Position numbers and translations under genes: made by a program. Positions 1 to 42,778 of a DNA stretch of 42,778 nt are shown here, in pieces. The stretch is from a virus (taxonomy: Duplodnaviria; Heunggongvirae; Uroviricota; Caudoviricetes): IMG/VR virus record IMGVR_UViG_2541047878_000002, positions 1 through 42,778 of that record. One strand, written 5' to 3'. Every line of letters starts with the position of its first letter. Positions within the stretch are counted from its first letter, which is position 1. The notes beneath the pieces are model-generated. The model was not told the DNA's origin and did not search any database. It worked only from the letters and a program-made list of their open reading frames with translations.

Positions 1-1284
1 CTACTTCTTCGCCTCTGCAACCACTTTGCTACCCACGCCGCGGTTATTGTATTCCCACATGCGGTTGTAGTTAGTGTCATTCAGATTGCGCTGTACTTCG
101 TCGTTATCATCAACGCTGCCGGTGTTACCCGCAAATGGACGATTAGAGATCACCGCATCAGCCCACGGTTTGGCTGTGTTAAAACCTTCGTTGATGGCGC
201 TATCACGGATCACTACCTGACCGTTGGTATTGGCATCAACATCCAGCGAGCGGCCCAGTTGCGCCACGCCATCACCGGAAGCATTGAAACGGCTGTTTAC
301 GGCGAGGAAACCGTAGTAAATGTTGGACAGCGTAGCCGGTGCAAACACATACGCTTCTTGCTGGGTACGGGAGTTCACCACGCGGAATTCGGTGTTATCG
401 AACACCACTGCGCCGCGACCAGAAACGATATCCACATCCCCTTCAATATAGCTGTTGGTCACCAGCGTACGCGGCTGACGATTCGTTTCCAGACGGTTCT
501 GCACACCGCTGTTGGTGACAAAGAAGGTGTTCTGACGACCGAGAATGTTGACGTTATTGATCTGCACTTTGTCGCCATCAGTACGCAGTGCCACCGCCGG
601 ATGGTTACCCGCATCTACGCTATCGCCCAGCGTGTTTTCGATGGTCAGGTTTTGCAGTTGCAGGCCATTGTTTTGTGACCAGAAGACCGCAGAGCAGAGA
701 ACACCGATACTGTCGCTGCGTTTACTCTGGCAGCTATCGTACATATACCACGCCGGTTTACCTGGCATATATTTGCCGCGCGGGTTGACGTCGTGACGCC
801 AGTCGGCAGGGCTCATGCCACCATCAAGGGAAAGCCCAATCTTCACATCAATCGGTTTTTCACCCGTACCGTACAGAGTAATTCCACCCGGAGCGGCAGG
901 GACATACACCGTTCCCTGATACTCACCAGGCATCACGGCAATATACTGGCGCTTGTTGGTACGCTTGATAATTGCCGCATCTACCGCCGCCTGAATCGTG
1001 GTATGCGTTACACCTTGAGTACCCGCCGGGCCGACAACAAAGTCAGGTTGCGCAGGCAGGGTAATCGGGGAAGGATTCCACGCTGCCGCACCTGGTGTCA
1101 GGGATGCAAAATAGTGTTGAGCATCGAAATTCTGCGCTTCTTTTGCCGACAGAATCGGGCGCGAAGAGGTACCAGGCGCGGTTTGATCAGAAGGACGTTG
1201 ATCGGGCGGTGTTGAGCTACAGGCGGTCAGCGTCACGCCAAAAGCCAATGCCAGCGCCAGACGGGAAACTGAAAATGTGTTCAC
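1..1284 (-). CDS. ybhC: YbhC-like pectinesterase-family outer-membrane lipoprotein (host gene flanking attB)
   Basis: 427-aa ORF with GTG start at 1282-1284; N-terminal lipoprotein signal (…GVTLTACSS); matches recalled E. coli YbhC; lies immediately left of the lambda att core. Confidence 0.85.
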   Translation of the reverse strand: MNTFSVSRLALALAFGVTLTACSSTPPDQRPSDQTAPGTSSRPILSAKEAQNFDAQHYFASLTPGAAAWNPSPITLPAQPDFVVGPAGTQGVTHTTIQAAVDAAIIKRTNKRQYIAVMPGEYQGTVYVPAAPGGITLYGTGEKPIDVKIGLSLDGGMSPADWRHDVNPRGKYMPGKPAWYMYDSCQSKRSDSIGVLCSAVFWSQNNGLQLQNLTIENTLGDSVDAGNHPAVALRTDGDKVQINNVNILGRQNTFFVTNSGVQNRLETNRQPRTLVTNSYIEGDVDIVSGRGAVVFDNTEFRVVNSRTQQEAYVFAPATLSNIYYGFLAVNSRFNASGDGVAQLGRSLDVDANTNGQVVIRDSAINEGFNTAKPWADAVISNRPFAGNTGSVDDNDEVQRNLNDTNYNRMWEYNNRGVGSKVVAEAKK

Positions 1285-1330
1285 AGGTTGCTCCGGGCTA
1301 TGAAATAGAAAAATGAATCCGTTGAAGCCT

Positions 1331-1345
1331 GCTTTTTTATACTAA
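1331..1345. repeat. attL core (lambda O core) followed by lambda-like P' arm
   Basis: gcctgc|GCTTTTTTATACTAA|gttggcattataaaaaagcattgcttatcaatttgttgcaacgaacaggtcactatcagtc… reads as B-O-P' of phage lambda as recalled. Confidence 0.9.
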
Positions 1346-1418
1346 GTTGGCATTATAAAAAAGCATTGCTTATCAATTTGTTGCAACGAACAGGTCACTA
1401 TCAGTCAAAATAAAATCA

Positions 1419-2489
1419 TTATTTGATTTCAATTTTGTCCCACTCCCTGCCTCTGTCATCACGATACTGTGATGCCATGGTGTCCGACTTATGCCCGAGA
1501 AGATGTTGAGCAAACTTATCGCTTATCTGCTTCTCATAGAGTCTTGCAGACAAACTGCGCAACTCGTGAAAGGTAGGCGGATCCCCTTCGAAGGAAAGAC
1601 CTGATGCTTTTCGTGCGCGCATAAAATACCTTGATACTGTGCCGGATGAAAGCGGTTCACGACGAGTAGATGCAATTATGGTTTCTCCGCCAAGAATCTC
1701 TTTGCATTTATCAAGTGTTTCCTTCATTGATATCCCAAGAGCATCAACATGCAATGTTGTTGGGATGGCAATTTTTACGCCGGTTTTGCTTTGCTCGACA
1801 TAAAGATAGCCATCTACGATATCAGACCACTTCATTTCGCATAAATCCCCAACACGCTGCCCGGTAACAACAGCCAGTTCCATTGCAAGTCTAAGCCAAC
1901 ATGGTGATGATTCTGCTGCTTGATAAATTTTCAGGTATTCGTCAGCCGTAAGTCTTGATCTCCTTACCTCTGATTTTGCTGCGCGAGTGGCAGTGACCGG
2001 GTTTGTTGTTATATGGCCTTCAGCTATTGCCTCTCGGAATGCATCGCTCAGTGTTGATCTGATTAACTTGGCTGACGCCGCCTTGCCCTCGTCTATGTAT
2101 CCATTGAGCATTGCTGCAATTTCTTTTGTGGTGATGTCTTCAAGTGGAGCATCAGGCAGCCCCCTCCTTATTGCTTTAATTTTGCTCATGTAATTTATGA
2201 GTGTCTTCTGCTTGATTCCTCTGTTGGCGAGGATTTTTTCGTAGCGATCAAGCCATGAATGTAACGTAACAGAATTATCACTGTTGATTCTCGCTGTCAG
2301 AGGCTTGTGTTTGTGTCCTGAAAATAACTCAATGTTGGCCTGTATAGCTTCAGTGATTGCTATCCTCCTGTCTCGGCCTAATCCAAACTCTTTACCCGTC
2401 CTTGGGTCCCTGTAGCAGTAATATCCATTGTTTCTTATATAAAGATTAGGGGGTAAATCCCGGCGCTCATGACTTCGCCTTCTTCCCAT
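1419..2489 (-). CDS. int: Tyrosine integrase, lambda Int type
   Basis: 356 aa, N-terminus MGRRRSHERRDLPPNLYIRNNGYYCYRDPRTGKEFGLG matches recalled lambda Int; adjacent to attL and reading toward it. Confidence 0.95.
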   Translation of the reverse strand: MGRRRSHERRDLPPNLYIRNNGYYCYRDPRTGKEFGLGRDRRIAITEAIQANIELFSGHKHKPLTARINSDNSVTLHSWLDRYEKILANRGIKQKTLINYMSKIKAIRRGLPDAPLEDITTKEIAAMLNGYIDEGKAASAKLIRSTLSDAFREAIAEGHITTNPVTATRAAKSEVRRSRLTADEYLKIYQAAESSPCWLRLAMELAVVTGQRVGDLCEMKWSDIVDGYLYVEQSKTGVKIAIPTTLHVDALGISMKETLDKCKEILGGETIIASTRREPLSSGTVSRYFMRARKASGLSFEGDPPTFHELRSLSARLYEKQISDKFAQHLLGHKSDTMASQYRDDRGREWDKIEIK

Positions 2490-2685
2490 TTTTGATCCTC
2501 TTCAAAAGGCTACCTGTTACTGGTCGATTTAAGTCAACCTTTACCGCTGATTCGTGGAACAGATACTCTCTTCCATCCTTAACCGGAGGAGGGAATATCC
2601 TGCACTCGCGTACCCATCGACGAACTGTTTCAAGGCTTCTTGGGCGTCGCTGGCGTGCGTTCCACTCCTGAAGTGTCAAGTACAT
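2467..2685 (-). CDS. xis: Excisionase, lambda Xis type
   Basis: 72 aa MYLTLQEWNARQRRPRSLETVRRWVRECRIFPPPVKDGREYLFHESAVKVDLNRP…; overlaps int start by 23 nt as in lambda. Confidence 0.9.
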   Translation of the reverse strand: MYLTLQEWNARQRRPRSLETVRRWVRECRIFPPPVKDGREYLFHESAVKVDLNRPVTGSLLKRIKNGKKAKS

Positions 2686-2775
2686 CGCAAAGTCTCCGCA
2701 ATTACACGCAAGAAAAAACCGCCATCAGGCGGCTTGGTGTTCTTTCAGTTCTTCAATTCGAATATTGGTTACGTC

Positions 2776-3087
2776 TTATTCGATGCGCACTCCTGGTATT
2801 TCGCCTTTTGATATTGCGAAGTCATAAATTTGCGCAGCACTATACCCATCTCGCATCCATGAATCTAATGCGCGAATAGCCTCGCTACGCTTTTTATCTT
2901 CTCTCTCATTTTTGATATCAACGAGGACATCAACGCAATTAAGGCAAATGTGGATTTTGTCCTTACATTCGATCATGGCGGCTTTACCATGATTTCCGCC
3001 ACACAGTGAGCATAAATCTTCAGGGTCTGGCTGGTATTTCTGTAACGTTAGATGGTTGAATGTTGAACAGGCCATAATCATCTCCAT
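2776..3087 (-). CDS. Hypothetical Cys-rich early-left protein (CxxC…CxxC, possible zinc ribbon)
   Basis: 103-aa ORF co-oriented with the pL operon; motifs CSLCGG…CLNC. Confidence 0.45.
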   Translation of the reverse strand: MEMIMACSTFNHLTLQKYQPDPEDLCSLCGGNHGKAAMIECKDKIHICLNCVDVLVDIKNEREDKKRSEAIRALDSWMRDGYSAAQIYDFAISKGEIPGVRIE

Positions 3088-3146
3088 AAAACAAAACTCG
3101 CCGTAGCGAGTTCAGATAAAAGAAATCCCCGCGAGTTCGAGGATTG

Positions 3147-3470
3147 TTATTCATTGCCGATATTCACCTTTATCGCGAACACCTTTACCGGTTTATCGCC
3201 GAAGTGCGGATGTGTGATTGTCTTGATTTCATATCCGTCATACGGAACATCAATTCTACGGCTGGAATCGTCGCGCTTCGGATATCCCTTTGTGATAATC
3301 AGGCGATCATACTCCCGGAACATAATTCGCTTATTCCAGTAGTCATTACACAGGCGATACTCTTCCGTTTTCTCTCTGCGAATCATGGCATCGAAGTATT
3401 CACCTTTAACGGCAAGTTGTAGGTTAGCCAAGGTTAACCTCCTGCGGCGGTTCTGCTGCAAAATACGCAA
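3147..3470 (-). CDS. Hypothetical protein, possibly DUF3850/ASCH-like
   Basis: 107 aa; pattern LQLAVKGEYFDAMIRREKTEEYRLCNDYW resembles the recalled ASCH/DUF3850 signature (YF.A...G.KT.E.R.ND); family assignment from memory only. Confidence 0.45.
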   Translation of the reverse strand: MRILQQNRRRRLTLANLQLAVKGEYFDAMIRREKTEEYRLCNDYWNKRIMFREYDRLIITKGYPKRDDSSRRIDVPYDGYEIKTITHPHFGDKPVKVFAIKVNIGNE

Positions 3471-4185
3471 TACCTTTATCCCAGATGGATTTTATGGTCG
3501 TCCATGTGACTGGTACTTTAATTTCAATCCGCCCGCTACCGTCACAGGTATCGCAATCATCATCGCCAAAGCATTCCGGGCAGCTGATAAACGTAGTTTC
3601 TGAAAATTCACCGGATAGCGCACCCTTAGCGCCGTTCTCGGCTGTTAGTCTCTTCGGCACCATGACCCAACCATCCGGAGTTACCGGAGAGTTGCCATTT
3701 ACATCGAAGTTTGGCTCTGCGTCCTGAACCAGGAGGATGTAACCATTCTTGGCAGTATCAAGTTCTAACGCCTCGGTGACGGTGCCGAAATAGCGATTAC
3801 CTAAATCAGCATCACAAGTGCTTACATCAATGGAAACTTCCATGCCTTCGATTAATTCTGGCAAGTTGTAAGTTTGGCTTACAGGTTGGCTACCCTGAAG
3901 CATGGAGGCGCGGTGACACCAGATAATCCAGCCAAGCGCCATATCCCATGCCATGTATTCTCTATCGCCATTTTTTGCCCTACGGCGATCTACAGATTCC
4001 CCGAAACGCTTCTCCATAAATAATTCATAGGCTGCTCGTTCATCCGATACTGCTGCCAGTGATGCCAGTGCAATTCGTGCCAGTTCTTCCGCTTCTTCTG
4101 CTGGAAGTACAACGTTGCTACCCGGTCCGTATGTTTCGCGCCACTGCTTGATTGTCAGCAGTCGCTCTTTGGTAATAGTGGTCAT
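3424..4185 (-). CDS. Hypothetical early-left protein with C-terminal Cys cluster
   Basis: 253-aa ORF, C-terminal CPECFGDDDCDTCDGSG motif; no family recognised. Confidence 0.5.
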   Translation of the reverse strand: MTTITKERLLTIKQWRETYGPGSNVVLPAEEAEELARIALASLAAVSDERAAYELFMEKRFGESVDRRRAKNGDREYMAWDMALGWIIWCHRASMLQGSQPVSQTYNLPELIEGMEVSIDVSTCDADLGNRYFGTVTEALELDTAKNGYILLVQDAEPNFDVNGNSPVTPDGWVMVPKRLTAENGAKGALSGEFSETTFISCPECFGDDDCDTCDGSGRIEIKVPVTWTTIKSIWDKGIAYFAAEPPQEVNLG

Positions 4186-4195
4186 TTGTTATGCC

Positions 4196-4435
4196 TCAAT
4201 ACACGAAATCTGTTTTAAATTCATGGTTACATTCTGGACAGCATGTTTCGTAACCTTTTATTTCTTCACATGCCTGTTTAGCTCCAGAAAACTCCCAGAA
4301 ATCTGGATCACAAAGCAGATCGAAATTGTGACCACATTTGGGACATTCGGTATCAAGTGACAGACTCCAGTAGGCAGTGGTGTTTTTATCCATCTCACTC
4401 TCCTTTGATGCGAATACCAGCGGCGCGGGAATCAT
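4196..4435 (-). CDS. Small zinc-ribbon-like hypothetical protein
   Basis: 79 aa with CPKCGH…CCPECNHEF (two CxxC pairs). Confidence 0.45.
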   Translation of the reverse strand: MIPAPLVFASKESEMDKNTTAYWSLSLDTECPKCGHNFDLLCDPDFWEFSGAKQACEEIKGYETCCPECNHEFKTDFVY

Positions 4436-5168
4436 TCCATCGCTTTACTTCTTCACGAATTACGTCAATGCATTCTTTCGAATCCATTAGGTAATCTTCA
4501 TCAAAAAGCCTTTCCTGTTCGTTTTCTATCGCAACAATGATTGCTTCAACTAACTTTTGTGCCTGAGAACCACTTTCTAACTCTGCAATGCGCTTCTCTG
4601 CGGCTTCCAGCTTCTCGCGCATATCGTCAACGTACTCGACCAGAGATCCGCCAGCAGGAATTTCGCACTCCTCGACCAGTTGGAAGTAGATATCAGCTGC
4701 GGCCCGTGTGTTGCTATGCCTAGCGTCGCCCATCTCACCTTCACGAAGAGCATCGCGTTCGGCGGTAAGATTGGCTATTTTGCTGTCTTTGCCTTCCAGC
4801 TCAACACGCAGCTTCCCTACCGTTAGCGCAATATCCTCGTTCTCCTGGTCACGGCTTTTGATGTATTGCTGGTTTCTTTCCCGTTCATCCAGTAGTGCCA
4901 GCACGGTAGCCGGATTGGCTGCGGCGATGAATTCAGCATTGGCCTGCTGTTCTATTTGGAAATCTTCATCGAAACCGCTTTCTGGATGCGCTCCTTCAAT
5001 TCTGCAAATGGGAATATATCCAGCAGCCTCGCGGTGAATTAGTGCATCATCACCATCAAATCGGCTCTCCCCATATTCGAGCGACCACTCACCACACGTT
5101 GCTTTTTCTGCCTTGGCACGCAGCGCCTGATAGTCAATCTTGCTCACTGGCTGCCTCCTTTGCGCCAC
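4395..5168 (-). CDS. Ead/Ea22-like acidic coiled-coil protein
   Basis: 257-aa acidic ORF with coiled-coil segment, in the early-left region; an internal GTG at 5147 with an AGGAGG SD is a more likely start than the ORF-track start. Confidence 0.5.
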
Positions 5169-5307
5169 ATCGCATTCAGATATTTGTTTTGATTCACTGA
5201 TGGAAAAGAATTTCTCTTAAGCAATTCCTCTCTCGATGGCATTGGTTTTACGCGTTGGCGAATAATCATTTCTGCCGGAAGAATGCCGGGATTGTATGCA
5301 AGTCCTC

Positions 5308-5589
5308 TCATGATTTACTCTCCACGAACTGGTCAACGGCCATGCTAAGTGACACACCTAAAGTCTCGATATGCTGCTGAATATCCTGTAGCGTCTGCGC
5401 CTGGGATAACAGGATTTCACGGTTGCATAATTCTTTAACCAGATGCTCAAACTTGCTGTAATAACCGATACGGCTTAGTGTTTCTTTCCCTGCATTCTCG
5501 CCTTCTTTGATAATTCCTCTTTCATTAAGAATCAGGTCGTGTTTTGTTCCAGTAATAACGTATTTTCCTAGGTCGATGTTTAGCTTCAT
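5308..5589 (-). CDS. Hypothetical protein
   Basis: 93-aa ORF co-oriented in the pL operon. Confidence 0.45.
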
Positions 5590-5605
5590 TGTTAATTACT
5601 CCATG

Positions 5606-5926
5606 TTAATTTATTCGTATGCCTGCTCTTTCTTCATCGAGTTTTTTTAGCTTGTATCGCATAGCTCTTACTGAATAAATTGAGCGGCAGGTTGCAATTG
5701 CTATTTCTTCTGCGGAGAACTTACCGAAAAGTGATACTTCGGCTCTTGTCCAGCGTCTTCCACGAAGTCGGCTAACAATGTCAGCGCCAATCCTTGTTGC
5801 TTTCGCCATAACTGCTTTTTCAGTCCTTTCCAGTTTTTCAGCGATAACTTCAACTGGCATTGTCGCCGCTACTTCGCGCAAGAAATCGACTTCCCATTTC
5901 TCCCATGGAGTCTTTTTCATAGGCAA
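5606..5926 (-). CDS. Hypothetical protein
   Basis: 106-aa ORF co-oriented in the pL operon. Confidence 0.45.
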   Translation of the reverse strand: MPMKKTPWEKWEVDFLREVAATMPVEVIAEKLERTEKAVMAKATRIGADIVSRLRGRRWTRAEVSLFGKFSAEEIAIATCRSIYSVRAMRYKLKKLDEERAGIRIN

Positions 5927-5931
5927 TACCG

Positions 5932-6420
5932 TTATTTGATAAGAAGTGAAGGTTTCCCAACTTTGAGTTGAGCGCCGGGGATATTTATTCCTGCTTTTAG
6001 TTGGTGTTTGATTGCCAGTTTGTCGGCTTTAATTGTCGTTTCAAACTCAACGTATTCAGGAGGAAGGGCGCTTGAGTCGATTATTTCTACAGTTTCTGAC
6101 GGTTTGCGGATTGTTACCTGGTGAATACCTGCTCGAATCTTTTTCTTGCCAACCATTTCAAGCGATGACGCTATATACGCCATAATGCTGTCAATCTTAT
6201 TTTGAATTACTGCTGCTCGTTCATTCAGTGACTTTGCCTCGTCCTTGAGGCGTTCAGCATAACCAGATTCATTTTTAATAATGGCAAGAAGTTGCTCTAT
6301 TTTATCGGTAAATTCTCCTTCCATTCCTTCTATTGTGTCAGCAATCATCTCTGGCTCTAAATCTGAATCCATCAGCTTTGCGTATTCATTGGCTATTTCA
6401 TACAGTTTGCTCACTGGCAA
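5932..6420 (-). CDS. Gp157-family protein (recombination-module accessory protein usually next to RecT/Sak)
   Basis: 162 aa, immediately downstream of RecT with overlapping ends; family call from memory. Confidence 0.55.
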   Translation of the reverse strand: MPVSKLYEIANEYAKLMDSDLEPEMIADTIEGMEGEFTDKIEQLLAIIKNESGYAERLKDEAKSLNERAAVIQNKIDSIMAYIASSLEMVGKKKIRAGIHQVTIRKPSETVEIIDSSALPPEYVEFETTIKADKLAIKHQLKAGINIPGAQLKVGKPSLLIK

Positions 6421-7309
6421 CCTCCAGTTTCGCTTTGCATTCTATGTAAATGGCTTGTACGTTCTGCTGCAATTTCATTCCAGATGTCAGGCGATATGCT
6501 TCTGCAAAATATCGCTTCAAATCATCCATGTTTTCAGCCTGAGCCATTTCATCACAAAGAAGTTGTGCTTTATCCGTTATTTCCTGCTGGCGTTTCCGTT
6601 CATCTTCGCGGATATCTTCCTCTGATTTGTGCGGCATAACTGGTTCAGTCCAAACACCTTCTTCTTCGTTTAGTACGTGAATAGCACTATCAAGACGTGA
6701 TGCCTTAGGCCAATACTTGCTTGCACGCTTTACGACCGTCTTTCGCGCCATCTCATTCCAGTGATTTACCCATGGTCCTTTATCGCTGAATGCCGCCTTG
6801 CTTGTTTTCCTTACAGCCTCAATTTCAGCCAGACTCATCTCTTCCGTTAGATAATCACCTGCTGGCGTCTTAACTGTGCAGTAAACGCCAACGATATCAC
6901 CACGATCACCGAAGGCGTTGTATTTATGGGTTGGTGCTTTATCAAGCCCGTTTGACTCATAGGTATCGTTAGCATGAACAAGTTTTGCCTGACCCCATGA
7001 GATAACACCAGACTCCATTGCAATATGGAGCAATCCCATATAACTGATATCAAGGCAAACCATGCCGTCGCGCGGAACCAGATAAGCCAGTTTGCTGGCC
7101 GGGTTTAAGGTGATGCCGATCGCCGCAACATTGATGATGGCGTTCTGTGCGCTGGTTGGATTTGCCAGTGCCGTTTTAGCCAGGTAATCATTTTTCTGGA
7201 AATACTGAATTGCAAACTGGCTTTCCTTAGCCCATGTCACCGTCTGTTCAGTCAATGCTCCGCAGAATAACTGCTCTTGCTGTTTAACGAATTCAACGAT
7301 ATTGCTCAT
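6398..7309 (-). CDS. recT: RecT-family single-strand annealing recombinase
   Basis: 303 aa with RecT-like core (…LNPASKLAYLVPRDGMVCLDISYMGLLHIAMESG…GDRGDIVGVYC…); occupies the lambda bet position in the pL operon. Confidence 0.85.
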   Translation of the reverse strand: MSNIVEFVKQQEQLFCGALTEQTVTWAKESQFAIQYFQKNDYLAKTALANPTSAQNAIINVAAIGITLNPASKLAYLVPRDGMVCLDISYMGLLHIAMESGVISWGQAKLVHANDTYESNGLDKAPTHKYNAFGDRGDIVGVYCTVKTPAGDYLTEEMSLAEIEAVRKTSKAAFSDKGPWVNHWNEMARKTVVKRASKYWPKASRLDSAIHVLNEEEGVWTEPVMPHKSEEDIREDERKRQQEITDKAQLLCDEMAQAENMDDLKRYFAEAYRLTSGMKLQQNVQAIYIECKAKLEVASEQTV

Positions 7310-7617
7310 GCTGCTTCTCCAAAAATGTGTCTGCGTTTGAATATTGCGAAGGCATATTCAGCCTTAACTCTTTCGGTTATTGCATCCCAGAACCATTCAG
7401 CGGCTTTTTCCTGATAGTTACAGTCATCATCTTCCAGCCAGTCGATAGCGTCCTTAGTGTGTTCATCTGGTTTATATGAGCGAAGCATTTCGCTTATTGG
7501 GTCGCAACGTTTGCAGAGGCGATCAACTTCACTGTTGATTCGTTCGTAATCTTCATCAGTAAAACTTGCGATTATTTGCGATATTTCACGCTTATCATTC
7601 AGAGTCAGAATCATCAT
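7306..7617 (-). CDS. Hypothetical acidic protein at the position of lambda gam / P22 abc
   Basis: 103-aa ORF directly upstream of recT in the pL operon; no family recognised. Confidence 0.45.
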   Translation of the reverse strand: MMILTLNDKREISQIIASFTDEDYERINSEVDRLCKRCDPISEMLRSYKPDEHTKDAIDWLEDDDCNYQEKAAEWFWDAITERVKAEYAFAIFKRRHIFGEAA

Positions 7618-7698
7618 CTTTCTCCAGTTTTTTGTGCTGATTTAGCATTTCTTTCATCTGACGAATGAATTCTTCGTCTGACCAGTTATCTGTAAAAC

Positions 7699-7851
7699 TC
7701 ATTTCCTGCGATACCACGGAAGGTTGATAGCTGATTTCATCGCTTTATTTGCTTCAAGCCACATTTTGGAATCACCAATAAATCTGGCTATTACTGCTTT
7801 GTTTTGTGCTGCACGAAGCATCTGGTGATTGATGGTTATTTCATTGCGCAT
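7699..7851 (-). CDS. kil: Kil-like small protein (candidate host cell-division inhibitor)
   Basis: 50-aa ORF MRNEITINHQMLRAAQNKAVIARFIGDSKMWLEANKAMKSAINLPWYRRK; position just after cIII and the FIGD-containing core resemble recalled lambda Kil; below the ORF-track threshold, translated by hand. Confidence 0.45.
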   Translation of the reverse strand: MRNEITINHQMLRAAQNKAVIARFIGDSKMWLEANKAMKSAINLPWYRRK

Positions 7852-7970
7852 AACGCCTCCAGTTGTTTCTTTGCTGCTCTGATTAATTGTTTAACTCGGC
7901 GTGATAATTCAGATTCGAGCGGGTAGAAAGCGGACATGACGCCGCTACCCGCGAGCTGAAAGTGCATCAT
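7836..7970 (-). CDS. cIII: CIII-like protein (FtsH inhibitor)
   Basis: 44 aa MMHFQLAGSGVMSAFYPLESELSRRVKQLIRAAKKQLEALCAMK, similar to recalled lambda CIII (…AIAGWPVAGCPSESLLERITRKL…); GGAGTTA SD upstream; in-frame internal start of ORF-track entry 7836..8075. Confidence 0.65.
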   Translation of the reverse strand: MMHFQLAGSGVMSAFYPLESELSRRVKQLIRAAKKQLEALCAMK

Positions 7971-8032
7971 GGGTAACTCCTTATATTTGATTGCATAACG
8001 AAAACGCCTCTCGTGAAGCGTTATTGGTATGC

Positions 8033-8060
8033 ATATAAAAAGGCCCTCACACTGGAGGGC
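8033..8060 (-). terminator. Intrinsic terminator in the pL operon (tL1-like)
   Basis: minus-strand RNA …GCCCUC-cagugu-GAGGGC-CUUUUUAUAU; 6-bp GC stem plus U-run, between the AT-rich ORF and cIII. Confidence 0.5.
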
Positions 8061-8164
8061 AAAGAAGATTTCCAATAATCAGAACAAGTCGGCTCCTGTT
8101 TAGTTACGAGCGACATTGCTCCGTGTATTCACTCGTTGGAATGAATACACAGTGCTTATTCGTA

Positions 8165-8635
8165 CTAATAAAATACCCAATTTTCTGTTTCTTGGTTGTG
8201 TCCAAAGTTATATTCAATATCTGGTGTTGATGTATCAATATTCTTCATCCCATCAACAAGAGTTGATACAACAGCCAAATCTTGTTTGATTCTCATCAAA
8301 TGGTATTTCTTTCGGCGCAATAAACTTTCAATGGCAAGTTTCTTCGTCGGGAATGCAAAAGATCTTTCTGCATTTTTTGCTACTTTCTTAATTGCATATC
8401 TATTTCTCCTTTGTTTCCATTCCTGTAACCACTGATTTGGTGCTGGTTTAAAATTAACAATCCAATGCGCAGGAACCAACCATGCATAATGCTCTGTCTG
8501 ATGAAAAGCTATATATTGAAGTGCGAATATTTTGATTCCATCTTCTTCAACTGTCGCTTGGAATCTCCAGAAAACAGGCATTCCATCATGTTCAGTTTCT
8601 GATTCAGGAAAAGGTACGCTCCATGATTTTGTCAT
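8165..8635 (-). CDS. Hypothetical AT-rich pL-operon accessory protein (156 aa)
   Basis: ORF with GAGGTGA SD; visibly lower GC than surrounding genes; sits between N and cIII where lambda carries ral/sieB/ea10. Confidence 0.55.
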   Translation of the reverse strand: MTKSWSVPFPESETEHDGMPVFWRFQATVEEDGIKIFALQYIAFHQTEHYAWLVPAHWIVNFKPAPNQWLQEWKQRRNRYAIKKVAKNAERSFAFPTKKLAIESLLRRKKYHLMRIKQDLAVVSTLVDGMKNIDTSTPDIEYNFGHNQETENWVFY

Positions 8636-8690
8636 ATCTCACCTCAAATAAGTGGTTTGCTGCGAAAAAGTAAAACAATGATATTCACTT

Positions 8691-8960
8691 CTATTTGTCA
8701 TCGTGTAAGTGACGCAGGTTATTAACTCGCGGCCAGTAATATTTTGGCTTGGCACGAGATCCGGGTCTTGGACCTACACAAACTATATAGCTCTCTTCTT
8801 TCCTCGGAAGGCCAGGTGCATCTAGCAGACGGCCTAGTTCGAATTTTTTTACGTTGACACCAGGAGGAATCACCTCGACGATAAACCCGATTTTTACCTT
8901 CGTTACACCGTTTGATGAGCTTGACCATTTAACTTCATCGTTCAATTTGAACTTCATCAT
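8691..8960 (-). CDS. Hypothetical pL-operon accessory protein (89 aa)
   Basis: MMKFKLNDEVKWSSSSNGVTKVKIGFIVEVIPPG…; start trimmed to the ATGATG at 8955-8960 so it does not overlap N; immediately downstream of N. Confidence 0.5.
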   Translation of the reverse strand: MMKFKLNDEVKWSSSSNGVTKVKIGFIVEVIPPGVNVKKFELGRLLDAPGLPRKEESYIVCVGPRPGSRAKPKYYWPRVNNLRHLHDDK

Positions 8961-8965
8961 TAACC

Positions 8966-9271
8966 TCAATCGTAATAAGCTGGAATTGATTTTCTGCGTT
9001 GTTTCTGGCGACCAACACAAGTCACACCCATTTCACTGCGTGGCTTGCGGTAGTAAATACGGTTCTGTTTACTCTCGACTTCTTCTGCCTTCTTGCAGCG
9101 AAGGTTTCCGAGTGATGCTGCTTTATCTGCTCTGACGCAACCAGAGAGCTTTAGCGCAATTTTTCGCGCCAGTCGCTGCTCTTGCATTGCCTGTTCACGT
9201 TGAGCCTGTCTGCGTGCTCTGCGGCGATTTCTGGTGTTATCGTCAGCCAGATATGTAATGACTACTGTCAT
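8966..9271 (-). CDS. N: N-like transcription antiterminator
   Basis: 101 aa from ATG at 9271; arginine-rich motif NRRRARRQAQREQA near N-terminus; C-terminus RIYYRKPRSEMGVTCVGRQKQRRKSIP resembles lambda N C-terminus (…TWYSKPGERGITCSGRQKIKGKSIPLI); cognate nutL/nutR present. Confidence 0.8.
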   Translation of the reverse strand: MTVVITYLADDNTRNRRRARRQAQREQAMQEQRLARKIALKLSGCVRADKAASLGNLRCKKAEEVESKQNRIYYRKPRSEMGVTCVGRQKQRRKSIPAYYD

Positions 9272-9311
9272 GTTGACCTCCGGGAAGGTACACATCCTTG
9301 TGTGTCGATGA

Positions 9312-9431
9312 TTATTTGTTTTTGCGTTCCCACATCCAGTCATCTACTTCAGACCAGATGGTGAAACCGAAGCCGATGGCGAATGTGGTAACTAAACCAC
9401 CGAGAATTGGGTTGGTAATGATGTCTAACAT
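9312..9431 (-). CDS. Small hydrophobic peptide (39 aa) in the N leader
   Basis: MLDIITNPILGGLVTTFAIGFGFTIWSEVDDWMWERKNK; GAGGA SD 7 nt upstream of ATG; translated by hand (below ORF-track threshold). Confidence 0.35.
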   Translation of the reverse strand: MLDIITNPILGGLVTTFAIGFGFTIWSEVDDWMWERKNK

Positions 9432-9603
9432 TTTCTGTTCCTCAGATGATTAGCTTTGGTGGTGTGGTCGGTGGGAGACCCATTTCGACCCGCTTCGTCC
9501 GACTTCAATTCGGCAATAGTCCCGCAGGCCTCGCCGCTTTACGTGCGACATATTCCCGTCCATGAACCCTTCACCACACCCCAAAGCCAACTGCTCTTTG
9601 GTT

Positions 9604-9643
9604 CCCGCATTTCGGCGGGACAATCCCATCAATGTTAAAGAGC
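9604..9643 (-). promoter_or_regulatory. nutL (boxA gctctttaaca + boxB hairpin cccgc-cgaaat-gcggg)
   Basis: boxA and boxB read on the minus strand are identical to those found downstream of cro (nutR); boxA matches the rrn-type boxA consensus. Confidence 0.6.
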
Positions 9644-9684
9644 CTGCCAATCTGTTCCGTTTGGCTTCCAGCGTCCTGCTGATG

Positions 9685-9775
9685 GCTTAAATTTAAGATC
9701 TCTTTAATTAATGGTCAAGAGTATTTTTGAAGAAAACTTAAATTTTCTTTCGTAACTTAAGTTTTGCTTTGATTT
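9685..9775 (-). promoter_or_regulatory. OL/pL region with P22-type operators
   Basis: operator ATTTAAG-atct-CTTTAAT at 9691-9708 shares half-sites with OR1; further operator-like sites at 9736-9772; candidate pL -35 ttgacc (rc of 9713-9718) and -10 taaatt (rc of 9689-9694). Confidence 0.5.
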
Positions 9776-9783
9776 TTAAAGGA

Positions 9784-9807
9784 AATAAAAAAAGGGGCGA
9801 ATGCCCC
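9784..9807 (-). terminator. Intrinsic terminator downstream of the repressor gene
   Basis: minus-strand RNA GGGGC-auuc-GCCCC followed by UUUUUUUAUUU, immediately after the c2 stop. Confidence 0.5.
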
Positions 9808-9808
9808 C

Positions 9809-10459
9809 TTATGGAAGGTTTGCTAGTTTTGCATCGACAACTACGCCGATGATTTTGCAGTTTCCGTTGATCTCGATCATCGGATATTGTGGGTTAAGTG
9901 GTTTTAGAAACTTCCTGCCTGCATCAATAACTAACTTCTTGAAAGTTGCCTCGTTTTCTCCTTCGAGCTTTGCAACTACCAGTTTCCCGTTACGCGGCTC
10001 TACTTCAGGATCGACGAGTATTATCATTCCTTCAGGGATACTGAGACCGGCCGGAGCCGTCATTGAGTCTCCCTTCACGTCCAACCAAAACGAATCTTCT
10101 GAACAGTCTACGGTTGTATCGTACCAGTTATCTATTGCACGCTTATGATATGGTTCTACAGCTTCCATCCAGCATCCTGCGCTCACCCAGCTAATCAGAG
10201 GGTATGACCCTCTTGGATCATGCCTACTGTGATAGGCAATGTTTGAAAGACTTTCCTCTCCTTTCATCAGATAGTCAGGGGAACACTTCAACGCATTAGC
10301 CAGGGCGAGAAGATTCTCTCCATTTGGCTCTGTCTCAGAGCGTTCCCACTGAGATATGGCAACATTAGACACGCCGACCATCTTTCCAAGTGCGGCCTGT
10401 CTGATCTTGAGTTCTTTTCTCCGAGCGCGAATGCGCTCTCCCATCAATTGAGTTTTCAT
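9809..10459 (-). CDS. c2: Prophage repressor, P22 C2 type (LexA-like S24 autopeptidase fold)
   Basis: 216 aa, near-identical to recalled P22 C2 (MNTQLMGERIRARRKKLKIRQAALGKMVGVSNVAISQWERSETEPNGENLLAL…); HTH N-domain plus C-terminal S24-like domain. Confidence 0.95.
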   Translation of the reverse strand: MKTQLMGERIRARRKELKIRQAALGKMVGVSNVAISQWERSETEPNGENLLALANALKCSPDYLMKGEESLSNIAYHSRHDPRGSYPLISWVSAGCWMEAVEPYHKRAIDNWYDTTVDCSEDSFWLDVKGDSMTAPAGLSIPEGMIILVDPEVEPRNGKLVVAKLEGENEATFKKLVIDAGRKFLKPLNPQYPMIEINGNCKIIGVVVDAKLANLP

Positions 10460-10539
10460 AGTTAAGACATCTTAAATAAACTTGACTTAAGATTCCTTTA
10501 GTGGATAATTTAAGTGTTCTTTAATTTCGGAGCGAGTCT
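10460..10539. promoter_or_regulatory. OR operators with divergent PRM/PR
   Basis: three 18-bp operators of pattern A(N)TTAAG-N4-CTT(T/A)A(A/G)T at 10460-10477, 10485-10502, 10508-10525; PR -35 TTGACT 10482-10487, -10 GATAAT 10504-10509 (16-bp spacer). Confidence 0.7.
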
Positions 10540-10725
10540 ATGTACAAGAAAGATGTTATCGACCACTTCGGAACCCAGCGTGCTGTAGCTAAAGCGTTAG
10601 GCATTAGCGACGCAGCAGTCTCTCAGTGGAAGGAAGTCATCCCAGAGAAAGACGCCTATCGACTGGAAGTCGTTACAGCTGGCGCCCTGAAGTATCAAGA
10701 AAGCGCTTACCGCAAAGCGGCATAA
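10540..10725 (+). CDS. cro: Cro repressor, P22 type
   Basis: 61 aa MYKKDVIDHFGTQRAVAKALGISDAAVSQWKEVIPEKDAYRLE… matches recalled P22 Cro. Confidence 0.9.
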   Translation: MYKKDVIDHFGTQRAVAKALGISDAAVSQWKEVIPEKDAYRLEVVTAGALKYQESAYRKAA

Positions 10726-10732
10726 GCAAATT

Positions 10733-10774
10733 GCTCTTTAACAGTCATGGTCCTCATTCCCGCCGAAATGCGGG
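10733..10774 (+). promoter_or_regulatory. nutR (boxA gctctttaaca 10733-10743; boxB cccgc-cgaaat-gcggg 10759-10774)
   Basis: identical boxA/boxB to nutL, between cro and cII. Confidence 0.65.
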
Positions 10775-10833
10775 AATACAACGCGCATAAGTTGATGCGC
10801 ATAACTTCTTATTTGTTAAGGAAATACTTACAT

Positions 10834-11127
10834 ATGGTTCGTGCAAACAAACGCAACGAGGCTCTAAGAATCGAGAGTGCGTTGCTTAACAAAATCGCAA
10901 TGCTTGGAACTGAGAAGACAGCGGAAGCTGTTGGAGTTGATAAGTCGCAGATCAGCAGGTGGAAGAGGGACTGGATTCCAAAGTTCTCAATGCTGCTTGC
11001 TGTTCTTGAATGGGGCGTCGTTGACGACGATATGGCTCGATTGGCACGACAAGTTGCTTCGATTCTCACCAACAAAAAACGCCCGGCGGCAACCGAGCGT
11101 TCTGAACAAATCCAAATGGAATTTTAA
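10834..11127 (+). CDS. cII: CII transcriptional activator, lambda type
   Basis: 97 aa MVRANKRNEALRIESALLNKIAMLGTEKTAEAVGVDKSQISRWKRDWIPKF… matches recalled lambda CII; ORF-track entry 10747..11127 trimmed to this ATG. Confidence 0.9.
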   Translation: MVRANKRNEALRIESALLNKIAMLGTEKTAEAVGVDKSQISRWKRDWIPKFSMLLAVLEWGVVDDDMARLARQVASILTNKKRPAATERSEQIQMEF

Positions 11128-11149
11128 TAACATCCAACGAGGTAATTAT

Positions 11150-11422
11150 ATGCGAAACAAAGGCTTTAATCCACCTGATACACACAAAGAAGCTAAGCGT
11201 TTGCGCTTCCTTCGTTCCATTGATGAAAGAACTCAAATCTCTTTTGTGAAAGTTGCCAGAACTGAGCTTCTGAAGGCTGAGGCGAGGGCGTTGCTCCCGT
11301 CCCTACCAAAAGAGGAGGGATATACGTTCATTCCAAACGCATTTCTGGAAAAGCTGCTCAAAGAAGACATATCCGTAAGTCAGTTTAACGATGTTCTTAA
11401 GGTCTTTCGTCAAGGCAGGTAG
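11150..11422 (+). CDS. Hypothetical protein between cII and O
   Basis: 90-aa ORF from ATG 11150 (in-frame internal start of ORF-track entry 10877..11422, which otherwise overlaps cII). Confidence 0.45.
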   Translation: MRNKGFNPPDTHKEAKRLRFLRSIDERTQISFVKVARTELLKAEARALLPSLPKEEGYTFIPNAFLEKLLKEDISVSQFNDVLKVFRQGR

Positions 11423-11424
11423 TT

Positions 11425-12372
11425 ATGAGCAATACAGCAAAAATCTACGATTTCAGCGCCGCACACGAGCGCAGGAGCAACAGGATGGAGAACCAGAAAA
11501 CTGGTTACATTCCGTTGTACCGGAGCATTCTGAAACAGTCATGGGCGAAAGATGTTTATCTTCGCACCCTGTGGGAAAACCTTCTCCTGAATGCCGCCAG
11601 AAAGCCATACAAAGCGAATTTCAAAGGTCATGAATGGCATCTGCAACCCGGTCAACTGGTTGTGACAGCAGCTGATTTAGGTCTTCAGTTATGCGACAGG
11701 CATGGCAAGCCGGCAAGCCGTGATCAGGTTGAGCGGATGCTTCAGGTTTTTGTGAAAGAGGGGATGATCTCCATTGATGGAGAGAAGCAAAAAGGTCGTG
11801 TGATCACCATCACAAATTACCATGAATACGCTCAAAAAATGGACAATTCACCCGCACATGAAGCCGCACAAACAACCGCACATGATGCCGCACATGACGA
11901 AGCCAGCAATGGCGCGGCTTTCAGAGTACATGCCGCACATGAAAGCGCACATGAAGCCGCACAAACAACCGCACATCATGAACAAGAAGGTATTAACAAG
12001 AATATAAATAATACCCCCCTACCCCCCAATGGGGGAGGCGATGGGCAGGTTAAACCTGAACGTCGCAAGGCAGAACGAATCGACTACGAATCCTTCCTGA
12101 ACGCCTACAACACCGAAGTCGGTGACAGACTTCCACACGCTGTTGCGGTCAACGAGAAACGCAAACGCCGCCTGAAGAAAATCATCCCGCAACTGAAAAC
12201 GCCAAACGTGGACGGTTTCAGAGCGTATGTCAGGGCGTTTGTGCATCAGGCCAAGCCGTTTTACTTCGGAGACAACGACACGGGCTGGACAGCTGATTTT
12301 GATTACCTGCTGAGGGAAGATTCGTTAACGGGAGTTCGGGAAGGGAAGTTTGCAGACAGGGGGATTGCATGA
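11425..12372 (+). CDS. Replication initiator (O-like) containing the origin iterons
   Basis: 315 aa; position upstream of DnaB-type helicase; central His/Ala-rich repeats encoded by direct DNA repeats followed by an AT-rich stretch, as in lambda O/ori. Confidence 0.7.
11851..11982 (+). repeat. Origin iteron array inside the O-like gene
   Basis: about 8 direct repeats of roughly 12 bp (consensus CCGCACATGA(A/T)G), followed by AT-rich 11983-12015 and a C6/G5 palindromic element near 12015-12040. Confidence 0.55.
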
Positions 12373-13745
12373 GACAGGATATCGAAGCGAGCGTTATCGG
12401 TGGCCTGCTGATTGGTGGATTAACTCCAACCGCCAGTGACGTTCTGGCAACGCTTGAGCCGGAAGCGTTTTCAATTCCGCTCTACCGGAAAGCCTTCGAG
12501 GTTATCCGCAAGCAGGCGAGAAACAGAAACCTAATCGACGCGCTGATGGTTGCCGAGGCGTGCGGAGAGGAGCATTTCACGTCAATCCTGATGACCAGTA
12601 AGAACTGCCCGAGTGCCGCAAACCTGAAGGGATATGCCGGAATGGTCGCGGATAACTATCACCGCCGTCTGGTGCTGGAAATCATGGATGAAATGCGTGA
12701 ACCAATTCAGAGCGGAACCATCGATACATCGAGTCAGGCGATGGACGAGCTTGTAAAGCGTCTTTCAGCCATCAGAAAGCCCCGTGACGAGGTTAAACCT
12801 GTACGGTTAGGGGAAATCATCACTGACTACACTGACACGCTTGACAGGCGTCTGAGGAACGGAGAAGAGTCCGATACCCTGAAGACCGGAATCGAAGAAC
12901 TTGATGCCATCACCGGAGGGATGAACGCGGAAGACCTGGTGATAATCGCCGCTCGTCCTGGTATGGGGAAAACCGAACTGGCGCTGAAGATTGCCGAAGG
13001 CGTGGCAAGCCGCGTTATTCCTGGTTCTGACGTCCGGCGTGGAGTGTTGATTTTCTCGATGGAAATGAGCGCATTGCAGATTGCAGAGCGAAGCATTGCC
13101 AACGCCGGGAGGATGTCGGTTAGCGTACTGCGAAATCCTGCATCGATGGATGACGAAGGCTGGGCGCGTGTTGCTAACGGCATGAGTCAGCTTGCAGATT
13201 TGGATGTATGGGTAGTCGATGCCTCGCGGTTATCGGTCGAAGAAATTCGCTCAATTGCAGAGCGGCACAAACAGGAAAATCCAAACCTGTCACTCATCAT
13301 GGCGGATTATCTTGGCCTGATTGAGAAGCCGAAAGCAGACCGCAACGACCTCGCAATTGCACACATCTCCGGAAGCCTGAAGGCGATGGCGAAAGACCTG
13401 AAAACACCGGTTATCTCCCTGAGTCAGCTTTCGCGCGATGTTGAGAAGCGACCAAACAAACGCCCGACAAACGCAGATTTGCGTGATTCAGGAAGCATTG
13501 AGCAGGACGCGGACTCAATCATCATGCTCTATCGGGAAGCGGTATATGACGAGAACAGTAGCGCCGCGCCATTTGCTGAAATCATCGTGACGAAAAACCG
13601 TTTTGGCTCACTTGGTACGGTTTACCAGCGGTTCTGCAACGGGCACTTTGTTGCATGTGACCAGGATGAAGCCAGACAGATTTGCACAGCATCAAATGCA
13701 CCTGCTGCGCGTGGCAGACGATATGCACAAGGGGCTGACGTATGA
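12369..13745 (+). CDS. DnaB-family replicative helicase
   Basis: 458 aa with Walker A ([15 protein letters not shown]) and DnaB-like C-terminal domain. Confidence 0.9.
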
Positions 13746-13817
13746 CCATCTACATCACTGAGCTAATAGCAGGCCTGCTGGTAATCGCAGGCCTTTTTAT
13801 TTGGGGGAGAGTAAATC

Positions 13818-14024
13818 GTGGTTAAGTTTATGCTCGTCGCACTCAAATGCGTTGGCGTTGGATGGATTCTTCTGACGTTTTTTATTGTTCTGCATAGCTA
13901 CATTCGTCTTGTGAATGACGGTAAAGACCCATGGTATACGTTGTTTGGCGCTGCATTTGCCTGGGTGATTATCGGTGTTATGCCTGTTGTCGTAGCAAAA
14001 ATGGCGTGGCGTTTTGTGAGTTGA
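13818..14024 (+). CDS. Small membrane protein (2 predicted TM helices)
   Basis: 68-aa hydrophobic ORF with GTG start and GGAGAG SD. Confidence 0.4.
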   Translation: MVKFMLVALKCVGVGWILLTFFIVLHSYIRLVNDGKDPWYTLFGAAFAWVIIGVMPVVVAKMAWRFVS

Positions 14025-14041
14025 ACTGAGGGTAAGTATCG

Positions 14042-14362
14042 ATGGCCGAATCAAGAAAGCAGTTTGAAGAAAGTTGGTTGCGACGTGGAGGCGAATCTTC
14101 AGACCTTATCCGTTACCCTGAAAATCACCATGAAATTGGCAGTGGTGATATTGGTGGTCAATACGTGATGGACGATGTTCAAGGCCACTGGCAAACGTGG
14201 CAGGCATCGCGAGCAGCTATTGAAATAACCGCGCCAAAGTTTATCGACAGCAGAGAAGCATTAGCCAAAGGGTTTACTGTTGATTATTCCAATGGCTTCG
14301 GTGATGCAATGGATGCTTATGAGGAAAACATCCGCGCTGCTGGAGTCAAAGTGAAGGAGTGA
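14042..14362 (+). CDS. Hypothetical nin-region protein
   Basis: 106-aa ORF. Confidence 0.45.
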   Translation: MAESRKQFEESWLRRGGESSDLIRYPENHHEIGSGDIGGQYVMDDVQGHWQTWQASRAAIEITAPKFIDSREALAKGFTVDYSNGFGDAMDAYEENIRAAGVKVKE

Positions 14363-14550
14363 GTATGAGTCGACGAAGTAGCTTTTTGGGGTTTGTAATA
14401 TTCCTGTTCTGCACTGGTTACATCGTAATCTGGTCAGTTTCGAACATTGACCGTGGCGGGGAATATCTCATTGTAATGTTCTTTCCTTTGTTTCTTGGGT
14501 GGTACGCCGCAAGGTTGCTGGAAGAATGGGGTTACAGGCATAAAAAATAA
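14359..14550 (+). CDS. Small membrane protein
   Basis: 63-aa hydrophobic ORF overlapping the previous stop. Confidence 0.4.
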   Translation: MSMSRRSSFLGFVIFLFCTGYIVIWSVSNIDRGGEYLIVMFFPLFLGWYAARLLEEWGYRHKK

Positions 14551-14561
14551 AGGAGTATTCA

Positions 14562-14972
14562 GTGAAGCAAACAATCTTCCTCCGAACTAAGCAACAACAG
14601 CAAGCTGCAATAAATGCCATCCTCGCAACACCACTCGATAAAGACAAGCCAGTCACGATCCACATTACTGACTACAAGCGAAATCTTGACCAGAACGCAA
14701 AATTTCACGCGATGCTGGCGGATATCGCTCGTCAGGTTCAATGGTGCGGAAAATGGTTAAAACCGGAACAATGGAAGGTTTTGTTGATCAGCGGTCATGC
14801 AGTGGCAACAAAGCAGGAAGCTGATGTTTTGCCCGGCCTTGAAGGCGAATACGTCAACATTCGCGAAAGTAGCGCGCAGATGAGTGTGAAGCGTATGGCA
14901 AGTCTGATTGAGTACACGACAGCATGGGCTATTGGTCAGGGTGTCAGATTTACCGACAGGAGGTACGAATGA
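14562..14972 (+). CDS. ninB: NinB-like recombination protein
   Basis: 136 aa; motif [26 protein letters not shown] resembles recalled lambda NinB (…SLDQNRKLWACLGDVSRQVEWHGRWL…). Confidence 0.8.
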
Positions 14973-15151
14973 GACGACAGCGACGAAGTATCACCGACAT
15001 CATCTGCGAAAACTGCAAATACCTTCCAACGAAACGCTCCAGAAATAAACGCAAGCCAATCCCAAAAGAATCTGACGTAAAAACCTTCAATTACACGGCT
15101 CACCTGTGGGATATCCGGTGGCTTAGAGAACGTGCGAGGAAAACAAGGTGA
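14969..15151 (+). CDS. ninE: NinE-like small protein
   Basis: 60 aa [32 protein letters not shown]…; size and position fit NinE; identity from memory. Confidence 0.5.
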
Positions 15152-15318
15152 TTGACCCAAATCGAAGTTACGAACAAGAAAGCGTCGAGCGAGCTTTAAC
15201 GTGCGCTAACTGCGGTCAGAAGCTGCATGTGCTGGAAGTTCACGTTTGCTCCGATTGCTGCGCAGAACTGATGAGCGATCCGAATAGCTCAATGTACGAG
15301 GAAGAAGACGATGAATGA
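15148..15318 (+). CDS. ninF: NinF-like small Cys-rich protein
   Basis: 56 aa from GTG overlapping the ninE stop (GTGA): [48 protein letters not shown]…; translated by hand. Confidence 0.4.
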
Positions 15319-16033
15319 GTTAATAAATGGCAATGCCATCAAAATGACAAGCATTGAAATCGCTGAGTTGGTTGGTAAGCGTCATGACAATGTGAAACGT
15401 ACCATCGAAACGCTGGCTAAAAATGGTGTTATCCGGCTTCCTCAAATTGAGGTTTCCGAAAGAATCAATAACTTAGGGTTCAATGTTCAGTACGAGCATT
15501 ACGTCTTCGAAGGCGAACAAGGTAAGCGCGACAGCATTGTTGTCGTTGCCCAGTTGTCGCCGGAATTCACGGCTCGCCTTGTTGACCGTTGGCGAGAGCT
15601 TGAAGAAGCTGCGGTTAATATCCCAAAAACGCTACCAGAAGCGTTGCGCCTTGCTGCTGACCTTGCTGAGCAGAAAATGCAACTGGAAAACCAGCTCGCA
15701 ATTGCCGCACCTAAAGTTGAGTTTGCCGATCGCGTTGGCGAGGCCAGCGGAATTTTGATTGGAAACTTTGCAAAGGTTGTTGGAATTGGTCCAAACAAAC
15801 TGTTTGCGTGGATGCGCGATCACAAAATCCTTATTGCTTCAGGTTCCCGGCGCAATGTGCCAATGCAGGAATATATGGATCGCGGCTATTTCACAGTGAA
15901 AGAAACAGCGGTCAACACAAATCACGGAATACAGATATCGTTCACCACAAAAATCACCGGGCGTGGTCAACAGTGGCTGACCAGAAAGCTGCTCGATAAC
16001 GGAATGCTGAAAGTAACAGGGGAGGCTGCTTAA
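15311..16033 (+). CDS. Rha-family phage regulatory protein / antirepressor (KilA-C-type C-terminus)
   Basis: 240 aa; N-terminal Rha-like region and C-terminal antirepressor-like region. Confidence 0.7.
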   Translation: MNELINGNAIKMTSIEIAELVGKRHDNVKRTIETLAKNGVIRLPQIEVSERINNLGFNVQYEHYVFEGEQGKRDSIVVVAQLSPEFTARLVDRWRELEEAAVNIPKTLPEALRLAADLAEQKMQLENQLAIAAPKVEFADRVGEASGILIGNFAKVVGIGPNKLFAWMRDHKILIASGSRRNVPMQEYMDRGYFTVKETAVNTNHGIQISFTTKITGRGQQWLTRKLLDNGMLKVTGEAA

Positions 16034-16323
16034 TGGCTAACCTATGCAAAGAAGCACGCGGCAGAGAATGCCAGGTACGTATTTACGGCGTATGCAATGG
16101 CAATCCTGAAACTACAGTTCTGGCACATTACCGGATGGCTGGAATTTGCGGAACGGGAATGAAGCCTGACGACCTGATCGGCGCATGGGCTTGTAGCGCG
16201 TGTCACGATGAAATCGACCGACGCACCCATAACCTCGACAACAAAGACGCCAGACTTTACCACCTCGAAGGCGTAATCAGGACGCAGGCGGTATTGCTGA
16301 AGGAGGGGAAGGTTAAGTCATGA
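16033..16323 (+). CDS. YbcO-like DUF1364 zinc-binding putative nuclease
   Basis: 96 aa MANLCKEARGRECQVRIYGVCNGNPETTVLAH…ACSACHDEIDRR resembles recalled DLP12 YbcO. Confidence 0.6.
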   Translation: MANLCKEARGRECQVRIYGVCNGNPETTVLAHYRMAGICGTGMKPDDLIGAWACSACHDEIDRRTHNLDNKDARLYHLEGVIRTQAVLLKEGKVKS

Positions 16324-16682
16324 ATGAATATCGGTTTGTGCTTCCATACCCGCCGTCGGTGAATACCTACTGGCGAAGAAGGGGAAGCCAATACTACATC
16401 AGCGATAAAGGCCAGAAATACCGAAAAGATGTACAGCAAATAATCCGCCAACTCAAGTTAGACATTTTCACCAAATCACGACTCCGCATCAAAGTCATCG
16501 CAGACGTTCCAGACTCCCGCCGCCGCGACCTCGACAATATCCTGAAAGGTTTACTCGACTCCCTTATCCACGCCGGATTTGCGGAAGACGACGAGCAATT
16601 CGATGACATTCGCGTAATTCGTGGTGTGAAAGTACCAGGCGGACGGCTTGGAATAAAAATCACCGAACTGGAGAACGCATGA
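16320..16682 (+). CDS. rusA: RusA Holliday-junction resolvase
   Basis: 120 aa with RusA signature …DVPDSRRRDLDNILKGLLDSL…. Confidence 0.85.
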   Translation: MNEYRFVLPYPPSVNTYWRRRGSQYYISDKGQKYRKDVQQIIRQLKLDIFTKSRLRIKVIADVPDSRRRDLDNILKGLLDSLIHAGFAEDDEQFDDIRVIRGVKVPGGRLGIKITELENA

Positions 16683-16867
16683 ACGCCACAATTCAAACGA
16701 TACCAGAGCTTCTTATCCAGACACGAGGCAATCAGACCGAAGTGGCGAGGATGCTTTCCTGCGCAAGAGGAACAGTGCTCAAGTACAACCGAGACAGCAA
16801 AGGTGAGCGTCACATAATAGTTAACGGCGTCCTGATGGTAACGCCAGGAAAAAAGGGAAGGCGATGA
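16679..16867 (+). CDS. ninH: NinH-like protein
   Basis: 62 aa; …GNQTEVARMLSCARGTVLKY… resembles recalled lambda NinH (…GNQTEVARRLKCSRGTVRKY…). Confidence 0.65.
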   Translation: MNATIQTIPELLIQTRGNQTEVARMLSCARGTVLKYNRDSKGERHIIVNGVLMVTPGKKGRR

Positions 16868-17382
16868 GCATAAGAGAACTAAACCTCACCAAAGAACAGC
16901 ACGATTGGCTGAATGGCTGGCTTGAACTGTGGGGCGCATGGGTTTATTCAGGTCGCCTGGAAAAGCGTATGAGCAGCGTAATAGCGAAGTTCATGGAGAG
17001 CGTAGAGCCGGGAAGAGTTATGACAAGGCCAATGTGCAATGATGATGATGGAATGTTGATTTCTCAGGTCGTCGATTCCGTCATGTACATTGACAAGAAA
17101 GCCTTTGGCATCCTCCTCAGCTACTACGCTCATGGTTCATCTAAGCGAGCAATTGCATCCTACTATCACGCGACTGCAAAGCCACGCAAGATGTGTGGAC
17201 GTGGTGGCGAGGGATGGAGAAAACCTTCACTGGCAACCTGTAGAAACGAAATTGACGACATCCTGAAGGCGTCATTATTTGTTTTATACCAGCCAATGCA
17301 AAATGCTTTCAAAATGCGTAAACGTGTTGAGAAAGTTAAGCATGTTGCTGTTAAAAGCCTTGACATGCAATTAGCCATTTAG
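16864..17382 (+). CDS. Putative late-gene antiterminator Q
   Basis: 172-aa Cys-containing protein immediately upstream of a consensus late promoter and the lysis cassette; positional call, family not confirmed. Confidence 0.55.
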   Translation: MSIRELNLTKEQHDWLNGWLELWGAWVYSGRLEKRMSSVIAKFMESVEPGRVMTRPMCNDDDGMLISQVVDSVMYIDKKAFGILLSYYAHGSSKRAIASYYHATAKPRKMCGRGGEGWRKPSLATCRNEIDDILKASLFVLYQPMQNAFKMRKRVEKVKHVAVKSLDMQLAI

Positions 17383-17389
17383 CCATAAT
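17360..17389 (+). promoter_or_regulatory. Candidate late promoter pR'
   Basis: -35 TTGACA (17360-17365), 18-bp spacer, -10 CATAAT (17384-17389), overlapping the 3' end of the Q-like gene. Confidence 0.45.
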
Positions 17390-17403
17390 TAGAGGGTAAG
17401 CTG

Positions 17404-17441
17404 CCGTTAGTGACTCTTAAGTTGCAACGGTGGCTTTTTTT
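17404..17441 (+). terminator. Possible tR'-like terminator
   Basis: ccgtt…gttgcaac…aacgg pairing followed by ggc + T7 run (17435-17441); structure is imperfect. Confidence 0.3.
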
Positions 17442-17445
17442 ATTT

Positions 17446-17520
17446 GGGTCAGTCGTATAAAGGTCATTACGGAAGGCTGTTAACCTTCTTATCGTGGTTC
17501 GAGTCCACGCTGTCCCGCCA
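17446..17520 (+). tRNA. tRNA-like gene, anticodon GUU (Asn), CCA encoded
   Basis: hand-folded cloverleaf: acceptor GGGTCAG/CTGTCCC (one U-U mismatch), D-loop with GG, anticodon stem gaagg/ccttc with loop cuGUUaa, T-arm cgtgg-TTCGAGT-ccacg, discriminator G + CCA. Confidence 0.55.
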
Positions 17521-17525
17521 AACAT

Positions 17526-17601
17526 GCTGGTTTAGCTCCAATGGTAGAGCGGTCGCCTTGTAAGCGAATGGGTAGCGGTTCAAGTCCGTTAACCAGCACC
17601 A
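17526..17601 (+). tRNA. tRNA-like gene, anticodon UGU (Thr), CCA encoded
   Basis: hand-folded cloverleaf: acceptor GCTGGTT/AACCAGC (7/7), D-arm TAGCTCCAATGGTAGAGC, anticodon loop cuUGUaa, T-arm agcgg-TTCAAGT-ccgtt, discriminator A + CCA. Confidence 0.6.
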
Positions 17602-17718
17602 TAACTGAGCCGTAGCCACTGGCTATCATGAATTCCTCAGTGATAGTTACGCTGCGGCCTTCTTTTTCCCCTTCCTAATACAAGAACTACGCAATCCGTT
17701 ACTGGCGGAGGCGTTGCT

Positions 17719-17934
17719 ATGAAATCCATGGATAAGATAACAACGGGTGTCGCCTATGGCACCTCGGCAGGCAGTGCCGGGTACTGGTTTTTACAGTGGC
17801 TTGATCAGGTCAGTCCATCACAGTGGGCTGCTATTGGTGTGCTGGGAAGTCTGGTTCTGGGCTTCCTGACTTATCTGACAAATCTGTACTTCAAAATCAG
17901 AGAAGACAAGCGTAAGGCTGCGAGAGGTGAATAA
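17719..17934 (+). CDS. S: Pinholin, phage 21 S21 type (dual-start MKSM motif)
   Basis: 71 aa [63 protein letters not shown]… matches recalled S21. Confidence 0.85.
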
Positions 17935-18431
17935 TGTCGCCATCATTACGCAAGGCTGTTGCAGCTGCTATTGGTGGTGGGGCTATTGCCATAGCGTCTA
18001 TGCTCATCACTGGCCCAAGTGGTAACGATGGTCTGGAAGGTGTCAGTTACATACCATACAAAGATATCGTTGGCGTATGGACTGTATGTCACGGACACAC
18101 CGGAAAAGACATTATGCTCGGTAAAACGTATACCGAAGCAGAATGCAAAGCCCTCCTGAATAAAGACCTTGCCACTGTCGCCAGACAAATTAACCCGTAC
18201 ATCAAAGTCGATATACCGGAAACAACGCGCGGCGCTCTTTACTCATTCGTTTACAACGTGGGTGCTGGCAATTTCAGAACATCGACGCTTCTGCGCAAAA
18301 TCAACCAGGGCGATATCAAAGGCGCATGTGATCAGCTACGTCGCTGGACATACGCTGGCGGTAAGCAATGGAAAGGTCTGATGACTCGTCGTGAGATTGA
18401 GCGTGAAATCTGTTTGTGGGGTCAGCAATGA
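17934..18431 (+). CDS. R: SAR endolysin (lysozyme with N-terminal signal-anchor-release domain), R21 type
   Basis: 165 aa; Gly/Ala-rich weakly hydrophobic N-terminus [20 protein letters not shown] followed by a lysozyme-like domain. Confidence 0.85.
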
Positions 18432-18519
18432 ACATGATTTGCTTTTTCATGGCAGCGTTGCTCGCATTGAATGGCAACGATGCGTGGCCGTGGTTTCTGG
18501 CCGTGGGGGTGTTGATGTC

Positions 18520-18987
18520 ATGAGTCGGTTAACCGCGATTATCTCCGCTCTGGTTATCTGCATCATCGTTTGCCTGTCATGGGCTGTTAATCATTACCGT
18601 GATAACGCCATTACCTACAAAGCCCAGCGCGATAAAAAAGTCAGTGAGCTGAAGCAGGCGACTGCCACCATTACTGACATGCAGCAGCGCCAGCGTTCTG
18701 CTGATGCACTCGATGCTAAATACACGAAGGAGTTAGCTGATGCGAAAGCTGAAAATGATGCTCTTCGGCGCAGGCTTGATAATGGTGGTCGGGTGTTCGT
18801 CAAAGGAAAATGCCCTGTGCCATCCTCAGCCGAAACCTCCAGCGCCTCCGGCATGGGCAATGATGCCACCGTCGAACTCTCTCCAGTTGCTGGACGAAAC
18901 GTTCTCGGTATCCGGGACGGAATTATCCGCGACCAAACAGCACTGAGAACGCTTCAGGAATACATCAGGACGCAATGCCTTCGATGA
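18520..18987 (+). CDS. Rz: Rz i-spanin
   Basis: N-terminal TM helix then coiled-coil periplasmic domain; start at ATG 18520 within ORF-track entry 18391..18987. Confidence 0.75.
18740..18946 (+). CDS. Rz1: Rz1 o-spanin lipoprotein nested in the +1 frame of Rz
   Basis: 68 aa with signal peptide and lipobox (LIMVVGCSS), Pro-rich mature part, entirely embedded within Rz. Confidence 0.75.
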
Positions 18988-19161
18988 TAGCGATAATTTT
19001 ACTCATCATCCTTCACATCTGGCTCTGTAGACAGGATGGTGATCACTTCTGGAGTGAATCCAGATTAAACATCTCATTGCTGATGCTTGATATTGAGCAT
19101 CTGGCGCGCGGTAAGGGGCTGCGTTGAGATAAGAGCCAGTCATTACAAATACCAGGATTTA

Positions 19162-19186
19162 GCCTCGCATTTGCGGGGTTTTTTAT
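19162..19186 (+). terminator. Intrinsic terminator after the lysis cassette
   Basis: cctcgc-attt-gcgggg hairpin followed by TTTTTTAT. Confidence 0.4.
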
Positions 19187-19208
19187 TCCCAACTCCATAG
19201 GTAATTTT

Positions 19209-19688
19209 ATGACCCAGCATATTGGCGTAAAACTGATTAACGCCTTTCCGATGACGAGACAGGCATATAACGATTTTCGTGGCTGGCAGCTTCCTGCCGG
19301 AGAAAACGGCGAGGATGAAGGCTATCTGGTTGAATATCTGGATGGCGGAAAACCTAACACCGATCGCTTTGATGGCTACGTTAGCTGGAGTCCAAAAGAA
19401 GTATTCGAAAAGGCTTATCGTCCTGTATCAGGGCTAAGTTTCGGTCTGGCCATGGAAGCGTTAAAACAGGGAAAGAGTTTGCAGCGGGCAGGATGGAATG
19501 GGAAAGACCAGTTTGTTTATCTCGTGAAAGGGGAAAAATTAGCGTCTGCGTTGGGTTATGGCTTTGGCGAATATGTTGGCGAGCCAACTTTCAATGACAC
19601 GCTTGTATTGAAAAACTCACAGAACCGCCTTGCTACATGGGGTCCATCCATTGGCGACCTGATGGCTGAAGACTGGCAAATCATTTAA
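19209..19688 (+). CDS. Hypothetical protein (159 aa); C-terminal half possibly DUF2829-like
   Basis: ORF between lysis and packaging modules; C-terminal segment …FGLAMEALKQGKSLQRAGWNGKDQFVYLV…LATWGPSIGDLMAEDWQII; family link is tentative recollection. Confidence 0.5.
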   Translation: MTQHIGVKLINAFPMTRQAYNDFRGWQLPAGENGEDEGYLVEYLDGGKPNTDRFDGYVSWSPKEVFEKAYRPVSGLSFGLAMEALKQGKSLQRAGWNGKDQFVYLVKGEKLASALGYGFGEYVGEPTFNDTLVLKNSQNRLATWGPSIGDLMAEDWQII

Positions 19689-19990
19689 CCGTGTAGGCAT
19701 TACAAAGCCTATCTACGGGTGGGCTTGATAATGAAACCGGAATTTATTCTTGGCAACCAGTTACGGCAGTACCACGAAGCAACCCAAGCCAGTAAGTGGG
19801 GAAATAACACTGGCAGCCACTGAAAGATGAACCTCCTGCCTTATGGCAAAAAAGATTCTTTGTGGTGGCGGACTGATGGAAAGACATCGGTTATTGCAGA
19901 GGCCATTCAATGAATGGTCTCGACAATGGCTTATACCATACACGGGATAACTTAACTGATATCCCTTTCAACGGATAAACGGAGCCAACA

Positions 19991-20233
19991 ATGGCAGAGA
20001 TTATTCCCATGACTGAAGAACAGAAATTCCAGTTAGAGATTTACAAACTGGTCATGAACCAGAACGCAGCTGCAGAGGAAGCATTTCAGTTCATTGGCAC
20101 TGACGAACTGAAGCTTGAGCTATTCAAAATTCACTTCCAGTCAGGCGGCGCTAATTCGGATATCACGACCCGCACTATCGAAGCGGTGCGTAAATCGAAG
20201 GAAGCGTTAGACCTGTTCACCACCGGAGCATGA
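19991..20233 (+). CDS. Hypothetical protein upstream of terminase
   Basis: 80-aa ORF with GGAG SD. Confidence 0.45.
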   Translation: MAEIIPMTEEQKFQLEIYKLVMNQNAAAEEAFQFIGTDELKLELFKIHFQSGGANSDITTRTIEAVRKSKEALDLFTTGA

Positions 20234-20262
20234 TGCTCAACCTGAAATAACAACTAAGTGAG

Positions 20263-20757
20263 ATGAATATGGCAGCACCAAAGGGCAACCGATTTTGGGA
20301 GGCCCGCAGTAGTCATGGGCGAAATCCTAAATTCGAATCGCCTGAGGCGCTGTGGGCTGCTTGTTGTGAATACTTCGAGTGGGTGGAAGCTAACCCGCTA
20401 TGGGAGATGAAGGCGTTCTCGTATCAGGGTGAAGTGATACAAGAGCCTATCGCCAAGATGCGAGCGATGACCATTACCGGACTCACTCTGTTCATTGATG
20501 TGACGCTTGAAACATGGCGCACATATCGCCTGCGAGAAGATTTATCTGAAGTCGTTACGCGAGCAGAGCAGGTCATCTACGATCAGAAATTCTCTGGCGC
20601 AGCCGCTGACCTTCTCAACGCTAACATCATCGCCCGTGATTTGGGCCTCAAAGAGCAGTCGCAAGTTGAAGACGTGACACCTGATAAGGGAGATCGCGAT
20701 AAGCGGCGCTCTCGTATCAAGGAGCTATTCAACCGTGGAACTGGACGCGATTCTTGA
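20263..20757 (+). CDS. Terminase small subunit, P22 gp3 type
   Basis: matches recalled P22 gp3 ([47 protein letters not shown]…); likely true start is the ATG at 20269; contains the pac site. Confidence 0.85.
20536..20557 (+). other. Candidate P22-type pac site within the terS gene
   Basis: GAAGATTTATCTGAAGTCGTTA matches my recollection of the 22-bp P22 pac sequence. Confidence 0.5.
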
Positions 20758-22234
20758 TAACCTGAGCGACGAAGAGCAAATCGAATTGCTCGAGCTACTC
20801 GAAGAAGAAGAGAGCTACCGGAACACACACCTGCTATATGAATTTACGCCATACAGCAAACAGCGTGAGTTCATCGACGCCGGGCATGACTATCCAGAGC
20901 GCTGTTTTATGGCTGGTAACCAGCTTGGTAAGTCATTTACTGGTGCTGCTGAAGTCGCGTTTCACCTTACCGGGCGTTATCCGGGCACAAAAGGCTATCC
21001 TGCTGATGGTAAATATGGCGGGGAGTGGAAAGGTAAGCGTTTCTATGAGCCTGTTGTCTTCTGGATTGGCGGCGAGACAAACGAGACGGTAACCAAAACG
21101 ACTCAACGCATCCTGTGCGGTCGTATTGAAGAGAATGATGAACCGGGCTACGGTTCAATACCGAAAGAGGACATCATTAGCTGGAAGAAGTCTCCTTTCT
21201 TTCCGAACCTTGTTGATCATCTTCTGGTTAAGCATCACACGGTTGATGGCGTTGAAGATGGCATTTCAATCTGCTACTTCAAGCCATACTCGCAAGGCCG
21301 TGCTCGCTGGCAGGGTGACACAATCCACGGCGTGTGGTTTGACGAAGAGCCACCATACAGCATTTATGGCGAAGGTCTTACCCGTACCAACAAATACGGG
21401 CAATTCTCAATTCTGACGTTTACCCCGCTGATGGGGATGTCTGACGTTGTTACCAAGTTCCTGAAGAATCCCAGCAAGTCGCAGAAAGTGGTCAACATGA
21501 CCATCTATGACGCTGAGCACTACACCGACGAGCAGAAAGAGCAAATCATCGCATCCTATCCTGAGCATGAGAGAGAGGCGCGTGCTCGCGGTATTCCTAC
21601 GATGGGTAGCGGGCGAATCTTCCAGATACCGGAAGAGACGATTAAGTGTCAGCCGTTTGAGTGTCCTGATCACTTCTACGTAATTGGCGGGATGGATTTC
21701 GGATGGGATCACCCGCAGGCGCAGGTTCAGCTTTGGTGGGATAAGGACGCAGACACAATCTACGTTTCACGCGTGTGGAAGGCGAAAGAAAAAACAGCCG
21801 TTCAGGCGTGGGGAGCCGTTAAATCATGGGCGCATAAAGTGCCAACCGCATGGCCTCATGACGGAAACCAGCATGAGAAGGGCGGCGGTGAGCAGCTCAA
21901 AGGGCAGTATGCAGATGCTGGATTTATGATGTTGCAGGAGCATGCGACATGGCCTGATGGCGGTAATGCTGTTGAGCCTGGAATCACTGAATTGCGAGAC
22001 ATGATGCTCGACGGTCGCTTCAAAGTATTCAACACCTGTGAGCCATTCTTTGAGGAGTTCCGTCTCTATCACCGTGATGAAAACGGGAAAATCGTCAAGC
22101 TTAACGACGACGTGCTCTCCGCCGTTCGCTATGCATACATGATGCGCCGCTTCGCCAAAATGATGCGCGACATCAAAAAACCAAAAGAGAAAAAGATACC
22201 AGCCCCAATCAGGCCCATCGCACGGAGAACTTAA
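20735..22234 (+). CDS. Terminase large subunit, P22 gp2 type
   Basis: 499 aa, GTG start overlapping terS end; N-terminus [26 protein letters not shown]… as recalled for P22 gp2. Confidence 0.9.
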
Positions 22235-24400
22235 ATGGCCGACGAAAACAGACTCAATTCCATTCTGTGCAAGTTTGACGCGGACTGGATGGCGAGCGAT
22301 GAAGCCAGAACCGAGGCGACAAATGACCTGTATTTTAGCCGAGTGTCGCAATGGGATGACTGGCTATCAAACTACACCACCCTGCAATATCGCGGACAAT
22401 TCGATGTTGTTCGCCCGGTGGTCAGGAAACTGGTCGCAGAGATGCGCCGGAACCCTATCGACGTTCTCTTCCGACCCAAAGACGGTGCTAATCCTGATGC
22501 AGCCGATGTGTTGATGGGGATGTATCGTACTGATATGCGCCATAACACGGCAAAGATTGCCGTTAACGTTGGCGTTCGTGAGCAGATAGAGTCCGGCGTT
22601 GGTGCATGGCGTCTGGTCACCCAGTACGAAGACAACGACCCAACAAGCAACAATCAGGTAATCCGACGCCTGCCAATCCATGAAGCCTGCTCACACGTCA
22701 TATGGGACGCCAACAGCAAGCAGATGGATAAGAGCGACGCTAAGCACTGCACGGTGATTAACGCTTTGTCACGCAATGGCTGGAAAGAGTTCGCAGAGGA
22801 TTACGGTATTGATCCTGACACCCTGCCATCTTTCCAGAATCCTAACGATACATGGCTATTCCCGTGGGTATCGAATGATGTCGTCTACGTCGCTGAGTAT
22901 TACGAGGTAGAAGAGAAGAAGGAGAAAGTCTTCATCTACCGCGACCCGCTGACAGGTGAGCCGGTCAGCTATTACCAGAAGGATATCAAAGACGTCATCG
23001 ACGACCTGGCTAATCGTGGATTCATTAAGGTAGCAGAGCGTAAGGTCAAGCGTCGTCGTGTGTATAAGTCGATCATCACCTGCACGCAGATACTGAAAGA
23101 CCGCGAGAAGATAGCAGGAGAGCATATTCCAATCGTTCCAGTGTATGGTGAATGGTCATTCGCTGGTGACAAGGAGTGCTACGAAGGAGTGGTAAGGCTG
23201 ACGAAAGACGGTCAACGCCTTCGTAACATGATCATGTCATTCAACGCCGATATCGTTGCTCGTTCACCGAAGAAGAAACCGACCTTCTTCCCTGAGCAAA
23301 TCGAAGGATACGAATACATGTACGGAGGAAATGATGACTATCCGTACTATCTGCAGAACAAGACCGATGAAAACGGTAACGACCTGCCGATTGGTCCAAT
23401 CTCCTACATGGAAAACCCTGAAGTGCCGCAAGCCAACGCTTACATGCTTGAGGCTGCCACCAACGCAGTGAAAGAGGTAGCTAGTCTTGGCGTGGATGCG
23501 CAGGCGGCAAATGGTCAGGTCGCTTTCGATACCGTCAATCAACTGAACATGCGGGCAGACCTTGAGACATACGTGTTTCAGGATAACCTGGCTACCGCAA
23601 TGCGACGTGATGGCGAGATTTATGCCTCAATGGTCAACGATATTTATGACGTTCCTCGCCATGTAACGCTGACTCTTGAAGACGGAAGCGAGAAAGACGT
23701 TCAACTCTACGCGCAAGTTGTAGATTACCAGTCCGGTAATGTGGTCACACTCAACGACATTCGCGGTCGCTATGAGTGCTATACAGACGTTGGGCCATCC
23801 TTCCAGAGCATGAAGGAACAGAACCGCGCAGAGATTCAGGAGTTACTAACCAAGGTTCCGCAAGGTACTCCAGAGTTCCAGATGCTGATGCTGCAATACT
23901 TCACGCTGCTTGACGGTAAAGGCGTCGAGATGATGCGAGAGTACGCGAACAAGCAACTGGTGATGATGGGGCTGAAGAAACCAGAAACACCTGAAGAGAT
24001 GGAGATGGTGCAGCAGGCACAACAACAGCCGCAGCAGCCATCAGCAGAGCAAATTCAGGCGCAGGGCATCCTTCTGCAAGGTCAGGCTGAATTGCTCAAG
24101 GCAGAGAACCAACAGGCGCAGATTCAGGTTGAAGCTGCCAAGGTTGAAGCCCAGAACCAACTCAACGCCGCGAAGATTGCAGAAATCTTCAACAATATGG
24201 ACCTCGACAAGCAGGCAGAACTGCGTGAGTACCTCAAGCTCGTAGGTCAATTCCAGCAACAGCGCAGCAAAGATGCTCGTGCTAACGCTGAGCTGCTTCT
24301 TAAAGATGCAGACCAGACTCATTCACAACGCATGGATTTCGCGAATCTTATGCGTCAAGTTCAAATCCCCTCCGGCGGAGTAGCCGAGACACCTCAATAA
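22235..24400 (+). CDS. Portal protein, P22 gp1 type
   Basis: 721 aa, extensive similarity to recalled P22 gp1 including the C-terminal Gln-rich barrel region. Confidence 0.9.
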
Positions 24401-24413
24401 GAGAGAGTTAATC

Positions 24414-25325
24414 ATGGACCAAACCACCGACATTCAGGCTTCTGAAGAATTAACCCTGCCTGGCAATCATGCAGCGGCATCTGCTGATGGCTTAGTTGTC
24501 GATAATGCCAACGACAACGCAGGTCAGGAAGAAGGCTTCGAGATTGTCCTGAAAGACGATGAGAAACCAAAACAAGACCCGGCAACTAATGCTGAATTTG
24601 CCCGTCGCCGCATCGAACGCAAACGCCAGCGTGAGCTTGAGCAGCAGATGGAAGCGGTTAAGCGTGGAGAGTTGCCGGAGCACCTGCGGGTGAACCCTGA
24701 GTTACCAAAACAACCAGACCCTAACGATTATCTTTCCGAAGATGCACTGGCTAAGTACGACTATGACCAGAGCCGCGCACTGGCTGCCTTCCAGCAGGCA
24801 AACAGTGAATGGCAGATCAAGGCTATGGACGCACGAAGCCAGGCTGTCGCCGAGCAGGGTCGCAAAACTCAGGAGTTCACCCAGCAATCAGCGCAATACG
24901 TCGAGGCAGCCCGTAAGCACTACGACGCAGCGGAAAAGCTCAATATCCCTGACTATCAGGAGAAAGAGGATGCATTCATGCAACTGGTGCCGCCAGCAGT
25001 CGGTGCCGACATCATGCGCCTCTTCCCGGAGAAATCCGCCGCTCTCATGTATCACCTTGGTGCTAATCCTGAGAAAACACGCCAGTTGCTGGCGATGGAC
25101 GGGCAATCCGCGCTGATTGAACTCACTCGACTGTCAGAACGTTTAACTCTCAAGCCTCGAGCCAAACCTGTTTCAGAAGCCCCGCTACCTGATGAACCCA
25201 TTCATGGACACGCTGTTGCTGCAAATATATCTGCGATTGAAAAGCAGATGGAAGCGGCAGCAAACAAAGGGGATGTAGAGACATACCGCAAGCTCAAGGC
25301 GCAACTGAATAAAGGAATTCGATAA
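24414..25325 (+). CDS. Scaffolding protein, P22 gp8 type
   Basis: 303 aa, close match to recalled P22 gp8 (…[30 protein letters not shown]…[11 protein letters not shown]…). Confidence 0.85.
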
Positions 25326-26620
25326 TGGCATTAAATGAAGGTCAACTGGTCACGTATGCTCTGGATGAAATCATCGAAACCGTCCAGAACCTGACGCCAA
25401 TGGCGTCCAAAGTGACAAAATACACCCCTCCGGCAGAATCCATGCAGCGTTCAAGCAACACCGTGTGGATGCCTGTTGAGCAGGAAGCGCCAACTCAGAC
25501 TGGCTGGGATTTAACTGGCAACGCTACCGGGATTCTGGAACTCTCCGTGAAATGCAACATGGGCGATCCGGATAACGATTTCTTCGAACTTCGTGCAGAT
25601 GACCTGCGTGATGAGCGTTCTTACCGTCGCCGCATCCAGGCATCCGCCAAAAAACTGGCGAATAACATTGAGTCAGCGATTGCCAAACAGGCAACTGAAA
25701 TGGGCTCGCTTGTTGTTCACGATACCCGCGCAATTGGTCCATCTACTGGCCTGTCTGGCTGGGATTTTGTGTCTGATGCAGAGCGCCTGATGTTCTCCCG
25801 TGAGCTAAACCGCGACATGGGCATCAGTTACTTCCTGAACCCTGACGATTACCGCAAAGCAGGCCGCAACCTGGTAGATGGTGACATCTTTGGGCGCGTT
25901 CCTGAAGAAGCGTATCGCAACGGTACTATTCAGCGTCAGATTGCTGGCTTTGATGAAATTCTTCGCTCACCGAAACTTCCGGCAGTTACCAAGTCAACCG
26001 CGACTGGTGTAACTGTTTCTGGTGCGCAGAAGTTTAAGCCGCAGGCATACACCCTTGATACCGATGGTAACAAAGAGAACGTCGACAACCGTGTTGCAAC
26101 GGTGACCGTATCCTCCACCACCGGATTTAAGCGCGGCGACAAAATCAGCTTCACTGGTGTGAAATTCCTGTCTCAGATGGCGAAGAACGTGCTGACTGAT
26201 GATGCTACTTTCTCAATCACCCGCGTGATCGATAGTACTCACATCGAAATCACGCCGAAGCCGATTGCACTGGATGACGCGTCACTGACAAAAGAAGAGA
26301 AGGCTTACGCTAACGTAAACACCTCTCTTGCTGAGACCACTCCGGTAAACGTTCTGAACGTGGCAACAACAACCGCTAACGTGTTCTGGGCTGATGACTC
26401 AATCCGTCTGCTGTCTCAGCCGATCCCGGTAACCCATGAACTGTTTGCTGGCATGAAAACGTCTTCCTTCAGCATTCCTGGTATTGGTGTTAACGGCATC
26501 TTCGCAACGCAGGGTGATATCAACACTCTGTCTGGTAAGTGCCGTATTGCTGTGTGGTATTCAGCATGTGCTGTACGACCAGAGGCAATTGGTGTTGGTC
26601 TGCCTAACCAGACCGCGTGA
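25325..26620 (+). CDS. Major coat protein, P22 gp5 type
   Basis: 431 aa, close match to recalled P22 gp5 (MALNEGQ…VGLPGQTA-like C-terminus). Confidence 0.9.
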
Positions 26621-26663
26621 TAACCAGAGGGAGCTTCTGCTCCCTTTTCTATTGGAGATACCA

Positions 26664-27257
26664 ATGAGCGTAATGATTTTTCAGGCTGGCGGAGATACCA
26701 AAATCTGGGGACGCAAGCTGAAAACGAAAACCGTTGATCCTGATGATGTAGCTGTGCACTTAGCAAATGGCTGGTATAAGCACCCTGACGATGTTCCTGA
26801 TGATCCTCTTGTTGGTGATCACATTAGGAGTGTTGGCGGAGGTGAAACTTCCCCAGTTGATATGGGCGAAGTGTCCGACGGTTATCACACTTTTAACGAG
26901 CTTTACGCTCACCGAGTGCGCCTCTTCTCATCGCTGATGCATGCTTACGCTGAGCTTTCGTGGTGGTCTCGCAAACACAGTGACGGTGAAGAGTGGGATG
27001 GCTGGATCATTGCTGGTATCACCACTCCAGAAGGCGAAATCACTTATCACCTACCTGTTGAAGAAATCGAGTTCCTTCCTGAAGGTACTGAGCTTGAGTT
27101 CGGGAAAGAGTGGGATGGTCATGAAGCAAATGATGTTCTTGGACGACTCCTGAGTTTGCGTCCGGCTATTGCAGAGCCAGAGCCAGAAGAAAAACAGCGT
27201 AAAAAGCCTGGTCGAAAACCTAAGGCGGCAGCAGATGAACCTGACAACGAAGGGTGA
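26664..27257 (+). CDS. Hypothetical acidic protein between coat and gp4 (197 aa)
   Basis: ATG at 26664 with GGAG SD (in-frame internal start of ORF-track entry 26484..27257, which overlaps coat); basic C-terminal tail [11 protein letters not shown]. Confidence 0.5.
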
Positions 27258-27735
27258 TTTAGTCCTTGCGGCATTACGTAAGCTCGGTGTGGCATCAAAT
27301 GCCACGTTAACAGATGTCGAACCGCAGTCTATGGAAGACGGCGTCAACGACCTTGAAATGATGATGGCTGAATGGATTGGCGGTGATGCGTCACCTGGTA
27401 TCAACGTTGGCTACATTTTTGCTGATGCAGATGTTGCTCCGGATCCGGGCGATGAGCACGGTTTATCAAATAACGCTATCAATGCCGTCATTTTCAACCT
27501 TGCCTGCCGCATTGCTCCAGATTATGCGCTGGAAGCGTCTGCAAAACTTATAACCACTGCCAGATACGGGAAAGAGCGACTCGTCAAACTGTCTGCAATG
27601 GATAGGGCAAAAGCCGCTAAATGTAAGTCCGGTTATCCAAACCGTATGCCTGTTGGTAGCGGTAACCAGTTGGCGAAGTGGAACGGTTGGAATTACTTCC
27701 ACCGGAAGGAACCTTGCGATAACGGGAGCGAATAA
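27235..27735 (+). CDS. Head-tail adaptor / head completion protein, P22 gp4 type
   Basis: 166 aa from ATG 27235; …[26 protein letters not shown]… matches recalled gp4. Confidence 0.8.
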
Positions 27736-29154
27736 ATGCCGATTCAGCAACTTCCGCTTATGAAAGGTGTCGGCAAAGACTTTCGAAACGCCGACTATAT
27801 CGACTATCTGCCAGTGAATATGCTGGCTACACCCAAAGAAATCCTCAACAGCAGCGGATATCTTCGCTCATTCCCGGGCATTGCCAAACGTTCCGACGTG
27901 AACGGCGTATCGCGGGGCGTCGAGTACAACATGGCGCAGAATGCTGTTTATCGCGTGTGTGGTGGCAAGCTGTATAAGGGCGAAAGTGAAGTCGGTGATG
28001 TTGCCGGAAGTGGTCGCGTATCAATGGCGCATGGTCGGACATCACAGGCGGTAGGCGTTAATGGTCAACTGGTCGAGTATCGTTATGATGGCACGGTTAA
28101 AACCGTCTCAAACTGGCCTACAGACAGCGGATTCACTCAGTATGAGTTAGGCTCAGTCCGTGACATTACGCGCTTACGTGGGCGTTATGCGTGGTCAAAA
28201 GACGGAACTGATTCATGGTTTATCACTGACCTTGAAGACGAATCGCATCCTGACCGTTACAGCGCACAATATCGCGCAGAATCGCAGCCGGACGGCATCA
28301 TCGGTATCGGCACATGGCGAGACTTCATAGTCTGCTTTGGTTCGTCGACGATTGAATATTTCTCCCTGACTGGTGCAACCACAGTTGGTGCTGCTTTGTA
28401 TGTCGCACAGCCATCACTGATGGTGCAAAAAGGCATCGCCGGGACTTACTGCAAAACGCCATTCGCTGATTCTTATGCGTTCATCAGCAATCCGGCAACG
28501 GGTGCGCCGTCTGTATACATCATCGGCTCCGGTCAGTTATCACCAATCGCCAGCGCGAGCATTGAGAAAATACTACGCTCCTACACTGCTGATGAACTGG
28601 CTGATGGCGTGATGGAATCGTTGCGGTTTGATGCTCATGAGTTGCTGATTATTCACCTGCCGCGCCATGTTCTTGTTTACGACGCATCTTCAAGCGCCAA
28701 TGGTCCGCAATGGTGTGTACTGAAAACAGGCCTGTATGACGATGTGTACCGCGCTATCGACTTCATTTACGAAGGCAATCAGATAACGTGCGGCGATAAG
28801 CTTGAATCGATGACAGGGAAATTGCAGTTCGATATCAGCAGCCAGTACGACAAGCAACAGGAACACCTGCTGTTTACTCCGTTGTTCAAAGCAGATAACG
28901 CCAGAGTTTTCGACCTTGAAGTTGAATCTTCAACTGGCGTTGCGCAGTACGCTGACCGCCTGTTCCTATCGGCAACCACTGACGGCATCAATTACGGACG
29001 TGAGCAGATGATTGAGCAGAATGAACCGTTCGTTTACGACAAACGCGTTTTGTGGAAGAAAGTAGGGCGCATCAGGAAAAATGTCGGCTTCAAATTGCGC
29101 GTTATCACGAAGTCACCTGTAACTCTGTCTGGCTGCCAGATAAGGATTGAGTAA
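27736..29154 (+). CDS. Tail hub protein, P22 gp10 type
   Basis: 472 aa, near-identical to recalled P22 gp10 over most of its length. Confidence 0.85.
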
Positions 29155-30107
29155 TGGCTGATTCGAATCTCAATGAGCCGGTAATCATTCAGGCTACACG
29201 ACTCGACACATCAGTCCTTCCACGCAATATCTTCTCGCAGTCGTATCTGTTGTACGTTATCGCACAGGGTGCTGATGTTGGTAACGTGGCGAACAAGGCC
29301 AACGAAGCAGGGAAGGGGGCTTATGATGCACAGGTGAAGAATGATGAGCAGGATGTCACCCTTGCAGACCATGAATCCAGAATTGCTGCTGCTGAAGCAA
29401 CTCTCGTCAATCATGAACATAGAATCGCAGCAGCGGAAAGCACTCTTGCAGATCATGAAACAAGGATTACTGCTGCCGAAACAGAGCTGGCTGATCACGA
29501 GACGCGAATTGCTGCCAATGAATCTGAGTTAGCAAACCATGATGCGCGAATAACTCAGAATACAACCGATATCAACGCACTTGATACCAGGCTCACAGCG
29601 GCAGAGGGAAGTATTTCGACGCTACAAAGCACAGTTGGTGATCACTCAACAAGAATATCTGCGCTTGAGTATGCCACCACGCGCAAGAAATCAGAGGTTG
29701 TTTACTCAGGAGTATCGGTAACCATTCCAACAGCGCCGACCAACCTTGTTAGCCTGCTGAAAACGCTCACGCCGTCATCCGGGACGTTGGCACCATTCTT
29801 CGATACTGATAACAACAAGATGGTTGTTTTCAACGAGAACAAAACCCTGTTCTTCAAGCTGTCGATTGTCGGGACGTGGCCCAGCGGAACCGCCAACAGG
29901 TCAATGCAGCTAACCTTTTCCGGCTCTGTTCCTGACACACTGGTCAGCAGTCGTAATGCGGCGACAACAACCGATAACATCCTGTTAGCTACGTTTTTCA
30001 GCGTGGATAAAGACGGCTTTCTTGCCACAAATGGCAGTACGTTAACCATTCAGTCGAATGGTGCGGCGTTTACCGCCACAACCATCAAAATCATTGCGGA
30101 GCAGTGA
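29154..30107 (+). CDS. Tail needle, P22 gp26 type, with coiled-coil repeats and extended C-terminal domain
   Basis: 317 aa; gp26-like N-terminus (…[26 protein letters not shown]…), five 14-residue repeats (TLADHE.RIAAAE.), longer C-terminus than the 233-aa P22 gp26. Confidence 0.8.
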
Positions 30108-30586
30108 TGGAAATAAAGCTCATCGATAATCCGGTGAAGCTTGCAGAATTCCTCAACAACCCGGCAAACACGGGGAATATCGTAGACAGTGGAGATAAAT
30201 ACTACATCAAGCCTGATGCGGTATATCTCGGCATCTACGAAGGATTAGTGCTGGCTGGAGTTCATGAAGTGCGTAACTTCTGGCATAGCGTTGTTGAATG
30301 CCATGCGGTGTACGACCCCGGATTCCGTGGTGAATATGCACTGCAAGGGCATCGATTATTCTGCAAATGGCTTCTCGAAAACTCACCATTCCTTAACAGC
30401 ATCACCATGGTTCCTGACACCACCAAATACGGACGGGCAATTATCCGTTTGCTTGGCGCTACCCGTGTTGGTCACCTTGATGATGCTTATACCAGCAATG
30501 GAAAGCCTGTAGGCATCACGATTTATCAGTTACCGCGCTCAAAATACGAGGAGCTAAAGAATGTTAATTTTCCAGATTGCCAATAA
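30104..30586 (+). CDS. gp14-position head assembly/ejection accessory protein
   Basis: 160-aa ORF in the P22 gene-14 position between needle and ejection proteins; positional call. Confidence 0.5.
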
Positions 30587-31235
30587 GCACCTCAGCAAAG
30601 CTGTGTACTGCAAAGGCGGCAGTGATAGCGGAGCAAAAGAGCAGGCCCGCGCAACTGAAAAGGGCATCGAACTGCAGCGTGAAATGTGGCAGACGAACAT
30701 GCAAAACCTTGCACCGTTCACGCCACTCGCTCAGCAGTACGTATCACAGCTGCAGAATCTTTCCTCTCTTCAGGGGCAAGGTCAGGCGCTTAACCAGTAT
30801 TACAACTCTCAGCAGTATAAAGACCTTGCAGGGCAGGCGCGTTACCAGAGTCTGGCAGCAGCAGAGGCAACGGGTGGATTAGGCTCTACAGCAACAGGAA
30901 ACCAGTTAGCAGCAATCGCACCTACACTCGGTCAAAACTGGCTGTCAGGTCAGATGAACAACTACAACAATCTGGCAAATATCGGCCTTGGTGCTCTTAC
31001 AGGTCAGGCAAACGCCGGGCAGAACTACGCTAACAACGTCAGCCAGTTGTACCAACAGCAGGCGGCAGCAGCGGCAGCAAATGCGAATAAGCCTTCAGGC
31101 CTACAGAGTTTTGCTACAGGTGCCATTGGTGGGGCCGCATCAGGTGCAATGATTGGTAGTGCAGTTCCTGTTATTGGGACTGGTATTGGTGCTCTTGCTG
31201 GCGGTGTTATCGGTGGTCTTGGATCATTGTTTTAA
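30561..31235 (+). CDS. Ejection (internal virion) protein, gp7 position
   Basis: 224 aa, GAGGAG SD; Gln/Ala/Gly-rich low-complexity protein with Gly-rich C-terminal hydrophobic tail; size and position match P22 gp7. Confidence 0.65.
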   Translation: MLIFQIANKHLSKAVYCKGGSDSGAKEQARATEKGIELQREMWQTNMQNLAPFTPLAQQYVSQLQNLSSLQGQGQALNQYYNSQQYKDLAGQARYQSLAAAEATGGLGSTATGNQLAAIAPTLGQNWLSGQMNNYNNLANIGLGALTGQANAGQNYANNVSQLYQQQAAAAAANANKPSGLQSFATGAIGGAASGAMIGSAVPVIGTGIGALAGGVIGGLGSLF

Positions 31236-31244
31236 GGTGGGAAT

Positions 31245-32720
31245 ATGGCTACTTGGCAACAAGGAATCAACTCAGGCGGTTTTCTTGCTGGTATCGGTGG
31301 GCAAAACTCAAATGCGCCAAAGGCAAGTGATGTAAGTGAGGCGTTGGCCTATATTCGCCAGAACAACGAAATGGAGCGCTCAGGTCGCAATAACATCGGC
31401 CTTCAGGCGTTGCAGGGGCTTGGTAGTGTCGCTCAAACATATCAAGCCGCAAAGCAACAGGAAGTGGATGCTGCATTCCAAAAAGAATATGCGGCAGCCA
31501 TCCAGTCAGGTGATCGACAGCAGGTTCGAGATCTGATGACCAAATATCCTGGTCAATTAGAGAAGATTCAGTCTGGTATGAAGTGGGCTGACGAAGACCA
31601 GCGTGATGAAATTGGCAATCTAGCGGCAGGCGGTCAAATTGCCTCCATGATGGGTGGTGATGCATTTAGCAAGTGGATTGGAAACAATGCAACCAGATTG
31701 TCTAATCAGGGGGTAGACCCACAACAACTCCTCAGCATGTATCAAAAAGACCCACAAGCAACATCACAACTTATCGGACAATATGGTCAGTTTGCATTAG
31801 GCCATGAAAAGTATTGGGATTTACAGGACAAGATGGTTGGTCGTGAGATTGACCGAGGCAGGCTGGCAGAGACAATCCGCAGCAATCAGGCCAGCGAAGC
31901 ACTTCAGGCGAGAGGGCAGGATATTAGCCGAGCAAATGCGTTAACGTCAGCATATGCACCAACAGCCGCAATGCAGAATTACAATCAGTACGCGCAAATG
32001 TTAAAGGCGGATCCAGATGGTGCAGCGGCATTTGCGGCAGCGGCGGGAATTAATCCCAATGCTAAGAAATTACTTAAGGTTGAAACCAATCCTGATGGCT
32101 CGGTAACTAAGTATTACACCGATGGCAGCGAGGAAGCCGGAAAACTAAACCAACCTATATCTGGTGATGGCATTAAACCAATTAGTTTGCCACAAGCGCA
32201 AAGCATCATAGATAAGGCTAATGAGGGTTCCAAGAAGGCGGCGGGATTTGCTTTGCGATTAAAAGATTCAATGGACTCAATGAATCAGCTTAGTAAAAGC
32301 ATTGACCCTAAGCGAGTTGCATTAATAAATCGCTCTCTTGGTGATGGGACTATTGCAAATTTAAGCCTATCACCAGCGGAGCAGCAATATATGGTAAATG
32401 CGAGAGACGCCTTGTATGCAATTTTGCGCCCAGAAACAGGTGCAGCAATTACTCTGCCAGAGATGCAGGAGTATTCCAAAATGTACCTGCCTCAGCCCGG
32501 TGATTCCAAGGCTGCTACTGAAACAAAAATGCGAAAAATGCAGGGCCAATATAACTCATTACGTGGTCAGTCTGGTCGCGTTTATGATGCTTTGGTGGTT
32601 TCAAGTGCTGCAAATAGTCAACAACAGAGCAATAGCCAACAACCGACAAATACCCAACAGCAGCAGAGTCAATCCGGATCATATACCTCAAAATCAGGCA
32701 TTCAATTTACGGTGGAATGA
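31245..32720 (+). CDS. Ejection protein, gp20 position
   Basis: 491 aa, Gln/Ala-rich; size and order match P22 gp20. Confidence 0.7.
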
Positions 32721-34558
32721 TGAAAGTAACTGCAAACGGTAAGACATTTACCTTTCCTGATGGTACGAGCACCGAAGATATTGGCACCGCCATTGATGAG
32801 TATTTTGCTGGTCAGGCTGTTCAGCAACAAACAGTTAATCAGGCCAATAATGCACCAACACGGGAAGAACCATCATTGATGCAACAAGCTGGCGATTGGC
32901 TCACTGGTGGTCAAAGTGCAGGGCAAATTGCAGAACAGGCTGGTCGTGGTCTGGTAAACATACCATTTGACGTATTGCAGGGTGGCGCAAGTCTGATTAA
33001 TGCAATCAGTCAGGGGCTTGGTGGGCCAAAAGTTTTGGATGATGTTTATCGTCCAGTAGACAGACCGACAGACCCCTACGCTCAAGCTGGAGAAACAATT
33101 GGCGGGTATTTAGTTCCAGGAATTGGAACGGCAGGAAGCATGGCTATTGGATCACTGGCAGAGGCCGCAAATCAGAAAGGCGATTTCGCACAAAATGCAG
33201 CTAAAAATGCCGGAGTTAACCTTGCCGCTCAGGGTGTTCTTTCCGCAGCAGCAAAGGGAATAGGGCGTGGAATAACGGCTATAAAAGGTGATATTGCGCC
33301 AGAAGTGGCGAAGAAAATTGCCACTTCAGAATCGATGGGCGTGACACCAATGACATCTGATGTTATCCCGCCGAAAAATGCTTTCACTCGCGGCCTTACT
33401 CAGGATGCCGAGGGGGCTTTGCTCGGGACAGGCTCAAAGCGAGCGGAGCAATATGCAACGCGTAGTAAGCTGGTAAGCAATTATTTTGACCGTTTTGGTG
33501 AGTACAACCCTGATGATGTGGTGAAATCTCTGACCACCACGTTAAGGGGGCGGAAGGATGCTGCTGGCGCTGTTATCAATGACGTCACCAATAAAATGGG
33601 TAATGCCGCAGTTGATACCACAAATACCATGAATGCTCTGAATACAGCGATCGCAAGACAGGAACGGCTTGGGACTTCAGCCAATCAAAGCCTGCTTACA
33701 TCCTTGCGTAACCTACGTGAAGAATTAGCAAACCCTGCAACTGATTTGGATGTTACGTTTGATCTCTTGCGTCAGCACAGAACAGCATTTAGATCTAATG
33801 TTCAGGGAGATTCTATGGTCTTCCCCAACCAGGCAAAAGCAGCTACCAATATGGTAGAGAATGCAATGTCAAAAGACCTTCGTAACGCAGTTGCTAAAAA
33901 CCTCGGTGCATCAGACGCAGCAAAATACCTTAAAGCAAATTCAGATTATGCAAACGTTTATAATAAGGTGCTTAATAAAAACATTGCTAACAAGCTCAAC
34001 AAGGCAAGCAGTGAAGCCAGTCCTGAACTTATAAATACCGTTGTATTAAGCAGAAAACCATCTGACGTGAAACGAATCTGGAGCGCATTGGATGATAAAG
34101 GGAAAGATGCTATGCGTGCAGCTTACGTCAGCAAAATAGCGGAAAAGGCCGGTGATTCTCCAGCCAAGTTCATCACTGAAGTTAATAAGCTGAAATCTCA
34201 GTCAGGTGGTGAAATTTACAACACTATTTTTTCTGGAAAGCACATGAAAGAGCTTGATTCTCTTCATGAAGTTCTACAGCAAACAGCAAGGTCAGACACC
34301 GCAAATGTAGTAACTCAGACGGGGCAATCGCAAGCCAACCGGATAAGGACGATTGGCGCAACTGCGACTCTTGGCGTATCAATGGGGCTTGAGGCTGGCT
34401 TTGGTGCAATGATGCGTTTGTATGAGTCTAAAGCAGCAAGGAATGCTCTCTTACGTTTGGCAAACACCAAAGCAGGAACACCAGCCTATGAAAGAGCGCT
34501 GAATAACGCCGCAAATGCCATCAGACCAATACTTGCCAATGATGCAACTGATCGCTAA
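32717..34558 (+). CDS. Ejection protein, gp16 position
   Basis: 613 aa; size and order match P22 gp16. Confidence 0.7.
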
Positions 34559-34579
34559 GGGTTGATGTCATGGATGTTG

Positions 34580-35218
34580 TTAATTGCGAATGGAATCGCG
34601 GAACTCTTTGCTTGATAGAAAAGGATCTGTTCTCCTTAACTCATCATAGTTTTTATTAAACTTTCTTGCTTCACCTGGGTATCTGTTGAACAAAACATTG
34701 CAGAAAAAAGAGAGCAATAACTCACATATGAATGCTAATACCCTGAAAAATAAAGGTATAAAAAGAAGGGAAGGTTCATTGAAGTCTCTATTCCAAACAA
34801 AATAGACAATCATCCCGACATACCAAATTGATATCCCTATACTGATGATTGTTCCAACAGAGGTAACTACGATCCCGATTAAGTCGGACAGTCTGTTTGC
34901 CAGTAACTCATTTGAGTATCTTGCAATCATATACCGCCAACATTTTGCAATATCATCATGATCTGTAGAGTCTTCTGGAATAGCTAGGCTTCTACATATT
35001 GAAGTAGCTCTTTTTTTCTCAACTCTTTTTGAGAGCCATCCATTAAAGAGATACATCAACACCTGCGTTGCTATTCCTGCACCAAGTGATATCAAAGACA
35101 TCCCCAAAAATCGCCATCCTGGAGATAGTGACTGGTACTGCCAAACAAAAAAAATTAAAAAACCCAATGAGCCTATGACATAGGCTGATGTATCGCTATA
35201 TATATCTATTTTTTTCAT
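34580..35218 (-). CDS. AT-rich integral membrane protein (about 4 TM helices) at the P22 sieA position; candidate superinfection-exclusion or abortive-infection effector
   Basis: 212 aa from ATG 35218 with AAGGAG SD 10 nt upstream (ORF-track start is a GTG at 35251); strongly hydrophobic segments; low GC; directly downstream of the Mnt-like RHH gene on the same strand. Confidence 0.55.
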   Translation of the reverse strand: MKKIDIYSDTSAYVIGSLGFLIFFVWQYQSLSPGWRFLGMSLISLGAGIATQVLMYLFNGWLSKRVEKKRATSICRSLAIPEDSTDHDDIAKCWRYMIARYSNELLANRLSDLIGIVVTSVGTIISIGISIWYVGMIVYFVWNRDFNEPSLLFIPLFFRVLAFICELLLSFFCNVLFNRYPGEARKFNKNYDELRRTDPFLSSKEFRDSIRN

Positions 35219-35268
35219 TGAGTAGCCACTCCTTAGTTTTGAGCAGAACACCGGATGATAATGTTTTG

Positions 35269-35520
35269 TTATGTGTCTTTTGGGATTCTATCCAGTAACT
35301 CGTTGGAAATTTTATCAAGTAAAGATTTTATTTGTTTAAGATCTAATGATTTGTCTACTGATGAGACGTCAGATGATAACGCATCCTCAAGAATTTGAAC
35401 TATCTCTGAGTTCATAGATCGACCGTTTCGTTTAGCCCTTTCCGCAATAGCACTACGCATGCCGTCAGGCATTCTAACCGTAAATCTTTCTATGAAATTT
35501 GATTCGTCTTTTTCTGACAT
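35269..35520 (-). CDS. Mnt-like ribbon-helix-helix repressor (paralogue 1)
   Basis: 83 aa from ATG 35520: …RFTVRMPDGMRSAIAERAKRNGRSMNSEIVQILEDALS…, RHH core nearly identical to recalled P22 Mnt (…NGRSMNSELLQIVQDALS…); the hydrophobic N-extension of the ORF-track entry was rejected. Confidence 0.65.
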   Translation of the reverse strand: MSEKDESNFIERFTVRMPDGMRSAIAERAKRNGRSMNSEIVQILEDALSSDVSSVDKSLDLKQIKSLLDKISNELLDRIPKDT

Positions 35521-35569
35521 TTTCTTATTCGCAAGGCATATGAGCAATAAAAAACACAGTAGCATCATA

Positions 35570-35624
35570 TTGACATTATGAGCAATGGCATCATAATGGT
35601 GTCATGACATCATGGTGATGTCAT
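35570..35624 (+). promoter_or_regulatory. Divergent promoter/operator region: candidate Pant-like promoter plus 21-bp perfect palindromic operator
   Basis: -35 TTGACA 35570-35575, 16-bp spacer, -10 CATAAT 35592-35597; palindrome ATGACATCA-TGG-TGATGTCAT at 35604-35624 at the predicted transcription start. Confidence 0.5.
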
Positions 35625-35640
35625 TATGACGGAGATATTG

Positions 35641-35817
35641 ATGATGAGCGATGTTCTTTACAGTGGTCGTAAAAGTCAGAGTTTCCAGCTTCGTTTGCCA
35701 GCGCGAATGAAGGAGGAGATCAGACGCGTAGCTGAAATGGATGGAATTTCTATCAACTCTGCGATTGTGCAGCGACTGGCTAAAAGCCTGAGAGAGGAAA
35801 GAGCTAATGCCCAGTAA
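35641..35817 (+). CDS. Arc-like ribbon-helix-helix repressor
   Basis: 58 aa from ATG 35641 (GGAG SD 6 nt upstream; ORF-track start 35626): …QSFQLRLPARMKEEIRRVAEMDGISINSAIVQRLAKSL…, RHH fold as in P22 Arc. Confidence 0.6.
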   Translation: MMSDVLYSGRKSQSFQLRLPARMKEEIRRVAEMDGISINSAIVQRLAKSLREERANAQ

Positions 35818-35890
35818 AAATAGTGAAGCCCGGAAGTGCGCGAACACAAACCGGGCCTCTATGTCAGTAACCGTACTCAAGGAAACTAAC

Positions 35891-36529
35891 ATGAATATTG
35901 TAGCAAAATCAGATTATAACTTCCAAGGATTCACTTTTAACCCTGTAACAGAGGGCGGGTCTATCTGGTTTACCTCCACCGAACTAGCTAAGGCTCTCGG
36001 CTATAAAAAAACTGATGCCATCAGCCAAATTTATGCCCGTAATGCTGACGAATTTTCCGACTCAATGTCATTGACCCTCAATATGAAGGTCAACGGAATA
36101 AACAATAGCTTACGTAACAAATCGGTCAGAGTTTACTCACTCCGAGGCGCTCACTTGGTGGCGATGTTTGCTTCTACGCCCAAGGCCAAAGAGTTCCGCC
36201 GCTGGGTGCTGGATATTTTGGATCGGCAGGCAGAATGCTCACCGATTGCAAAACAGTTTACTGACGAAGAACTGGTTAATCTCTGCTACTTACAATTGTG
36301 GATGGAGAAGAGTCAACAAATGTGCAAACACATCTACCCAGGAATGAAGCAAATTGGTTCTGAGCTTTCTGGAAGGATTTACGATATTGCATATGAGACT
36401 CGCTACATGTCAGAAGAAACCAAGAAATCACTTCTTCGTGAAGTGAAGAATCTTGATACCAACAATTTTGTCGTAAAGAACGCTCAGCCAATGCTGGCAA
36501 AACTGCGCGGCGAGGAATGGATTCATTGA
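35891..36529 (+). CDS. Bro-N domain antirepressor-like protein
   Basis: 212 aa from ATG 35891 (AAGGA SD); N-terminal Bro-N-like segment …IWFTSTELAKALGY…VRVYSLRGAHLVAMFASTPKAKEFRRWVLDIL…; downstream of arc as ant is in P22. Confidence 0.6.
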   Translation: MNIVAKSDYNFQGFTFNPVTEGGSIWFTSTELAKALGYKKTDAISQIYARNADEFSDSMSLTLNMKVNGINNSLRNKSVRVYSLRGAHLVAMFASTPKAKEFRRWVLDILDRQAECSPIAKQFTDEELVNLCYLQLWMEKSQQMCKHIYPGMKQIGSELSGRIYDIAYETRYMSEETKKSLLREVKNLDTNNFVVKNAQPMLAKLRGEEWIH

Positions 36530-36617
36530 TTGGTGCGCCGGACGGCGCAAAAAGAAAACCGCCAGTGTGCTGCTGGCGGCCTATGTCACACCCTTACTAC
36601 CACATAAGGAATGCCTA

Positions 36618-37346
36618 ATGACTTTTAAGAATGTAGCAAACATCGGATCCGTTGTCACGGATAAAACCATTGACAGCCAGCGCCTGCTTGAGATGGTCAA
36701 TCATGCTCGTAGACAGTGCGGGGAAAAAGAAGTCCGCAATAACGACTTTATTGCACGCATTAAGGATGAACTTGAAGGTGAGCACTACGAAATTTTCGTA
36801 GTTCAAAAATCAAACAAGACAAGTTCTGAAAAAGTTGTTATGTCAATTAAGCAAGCCCTTCGAGTGGCTGCTCGTGAATCTAAAGCTGTTCGCCGCTCAC
36901 TGGTAGACCAACTTGAAAGTATGCAAGAAGCGCACATTAAAAGCGGTAAATCAGCGAGTGGACTTGTTGAGTATCGTCAAGCGCGAACATTGAAAATGAC
37001 GGTTGAAGCTGTTACCAATCTGTTCGATCTGATGCCAAATCTTGCGCCTGAGGCAAAGCAGACAGCGGCAGCAAGTATAATCAACCCGCTCGTTGGTTTT
37101 AATGCAATACCTCTTCCGGCAATAGAAGAGCATTACTACTCAGCAGGGGAGGTTGCAGAGCAGCTTGGAGTAACGGCCAACAAGATTGGTCGCATTGCTA
37201 ACGCAAACAACCTCAAAACTGAGCAGTACGGGAAGTTCTTCCTGGATAAATCGGCGCATTCCAGCAAACAGGTAGAGGCGTTTCGTTACAATTCTGAAGG
37301 CGTTAAAGCACTACAACACCTGCTACATGGCTCAAATGTGGCGTAA
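36618..37346 (+). CDS. Hypothetical protein, possibly a second antirepressor-type protein
   Basis: 242 aa from ATG 36618 with AAGGA SD; co-transcribed with arc-like and Bro-N genes; no confident family call. Confidence 0.45.
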   Translation: MTFKNVANIGSVVTDKTIDSQRLLEMVNHARRQCGEKEVRNNDFIARIKDELEGEHYEIFVVQKSNKTSSEKVVMSIKQALRVAARESKAVRRSLVDQLESMQEAHIKSGKSASGLVEYRQARTLKMTVEAVTNLFDLMPNLAPEAKQTAAASIINPLVGFNAIPLPAIEEHYYSAGEVAEQLGVTANKIGRIANANNLKTEQYGKFFLDKSAHSSKQVEAFRYNSEGVKALQHLLHGSNVA

Positions 37347-37364
37347 CATTTTATAATGAAAACT

Positions 37365-37390
37365 AAACCCGCTTAATCGCGGGTTTTTTC
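37365..37390. terminator. Bidirectional intrinsic terminator between convergent genes
   Basis: cccgc-ttaatc-gcggg hairpin flanked by A-run upstream and TTTTTTC downstream; overlaps the mnt paralogue-2 stop codon. Confidence 0.45.
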
Positions 37391-37630
37391 TTTCCTTAGA
37401 ATTTCAGCCGCAACTTCTTTTACTCGTTCCGAGATTAATGAGGCCAGCCTCTCTTCTTCATCACGATACCCGCTTACAGGTGATGGTTTGGAGAGTGATT
37501 CTTCCATCGTAGCCACAATTTCGGAATTGATAGACCTGTTATTCATTTTTGCACGCTGCTTAATCTTAGCGTGCAACTCGTGTGTAAGCCTCAAGTGGAA
37601 CTGCGCCTCATCGTATTTGCTGTACATCAT
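37373..37630 (-). CDS. mnt: Mnt-like repressor (paralogue 2, closest to P22 Mnt)
   Basis: 85 aa from ATG 37630: MMYSKYDEAQFHLRLTHELHAKIKQRAKMNNRSINSEIVATMEESLSKPSPVSGYRDEEERLAS… matches recalled P22 Mnt along its length; the ORF-track N-extension overlaps the tailspike and was rejected. Confidence 0.7.
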   Translation of the reverse strand: MMYSKYDEAQFHLRLTHELHAKIKQRAKMNNRSINSEIVATMEESLSKPSPVSGYRDEEERLASLISERVKEVAAEILRKEKTRD

Positions 37631-37762
37631 CAATGCCTCACCAAATGGGTGGAATGGCATCGTAAAACCTACTGTACAAATCAACAATCGTACCGTTTCG
37701 GTATGTAACAAATGCCAACCGTAGCCATGCTGCGGCGATTCCTTGTATCTGGAGCAAATTAA

Positions 37763-40468
37763 ATGACAGACATTACAGCCAATGTTGTAGTGAGCATGCC
37801 TTCGCAACTCTTCACTATGGCGCGTTCTTTTAAAGCCGTAGCTAATGGCAAAATTTATATCGGTAAAATTGACACTGACCCGGTAAATCCTGATAACCAG
37901 ATTCAGGTCTATGTTGGGAACGAAGATGGTTCTCACGTTCCTGTTGCACAGCCAATCGTCATCAATGCCGCTGGGTATCCAGTATATAACGGACAGATTG
38001 CCAAATTCGTAACCGTGCAAGGCCATTCTATGGCTGTTTACGATGCTTATGGCACTCAGCAGTTTTATTTCCCAAATGTATTAAAATACGATCCAGATCA
38101 GTTTGGCCCAGACTTCAAAGAGCAGTTATCTCAATCAGGAGCATACATTAATGATGATTCAAAAGGTGATGCATTAATTGGGGTAAGGCAGCCATTTACC
38201 GGGGCTGTAACTATAACTCAGCATGAAAACAATGCTCTTTTCTTAAATGTAAAACAATTCGGAGCAATTGGGGATGGGAAATATCATCCATTATCTGAGA
38301 GGTTTTCTTCAATTTCTGAAGCAAAATCCTTATATCCTTTTGTTGACTCATTATCTCAGTCAATAGACTGGGCCGCGTGGCAAGCTGCCCTTAACACAGG
38401 AAAGGTTATTTATGGTACTGATAATGCGTATGTAATAACGGATACGTTAACACCTGTTTCTGGTGGTGGGATAATTGGTCTTGGTGTGGGCAAATGGGTC
38501 TCCGGATATACTGCAACATTTGCTCCTGATATTACCACAGGGACCACATTCCTGATGTACGGGGTAGGAAATAAAAAATATACTGTAGATTGTGTTTCTA
38601 ATATGGATGTTAGTGGTGGTGTGGTTTCTAATCCATCTTCCGAAGACCCGTATACAACAACAGCACCTGCGTCATCATATGATTTATTGGATTTTACTAA
38701 CGGTGATGCTAATGGGACTACAAGAGCCACGCTTAAACCATTCTCTGCCGCAATATTGATGCCTGAGACAGGATGTGTTCGCCTTGAGAACTTTCGTGTT
38801 GTTCCATATTTCAATGGGCTGGATGGTTATAAAGACATTGCAAATACCGGTCTTGGCGATGAGTGGGATGTAGGTATTTGGTCACGTGCGTCTTTTGGCA
38901 ATGAATACCGCAATTTGCAGGTGGTTGGATACTGGCGCAAGACGGCACTTTTAAAAACGAACATTCCTGTATCTGGCACGCTGGCTGCTCAGGGCGAGGA
39001 TGAAAACTATTATCACTGTAGATTCCAGGGATTCAAGGGTGTTTCGATCCGCGCCAATGATGTATTCCGAATTACAGCGGTAACGTCCAGCACTATCGAA
39101 ATCCCATGGTCAGCAAGCCACACCTTCGAAACGTCCGGAGTTTTAAGATCTGGAGGCAGGAATTTCACTTATTCAGGATTATCCGTATCCGGTGATAAGT
39201 TAGTATTTACTGGAGTGTCTAACGCTTCTGAGGCAACAGTAGGTTCTACTATACGGCGAAATGACATAGATAACTTTGGTATGGCGGGAACGCAATTTTT
39301 CGATTGCTACATTACCAGCCTGTATCACCACACACATCTGCTTGCCACATCGCAATACCTGTCTCAACCATTCAGCCGACCATCAGAGTGTATGGAGGTT
39401 TCAGGGGAACCAGTTCGCGGTGTACAGGTACATGCAGGAACCATTCAGGGATGGGATGATGTTCTTATTCATCTGCATGACTGTGGAAATATGAACTTTT
39501 ACAGTACATATTTCGAAAGCCAGCAAGCATATGTAACTATAAATGGTGGTAATGCTATTGGTTATGGAGCACGTATGATAGCTTCCCGGCAATCAACAAG
39601 CTCATTACCATATGCAGCAGGGAATACACGAGTGCTTAGAATGGTCGGGTGCTCTGAAGGCAATGGCGTTGACTGGGGTCCTGTATTTAACAACTATACA
39701 GGAGGAAGATATAATTCTGGAGACGGTGTATTTAACCCCCGCGATGCATTTATAGACCATAAATCTCTTCCTGAGCAGTCAGGAGGTGAGTCAAGACTCG
39801 TATCACAAAAAGGAAATGCCAGAGTAGTATGTGGTGTTGGTAAAACTGTACTGCTTGGACCAACGTCAGGAGATTGTAATTTACAGAGTAATACCGGAAG
39901 TTTAAATATTAGAAGTGGGATAAGAGTAAGAGTCGGTCACGCTGATGGAACAGACTGGTGGTTGGCAGATGCTAATAAAATAGCTCCTGTTGATGATAAT
40001 GTTAAAGCTATTGGACAGCCATCAAACAGATGCTCTGTTATCTATGCAGGAACCGGGTCAATCAATACATCAGATGAAACTCTTAAAACAAGATATGATA
40101 TTATTAATGCAGAGCGTGATGCCGCTATTGAAATAAAGTCAGTCATCTATAAATTTAAATTTAATGACTCAATTAATCACAAAGGAATTGAGTCGTCCAG
40201 GTATCATTTTGGCGTTGGCGCTCAAACCGTAGGGGATATTCTTAGAAAGCATGGTTTAAATCCTGAGCAATATGCTTTTTGGTGTTACGATGAATGGCCT
40301 GACGTATGGGATGAAGAGGTGATAACTGAAGAGAGCACAGATCCTGATACAGGTGAGAAAATTTATTCTCAATATAAAACAGGAGATATGATTCTTGTAA
40401 AAAAAGCAGGAGGACGCTACGGAATTCGTTATGACGAATTGGCTATGTTTATATTAATGGCAATGTAG
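37763..40468 (+). CDS. Tailspike: P22 gp9-type head-binding N-domain + divergent receptor-binding domain + C-terminal intramolecular-chaperone-like domain
   Basis: 901 aa; residues ~1-115 match recalled P22 gp9 ([11 protein letters not shown]…[22 protein letters not shown]…); AT-rich distal part; C-terminus carries …NTS|[10 protein letters not shown]… (S770/D771). Confidence 0.85.
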
Positions 40469-40486
40469 TTGCAATAAATGCAGTAT

Positions 40487-40516
40487 ATCCCGCATAAAAA
40501 TGCGGGATTGTTTTTA
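40487..40516 (+). terminator. Intrinsic terminator after the tailspike
   Basis: atcccgca-taaaaa-tgcgggat hairpin followed by TGTTTTTA. Confidence 0.55.
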
Positions 40517-40775
40517 TCTGGTGTATTTATGAATTTTAAGTAAATTTTAGTATTGATTACTGCATCGCAGTTAAAGCCTCATTACCTATGAGGCAAAACT
40601 GAGACACACAAGGCTTTGCACTGGATTGCAAGGCTTTGTGCTATCTGAGATATAGCAATGTTGGTTGCTCCACCTTTTCATCAAGCCAGTCCGCCCACCA
40701 CTGCATCATTTCTCTGCGCTTATCGAGATACTGAGCATGGTTGTAAATTCAACTAACCCAGTGAGTTGACAAAAA

Positions 40776-40812
40776 ATTAGCGCAAGAAGAAAAAAAATCA
40801 CCTTGCGCTAAT
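40776..40812. promoter_or_regulatory. sib/tI-like hairpin of the lambda b-region (int retroregulator), separated from int in the prophage
   Basis: perfect 11-bp inverted repeat attagcgcaag…cttgcgctaat with 15-nt A-rich loop, ~150 bp left of the att core, matching recalled lambda sib-region sequence. Confidence 0.45.
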
Positions 40813-40957
40813 GCTCTGTTACAGGTCACTAATACCATCTAAGTAGTTGATTCATAGTGACTGCACATGCTGTGTTTTGCAGTATTATGTAGTCTATTAT
40901 TTAGACCAAAACCATCATAACACATTGATATTGATGATTTTTCTTGTTTCTCATTCA

Positions 40958-40972
40958 GCTTTTTTATACTAA
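40958..40972. repeat. attR core (GCTTTTTTATACTAA) preceded by lambda-like P arm
   Basis: identical to attL core; upstream 40815-40957 matches the recalled lambda P arm (tctgttacaggtcactaataccatctaagtagttgattcatagtgactgca…); downstream acttgagcg is the host B' arm. Confidence 0.9.
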
Positions 40973-41062
40973 CTTGAGCGAAACGGGAAGGTAAAAAGAC
41001 AAAAAGTTGTTTTTAATACCTTTAAGTGATACCAGATGGCATTGCGCCATCTGGCAGAGTGA

Positions 41063-41539
41063 TTAACTAAACATCGCAGTAATCGAGGCACTCGCCAGAG
41101 AGTGAAAATGAACGTTAAACCCGACCATCGCGCCGCTGGCACCTTCATCGACATCAATACGTTCTACATCCAGCGCGTGAACGGTAAAAATGTAGCGATG
41201 GGTTTCGCCTTTCGGCGGCGCTGCGCCATCGTACCCGGTTTTACCAAAGTCGGTACGCGTCTGCAAAACGCCGTCTGGCATAGCTACCAGACCAGAGCCA
41301 AACCCTTGCGGTAATACGCGGGTATCAGCGGGTAAATTAACAACTACCCAGTGCCACCAGCCGGAGCCGGTTGGCGCATCCGGGTCATAGCAGGTGACAA
41401 CAAAACTTTTCGTTCCCACAGGAACATCATCCCACGCCAGATGCGGTGAAATATTATCGCCATCGTAACCCATGCCGTTAAAGACATGACGATGCGGCAG
41501 CTTATCGCCATCGCGCAGATCGTTACTGATGAGTTTCAT
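41063..41539 (-). CDS. ybhB: YbhB, PEBP/RKIP-family protein (host gene flanking attB)
   Basis: 158 aa MKLISNDLRDGDKLPHRHVF… PEBP-like; right of attR as in E. coli. Confidence 0.85.
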   Translation of the reverse strand: MKLISNDLRDGDKLPHRHVFNGMGYDGDNISPHLAWDDVPVGTKSFVVTCYDPDAPTGSGWWHWVVVNLPADTRVLPQGFGSGLVAMPDGVLQTRTDFGKTGYDGAAPPKGETHRYIFTVHALDVERIDVDEGASGAMVGFNVHFHSLASASITAMFS

Positions 41540-41647
41540 TAGAATGCCTCCGGGAAACCTCGGCCTTCAGACCGGGGAGGAAAGGAGGCGGTTTTCCGAC
41601 TAACTGTACTTTGCATAATCACATTTTCCTCTTTAGTATGTGAACAC

Positions 41648-42778
41648 ATGAAACGCGCATATAAATACCGGTTTTACCCGACAACTGAGCAGGCTGAGCT
41701 TTTAGCTCAGACGTTTGGCTGTGTGCGCTTCGTCTACAATTCCATCCTTCGTTGGCGTACCGATGCGTACTACGAGCGAAAAGAAAAGATCGGTTATCTA
41801 CAGGCCAACGCTCGCCTTACGGCGCTCAAAAAAGAGCCTGAATACATATGGCTGAATGATGTTTCCTGCGTTCCCCTCCAGCAGTCGTTGCGCCACCAAC
41901 AAGCCGCCTTTGCTAACTTCTTTGCCGGACGAGCTGCATATCCGGCTTTCAAAAGCAAACGGCACAAACAGGTGGCTGAGTTCACTGCCAGCGCGTTTAA
42001 ACACCGTGACGGCGAGTTGTATATAGCAAAGAGCAAGTCGCCGCTGGATGTTCGCTGGAGTCGAGAATTACCATCTGCGCCGTCAACCGTTACCATTTCC
42101 AGAGATAGCGCTGGCAGGTACTTTGTTTCCTGCCTGTGTGAGTTTGAACCTGTATCAATGCCTGTTACCGCTAAAACGGTCGGCATTGATGTGGGCTTAA
42201 AAGATTTATTCGTCACCGATACCGGATTCAAAACCGACAATCCCCGCCACACCGCTAAATATGCGAAGCGATTAACGCTGCTACAGCGACGTTTAAGCAG
42301 GAAGCAAAAAGGCTCAAGAAACCGTATTAAAGCCCGCTTAAAGGTCGCCCGACTCCACGCGAAAATCGCCGATTGCCGGATGGACAATCTGCACAAGTTG
42401 TCCCGCAAACTGATTAACGAAAACCAAGTTGTTTGCGTCGAATCCCTCAAGGTGAAAAACATGATCCGCAACCCGAAGCTGTCTAAAGCAATAGCTGACG
42501 CAGGCTGGAGCGAACTTGTTCGCCAGCTCCAGTACAAAGGCAAATGGGCCGGGCGGTCAGTGGTCGCCATTGACCAGTATTTACCGTCCTCAAAATGCTG
42601 TAGTTGCTGCGGTTTCACCATGCAAAAAATGCCTCTTAATGTTCGTAAATGGCACTGCCCTGAATGCGGCGCAGACCATGATCGCGACATTAACGCGGCA
42701 CGTAATATTAAAGCTGCCGGGCTGGCAGTGTTAGCCCACGGAGAGCCTGTAAACCCTGAATCGCAGCACGCGGCTTAG
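41648..42778 (+). CDS. tnpB: TnpB (IS200/IS605-family OrfB, RNA-guided endonuclease family), intact
   Basis: 376 aa with RuvC-I GIDVGL, RuvC-II VCVESLKVKNM, RuvC-III HDRDINAARNI and zinc finger CCSCCG…CPECG; stop codon is the last triplet of the window. Confidence 0.85.
   Translation: MKRAYKYRFYPTTEQAELLAQTFGCVRFVYNSILRWRTDAYYERKEKIGYLQANARLTALKKEPEYIWLNDVSCVPLQQSLRHQQAAFANFFAGRAAYPAFKSKRHKQVAEFTASAFKHRDGELYIAKSKSPLDVRWSRELPSAPSTVTISRDSAGRYFVSCLCEFEPVSMPVTAKTVGIDVGLKDLFVTDTGFKTDNPRHTAKYAKRLTLLQRRLSRKQKGSRNRIKARLKVARLHAKIADCRMDNLHKLSRKLINENQVVCVESLKVKNMIRNPKLSKAIADAGWSELVRQLQYKGKWAGRSVVAIDQYLPSSKCCSCCGFTMQKMPLNVRKWHCPECGADHDRDINAARNIKAAGLAVLAHGEPVNPESQHAA

Follow-up and report, generated by a model that had tools for sequence, protein, structure and literature searches.

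The three RHH genes that lie between a SieA-like gene and a tailspike gene in this viral DNA raise the question of whether they form one immI-like switch with two Mnt paralogues, as an earlier note had proposed, or belong to separate circuits. P22 immI is the textbook circuit of RHH proteins and antisense RNA, and the 'ant moron' is known as the most fluid part of P22-like late operons. Analysis of the whole 42,778-nucleotide stretch (the window) suggested that the region is probably the ant moron of a P22-like E. coli prophage, with two separable regulatory modules that would work independently, Mnt1 and Mnt2 each having its own sites. The locus is unremarkable as a variant of a phage region already known to vary greatly, and it is not a single switch with two Mnt proteins.

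Layout of the region

The earlier note had located the three RHH genes correctly, and all three open reading frames matched Pfam Arc (PF03869). From left to right, the genes, modules and terminator are as follows.

34580-35218, minus strand: SieA-like membrane protein, the left neighbour (PHROG 7745 'superinfection exclusion SieA-like', 1.8e-20)
35269-37392: module 1, a complete immI-like antirepressor cassette (mnt1, arc-like, sar-like RNA, antirepressor, orf242, terminator)
35269-35520, minus strand: mnt1, an 83-aa RHH repressor with DNA-reading strand ERFTVRM (Pfam Arc, 1.4e-17)
35641-35817, plus strand: arc-like gene, 58 aa, RHH, first of the ant operon (Pfam Arc, 8.7e-12)
35891-36529, plus strand: antirepressor gene, Bro-N and P22AR_C domains (PHROG 245 'anti-repressor Ant', 8e-50)
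36618-37346, plus strand: orf242, a second antirepressor-family gene (PHROG 1726 'anti-repressor', 1.5e-100)
37365-37386, found on both strands: bidirectional intrinsic terminator, ending the ant operon and mnt2 and overlapping the mnt2 stop codon
37373-37704: module 2, an orphan true Mnt (ST64T/L type) with its own promoter and operator
37373-37630, minus strand: mnt2, an 85-aa full-length Mnt homologue with DNA-reading strand QFHLRL (PHROG 795, 6.6e-33; Pfam Arc, 3.2e-15)
37763-40468, plus strand: tailspike gene, the right neighbour (Pfam Head_binding, the P22 tailspike head-binding domain, 1.3e-65)

The slot, from the gene 16 homologue/sieA to the tailspike, is that of immI in P22 and epsilon34 (Sauer et al. 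1983; Villafane et al. 2008, PMC2629481), and the SieA-like gene followed by mnt1 at the left edge repeats the sieA-mnt order of P22. As in those phages, a Mnt-type gene diverges from an arc-ant operon, the promoters are closely spaced or overlapping, the -35 is consensus, a palindromic site lies at the start site, a terminator precedes the tailspike, and the sar promoter and hairpin can be aligned by sequence. To this extent the immI-like reading of the earlier note, which rested on a Mnt-like gene divergent from an arc-like/antirepressor operon and a palindromic candidate operator at the predicted start site, is borne out. Unlike in P22 and epsilon34, Mnt1 shares just the RHH domain with Mnt, three related sites stand in place of one Omnt, no Oarc is recognisable, Bro-N forms the N-terminal domain of the antirepressor, a second antirepressor-family gene is present (possibly with its own antisense RNA), and an extra full Mnt homologue lies downstream. 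The earlier note had missed the sar-like antisense RNA, two further sites of the GCATCA type, the membership of orf242 in an antirepressor family, and the precedent of phage CUS-3 for two to three RHH genes.

Mnt2 is the more P22-like of the two Mnt-like proteins, as had been recognised: it is 45% identical to P22 Mnt (PDB 1mnt) over 73 residues (phmmer, E 9.4e-16, residues 7-78), and its homology extends over the full length, including the C-terminal tetramerisation region. Mnt1 lacks such full-length homology; its alignment with P22 Mnt is confined to 37-41 residues of the RHH part (residues 12-52), and its best PHROG is 1287, unlike that of Mnt2. The best PDB match of Mnt1, through its N-terminal arm and RHH, is the Pseudomonas RHH regulator AmrZ (3qoq, 7e-8), in which a C-terminal extension likewise follows the RHH; the likeness is limited to the domain, the biology and DNA sites of AmrZ being unrelated. 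AlphaFold2 predicted an amphipathic C-terminal helix in Mnt1 at residues 61-78 (pLDDT ~70), and its architecture would therefore be Mnt-like without being homologous.

At least 26 complete genomes carry at least 80% of the three-RHH stretch, and relatives of the cassette were located in O157:H7 lambdoid prophages. The same three-gene layout is found in the enterobacterial Mnt-like/Arc-like/Ant cassettes of SPN3UB, the tail region of an O157:H7 prophage and the baseplate region of E. coli LWY24. These have the Arc-like family and a sar-type hairpin in common with the window; the Mnt-like strand class changes jointly with the C-terminal domain and the operators, and the host-phage contexts differ. 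In the ant moron of CUS-3, an E. coli K1 phage, more than one Mnt-like RHH gene also lies beside one antirepressor operon (two annotated mnt genes), and an unannotated Arc-like ORF (Pfam Arc, 3e-8) brings the RHH genes there to three as well. Unlike here, the two mnt genes of CUS-3 follow one another in tandem, both to one side of the operon. There the junction falls at the P22 -35 and has cost the P22-type mnt its promoter and operator; here the cassette adjoins the opposite end of mnt2, which has therefore kept both.

The antirepressor operon and its predicted antisense RNAs

The arc-like, antirepressor and orf242 genes would be driven by one near-consensus promoter, with the operon stopping at the bidirectional terminator. 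The predicted antirepressor (P22AR_C 4e-13 in Pfam, with Bro-N as its N-terminal domain) is a homologue of P22 Ant, and its gene is 95% identical in nucleotide sequence to the ant gene of SPN3UB. Its companion orf242 had no Pfam match. Opposite the starts of these two genes lie the following predicted elements, whose expression, like the activity of the promoters described below, is inferred.

35926-35897, minus strand: sar-like promoter, TTGGAA, 18 nt, TG-extended TACAAT (promoter scan)
35815-35926, minus strand: sar-like antisense RNA with its promoter; RNA from ~35890 to 35815, hairpin 35859-35825 and T run
36658-36630, minus strand: candidate second antisense promoter, GTGACA, 17 nt, TG-extended TACATT (promoter scan)
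36547-36658, minus strand: candidate second antisense RNA opposite the orf242 start; start ~36623, terminator hairpin 36582-36556 and T run

An alignment of the first of these with the annotated sar regions of P22 and epsilon34 showed conservation of the -10, of the hairpin and of the bases complementary to the ant start codon; the predicted RNA folds at -31 kcal/mol (z = -5.1). The predicted RNA, homologous to P22 sar, would thus run from the 5' end of ant to the hairpin in the arc-ant spacer, and it would cover the ribosome site of the antirepressor gene. The second, similar RNA may likewise cover the ribosome site of orf242; its -10 and hairpin are conserved in SPN3UB, JEP4 and L011. An Rfam scan of 34000-38500 (E <= 1) returned no sar family match, only sub-threshold terminator-like matches (RyhB, isrK) at the 37365 hairpin.

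Proposed operators of the ant promoter

Between mnt1 and the arc-like gene we found the promoter of the ant operon and three related 21-bp sites.

35559-35579: Site 1, GTAGCATCA-TAT-TGACATTAT, a weak 21-bp site overlapping the ant -35 (repeat family D1 and alignment)
35569-35564 (TATGAT) and 35580-35575 (CATAAT), leftward: weak candidate mnt1 promoter elements, overlapping the ant promoter
35570-35597, plus strand: ant-operon promoter, TTGACA (35570-35575), 16 nt, CATAAT (35592-35597)
35585-35605: Site 2, ATGGCATCA-TAA-TGGTGTCAT, over the ant -10, conserved in all ERFTV-class relatives
35604-35624: Site 3, ATGACATCA-TGG-TGATGTCAT, spanning about +1 to +21 of the ant promoter and proposed as the chief operator for Mnt1

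The TTGACA-16-CATAAT promoter named in the earlier note matches at 11 of 12 positions, was the best sigma-70-like site within 34500-38000 in the promoter scan, and has a TTGACAT that is invariant among relatives. What had been called a perfect 21-bp palindrome does lie at 35604-35624 and has perfect 9-bp arms; its central TGG is asymmetric, so the element is a 9-3-9 inverted repeat. Perfect inverted repeats of this kind (9-bp arms, loops of 0-5 nt) number four in the window versus about one expected, and because the maximum in 30 shuffles was also four, the Site 3 repeat alone is not beyond chance. It is meaningful because it lies in a 120-bp divergent promoter region, because a second copy with two mismatches is present as Site 2 (none expected, 100 shuffles), and because its arms are conserved among relatives, in which the spacer varies (TGG, TAG, AAA, AAG). 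The same holds for the set: across 23 distinct ERFTV-class intergenic regions the half-sites are invariant, including the left half-site of Site 1, TAGCATCA, and the spacers are variable.

In P22 immI, as read from the P22 sequence, the order is TTGACA, Oarc, TATATT and Omnt at the start site, and Site 3 occupies the position of P22 Omnt. The palindromic site at the ant transcription start, a feature of P22-type immI, is present here as Site 3, and its sequence follows the Mnt-like class rather than that of the Arc-like protein. We rejected CATTATGA-N9-TCATAATG (35574-35598, between -35 and -10) as an equivalent of Oarc; its left arm is unconserved in 20 related intergenic regions. In the window, this element mostly reflects two CATAAT hexamers face to face.

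Mnt1 most likely binds the three GCATCA-type sites, since these track the class of the Mnt1 DNA-reading strand and not the Arc-like protein. A comparison of the window with prophage L011 illustrates this. The two have Arc-like proteins that are identical from residue 9 on and Mnt-like proteins of different classes (ERFTVRM vs DRFNIRL), and their promoter palindromes are completely different, the L011-type palindrome at the same position being TTGGTTCTAGAACCAA. Identity is 33-70% over mnt1 and the promoter, versus 93-100% from 35672 to 35911. Among 90 distinct combinations of Mnt-like gene, intergenic region and Arc-like gene, [GA]CATCA occurs 4.5 times per intergenic region in 21 ERFTVRM regions, versus 0-1.1 in each other class with more than one region; one single DKFMVRF region has 2.0, and one ERFTVRF region (paired with GGVMLRL) has 5. 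The ERFTVRM count is independent of the paired Arc-like class (QSFQLRL, DSFQLRL, ESFQLRL, QSFLLRL or DSFQLRM). The strand residues do not determine the operator alone: the motif DKFNLRF occurs in the Mnt-like proteins of both SPN3UB and the O157 prophage L013, whose intergenic regions and repeats are nonetheless rather unlike each other.

It is very unlikely that the 21-bp palindrome instead serves the Arc-like protein, or both RHH proteins, as operator. Such a reading draws on the fact that an RHH Arc-like protein is encoded next to the palindrome and has no assigned operator of its own, but in L011 essentially the same Arc-like protein accompanies an unrelated palindrome and another Mnt-like class, and the GCATCA sites persist when the Arc-like strand becomes GGVMLRL or QSFLLRL. 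The Arc-like protein is 42% identical to P22 Arc, its gene has a GGAG ribosome site 6 nt before the ATG, and the protein, made from the ant operon, would feed back negatively as P22 Arc does. Cassettes with the same Arc-like protein share short boxes only, AATGG and TGGT, 11 bp apart around the -10. Co-variation did not assign an Arc-like operator to these boxes, which are unchanged when the central strand residue or class of the Arc-like protein changes.

With Mnt1 as the binder, we infer that it would occupy all three sites, which together span the ant promoter from its -35 through the -10 to the start site. Site 3, probably the strongest, would shut the ant operon off in the lysogen, and mnt1 itself would be held down as well once the two weaker sites fill. 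This gives a testable assignment of operator to repressor for a cassette common in E. coli prophages, together with evidence that regulator and operators are replaced together, as one block, against a constant background of Arc-like gene, sar and antirepressor.

The mnt gene beside the tailspike

Upstream of mnt2, two elements are proposed.

37659-37687, minus strand: mnt2 promoter, -35 TTGTTG (37687-37682), 17 nt, -10 TACGAT (37664-37659), read from the sequence
37690-37704: Mnt2 operator, GTACCGTTTCGGTAT (GTACC-N5-GGTAT), centred ~45 bp upstream of the mnt2 start

The proposed promoter is absent from the scan list because it matches at 8 of 12 positions and the threshold was 9. Its position is that of the ST64T promoter TTGTGG-17-TATGAT and of P22 Pmnt, and GGCATCGTA, from the same promoter region, is invariant across diverged relatives. 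A possible LexA box at 37670-37689 (CTGT-N8-ACAA) was discarded; it is imperfect and unconserved, relatives reading CTGG. In diverged intergenic regions the operator arms TACC/GGTA, the -10 and the ribosome site (GAGG at 37639-37636) are invariant and the flanks vary. The operator also co-varies with the Mnt strand: P22 has HFNFRM with AGGTCCACGGTGGACCT, ST64T has QFNLRL with AAGACCACCGTGGTCTT, and this group has QFHLRL with GTACC-N5-GGTAY. From a weak promoter with one operator just upstream of its -35, where P22 has Omnt relative to Pmnt, Mnt2 would be autoregulated, and it is kept by selection.

Orphan mnt genes of this kind are known from ST64T, ST104, L, ST160, Sf101 and VSe13, and the features they show were all found here: mnt lies directly upstream of and divergent from the tailspike with no arc or ant between, and a palindrome at the Omnt position and the leftward promoter are retained. 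The window differs from the ST64T group in its recognition strand (QFHLRL vs QFNLRL), in its operator (GTACC-N5-GGTAY vs AAGACCACNGTGGTCTT) and in the complete second antirepressor cassette on the other side of mnt. In 80 of 80 IMG/VR relatives the mnt2 frame is intact and adjoins the tailspike gene without an intervening arc or ant; what lies on the other side of mnt2 varies: cargo of the RHH type or of the C2-like repressor type, a small antirepressor, or no gene of these kinds.

It is possible, if rather unlikely, that Mnt2 at 37690-37704 gates transcription into the tailspike by blocking or modulating read-through out of the late or ant operon, tailspike dosage being its real target. The invariant adjacency to the tailspike and the position of the operator between the ant-operon terminator and the tailspike start would fit such a role. 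However, the promoter scan found no rightward sigma-70 promoter in the interval between mnt2 and the tailspike, where the equivalents of the P22 Pant -35 and -10 read ATGGCA and CAAATC, and the adjacency may be a mere recombination boundary, the leader upstream of the tailspike being a conserved 'boundary sequence'. No Mnt2 target was found beyond its own promoter. The narrow pattern TTGACA-N20-40-GTACCNTTTNGGTA, searched in IMG/VR for complete immI loci that carry a Mnt2-type operator, matched 33 unrelated loci with no RHH gene nearby, and thus gave no support to the idea of immunity against an incoming ant. One of these 33 matches is an HTH cI/cro-type region.

We regard as doubtful a fuller reading in which Mnt2 would be a dedicated tailspike-linked regulator (a transcription gate, or a source of trans-acting immunity directed at antirepressor promoters that incoming relatives carry), two sar-type RNAs would act on the two antirepressor genes, and the three-site Mnt1 array would fill in order. 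If true, it would make this immI circuit more layered than that of P22, and a role of Mnt2 in tailspike expression or inter-phage immunity would explain its faithful retention beside the tailspike.

The integrated switch of the earlier note, with both Mnt proteins at the 35570 promoter and Mnt2, for example, as a second maintenance repressor of the ant operon, is quite improbable. Both mnt genes do flank the same operon and encode RHH repressors, and mnt2 and the ant operon converge across a shared terminator, which could couple them. The region 35520-35640, however, contains no GTACC-N5-GGTAY-like site, the sole one in the window being that at 37690-37704, and with no site in the module 1 promoter Mnt2 is predicted not to control the module 1 antirepressor. 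Moreover, Mnt2 and its site stay unchanged beside the tailspike where the other flank of mnt2 carries a C2-like repressor cassette or a small antirepressor, and also where none of the searched-for cargo genes is found, and the Mnt1 class and the promoter sites swap together, independently of Mnt2. Two Mnt paralogues in one switch is therefore the part of the earlier proposal that was not supported: Mnt1 is Mnt-like in the RHH alone and belongs to another PHROG, and Mnt2 has its own conserved operator and travels with the tailspike.

The phage L genome paper raised, and left open, the possibility that the mnt-like gene of phage L is a remnant, and mnt was not detected by RNA-seq in lysogens (PMC12922286) of Kapi1 (MT813197), a related phage whose ant moron is of a different type, so that this result is only weakly relevant here. 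That mnt2 is such a remnant, left without function when an older immI region lost arc and ant, an outcome the earlier note had itself set against its own reading, is very improbable: the Kapi1 result and the decay of the rightward promoter that lies under Omnt in P22 (its -10 position reads CAAATC here) would agree with it, but the intact frames and the invariant -10, ribosome site and operator arms amid diverging flanks speak against it, as does strong purifying selection, dN/dS being 0.02-0.12 relative to relatives in pairs down to 66% nucleotide identity (0.02 at 83%). The orphan mnt on the tailspike side is thus under strong purifying selection and has a conserved promoter and operator.

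Layout of the region and its place in the ant moron

The prophage is P22-like (Lederbergvirus-type) and fills the entire window. An earlier note had described an immI switch with two Mnt paralogues upstream of the tailspike gene. On our reading the region combines an immI-like cassette with a separate, independent module built on an orphan Mnt; the cassette was rightly recognised, and the second paralogue, Mnt2, belongs to the other module, with a proposed operator of its own. The main yield is a set of operator assignments open to testing, together with evidence of function for the orphan mnt beside the tailspike gene. The features are as follows.

32717-34558, plus strand: gene 16-like ejection protein, named by position and size, without a Pfam family
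34580-35218, minus strand: SieA-like membrane protein
35269-35520, minus strand: mnt1 (83 aa)
35641-35817, plus strand: arc-like gene (58 aa)
35891-36529, plus strand: antirepressor, with Bro-N and P22AR_C domains
36618-37346, plus strand: orf242, PHROG 1726 'anti-repressor' (1.5e-100)
37365-37386, both strands: bidirectional terminator
37373-37630, minus strand: mnt2 (85 aa)
37763-40468, plus strand: tailspike, with a P22 head-binding domain

The ribbon-helix-helix (RHH) genes, the promoter and the inverted repeat lie where they had been placed: all three small proteins, Mnt1, Arc-like and Mnt2, match Pfam Arc, and the repeat is found at 35604-35624. The promoter, TTGACA-16-CATAAT (35570-35597), had been called near-consensus and is the top sigma-70-like match of the region in our promoter scan. 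Our analysis adds to this picture a homologue of sar, a second gene of an antirepressor family, a proposed array of three operator sites and possibly a second antisense RNA.

The immI-like cassette and the orphan mnt occupy the known 'ant moron' of P22-like phages, which is bounded by the gene 16 homologue and the tailspike gene. Villafane et al. (PMC2629481) describe ten types of it among sixteen genomes, more variation than anywhere else in the late operon, and note that in ST64T, ST104 and Para1 it consists only of mnt and one unknown gene. In the annotated records of ST64T, ST160, Gally, Sf101 and VSe13, mnt lies directly upstream of the tailspike gene and divergent from it, with no intervening arc or ant. 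The CUS-3 record annotates two mnt genes, and its 'bsq2 boundary sequence' (CP000711, locus 1711-2192), annotated as non-coding, encodes an unannotated 46-aa Arc-like RHH ORF (MKVKTLRMPEKLEK...; Pfam Arc 3e-8) and also contains a sar-type hairpin, GAAGCCCCAACTGCGGGAACAGTCAGGGCTTC. There is thus precedent for several RHH genes at this position, and the statement in print that arc is missing from CUS-3 may need revision given this ORF. The system itself is well known, as is the variation in this slot; the present arrangement is a variant.

At least 80% of 35100-37800 is carried by at least 26 complete E. coli genomes, with three annotated 'Arc family' genes. Related cassettes are widespread: they occur in other P22-like prophages and in the siphovirus SPN3UB, whose antirepressor gene is 95% identical in nucleotide sequence. 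A Mnt-like/Arc-like/Ant cassette is also inserted among the tail genes of lambdoid prophages of O157:H7 (in FRIK944, locus 2320-3915) and in a baseplate-gene cluster of E. coli LWY24 (locus 2320-3898), which points to mobile moron behaviour across phage types. A 190-aa C2-like repressor stands in for the RHH Mnt1 in about 20 IMG/VR loci (within L174-L253) and at locus 3093-4007 of phage JEP4, which share the antirepressor-orf242 cargo and mnt2 with the window. The regulator that accompanies this cargo is thus interchangeable across repressor families.

Proposed operator sites and predicted antisense RNAs of the immI-like cassette

Similarity of Mnt1 to Mnt is confined to the RHH domain, and its closest solved relative is AmrZ. 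In the AlphaFold2 model residues 61-78 form a C-terminal helix, predicted with moderate confidence, which would fit, without proving, a role in oligomerisation.

In P22 immI, the sequence reads TTGACA, Arc operator, TATATT and, over the start site, the Mnt operator. The promoter region of the window has the same geometry in its -35, -10 and start-site repeat. The cassette as a whole is a complete immI-like one. The start-site repeat, ATGACATCA-TGG-TGATGTCAT, has perfect 9-bp arms. A 9-bp-arm inverted repeat is by itself not beyond chance in 43 kb, which holds four perfect ones against ~1 expected (maximum 4 in shuffles). Besides the start-site repeat, two perfect ones lie downstream of the tailspike gene (40487-40508 and 41032-41054) and are probably terminators or attachment-region elements; the inverted-repeat scan also found a perfect 9-1-9 palindrome, ACTACGAAATTTTCGTAGT, at 36784-36802 within the orf242 coding region. 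The 21-bp start-site element is present in a second copy at 35585-35605 (two mismatches, 0 expected) and in a third, weaker copy at 35559-79.

Distinct Mnt-like/intergenic/Arc-like combinations from 160 related IMG/VR loci were grouped by the beta-strand with which each protein reads DNA. The Arc-like strand QSFQLRL pairs with the Mnt-like class ERFTVRM (as in the window) and also with DRFNIRL (as in comparison prophage L011), and the Arc-like proteins of the window and L011 show no difference after residue 8. Each of the 21 distinct intergenic regions of class ERFTVRM carries, in order, TAGCATCA, TTGACAT, ATGRCATCA-TAA-TGRTGYYA and GRCATCA-N3-TGATGYYA, whichever Arc-like class is paired; spacers vary and half-sites are invariant. 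ERFTVRM regions average 4.5 occurrences of [GA]CATCA, versus 0-1.1 in every other class of more than one region. The L011-class promoter has TAGCACCA...TGGTGYTA and TTGGTTCTAGAACCAA, and GCATCA sites are absent from it. When the window is compared with L011 in sliding segments, mnt1 and the promoter form a diverged block (33-70% identity), against 93-100% in the remainder of arc-like, the sar region, the antirepressor C-terminal half, orf242 and mnt2. The co-variation with Mnt-like class and the mosaic block argue that the sites travel with the Mnt-like protein. From these comparisons we infer that Mnt1 binds the GCATCA-type sites and that the perfect-arm start-site repeat would be the functional equivalent of Omnt, the P22 Mnt operator.

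All that the classes share are the short boxes AATGG and TGGT, set 11 bp apart. A palindrome between -35 and -10, CATTATGA-N9-TCATAATG, was considered as the Arc-like operator and rejected, as it is not conserved in relatives. The Bro-N half of the antirepressor (35912-36191) is 33-68% identical between the window and L011, versus 95-100% for the flanking sar region and P22AR_C half, a contrast that reflects domain-level mosaicism inside the antirepressor.

The arc-ant spacer and first antirepressor codons align with the annotated promoter and RNA of sar, the antisense RNA opposite the ant start, of epsilon34 and P22. Three elements are conserved: a -10 with a TG extension (TTGCTAcAaT), the bases complementary to the ATG of ant, and a hairpin, GAAGCCC...GGGCTTC, that leads into a stretch of Ts. 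For the predicted RNA of 79 nt the folding energy is -31 kcal/mol (z = -5.1); an Rfam scan gave no match. Opposite the orf242 start, a minus-strand promoter (GTGACA-17-TGcTACATT, 36658..36630) is paired with a strong minus-strand terminator (36582..36556), an arrangement conserved in SPN3UB, JEP4 and L011 that makes a second antisense RNA a candidate.

The orphan Mnt2 and its proposed operator

Residues 7-78 of Mnt2 align with P22 Mnt (E 9.4e-16). The mnt2-tailspike interval contains GTACCGTTTCGGTAT (37690-37704), the sole such site in the window; ST64T has AAGACCACCGTGGTCTT at the matching position, and in P22 Omnt is placed likewise relative to Pmnt, the Mnt promoter. The site sequence co-varies with the Mnt recognition strand (HFNFRM, QFNLRL, QFHLRL). 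In eight diverged intergenic regions the flanks diverge around four invariant elements: TACC and GGTA, the two arms of the operator; TACGAT (37664..37659), the proposed -10; a CAAT that includes part of the proposed -35; and the sequence round the ribosome-binding site. As in P22, the -35 (TTGTTG) directly adjoins the operator. The proposed promoter matches at only 8 of 12 positions and was not listed by the promoter scan.

In 80 of 80 IMG/VR relatives mnt2 directly adjoins the tailspike gene, with varying cargo on its other side. Compared with relatives, mnt2 shows a dN/dS of 0.02 where nucleotide identity is 83%, and of about 0.1 where it is 70%. Together with the conserved elements, these low values indicate that mnt2 is a maintained, probably autoregulated gene and not a remnant.

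No recognisable Mnt2 site is present in the cassette promoter, the rightward promoter governed by Omnt in P22 is decayed at the mnt2-tailspike locus, and a narrow pattern search for full ant promoters with a Mnt2-type operator returned unrelated loci only. We read Mnt2 as a true Mnt of the orphan kind, with a proposed operator of its own and probably independent of the immI-like cassette.

Beyond its head-binding domain, the tailspike has a C-terminal endosialidase-type intramolecular chaperone domain (Peptidase_S74; Pfam). Its leader, 37715-37762 (ccgtagccatgctgcggcgattccttgtatctggagcaaattaa), is conserved among P22-like phages of very different ant morons, can form a short hairpin (CCGTAGC...GCTGCGG), and corresponds by position to the CUS-3 'boundary sequence' bsq1. 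This leader may mark a recombination boundary or act as a translation or processing signal.

Follow-up and report, generated by a model that had tools for sequence, protein, structure and literature searches.

The window, a stretch of DNA 42,778 nucleotides long, carries a complete P22-like (Lederbergvirus-type) E. coli prophage inserted at the lambda attachment site, delimited by its att sites and flanked by ybhC and ybhB. PHROG matches within the prophage cover the terminase, the portal, the major head protein, head closure Hc3 and a tail needle with knob, as well as the ejection proteins, SieA and an antirepressor; the P22-like virion module is complete and adjoins the immI region, the context expected of a P22-like tailspike. 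The tailspike gene is the last prophage gene ahead of attR, and an Arc/Mnt-type repressor gene lies directly upstream of it in divergent orientation, an arrangement that the annotations of strain 04-00955 and CUS-3 show as well. The features of the locus are the following:

1331-1349, attL, the partner of attR (direct repeat D3)
1419..2489, minus strand, lambda-type integrase
37373..37627, minus strand, Arc/Mnt-type repressor gene of the immI region (Pfam Arc, E = 3e-15)
37763-40468, plus strand, tailspike open reading frame, 901 amino acids
37763..38113, plus strand, head-binding (particle-attachment) domain, residues 1-117 (Pfam Head_binding and alignments)
38114..38161, plus strand, linker and N-side recombination joint, residues 118-133, 33% GC (similarity breakpoints)
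38162..39964, plus strand, receptor-binding and putative depolymerase domain, residues 134-734 (right-handed parallel beta-helix)
39965..40069, plus strand, stalk segment before the predicted cleavage site, residues 735-769, with the putative helper residue R756
40070..40465, plus strand, C-terminal intramolecular chaperone/autoprotease domain (Peptidase S74), residues 770-901 (Pfam, phmmer and Foldseek)
40070-40072, plus strand, predicted nucleophile S770, within the chaperone domain
40085-40087, plus strand, predicted general base K775, within the chaperone domain
40958..40976, no strand assigned, attR, copy of the lambda att core (GCTTTTTTATACTAA; direct repeat D3)

The tailspike protein is a mosaic. 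Its residues 1-113 span the whole of the Pfam Head_binding profile (PF09008, positions 1-113 of 113, E = 1.3e-65), and this domain can be aligned with the N-termini of P22 gp9, Sf6 gp14 and CUS-3; as in these three phages, residues 1-117 would attach the trimer to the tail hub. Alignment with the P22 gp9 structures is restricted to residues 1-121, in agreement with the sequence-only reading, which had confined the gp9 match to the first ~115 residues, and the similarity to Sf6 gp14 extends further, to about residue 184. Nucleotides 1-340 of the gene are ~88-90% identical to the CUS-3 and 04-00955 tailspike genes, and DNA similarity to other tailspikes is broken at about nt 340-400 and at about nt 2228; at the first of these joints the similarity to 04-00955 and CUS-3 stops, at about nt 340, and that to the phiV10-anchored protein of YDC107 begins at nt 399. 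The breaks are as expected of the chimeric, domain-swapped tailspike that had been proposed. The distal rise in AT-richness that had been remarked upon is also borne out: the GC content drops from 43.6% in the head-binding part and 43.5% in the central domain to 39% in the stalk and 36.1% over the final 132 codons, against 47% for the whole prophage.

The earlier assignment of the C-terminal domain holds: its profile match, its homologues of solved structure and its predicted fold all identify it as a true S74-type intramolecular chaperone. Residues 770-832 match the Pfam Peptidase_S74 profile over its full length (PF13884, positions 1-58 of 58, with position 1 on S770), by the small margin of 1.5 bits (23.5 bits for a cut-off of 22; E = 6.9e-5). 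A phmmer comparison with solved chaperones gave matches to 7y5s (8e-23), 9vvr (3e-15), 3gw6 (2e-14), 4uw8 (7e-12), 6eu4 (5e-11) and 3gud (3e-9), and the PDB sequence matches fall in the C-terminal region, at about residues 694-898. The AF2 model of the domain has a pLDDT of 95-98 over residues 770-901, and below E = 0.2 Foldseek matched it to chaperone/ICA domains only (3gw6, 1e-12; 4uw8, 5e-11; 3gud, 8e-7; MyRF 7dc3, 8e-3; the next match has E > 0.2). With the chaperones of endoNF of K1F (3gw6), the T5 L-shaped tail fibre pb1 (4uw8), a neck-appendage protein (3gud) and gp51 of the Klebsiella phage Kp7 (7y5s), the tailspike domain has in common its fold (Foldseek E = 1e-12 to 8e-7), homology in sequence (E = 8e-23 to 3e-9), a similar size of ~130 residues, and a Ser-x4-Lys dyad that follows an I-x-T-S motif and has a conserved Arg 14 residues upstream. 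It differs from them in that its identity to the solved S74 chaperones is only 27-31% in fold alignments, in that its cleavage is a prediction, and in an insertion of its own in the beta-hairpin region, at about residues 845-880.

In the alignment, S770 falls on S911 of endoNF and K775 on K916, and R756 corresponds by position to R897; the S911/K916 dyad of endoNF and the helper R897 in its stalk have been described (PMC8326128). Among 63 sequences (62 family representatives and the query), S770 is conserved in all 63, K775 in 62, D771 in 60 and R756 in 57. Because mature endoNF (1v0e) and mature T5 pb1 (4uw7) both end at the Thr preceding the Ser, the predicted scissile bond is T769/S770. The start of the domain had been placed at the Ser-Asp junction S770/D771; S770 does open the domain, but the predicted bond lies one residue before that junction. 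Cleavage there would release a piece of 132 residues and 15.3 kDa, and not of ~14 kDa as had been estimated, together with a mature spike of 82.9 kDa. The segment ahead of the bond, residues 735-769, matches positions 126-160 of the Pfam End_tail_spike profile with a score of 22.8 bits, the cut-off being 25, and aligns to the endoNF stalk (PSNRC versus PSNRF); the pLDDT of the stalk is low in the monomer model. By analogy with the homologues, this segment would form a short trimeric stalk, and residues 770-901 would nucleate the folding of the trimer. After correct folding of the stalk, S770, activated by K775 and assisted by R756, would attack the T769-S770 peptide bond, and the chaperone would remove itself, the 15.3-kDa fragment being expected to be absent from the virion.

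The central domain, of about 600 residues, is without a Pfam hit. The profile Pect-lyase_RHGA_epim (PF12708) gave no match in the query domain at E <= 1e-3; it is matched by 19 of 51 family members and by the sister tailspike described below. The model of the domain (pLDDT 88.9) is a right-handed parallel beta-helix, with an N-terminal cap like that of LKA1gp49 and phi297 and a putative beta-barrel insertion. A search for beta-helix families, which had been suggested as a check, is thus negative for Pfam and positive for the predicted fold. Likewise, everything beyond the head-binding domain had been called unrelated to P22 gp9, which is correct for the sequence but not for the fold, since the model belongs to the same class as gp9. 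A protein homologue search with the central domain returned near-identical E. coli proteins only, and the diversity of its relatives was obtained from a 50%-representative search. The best relatives in both sequence and structure are the tailspikes of the Pseudomonas phages LKA1 (gp49, 4ru4) and phi297 (4ru5), whose N-terminal anchor differs from that of the query. LKA1 gp49 is a lyase that cuts the O5 O-antigen of P. aeruginosa, an O-antigen and not a capsule (PMC5701251), and the proposed catalytic residues Asp497/His494/His499 belong to that protein. By homology, residues 134-734 would bind, and most likely cleave, a surface polysaccharide.

A different outcome at either of these domains, with the C-terminal domain remaining part of the mature spike (perhaps as a knob or binding module at its distal end) or the central domain binding a polysaccharide without cleaving it, appears very improbable to us. 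The marginal Pfam S74 score would allow for the former, and the latter would fit with the beta-helix having no assignable catalytic residues of any defined glycosidase or lyase family. Across 62 diverged relatives, however, the nucleophile Ser and the base Lys are essentially never replaced and the helper Arg only seldom, a conservation that is hard to reconcile with a non-catalytic domain, and each structural match is a self-cleaving domain. As for the central domain, the alignment of the beta-helix family has invariant residues at D369 and E585 and a conserved one at R430, and the fold neighbours of the domain are nearly all active depolymerases. We therefore hold to a tailspike made of an attachment domain, a swappable beta-helix and a self-cleaving chaperone, which we regard as highly probable.

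This architecture is already known, and its direct precedent is the endosialidase tailspike (siaK1) of CUS-3, a P22-like, K1-specific prophage. The CUS-3 protein has the same layout (P22-type Head_binding domain, capsule-degrading module, stalk and Peptidase_S74 chaperone), and its gene has the same position, closing the late region and adjoining the ant/mnt immunity genes; the two proteins are 86% identical in the Head_binding domain, over residues 1-125, and 35% identical in the S74 chaperone, over residues 734-893. Their catalytic modules, in contrast, are unrelated. CUS-3 has a GH58 beta-propeller, a beta-barrel and a full endosialidase stalk (End_beta_propel, E = 1e-233), whereas the query has a right-handed beta-helix and matches the endosialidase stalk profile over the last ~35 residues only; the substrate is polysialic acid for CUS-3 and, by prediction, a Rib-Kdo capsule for the query. 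An endosialidase (GH58) identity, which the End_tail_spike match and a name used by one source had suggested, was rejected, as there is no match to either the propeller (PF12217) or the barrel (PF12195). The name in question, 'putative endo-N-acetylneuraminidase', is given there to a 991-residue variant.

The central domain and the chaperone travel as one cassette (residues 134-901). Other E. coli prophages have this cassette, ~97-99% identical, behind an anchor of the phiV10/epsilon15 type, and phage YZ1 has a 78%-identical version behind one of the T7 type. A single receptor-binding and chaperone cassette is in this way seen to move among three podovirus lineages, P22-like, phiV10-like and T7-like. 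A sister tailspike, WP_194085859 (824 residues), belongs to P22-like prophages of the E. coli 04-00955 type. It shares with the query the head-binding module (~90% nucleotide identity), the stalk-end and chaperone module (86%) and the ybhB/TnpB/bioA neighbourhood, and it too occurs on a second anchor type; its central beta-helix, however, is only ~25-30% identical to that of the query.

The genomes that carry the central domain provide a pointer to the receptor. The K13/K20/K23 capsule gene krkA is present in 11 of the 15 carriers, all confirmed by accession (carriers being complete E. coli genomes with the central domain at 98.7-100% nucleotide identity), compared with 65 of 5426 complete E. 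coli genomes in the background (Fisher test, genomes treated as independent: odds ratio ~273, P = 4e-19). This is the occurrence expected of a depolymerase acting on such strains. Of the 29 genomes with the sister central domain, none has krkA (P = 1.8e-7 versus the query-type carriers), and for this reason the sister tailspike presumably targets another polysaccharide. The krkA of UPEC_U013 is WP_001336789, the K13 polymerase of an earlier study (PMC12887879). In the carriers 23CRST013, OZ547246, LS45 and XH992, krkA was not found even by sensitive 'distant' blastn; a divergent krkA was thus looked for in these four and not found at the DNA level, the count still being 11 of 15. Two of the carriers, EC21Z-144 and EC21Z-151, are from the same patient.

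The classical P22-like tailspike is an endoglycosidase that acts on O-antigen, and the tailspikes of P22, Sf6 and HK620 illustrate that O-antigen specificity is the rule in the group. The receptor might likewise be an O-antigen here, the K13-type capsule link being incidental; the phi297 and LKA1 tailspikes as best relatives, with LKA1 gp49 an O-antigen lyase, speak for it, as does the O102:H6 serotype of the carrier YDC107 (PMC6035167). The O-antigen clusters that accompany near-identical central domains are nevertheless unrelated to one another: those of UPEC_U013 and DLL7555 are of type O6, with mannose-pathway genes, that of YDC107 is of type O102, with rhamnose-pathway genes, and the other 12 carriers have neither type. 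Each O-type tested accounts for at most 2 of the 15 carriers, against 11 for krkA. The O102 O-antigen was rejected as the receptor, its wzy gene being present in one of 15 carriers only, and so was O6, which is found in two and is no common denominator. We consider an O-antigen receptor distinctly unlikely. Taken together, the krkA association and the differing O-types of the carriers make a ribose-Kdo capsule the likely receptor, and on balance we lean towards a K13/K20/K23-type capsule of group 2, whose backbone is ->3)-beta-Ribf-(1->7)-beta-Kdop-(2->, as predicted from the genome association. The specificity, earlier described as unknown, is no longer wholly so, although the capsule stands as a candidate substrate. 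With a pI of 5.9 the central domain is slightly acidic, and its charge lends no support for the binding of an anionic Kdo polymer. It should also be borne in mind that the current host of a prophage may not display the receptor used at infection.

The capsule link could still be an artefact of lineage, the true receptor being another capsule, ECA, colanic acid or the LPS core. The association test treats genomes as independent, nine of the 11 positive carriers share a krkA allele at 97%, and four of the 15 carriers are without krkA. Against shared descent as the cause, the positives span two krkA alleles, at least three O-antigen backgrounds and prophages of both the P22-like and the phiV10-like type, which are unrelated, and their sources are human, chicken and surface water on several continents. 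There are, moreover, several integration sites among all carriers, although the two checked whose prophages lie at chromosomal sites other than that of the query, XH992 and 23CRST013, are both krkA-negative. Finally, the sister tailspike occurs with the same anchors and prophage types, and yet with krkA in none of its 29 carriers. We think a lineage artefact unlikely, if somewhat less so than an O-antigen receptor. The reading as a whole, that of a trimeric P22-like tailspike with a self-cleaving chaperone and a K13/K20/K23-type capsule as its most likely receptor, appears probable to us.

What is new here is the krkA association of the central domain; the structure is an ordinary example of tailspike modularity. 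Altmann et al. in 1986 and Nimmich et al. in 1991 reportedly described phage-borne 'KDO-glycanases' on these capsules, in biochemical terms and without gene assignment. The searchable literature yielded neither a sequence nor a structure of a depolymerase that acts on a Kdo/ribofuranose polymer, nor a cloned depolymerase for the E. coli K13/K20/K23 capsules, nor information on the hosts or receptors of phages YZ1, KMB14 and LF31P3. We see about an even chance that the central domain, together with its phiV10-anchored copies and the 78%-identical relative in YZ1, is the first depolymerase of the K13/K20/K23 ribofuranose-Kdo capsule to be identified at the gene level. If so, it would have a glycanase specificity for a beta-Kdo or a beta-ribofuranosyl linkage. 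K13_K23 is among the capsule types most strongly linked with invasive E. coli disease (PMC13171606), and a defined depolymerase for this capsule type would be useful for capsule typing, as an anti-virulence enzyme and for the engineering of phage host range. The main value of this tailspike thus lies in the receptor prediction, which offers a testable candidate enzyme for the K13/K20/K23 capsule.

The tailspike under study joins a P22-type head-binding domain to a central domain (residues 134-734), a stalk (735-769) and a C-terminal chaperone domain (770-901). It belongs to a complete P22-like prophage of ~39.6 kb, situated between ybhC and ybhB, in which a complete virion module of Lederbergvirus type is paired with an integration module of lambda type. 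Directly upstream of the tailspike gene come a SieA-like gene, antirepressors and an Arc/Mnt gene.

Prophage features referred to in the text
1331-1349 and 40958-40976: lambda att core GCTTTTTTATACTAA, at both prophage ends
1419..2489 (-): lambda-type integrase with an Arm-DNA-binding domain
37373..37627 (-): Arc/Mnt-type repressor, 84 aa; the real gene within a 217-aa antisense ORF
37763..40468 (+): tailspike gene, ORF of 901 aa

That antisense ORF (37373-38026, minus strand), which overlaps the start of the tailspike gene, is an artefact of ORF extension. Elsewhere in the prophage, the tail needle protein (gp26 homologue, 29154-30107) has a C-terminal knob (phrog_1030, 'tail needle knob') and is Sf6-like, unlike that of P22, and a 12-nt periodic motif (CGCACATGAAGC / CGCACAAACAAC), clustered in five overlapping copies at 11853-11980 within the early-region ORF 11425..12372, looks like replication-origin iterons inside a replication-initiator gene. 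Outside the prophage, an IS200/IS605-family TnpB gene (RNA-guided endonuclease InsQ/TnpB, 41648-42778) adjoins ybhB and reaches the window end; strain 04-00955 has the same gene at this spot. The attachment site of prophages with the tailspike module varies among E. coli genomes: in 23CRST013 a P22-type prophage maps away from att-lambda, around K-12 position 0.29 Mb, and in XH992 a phiV10-type prophage lies elsewhere than in YDC107 (yfgI/pdeF region).

The sequence-only reading gave the ORF the same position, confined its likeness to P22 gp9 to the N-terminus and described it as AT-rich distally; its factual statements all hold. Residues 1-113 are a Head_binding domain (Pfam, E=1.3e-65) and the gp9 structures align with residues 1-121 only, while the alignment with Sf6 gp14 extends further, up to about residue 184. 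GC content is 43.5% for the central part, drops to 39% for the stalk and reaches 36% over the final 132 codons (entire prophage, 47%). DNA comparisons place two recombination joints in the gene: nt 1-340 are 88-90% common to CUS-3 and to the sister tailspike of strain 04-00955, nt 2228-2706 are 86% common to the sister, and nt 399-2705 are 98.8% identical to the gene for a 991-aa protein of YDC107, which begins with a phiV10/epsilon15-type anchor of 205 residues. Moreover, the Kayfunavirus phage YZ1 carries a 78%-identical central domain, preceded there by an anchor of T7 type and followed by the same chaperone. The endosialidase tailspike of CUS-3 is built on an identical plan (head-binding domain, enzyme, S74), so the design is already known; its enzyme module, however, is different. 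Two places each match the central domain in E. coli SBF22, OZ547246, DLL7555 and 702/18, which suggests two copies of one receptor-binding module per genome, possibly one on a P22-like and the other on a phiV10-like prophage; an IS3 element splits the P22-type copy of 702/18.

The C-terminal domain had been read as an S74-type chaperone, and the searches agree. In Pfam, residues 735-769 match the final 35 positions of the profile for the endosialidase stalk, below threshold, and Peptidase_S74 matches residues 770-832, with profile position 1 at S770. The marginal S74 score (23.5 bits; gathering cut-off, 22) finds support in several independent results. With phmmer, residues ~730-898 match chaperone-bearing proteins of solved structure: Klebsiella phage Kp7 gp51 (7y5s, 8e-23), the endoNF chaperone (3gw6, 2e-14) and T5 pb1 (4uw8, 7e-12), as well as 9vvr, 6eu4 and the neck-appendage protein 3gud. 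An AF2 model of residues 700-901 reaches pLDDT 95-98 from S770 on, and Foldseek returned for the C-terminal model, at E<0.2, solely endoNF, T5 pb1, the 3gud chaperone and the MyRF ICA domain. In endoNF, S911 and K916 form the catalytic dyad and R897 is a key stalk residue (PMC8326128). S770 aligns with the Ser changed to Ala in 3gw6 and 4uw8, K775 with the conserved Lys five residues after it, and R756 (PSNRC), by position in the same alignment, with endoNF R897 (PSNRF). Among 63 sequences (the query and the 62 of the 150 closest central-domain family representatives that carry the C-terminal domain), S770 is present in 63, K775 in 62, D771 in 60 and R756 in 57. In mature endoNF (1v0e, 666 residues), as in mature pb1 (4uw7, 294 residues), the Thr preceding the Ser is the last residue; the predicted scissile bond is therefore T769/S770, one residue upstream of the S770/D771 junction proposed earlier for this same domain. 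Such a cut would yield an 82.9-kDa spike and a 132-aa fragment of 15.3 kDa.

The central domain has no Pfam match of its own, and its close database matches are all near-identical E. coli proteins. An exhaustive search of 50% representatives revealed a large family, with 1387 proteins scoring E<=1e-3, of which 156 reach E<=1e-30; its members have varied anchors (T7 tail-fibre N-terminus, Tail_spike_N, Head_binding); S74 is C-terminal in 20 of 51 sampled members, and 19 of the 51 match Pect-lyase_RHGA_epim. A family profile matches the first ~100 residues of the Pseudomonas tailspikes phi297 (4ru5, 6e-30) and LKA1 gp49 (4ru4, 3e-24), the start of whose beta-barrel insertion aligns with it weakly. 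All sequences in the family alignment share D369, G389, R430 and E585. As modelled confidently by AF2 (pLDDT 88.9, pTM 0.86), the domain is a conventional beta-helix; the view that the protein is unrelated to gp9 beyond the N-terminus therefore holds at the level of sequence, whereas the fold class is shared.

Among 5426 complete E. coli genomes, 15 carry the central domain. Marker genes were cross-tabulated using chimeric queries (central domain plus marker), the matching places per genome being read against baseline. The O102 and O6 wzy genes occur in one and two of the 15 carriers, respectively, and a region 2 gene of the UPEC_U013 group 2 capsule locus in 11, all confirmed by accession when the gene was searched alone. 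Its product, WP_001336789, is KrkA, the single polymerase of the K13/K20/K23 backbone ->3)-beta-Ribf-(1->7)-beta-Kdop-(2-> (PMC12887879), and the 100%-identical krkA matches include NCTC9022, the type strain for K13. Against a background of 65/5426 genomes, the odds ratio is ~273 (P=4e-19, Fisher's test, uncorrected for phylogeny). The krkA-positive carriers, from human, chicken and water isolates, span two krkA alleles, at least three O backgrounds and both prophage types; a sensitive search found no krkA match in the other 4 of the 15 carriers. The sister central domain, found on the same anchors and in the same prophage types, served as a control, and none of its 29 carriers is among the krkA genomes (93 records, 29 + 64; P=1.8e-7). 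The association is therefore a property of the central domain. The krkA gene of the UPEC_U013 kps locus (L011, 19142-34597) has two alleles at the DNA level across complete E. coli genomes: in 11 genomes it is >99% identical to that of NCTC9022 and in 53 ~97% identical; the latter allele was seen in one O25b:H4 strain and in O102:H6 strains.

The earlier interpretation is thus supported, and refined as to cleavage site, beta-helix centre and receptor. The searchable literature yielded no cloned depolymerase for K13/K20/K23 capsules. From the genome association we hypothesize that the K13-family capsule is the receptor of this tailspike, a prediction that is association-based, not biochemical, and the sole part of the analysis with real potential for novelty.

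Follow-up and report, generated by a model that had tools for sequence, protein, structure and literature searches.

TnpB was reportedly shown to be an RNA-guided nuclease by Karvelis and colleagues in 2021, and a later preprint is said to deal with its function in transposon retention. Another study reportedly describes the TldRs, which are TnpB-derived, nuclease-dead transcription factors or repressors. The TAM of ISDra2 is TTGAT. ISDra2 is autonomous, as it has tnpA, and its omega-RNA runs over the 3' end of tnpB and the right end (RE) into a guide that is taken from the flank. In IS608, the left cleavage site is ~19 nt 5' of its hairpin and the right one ~10 nt 3' of its own, and both are read by guide tetranucleotides located 5' of each hairpin foot (PMC3201880); the pairs are C_L TTAC with G_L AAAG and C_R TCAA with G_R GAAT (PMC5934647). 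The IS1341 group of ISfinder has a lone tnpB between the left end (LE) and the RE. Most OMEGA elements are tnpB-only (PMC10691335), and those of E. coli and Salmonella measure 1,252-1,393 bp (PMC9956272).

Related to these systems is GipA, which was called TnpB-like by Bao and Jurka in 2013, before TnpB was recognised as an RNA-guided nuclease (PMC3627910). The gipA gene is induced by bile salts and in macrophages and aids the colonisation of Peyer's patches (PMC7279240), and it is listed for strains LF82, CFT073 and 536 in the LF82 genome paper (PMC2941450). In other strain collections, the link between gipA and the AIEC pathotype was not reproduced, and phylogeny may account for it (PMC7205867).

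The window, that is, the whole stretch of DNA that was analysed (42,778 nucleotides), ends within an element of this kind, whose features are collected in Table 1. Taken together, the evidence makes it very probable that this is a non-autonomous, tnpB-only (IS1341) element of the IS200/IS605 family that stems from one insertion at ybhB, is immobile, retains an intact TnpB and omega-RNA, and is the same as gipA. Its TnpB aligns end to end with that of ISDra2, with the RuvC and zinc-finger residues in common, and its omega-RNA and guide are laid out in the same way; unlike ISDra2, it has no tnpA, and its putative TAM is TCAT. With IS608 it shares subterminal palindromes, guides at the hairpin feet, a similar cleavage spacing and insertion without duplication. 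The right pair, GAAT with TCAA, is identical in the two elements, whereas the left pair is GAAA with TCAT instead of AAAG with TTAC, tnpA is missing and the LE has an additional outer stem. As in the IS1341 group, a lone tnpB lies between LE and RE, and the length of 1,291 bp falls inside the range given above. The TldRs resemble the E. coli protein in belonging to the TnpB family, in their enterobacterial and prophage contexts and in having a guide complementary to sequence upstream of a host gene. Identity with a TldR was nevertheless rejected, as it requires loss of the RuvC catalytic residues and the triad D181, E265 and D347 is present here, whereas TldRs are nuclease-dead; moreover, the guide is an ordinary transposon flank.

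Table 1. Features of the element and its flank, in window coordinates unless another locus is named
Feature	Position	Strand	Basis
ybhB (kinase-inhibitor/PEBP family), host gene whose start codon abuts the element	41063..41539	-	NCBIfam equivalog, 343 bits
TCAT, target tetranucleotide and left cleavage site, putative TAM	41536..41539	+	comparison of empty and filled sites
Left end (LE), 108 nt	41540..41647	+	boundary by empty/filled comparison; kept in relatives
GCCTCC, left arm of the LE outer stem	41546..41551	-	DNA fold; pairs with GGAGGC at 41584-41589
GAAA, LE guide tetranucleotide (G_L), directly 5' of the hairpin foot	41554..41557	+	correlation across relatives and IS608 code
LE subterminal imperfect palindrome, CCTCGGCC-TTCA-GACCGGGG	41558..41577	+	sequence, DNA fold
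Overlapping promoter-like hexamers	41611..41644	both	consensus matches only
tnpB (= gipA), 376 aa	41648..42778	+	RuvC D181/E265/D347 and zinc finger; Pfam, NCBIfam, ISDra2 alignment
Omega-RNA scaffold, 5' part, overlapping the tnpB 3' end	42680..42778	+	covariation, 38 relatives
Omega-RNA remainder: 52 nt (RE hairpin, ending in TCAA) and 16-nt guide GAGCCCTCCTTTCTTG	CFT073 locus L001, 7780-7847		CFT073 sequence

Insertion site and boundaries

The starts of ybhB and tnpB diverge, and the gap between them is exactly 108 bp, as stated in the first-pass annotation of this DNA, which had also given bioA as the gene after ybhB in K-12. This gene order was found in both K-12 and UTI89, where bioA comes directly after ybhB at a spacing of 58 bp. 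The site is thus empty in these strains and reads TTTCAT/GAACCCTCC (also written TTTCAT/GAACCCTCCTTTCTTG), the slash marking the boundary. In CFT073 and in the window the site is filled and reads TTTCAT/TAGAATGCC...GCCGTCAA/GAGCCCTCC, or, written around the gene, TTTCAT/TAGAATGCC...(tnpB)...GGGGAGCCGTCAA/GAGCCCTCCTTTCTTG. Comparing the filled site of CFT073 with the empty sites of K-12 and UTI89 delimits an element of 1,291 bp that lies 3' of TCAT, brought no target duplication, starts at window position 41540 and stops 52 nt past the window end. Both ends being defined in this way, the proposal of an IS200/IS605-family insertion between ybhB and bioA is borne out. The target TCAT is the reverse complement of ATGA, i.e., of the ybhB start codon plus one base, and the YbhB protein has the same accession (WP_000767411.1) in filled (CFT073) and empty (UTI89) strains.

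The same boundaries are found elsewhere. In P1-like plasmids, the flanks of the insertion, once joined, match the prt-pro junction of phage P1 over 599/599 positions without a gap and with the same TCAT boundary, which is also present in about 25 relatives. The right terminus, TCAA, is where three independent copies (a truncated one on a plasmid, one on a P1-like plasmid and the chromosomal one) cease to align.

In CFT073 the gene order is ybhC, ybhB, tnpB, bioA and bioBFCD, with no prophage, and 1,779 bp of the region are 100% identical in CFT073, Nissle 1917, LF82, ATCC 25922 and many other strains. The arrangement of the window, in which a prophage is followed by ybhB and tnpB, occurs only in UPEC_U013 within the genome collection. 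Past the window end, UPEC_U013 and CFT073 have identical sequences, and from these the missing 52 nt and the guide can be supplied. The earlier remark that the right end and the omega-RNA are beyond examination therefore applies to the window itself, which does end on the tnpB stop codon, but is overcome by these two genomes.

The proximity of the prophage raises the question of whether tnpB is cargo of the phage integrated at att-lambda, as the gene lies 676 bp from the attR core (40958-40972) and the provirus calls of IMG/VR take it in. The probability of this is negligible. The chromosomal ybhB separates the attR core from the element, the arrangement of prophage and tnpB exists in one genome only, and CFT073 and many other strains have the element with the att site unoccupied; its presence in CFT073, which has no prophage at att-lambda, refutes the idea. 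For the same reason the link to the prophage and to the att-lambda boundary suggested by the first-pass annotation did not hold, as CFT073, Nissle and LF82 have the element but no prophage at this place.

Ends of the element and recognition of the target

The LE opens with 18 nt (TAGAATGCCTCCGGGAAA) ahead of a subterminal palindrome, which is the left-end hairpin whose search in the ybhB-tnpB gap had been recommended and which has one more mismatch than the GGCCGGGG of relatives. The RE contains, in this order, GAAT, the palindrome CCCCGTC-ATTCA-GGGCGGGG, AGCCG and TCAA; it extends over the 52 nt beyond the window, and TCAA finishes 9 nt past the hairpin foot. Both ends thus present the hallmark of the IS200/IS605 family, a subterminal imperfect palindrome with a guide tetranucleotide on its 5' side, and insertion 3' of a specific tetranucleotide without duplication, also typical of the family, was found in the E. 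coli and P1 pairs of filled and empty sites.

Read by the IS608 code, the guide GAAA predicts TCAT as the target. Across the relatives guide and flank covary, GA[AGT]A occurring with TCAT, AA[AG]A with TTAT and AAAG with TTAC, and this joint variation indicates that TCAT is the real target of the transposase of the element. By the logic of TnpB systems, TCAT would also be the TAM of TnpB. The outer stem of the LE covaries as well, with CCCCCC/GGGGGG in L010, CATCC/GGATG in L090 and GCGCG in other clades, which do not have the Shine-Dalgarno-like arm. As the first base and one hairpin pair of the E. coli LE differ from the consensus of the relatives, this end may no longer serve as a substrate for the transposase.

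Promoter-like hexamers overlap at the inner side of the LE. The + strand has TTGCAT-17 nt-TAGTAT (41611-41639), whose end is 8 nt upstream of the tnpB ATG and is followed by no Shine-Dalgarno (SD) sequence. The lack of an SD ahead of tnpB, together with a -10-like hexamer this close to the start codon, suggests that the tnpB mRNA is leaderless. On the - strand, TTCACA-18 nt-GATTAT (41644-41615) faces ybhB. It agrees with the consensus at 9/12 positions, is TG-extended and is not kept in all the relatives compared, and for these reasons no argument is built on this outward promoter.

The TnpB protein

The ORF occupies the last 1,131 bases of the window as 376 codons and closes on its final base. 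That it encodes a full-length TnpB with the RuvC motifs and the zinc finger, as had been noticed from the sequence, is confirmed by Pfam, by NCBIfam and by alignment to ISDra2. Three Pfam families are matched above their cut-offs (OrfB_IS605, the zinc-ribbon Cas12f1-like TNB and HTH_OrfB_IS605), and the score with the NCBIfam model guided_TnpB, whose cut-off is 100, is 369.5 bits. In a phmmer comparison with ISDra2 TnpB (8exa/8h1j), residues 3-369 align at E = 9e-75, and the three acidic RuvC residues and both CxxC pairs match. The gene product therefore combines what characterises the class, i.e., a RuvC D-E-D triad (D181, E265 and D347), a zinc finger of the TNB type (C318/C321/C337/C340) and an N-terminal HTH/WED region. 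Judged by the residues that are kept, TnpB appears catalytically intact, and by analogy it would be a nuclease with TCAT as its TAM.

The gene is under purifying selection, with dN/dS of about 0.1: pairwise values between the E. coli tnpB and 13 solo relatives range from 0.07 to 0.15, and tnpB has exactly 376 codons, without indels, at all 14 loci. For purifying selection of this strength on a lone, immobile copy, a purely selfish role in retention would account only in part.

Omega-RNA and guide

The 180 nt up to the TCAA terminus were aligned for 38 relatives, and the consensus fold comprises 34 pairs in 8 helices, of which the first lies inside the tnpB coding region (~42680) and the last is the right-end hairpin. 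Compensatory changes occur in 21 pairs. Standard pairs fill 96% of the cells, as opposed to 36-45% when the partners are slid by 1-3 columns, and the covariation score was reached by 0/500 shuffles. The arrangement typical of OMEGA systems, a structured RNA over the tnpB 3' end and the RE followed by a guide from the flank, is thus found here by covariation. Conservation of the omega-RNA scaffold is supported, and its expression is predicted. In Rfam, the best match was RAGATH-18 with 29 bits against a gathering score of 44.9 (E = 0.006, L001 7736-7801), and no family reached its gathering score on the omega-RNA of 16 relatives.

The predicted E. coli guide consists of the 16 nt that flank the right end, GAGCCCTCCTTTCTTG. 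Its position 3 is G, as opposed to A in the empty allele of nearly all other E. coli, a mismatch that would weaken cleavage of the common empty alleles.

With protein and RNA considered together, it is very improbable that the element is a decaying IS relic without function. Its single copy, the absence of tnpA and the slightly degenerate LE would agree with decay, but a full-length ORF of at least 99% identity is present in 333 genomes, the 14 loci compared give a dN/dS of about 0.1 and contain no indels, and compensatory changes preserve the omega-RNA helices.

Distribution and mobility

Among 5,426 complete E. coli genomes, 342 (about 6%) carry the element linked to ybhB, including CFT073, Nissle 1917, 536, LF82, ATCC 25922 and UPEC_U013, and 391 have any match to it. 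The chromosomal copies sit at ybhB in 342 of about 346 cases, and a genome holds the element at a median of 1 place and a maximum of 2. A further 45 copies, with about 81% identity, are on plasmids and correspond to a separate insertion in P1-like phage-plasmids. The possibility that the gene is a conserved fixture of the locus in all E. coli, devoid of IS ends, was rejected: only 6% of the genomes are carriers, the site is empty in K-12 and UTI89, and IS ends are delimited on either side.

No Y1 (HUH) TnpA is encoded inside the element, where the 108 nt between the LE boundary and tnpB contain no ORF. Among about 70 related loci, an adjacent Y1 tnpA was found at 1 only, from Endozoicomonadaceae, beside a truncated tnpB. 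Being without TnpA, the element falls in the tnpB-only IS1341 group, which is included in the IS200/IS605 family (PMC9956272, PMC10691335). Its relatives occupy many different sites across species. Within the 5,426 complete E. coli genomes, no sign of mobility was seen in the form of several copies or sites per lineage, and CFT073-like backgrounds yielded no excision allele. One genome with an empty site and the G variant was considered as a product of precise excision and rejected, because its flanks are ~4% diverged from CFT073, which makes it an independent polymorphism. The element looks immobile in E. coli, since there is no cognate TnpA beside it and no second copy, even though both TnpB and the omega-RNA are conserved.

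Identity with gipA

Among phage records, a translated search matched the "Peyer's patch-specific virulence factor GipA" of Gifsy-1 (AF246666) with 86.4% amino acid identity over residues 1-376. The Gifsy-1 record contains the same 1,291-bp element, with nearly identical LE and RE and the same TCAT and TCAA termini, between the tail genes gfoZ and gfoU, whereas the E. coli element is at ybhB. The strains LF82, CFT073 and 536, for which gipA had been listed, have one copy each, at the ybhB locus, with 100% identity between LF82 and the window over 1,779 bp. On both grounds, the Gifsy-1 identity and the locus shared by the three strains, the gene is orthologous to gipA, and the tnpB at ybhB is the published gipA. 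The gene was thus already known, as RefSeq annotates it as TnpB and the literature names it gipA. In the literature, GipA is a virulence factor, whereas the E. coli element is read here as a TnpB/omega-RNA system.

In view of these reports, TnpB might have been domesticated as an RNA-guided regulator of the host or phage, or as a virulence-related factor, and be selected for that role and not for the element. The dN/dS of about 0.1 in solo, single-copy, vertically inherited copies would agree with this, as would the reported part of gipA in Peyer's-patch colonisation and macrophage survival and its reported induction by bile salts (PMC7279240, PMC2941450). The TldRs, as TnpB-derived transcription factors, offer a precedent. 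Domestication is nonetheless unlikely, although it should be taken more seriously than decay. The RuvC residues are all intact, while TldRs are described as nuclease-dead; the guide comes straight from the neighbouring flank, which is the case for every mobile TnpB, and neither IS end has been lost or damaged. Furthermore, the same signature of selection is seen in copies at unrelated loci, and the association of gipA with AIEC, unreproduced elsewhere, may be phylogenetic (PMC7205867).

Insertion at start codons and a putative replacement Shine-Dalgarno

The position of the element directly at a start codon recurs in its relatives. The CAT that abuts the LE is the annotated start of the divergent gene in E. 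coli (ybhB), P1 (pro) and Gifsy-1 (gfoU), and likewise in the copies of a Yersinia plasmid (traX) and of Klebsiella phage RSU-F4K5. In relatives without annotation, the LE-abutting ATG opens ORFs of 143-779 aa in most cases. In 6 of the 10 ORFs scanned, a Pfam domain begins within the first 15 residues (GST, Tex, NAD_binding_2, tyrosine phosphatase, cation efflux and DHDPS), the DHDPS match starting from profile position 18 in an ORF that looks truncated; in the other scanned ORFs the domains start later (MFS at 23, heptosyltransferase at 88, DUF3142 at 87 and TraG-D_C at 439). Altogether, of 27 independent TCAT sites, about 20 coincide with the start of an ORF of at least 100 aa; L008, L062, L089, L094, L029 and L091 are exceptions. 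Many of the reconstructed empty sites have a native ribosome-binding sequence directly ahead of the ATG.

A wider sample was drawn from viral contigs (IMG/VR), in which elements were found by the left-end hairpin pattern (n=51). Here an ORF of at least 60 aa begins at 34/51 of the abutting ATGs, compared with 30% of 5,871 other TCAT sites of these contigs (binomial p = 1e-7); the right-end pattern recovered 9/51 right ends in this diverse sample. TCAT-targeting relatives, therefore, occupy host start codons far above chance.

The consequences for translation can be followed at ybhB, whose native SD, AGGAGG, is now on the far side of the element. Seen from the sense strand of ybhB, the GCCTCC of the outer stem is a GGAGGC that precedes the ATG by 7 nt, and it probably works as the ybhB SD. 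Since GCCTCC is the outer-stem arm of the gipA subclade in general, a host gene whose start codon abuts one of these elements gains GGAGGC 7 nt before its ATG. In Gifsy-1, the TCAA of the RE, which is TTGA on the other strand, gives gfoZ back its TGA stop, which at first overlapped with the ATG of gfoU.

These relations also bear on the phenotypes attributed to gipA in E. coli, as deletion of the tnpB ORF could have polar effects and alter the expression of bioA or of ybhB, which would depend on the LE. The element does part ybhB from its native SD and from bioA, leaving the only SD in the LE, and a promoter-like site faces ybhB. Polarity is improbable as the explanation, given that a phenotype is also reported for Salmonella, in which gipA has another context, the tail genes of Gifsy-1.

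The simplest reading of the start-codon bias is survivorship, because in compact genomes a TCAT on a start codon is among the few sites at which genes are spared by a 1.3-kb insert. Survivorship is especially plausible if the insert brings an SD. Alternatively, the TCAT clade may be specialised for ATGA starts, which are often stop/start overlaps within operons. It would enter exactly between the ribosome-binding site and the ATG, bring a replacement SD in the LE stem of the gipA subclade and restore TGA stops by means of TCAA. This second reading is put forward tentatively, as a possibility with the odds against it. The literature searched yielded nothing relevant on TCAT TAMs or on start-codon targeting by IS605/TnpB, and no description in it was found of operon-compatible start-codon insertion with an SD of the element's own. 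What is new is confined to the start-codon and SD pattern and to the reading of GipA as a complete RNA-guided system.

A model for the element at ybhB

If the element is a non-autonomous member of the IS1341 group, it would have been inserted a single time 3' of the TCAT at the ybhB start, by a single-strand mechanism for which a Y1 transposase was supplied in trans, and a subset of E. coli would have inherited it from then on at this single site. The TnpB ribonucleoprotein would cut the element-free allele, recognised by TCAT and a subsequent match to the guide, and recombination with the filled copy after cutting would restore or spread the element, which we infer to be a homing role by analogy with other TnpB systems. 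In phages and plasmids, the same cutting would act against related genomes that have no insert. The gene ybhB would stay translatable because the LE gives it a new SD 7 nt before its ATG, from which it would be translated, and its transcription would come by read-through from bioA, antisense to tnpB, or from the weak outward promoter-like site.

Implications

GipA serves as a marker and as a virulence factor for Crohn's-associated E. coli and for Salmonella. As judged from its sequence, it would be a complete TnpB/omega-RNA system, apparently functional, whose guide and putative TAM are defined, which makes its mode of action directly testable. If the start-codon pattern is an adaptation, insertion would be compatible with operons, and the omega-RNA guide would always be the antisense of a host ribosome-binding region. 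Under adaptation, as distinct from survivorship, the host gene would depend on the element, and the 'virulence' phenotypes of GipA could then follow either from this dependence of a host gene or from RNA-guided activity. An adaptive pattern would mean an unusual way of life for a transposon, which would reside inside the operons of phages, plasmids and chromosomes without breaking them.

Guide, target motif and self-targeting

The guide of the element differs from its expected targets at its third position, which lies just past the window end and is supplied by the filled CFT073 locus (L001 7832-7834). The filled lineage carries G at this position, whereas the empty ybhB-bioA allele, that of nearly all other E. 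coli, carries A; therefore, the omega-RNA carries a mismatch, near the TAM, to the alleles that are its expected targets. At the RE, the terminus TCAA (L001 7828-7831) is one base apart from the inferred TAM TCAT (window 41536-41539), the differing base being the one that adjoins the guide match, and this single position must be what blocks self-targeting of the RE-flank junction.

Start codons as insertion sites

TCAT-targeting IS200/IS605 elements are seated exactly on an ATGA start codon that belongs to a divergent host gene; they occupy such sites on chromosomes, on plasmids (traX) and in phages, the latter including P1 pro, Gifsy-1 gfoU and the head-tail joining gene of a Klebsiella phage. 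After insertion, the element separates the start codon from the native ribosome-binding site of the host gene. The coordinates of these and other features are collected in the table.

Features of the window and of related loci (L numbers)
Feature	Location	Remark
TCAT-targeting element at start codon	L003 4888-6185	P1-like plasmid
TCAT-targeting element at start codon	L086 304-1597	
TCAT-targeting element at start codon	L087 44851-46144	Yersinia frederiksenii plasmid
TCAT-targeting element at start codon	L090 2400-3683	
TCAT-targeting elements at start codons	L009-L066, near position 2890	
att-lambda core GCTTTTTTATACTAA	window 40958-40972	right prophage junction
Tailspike gene of prophage	window 37763-40468	
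LE outer stem GCCTCC/GGAGGC	window 41546-41551 and 41584-41589	the two arms pair

The same element family is represented several times, by copies or fragments, on the Yersinia frederiksenii plasmid L087 (including 576-1759 and 37041-37427): an intact one at traX, a second that is frameshifted and has its left end replaced, and a third that is a 3' fragment, which together suggest past mobility of the family in this plasmid. Separately, in the IMG/VR locus L138 (UViG_2914811602_000004, 1916-6827) the left-end hairpin motif occurs three times at a spacing of about 2.4 kb. Behind each copy lies an ORF of about 280 aa without apparent resemblance to TnpB, and this may represent different cargo on the same ends. 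The P1-like plasmid L003 also contains an IS10 RNA-OUT match (245-314, 99.5 bits), unrelated to the tnpB element.

Provirus boundary

The prophage is P22-like, with its tailspike in the window and, in the source genome (UPEC_U013), genes for Arc and P22AR; its arrangement relative to tnpB is found in only one of 5,426 genomes. The window stops at the last base of the tnpB stop codon (42778) because of provirus boundary calling. Many E. coli proviral contigs of IMG/VR (L095, L096 and L100, among others) share this end base, and ybhB and tnpB have thus been swept into the called 'provirus'.

Expression of tnpB and ybhB

In every relative, the tnpB ATG lacks a preceding Shine-Dalgarno sequence (window 41611-41647 and equivalent regions), and in the same regions a -10-like hexamer ends 8-10 nt upstream of the ATG, which suggests that the tnpB mRNA is leaderless. 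An opposite-strand promoter-like site fully overlaps this hexamer in the E. coli copy. As for the host gene, the Shine-Dalgarno that the LE supplies to the ybhB mRNA would, by predicted pairing, be sequestered in the outer stem of the LE itself, and translation of ybhB could in this way be structure-dependent.
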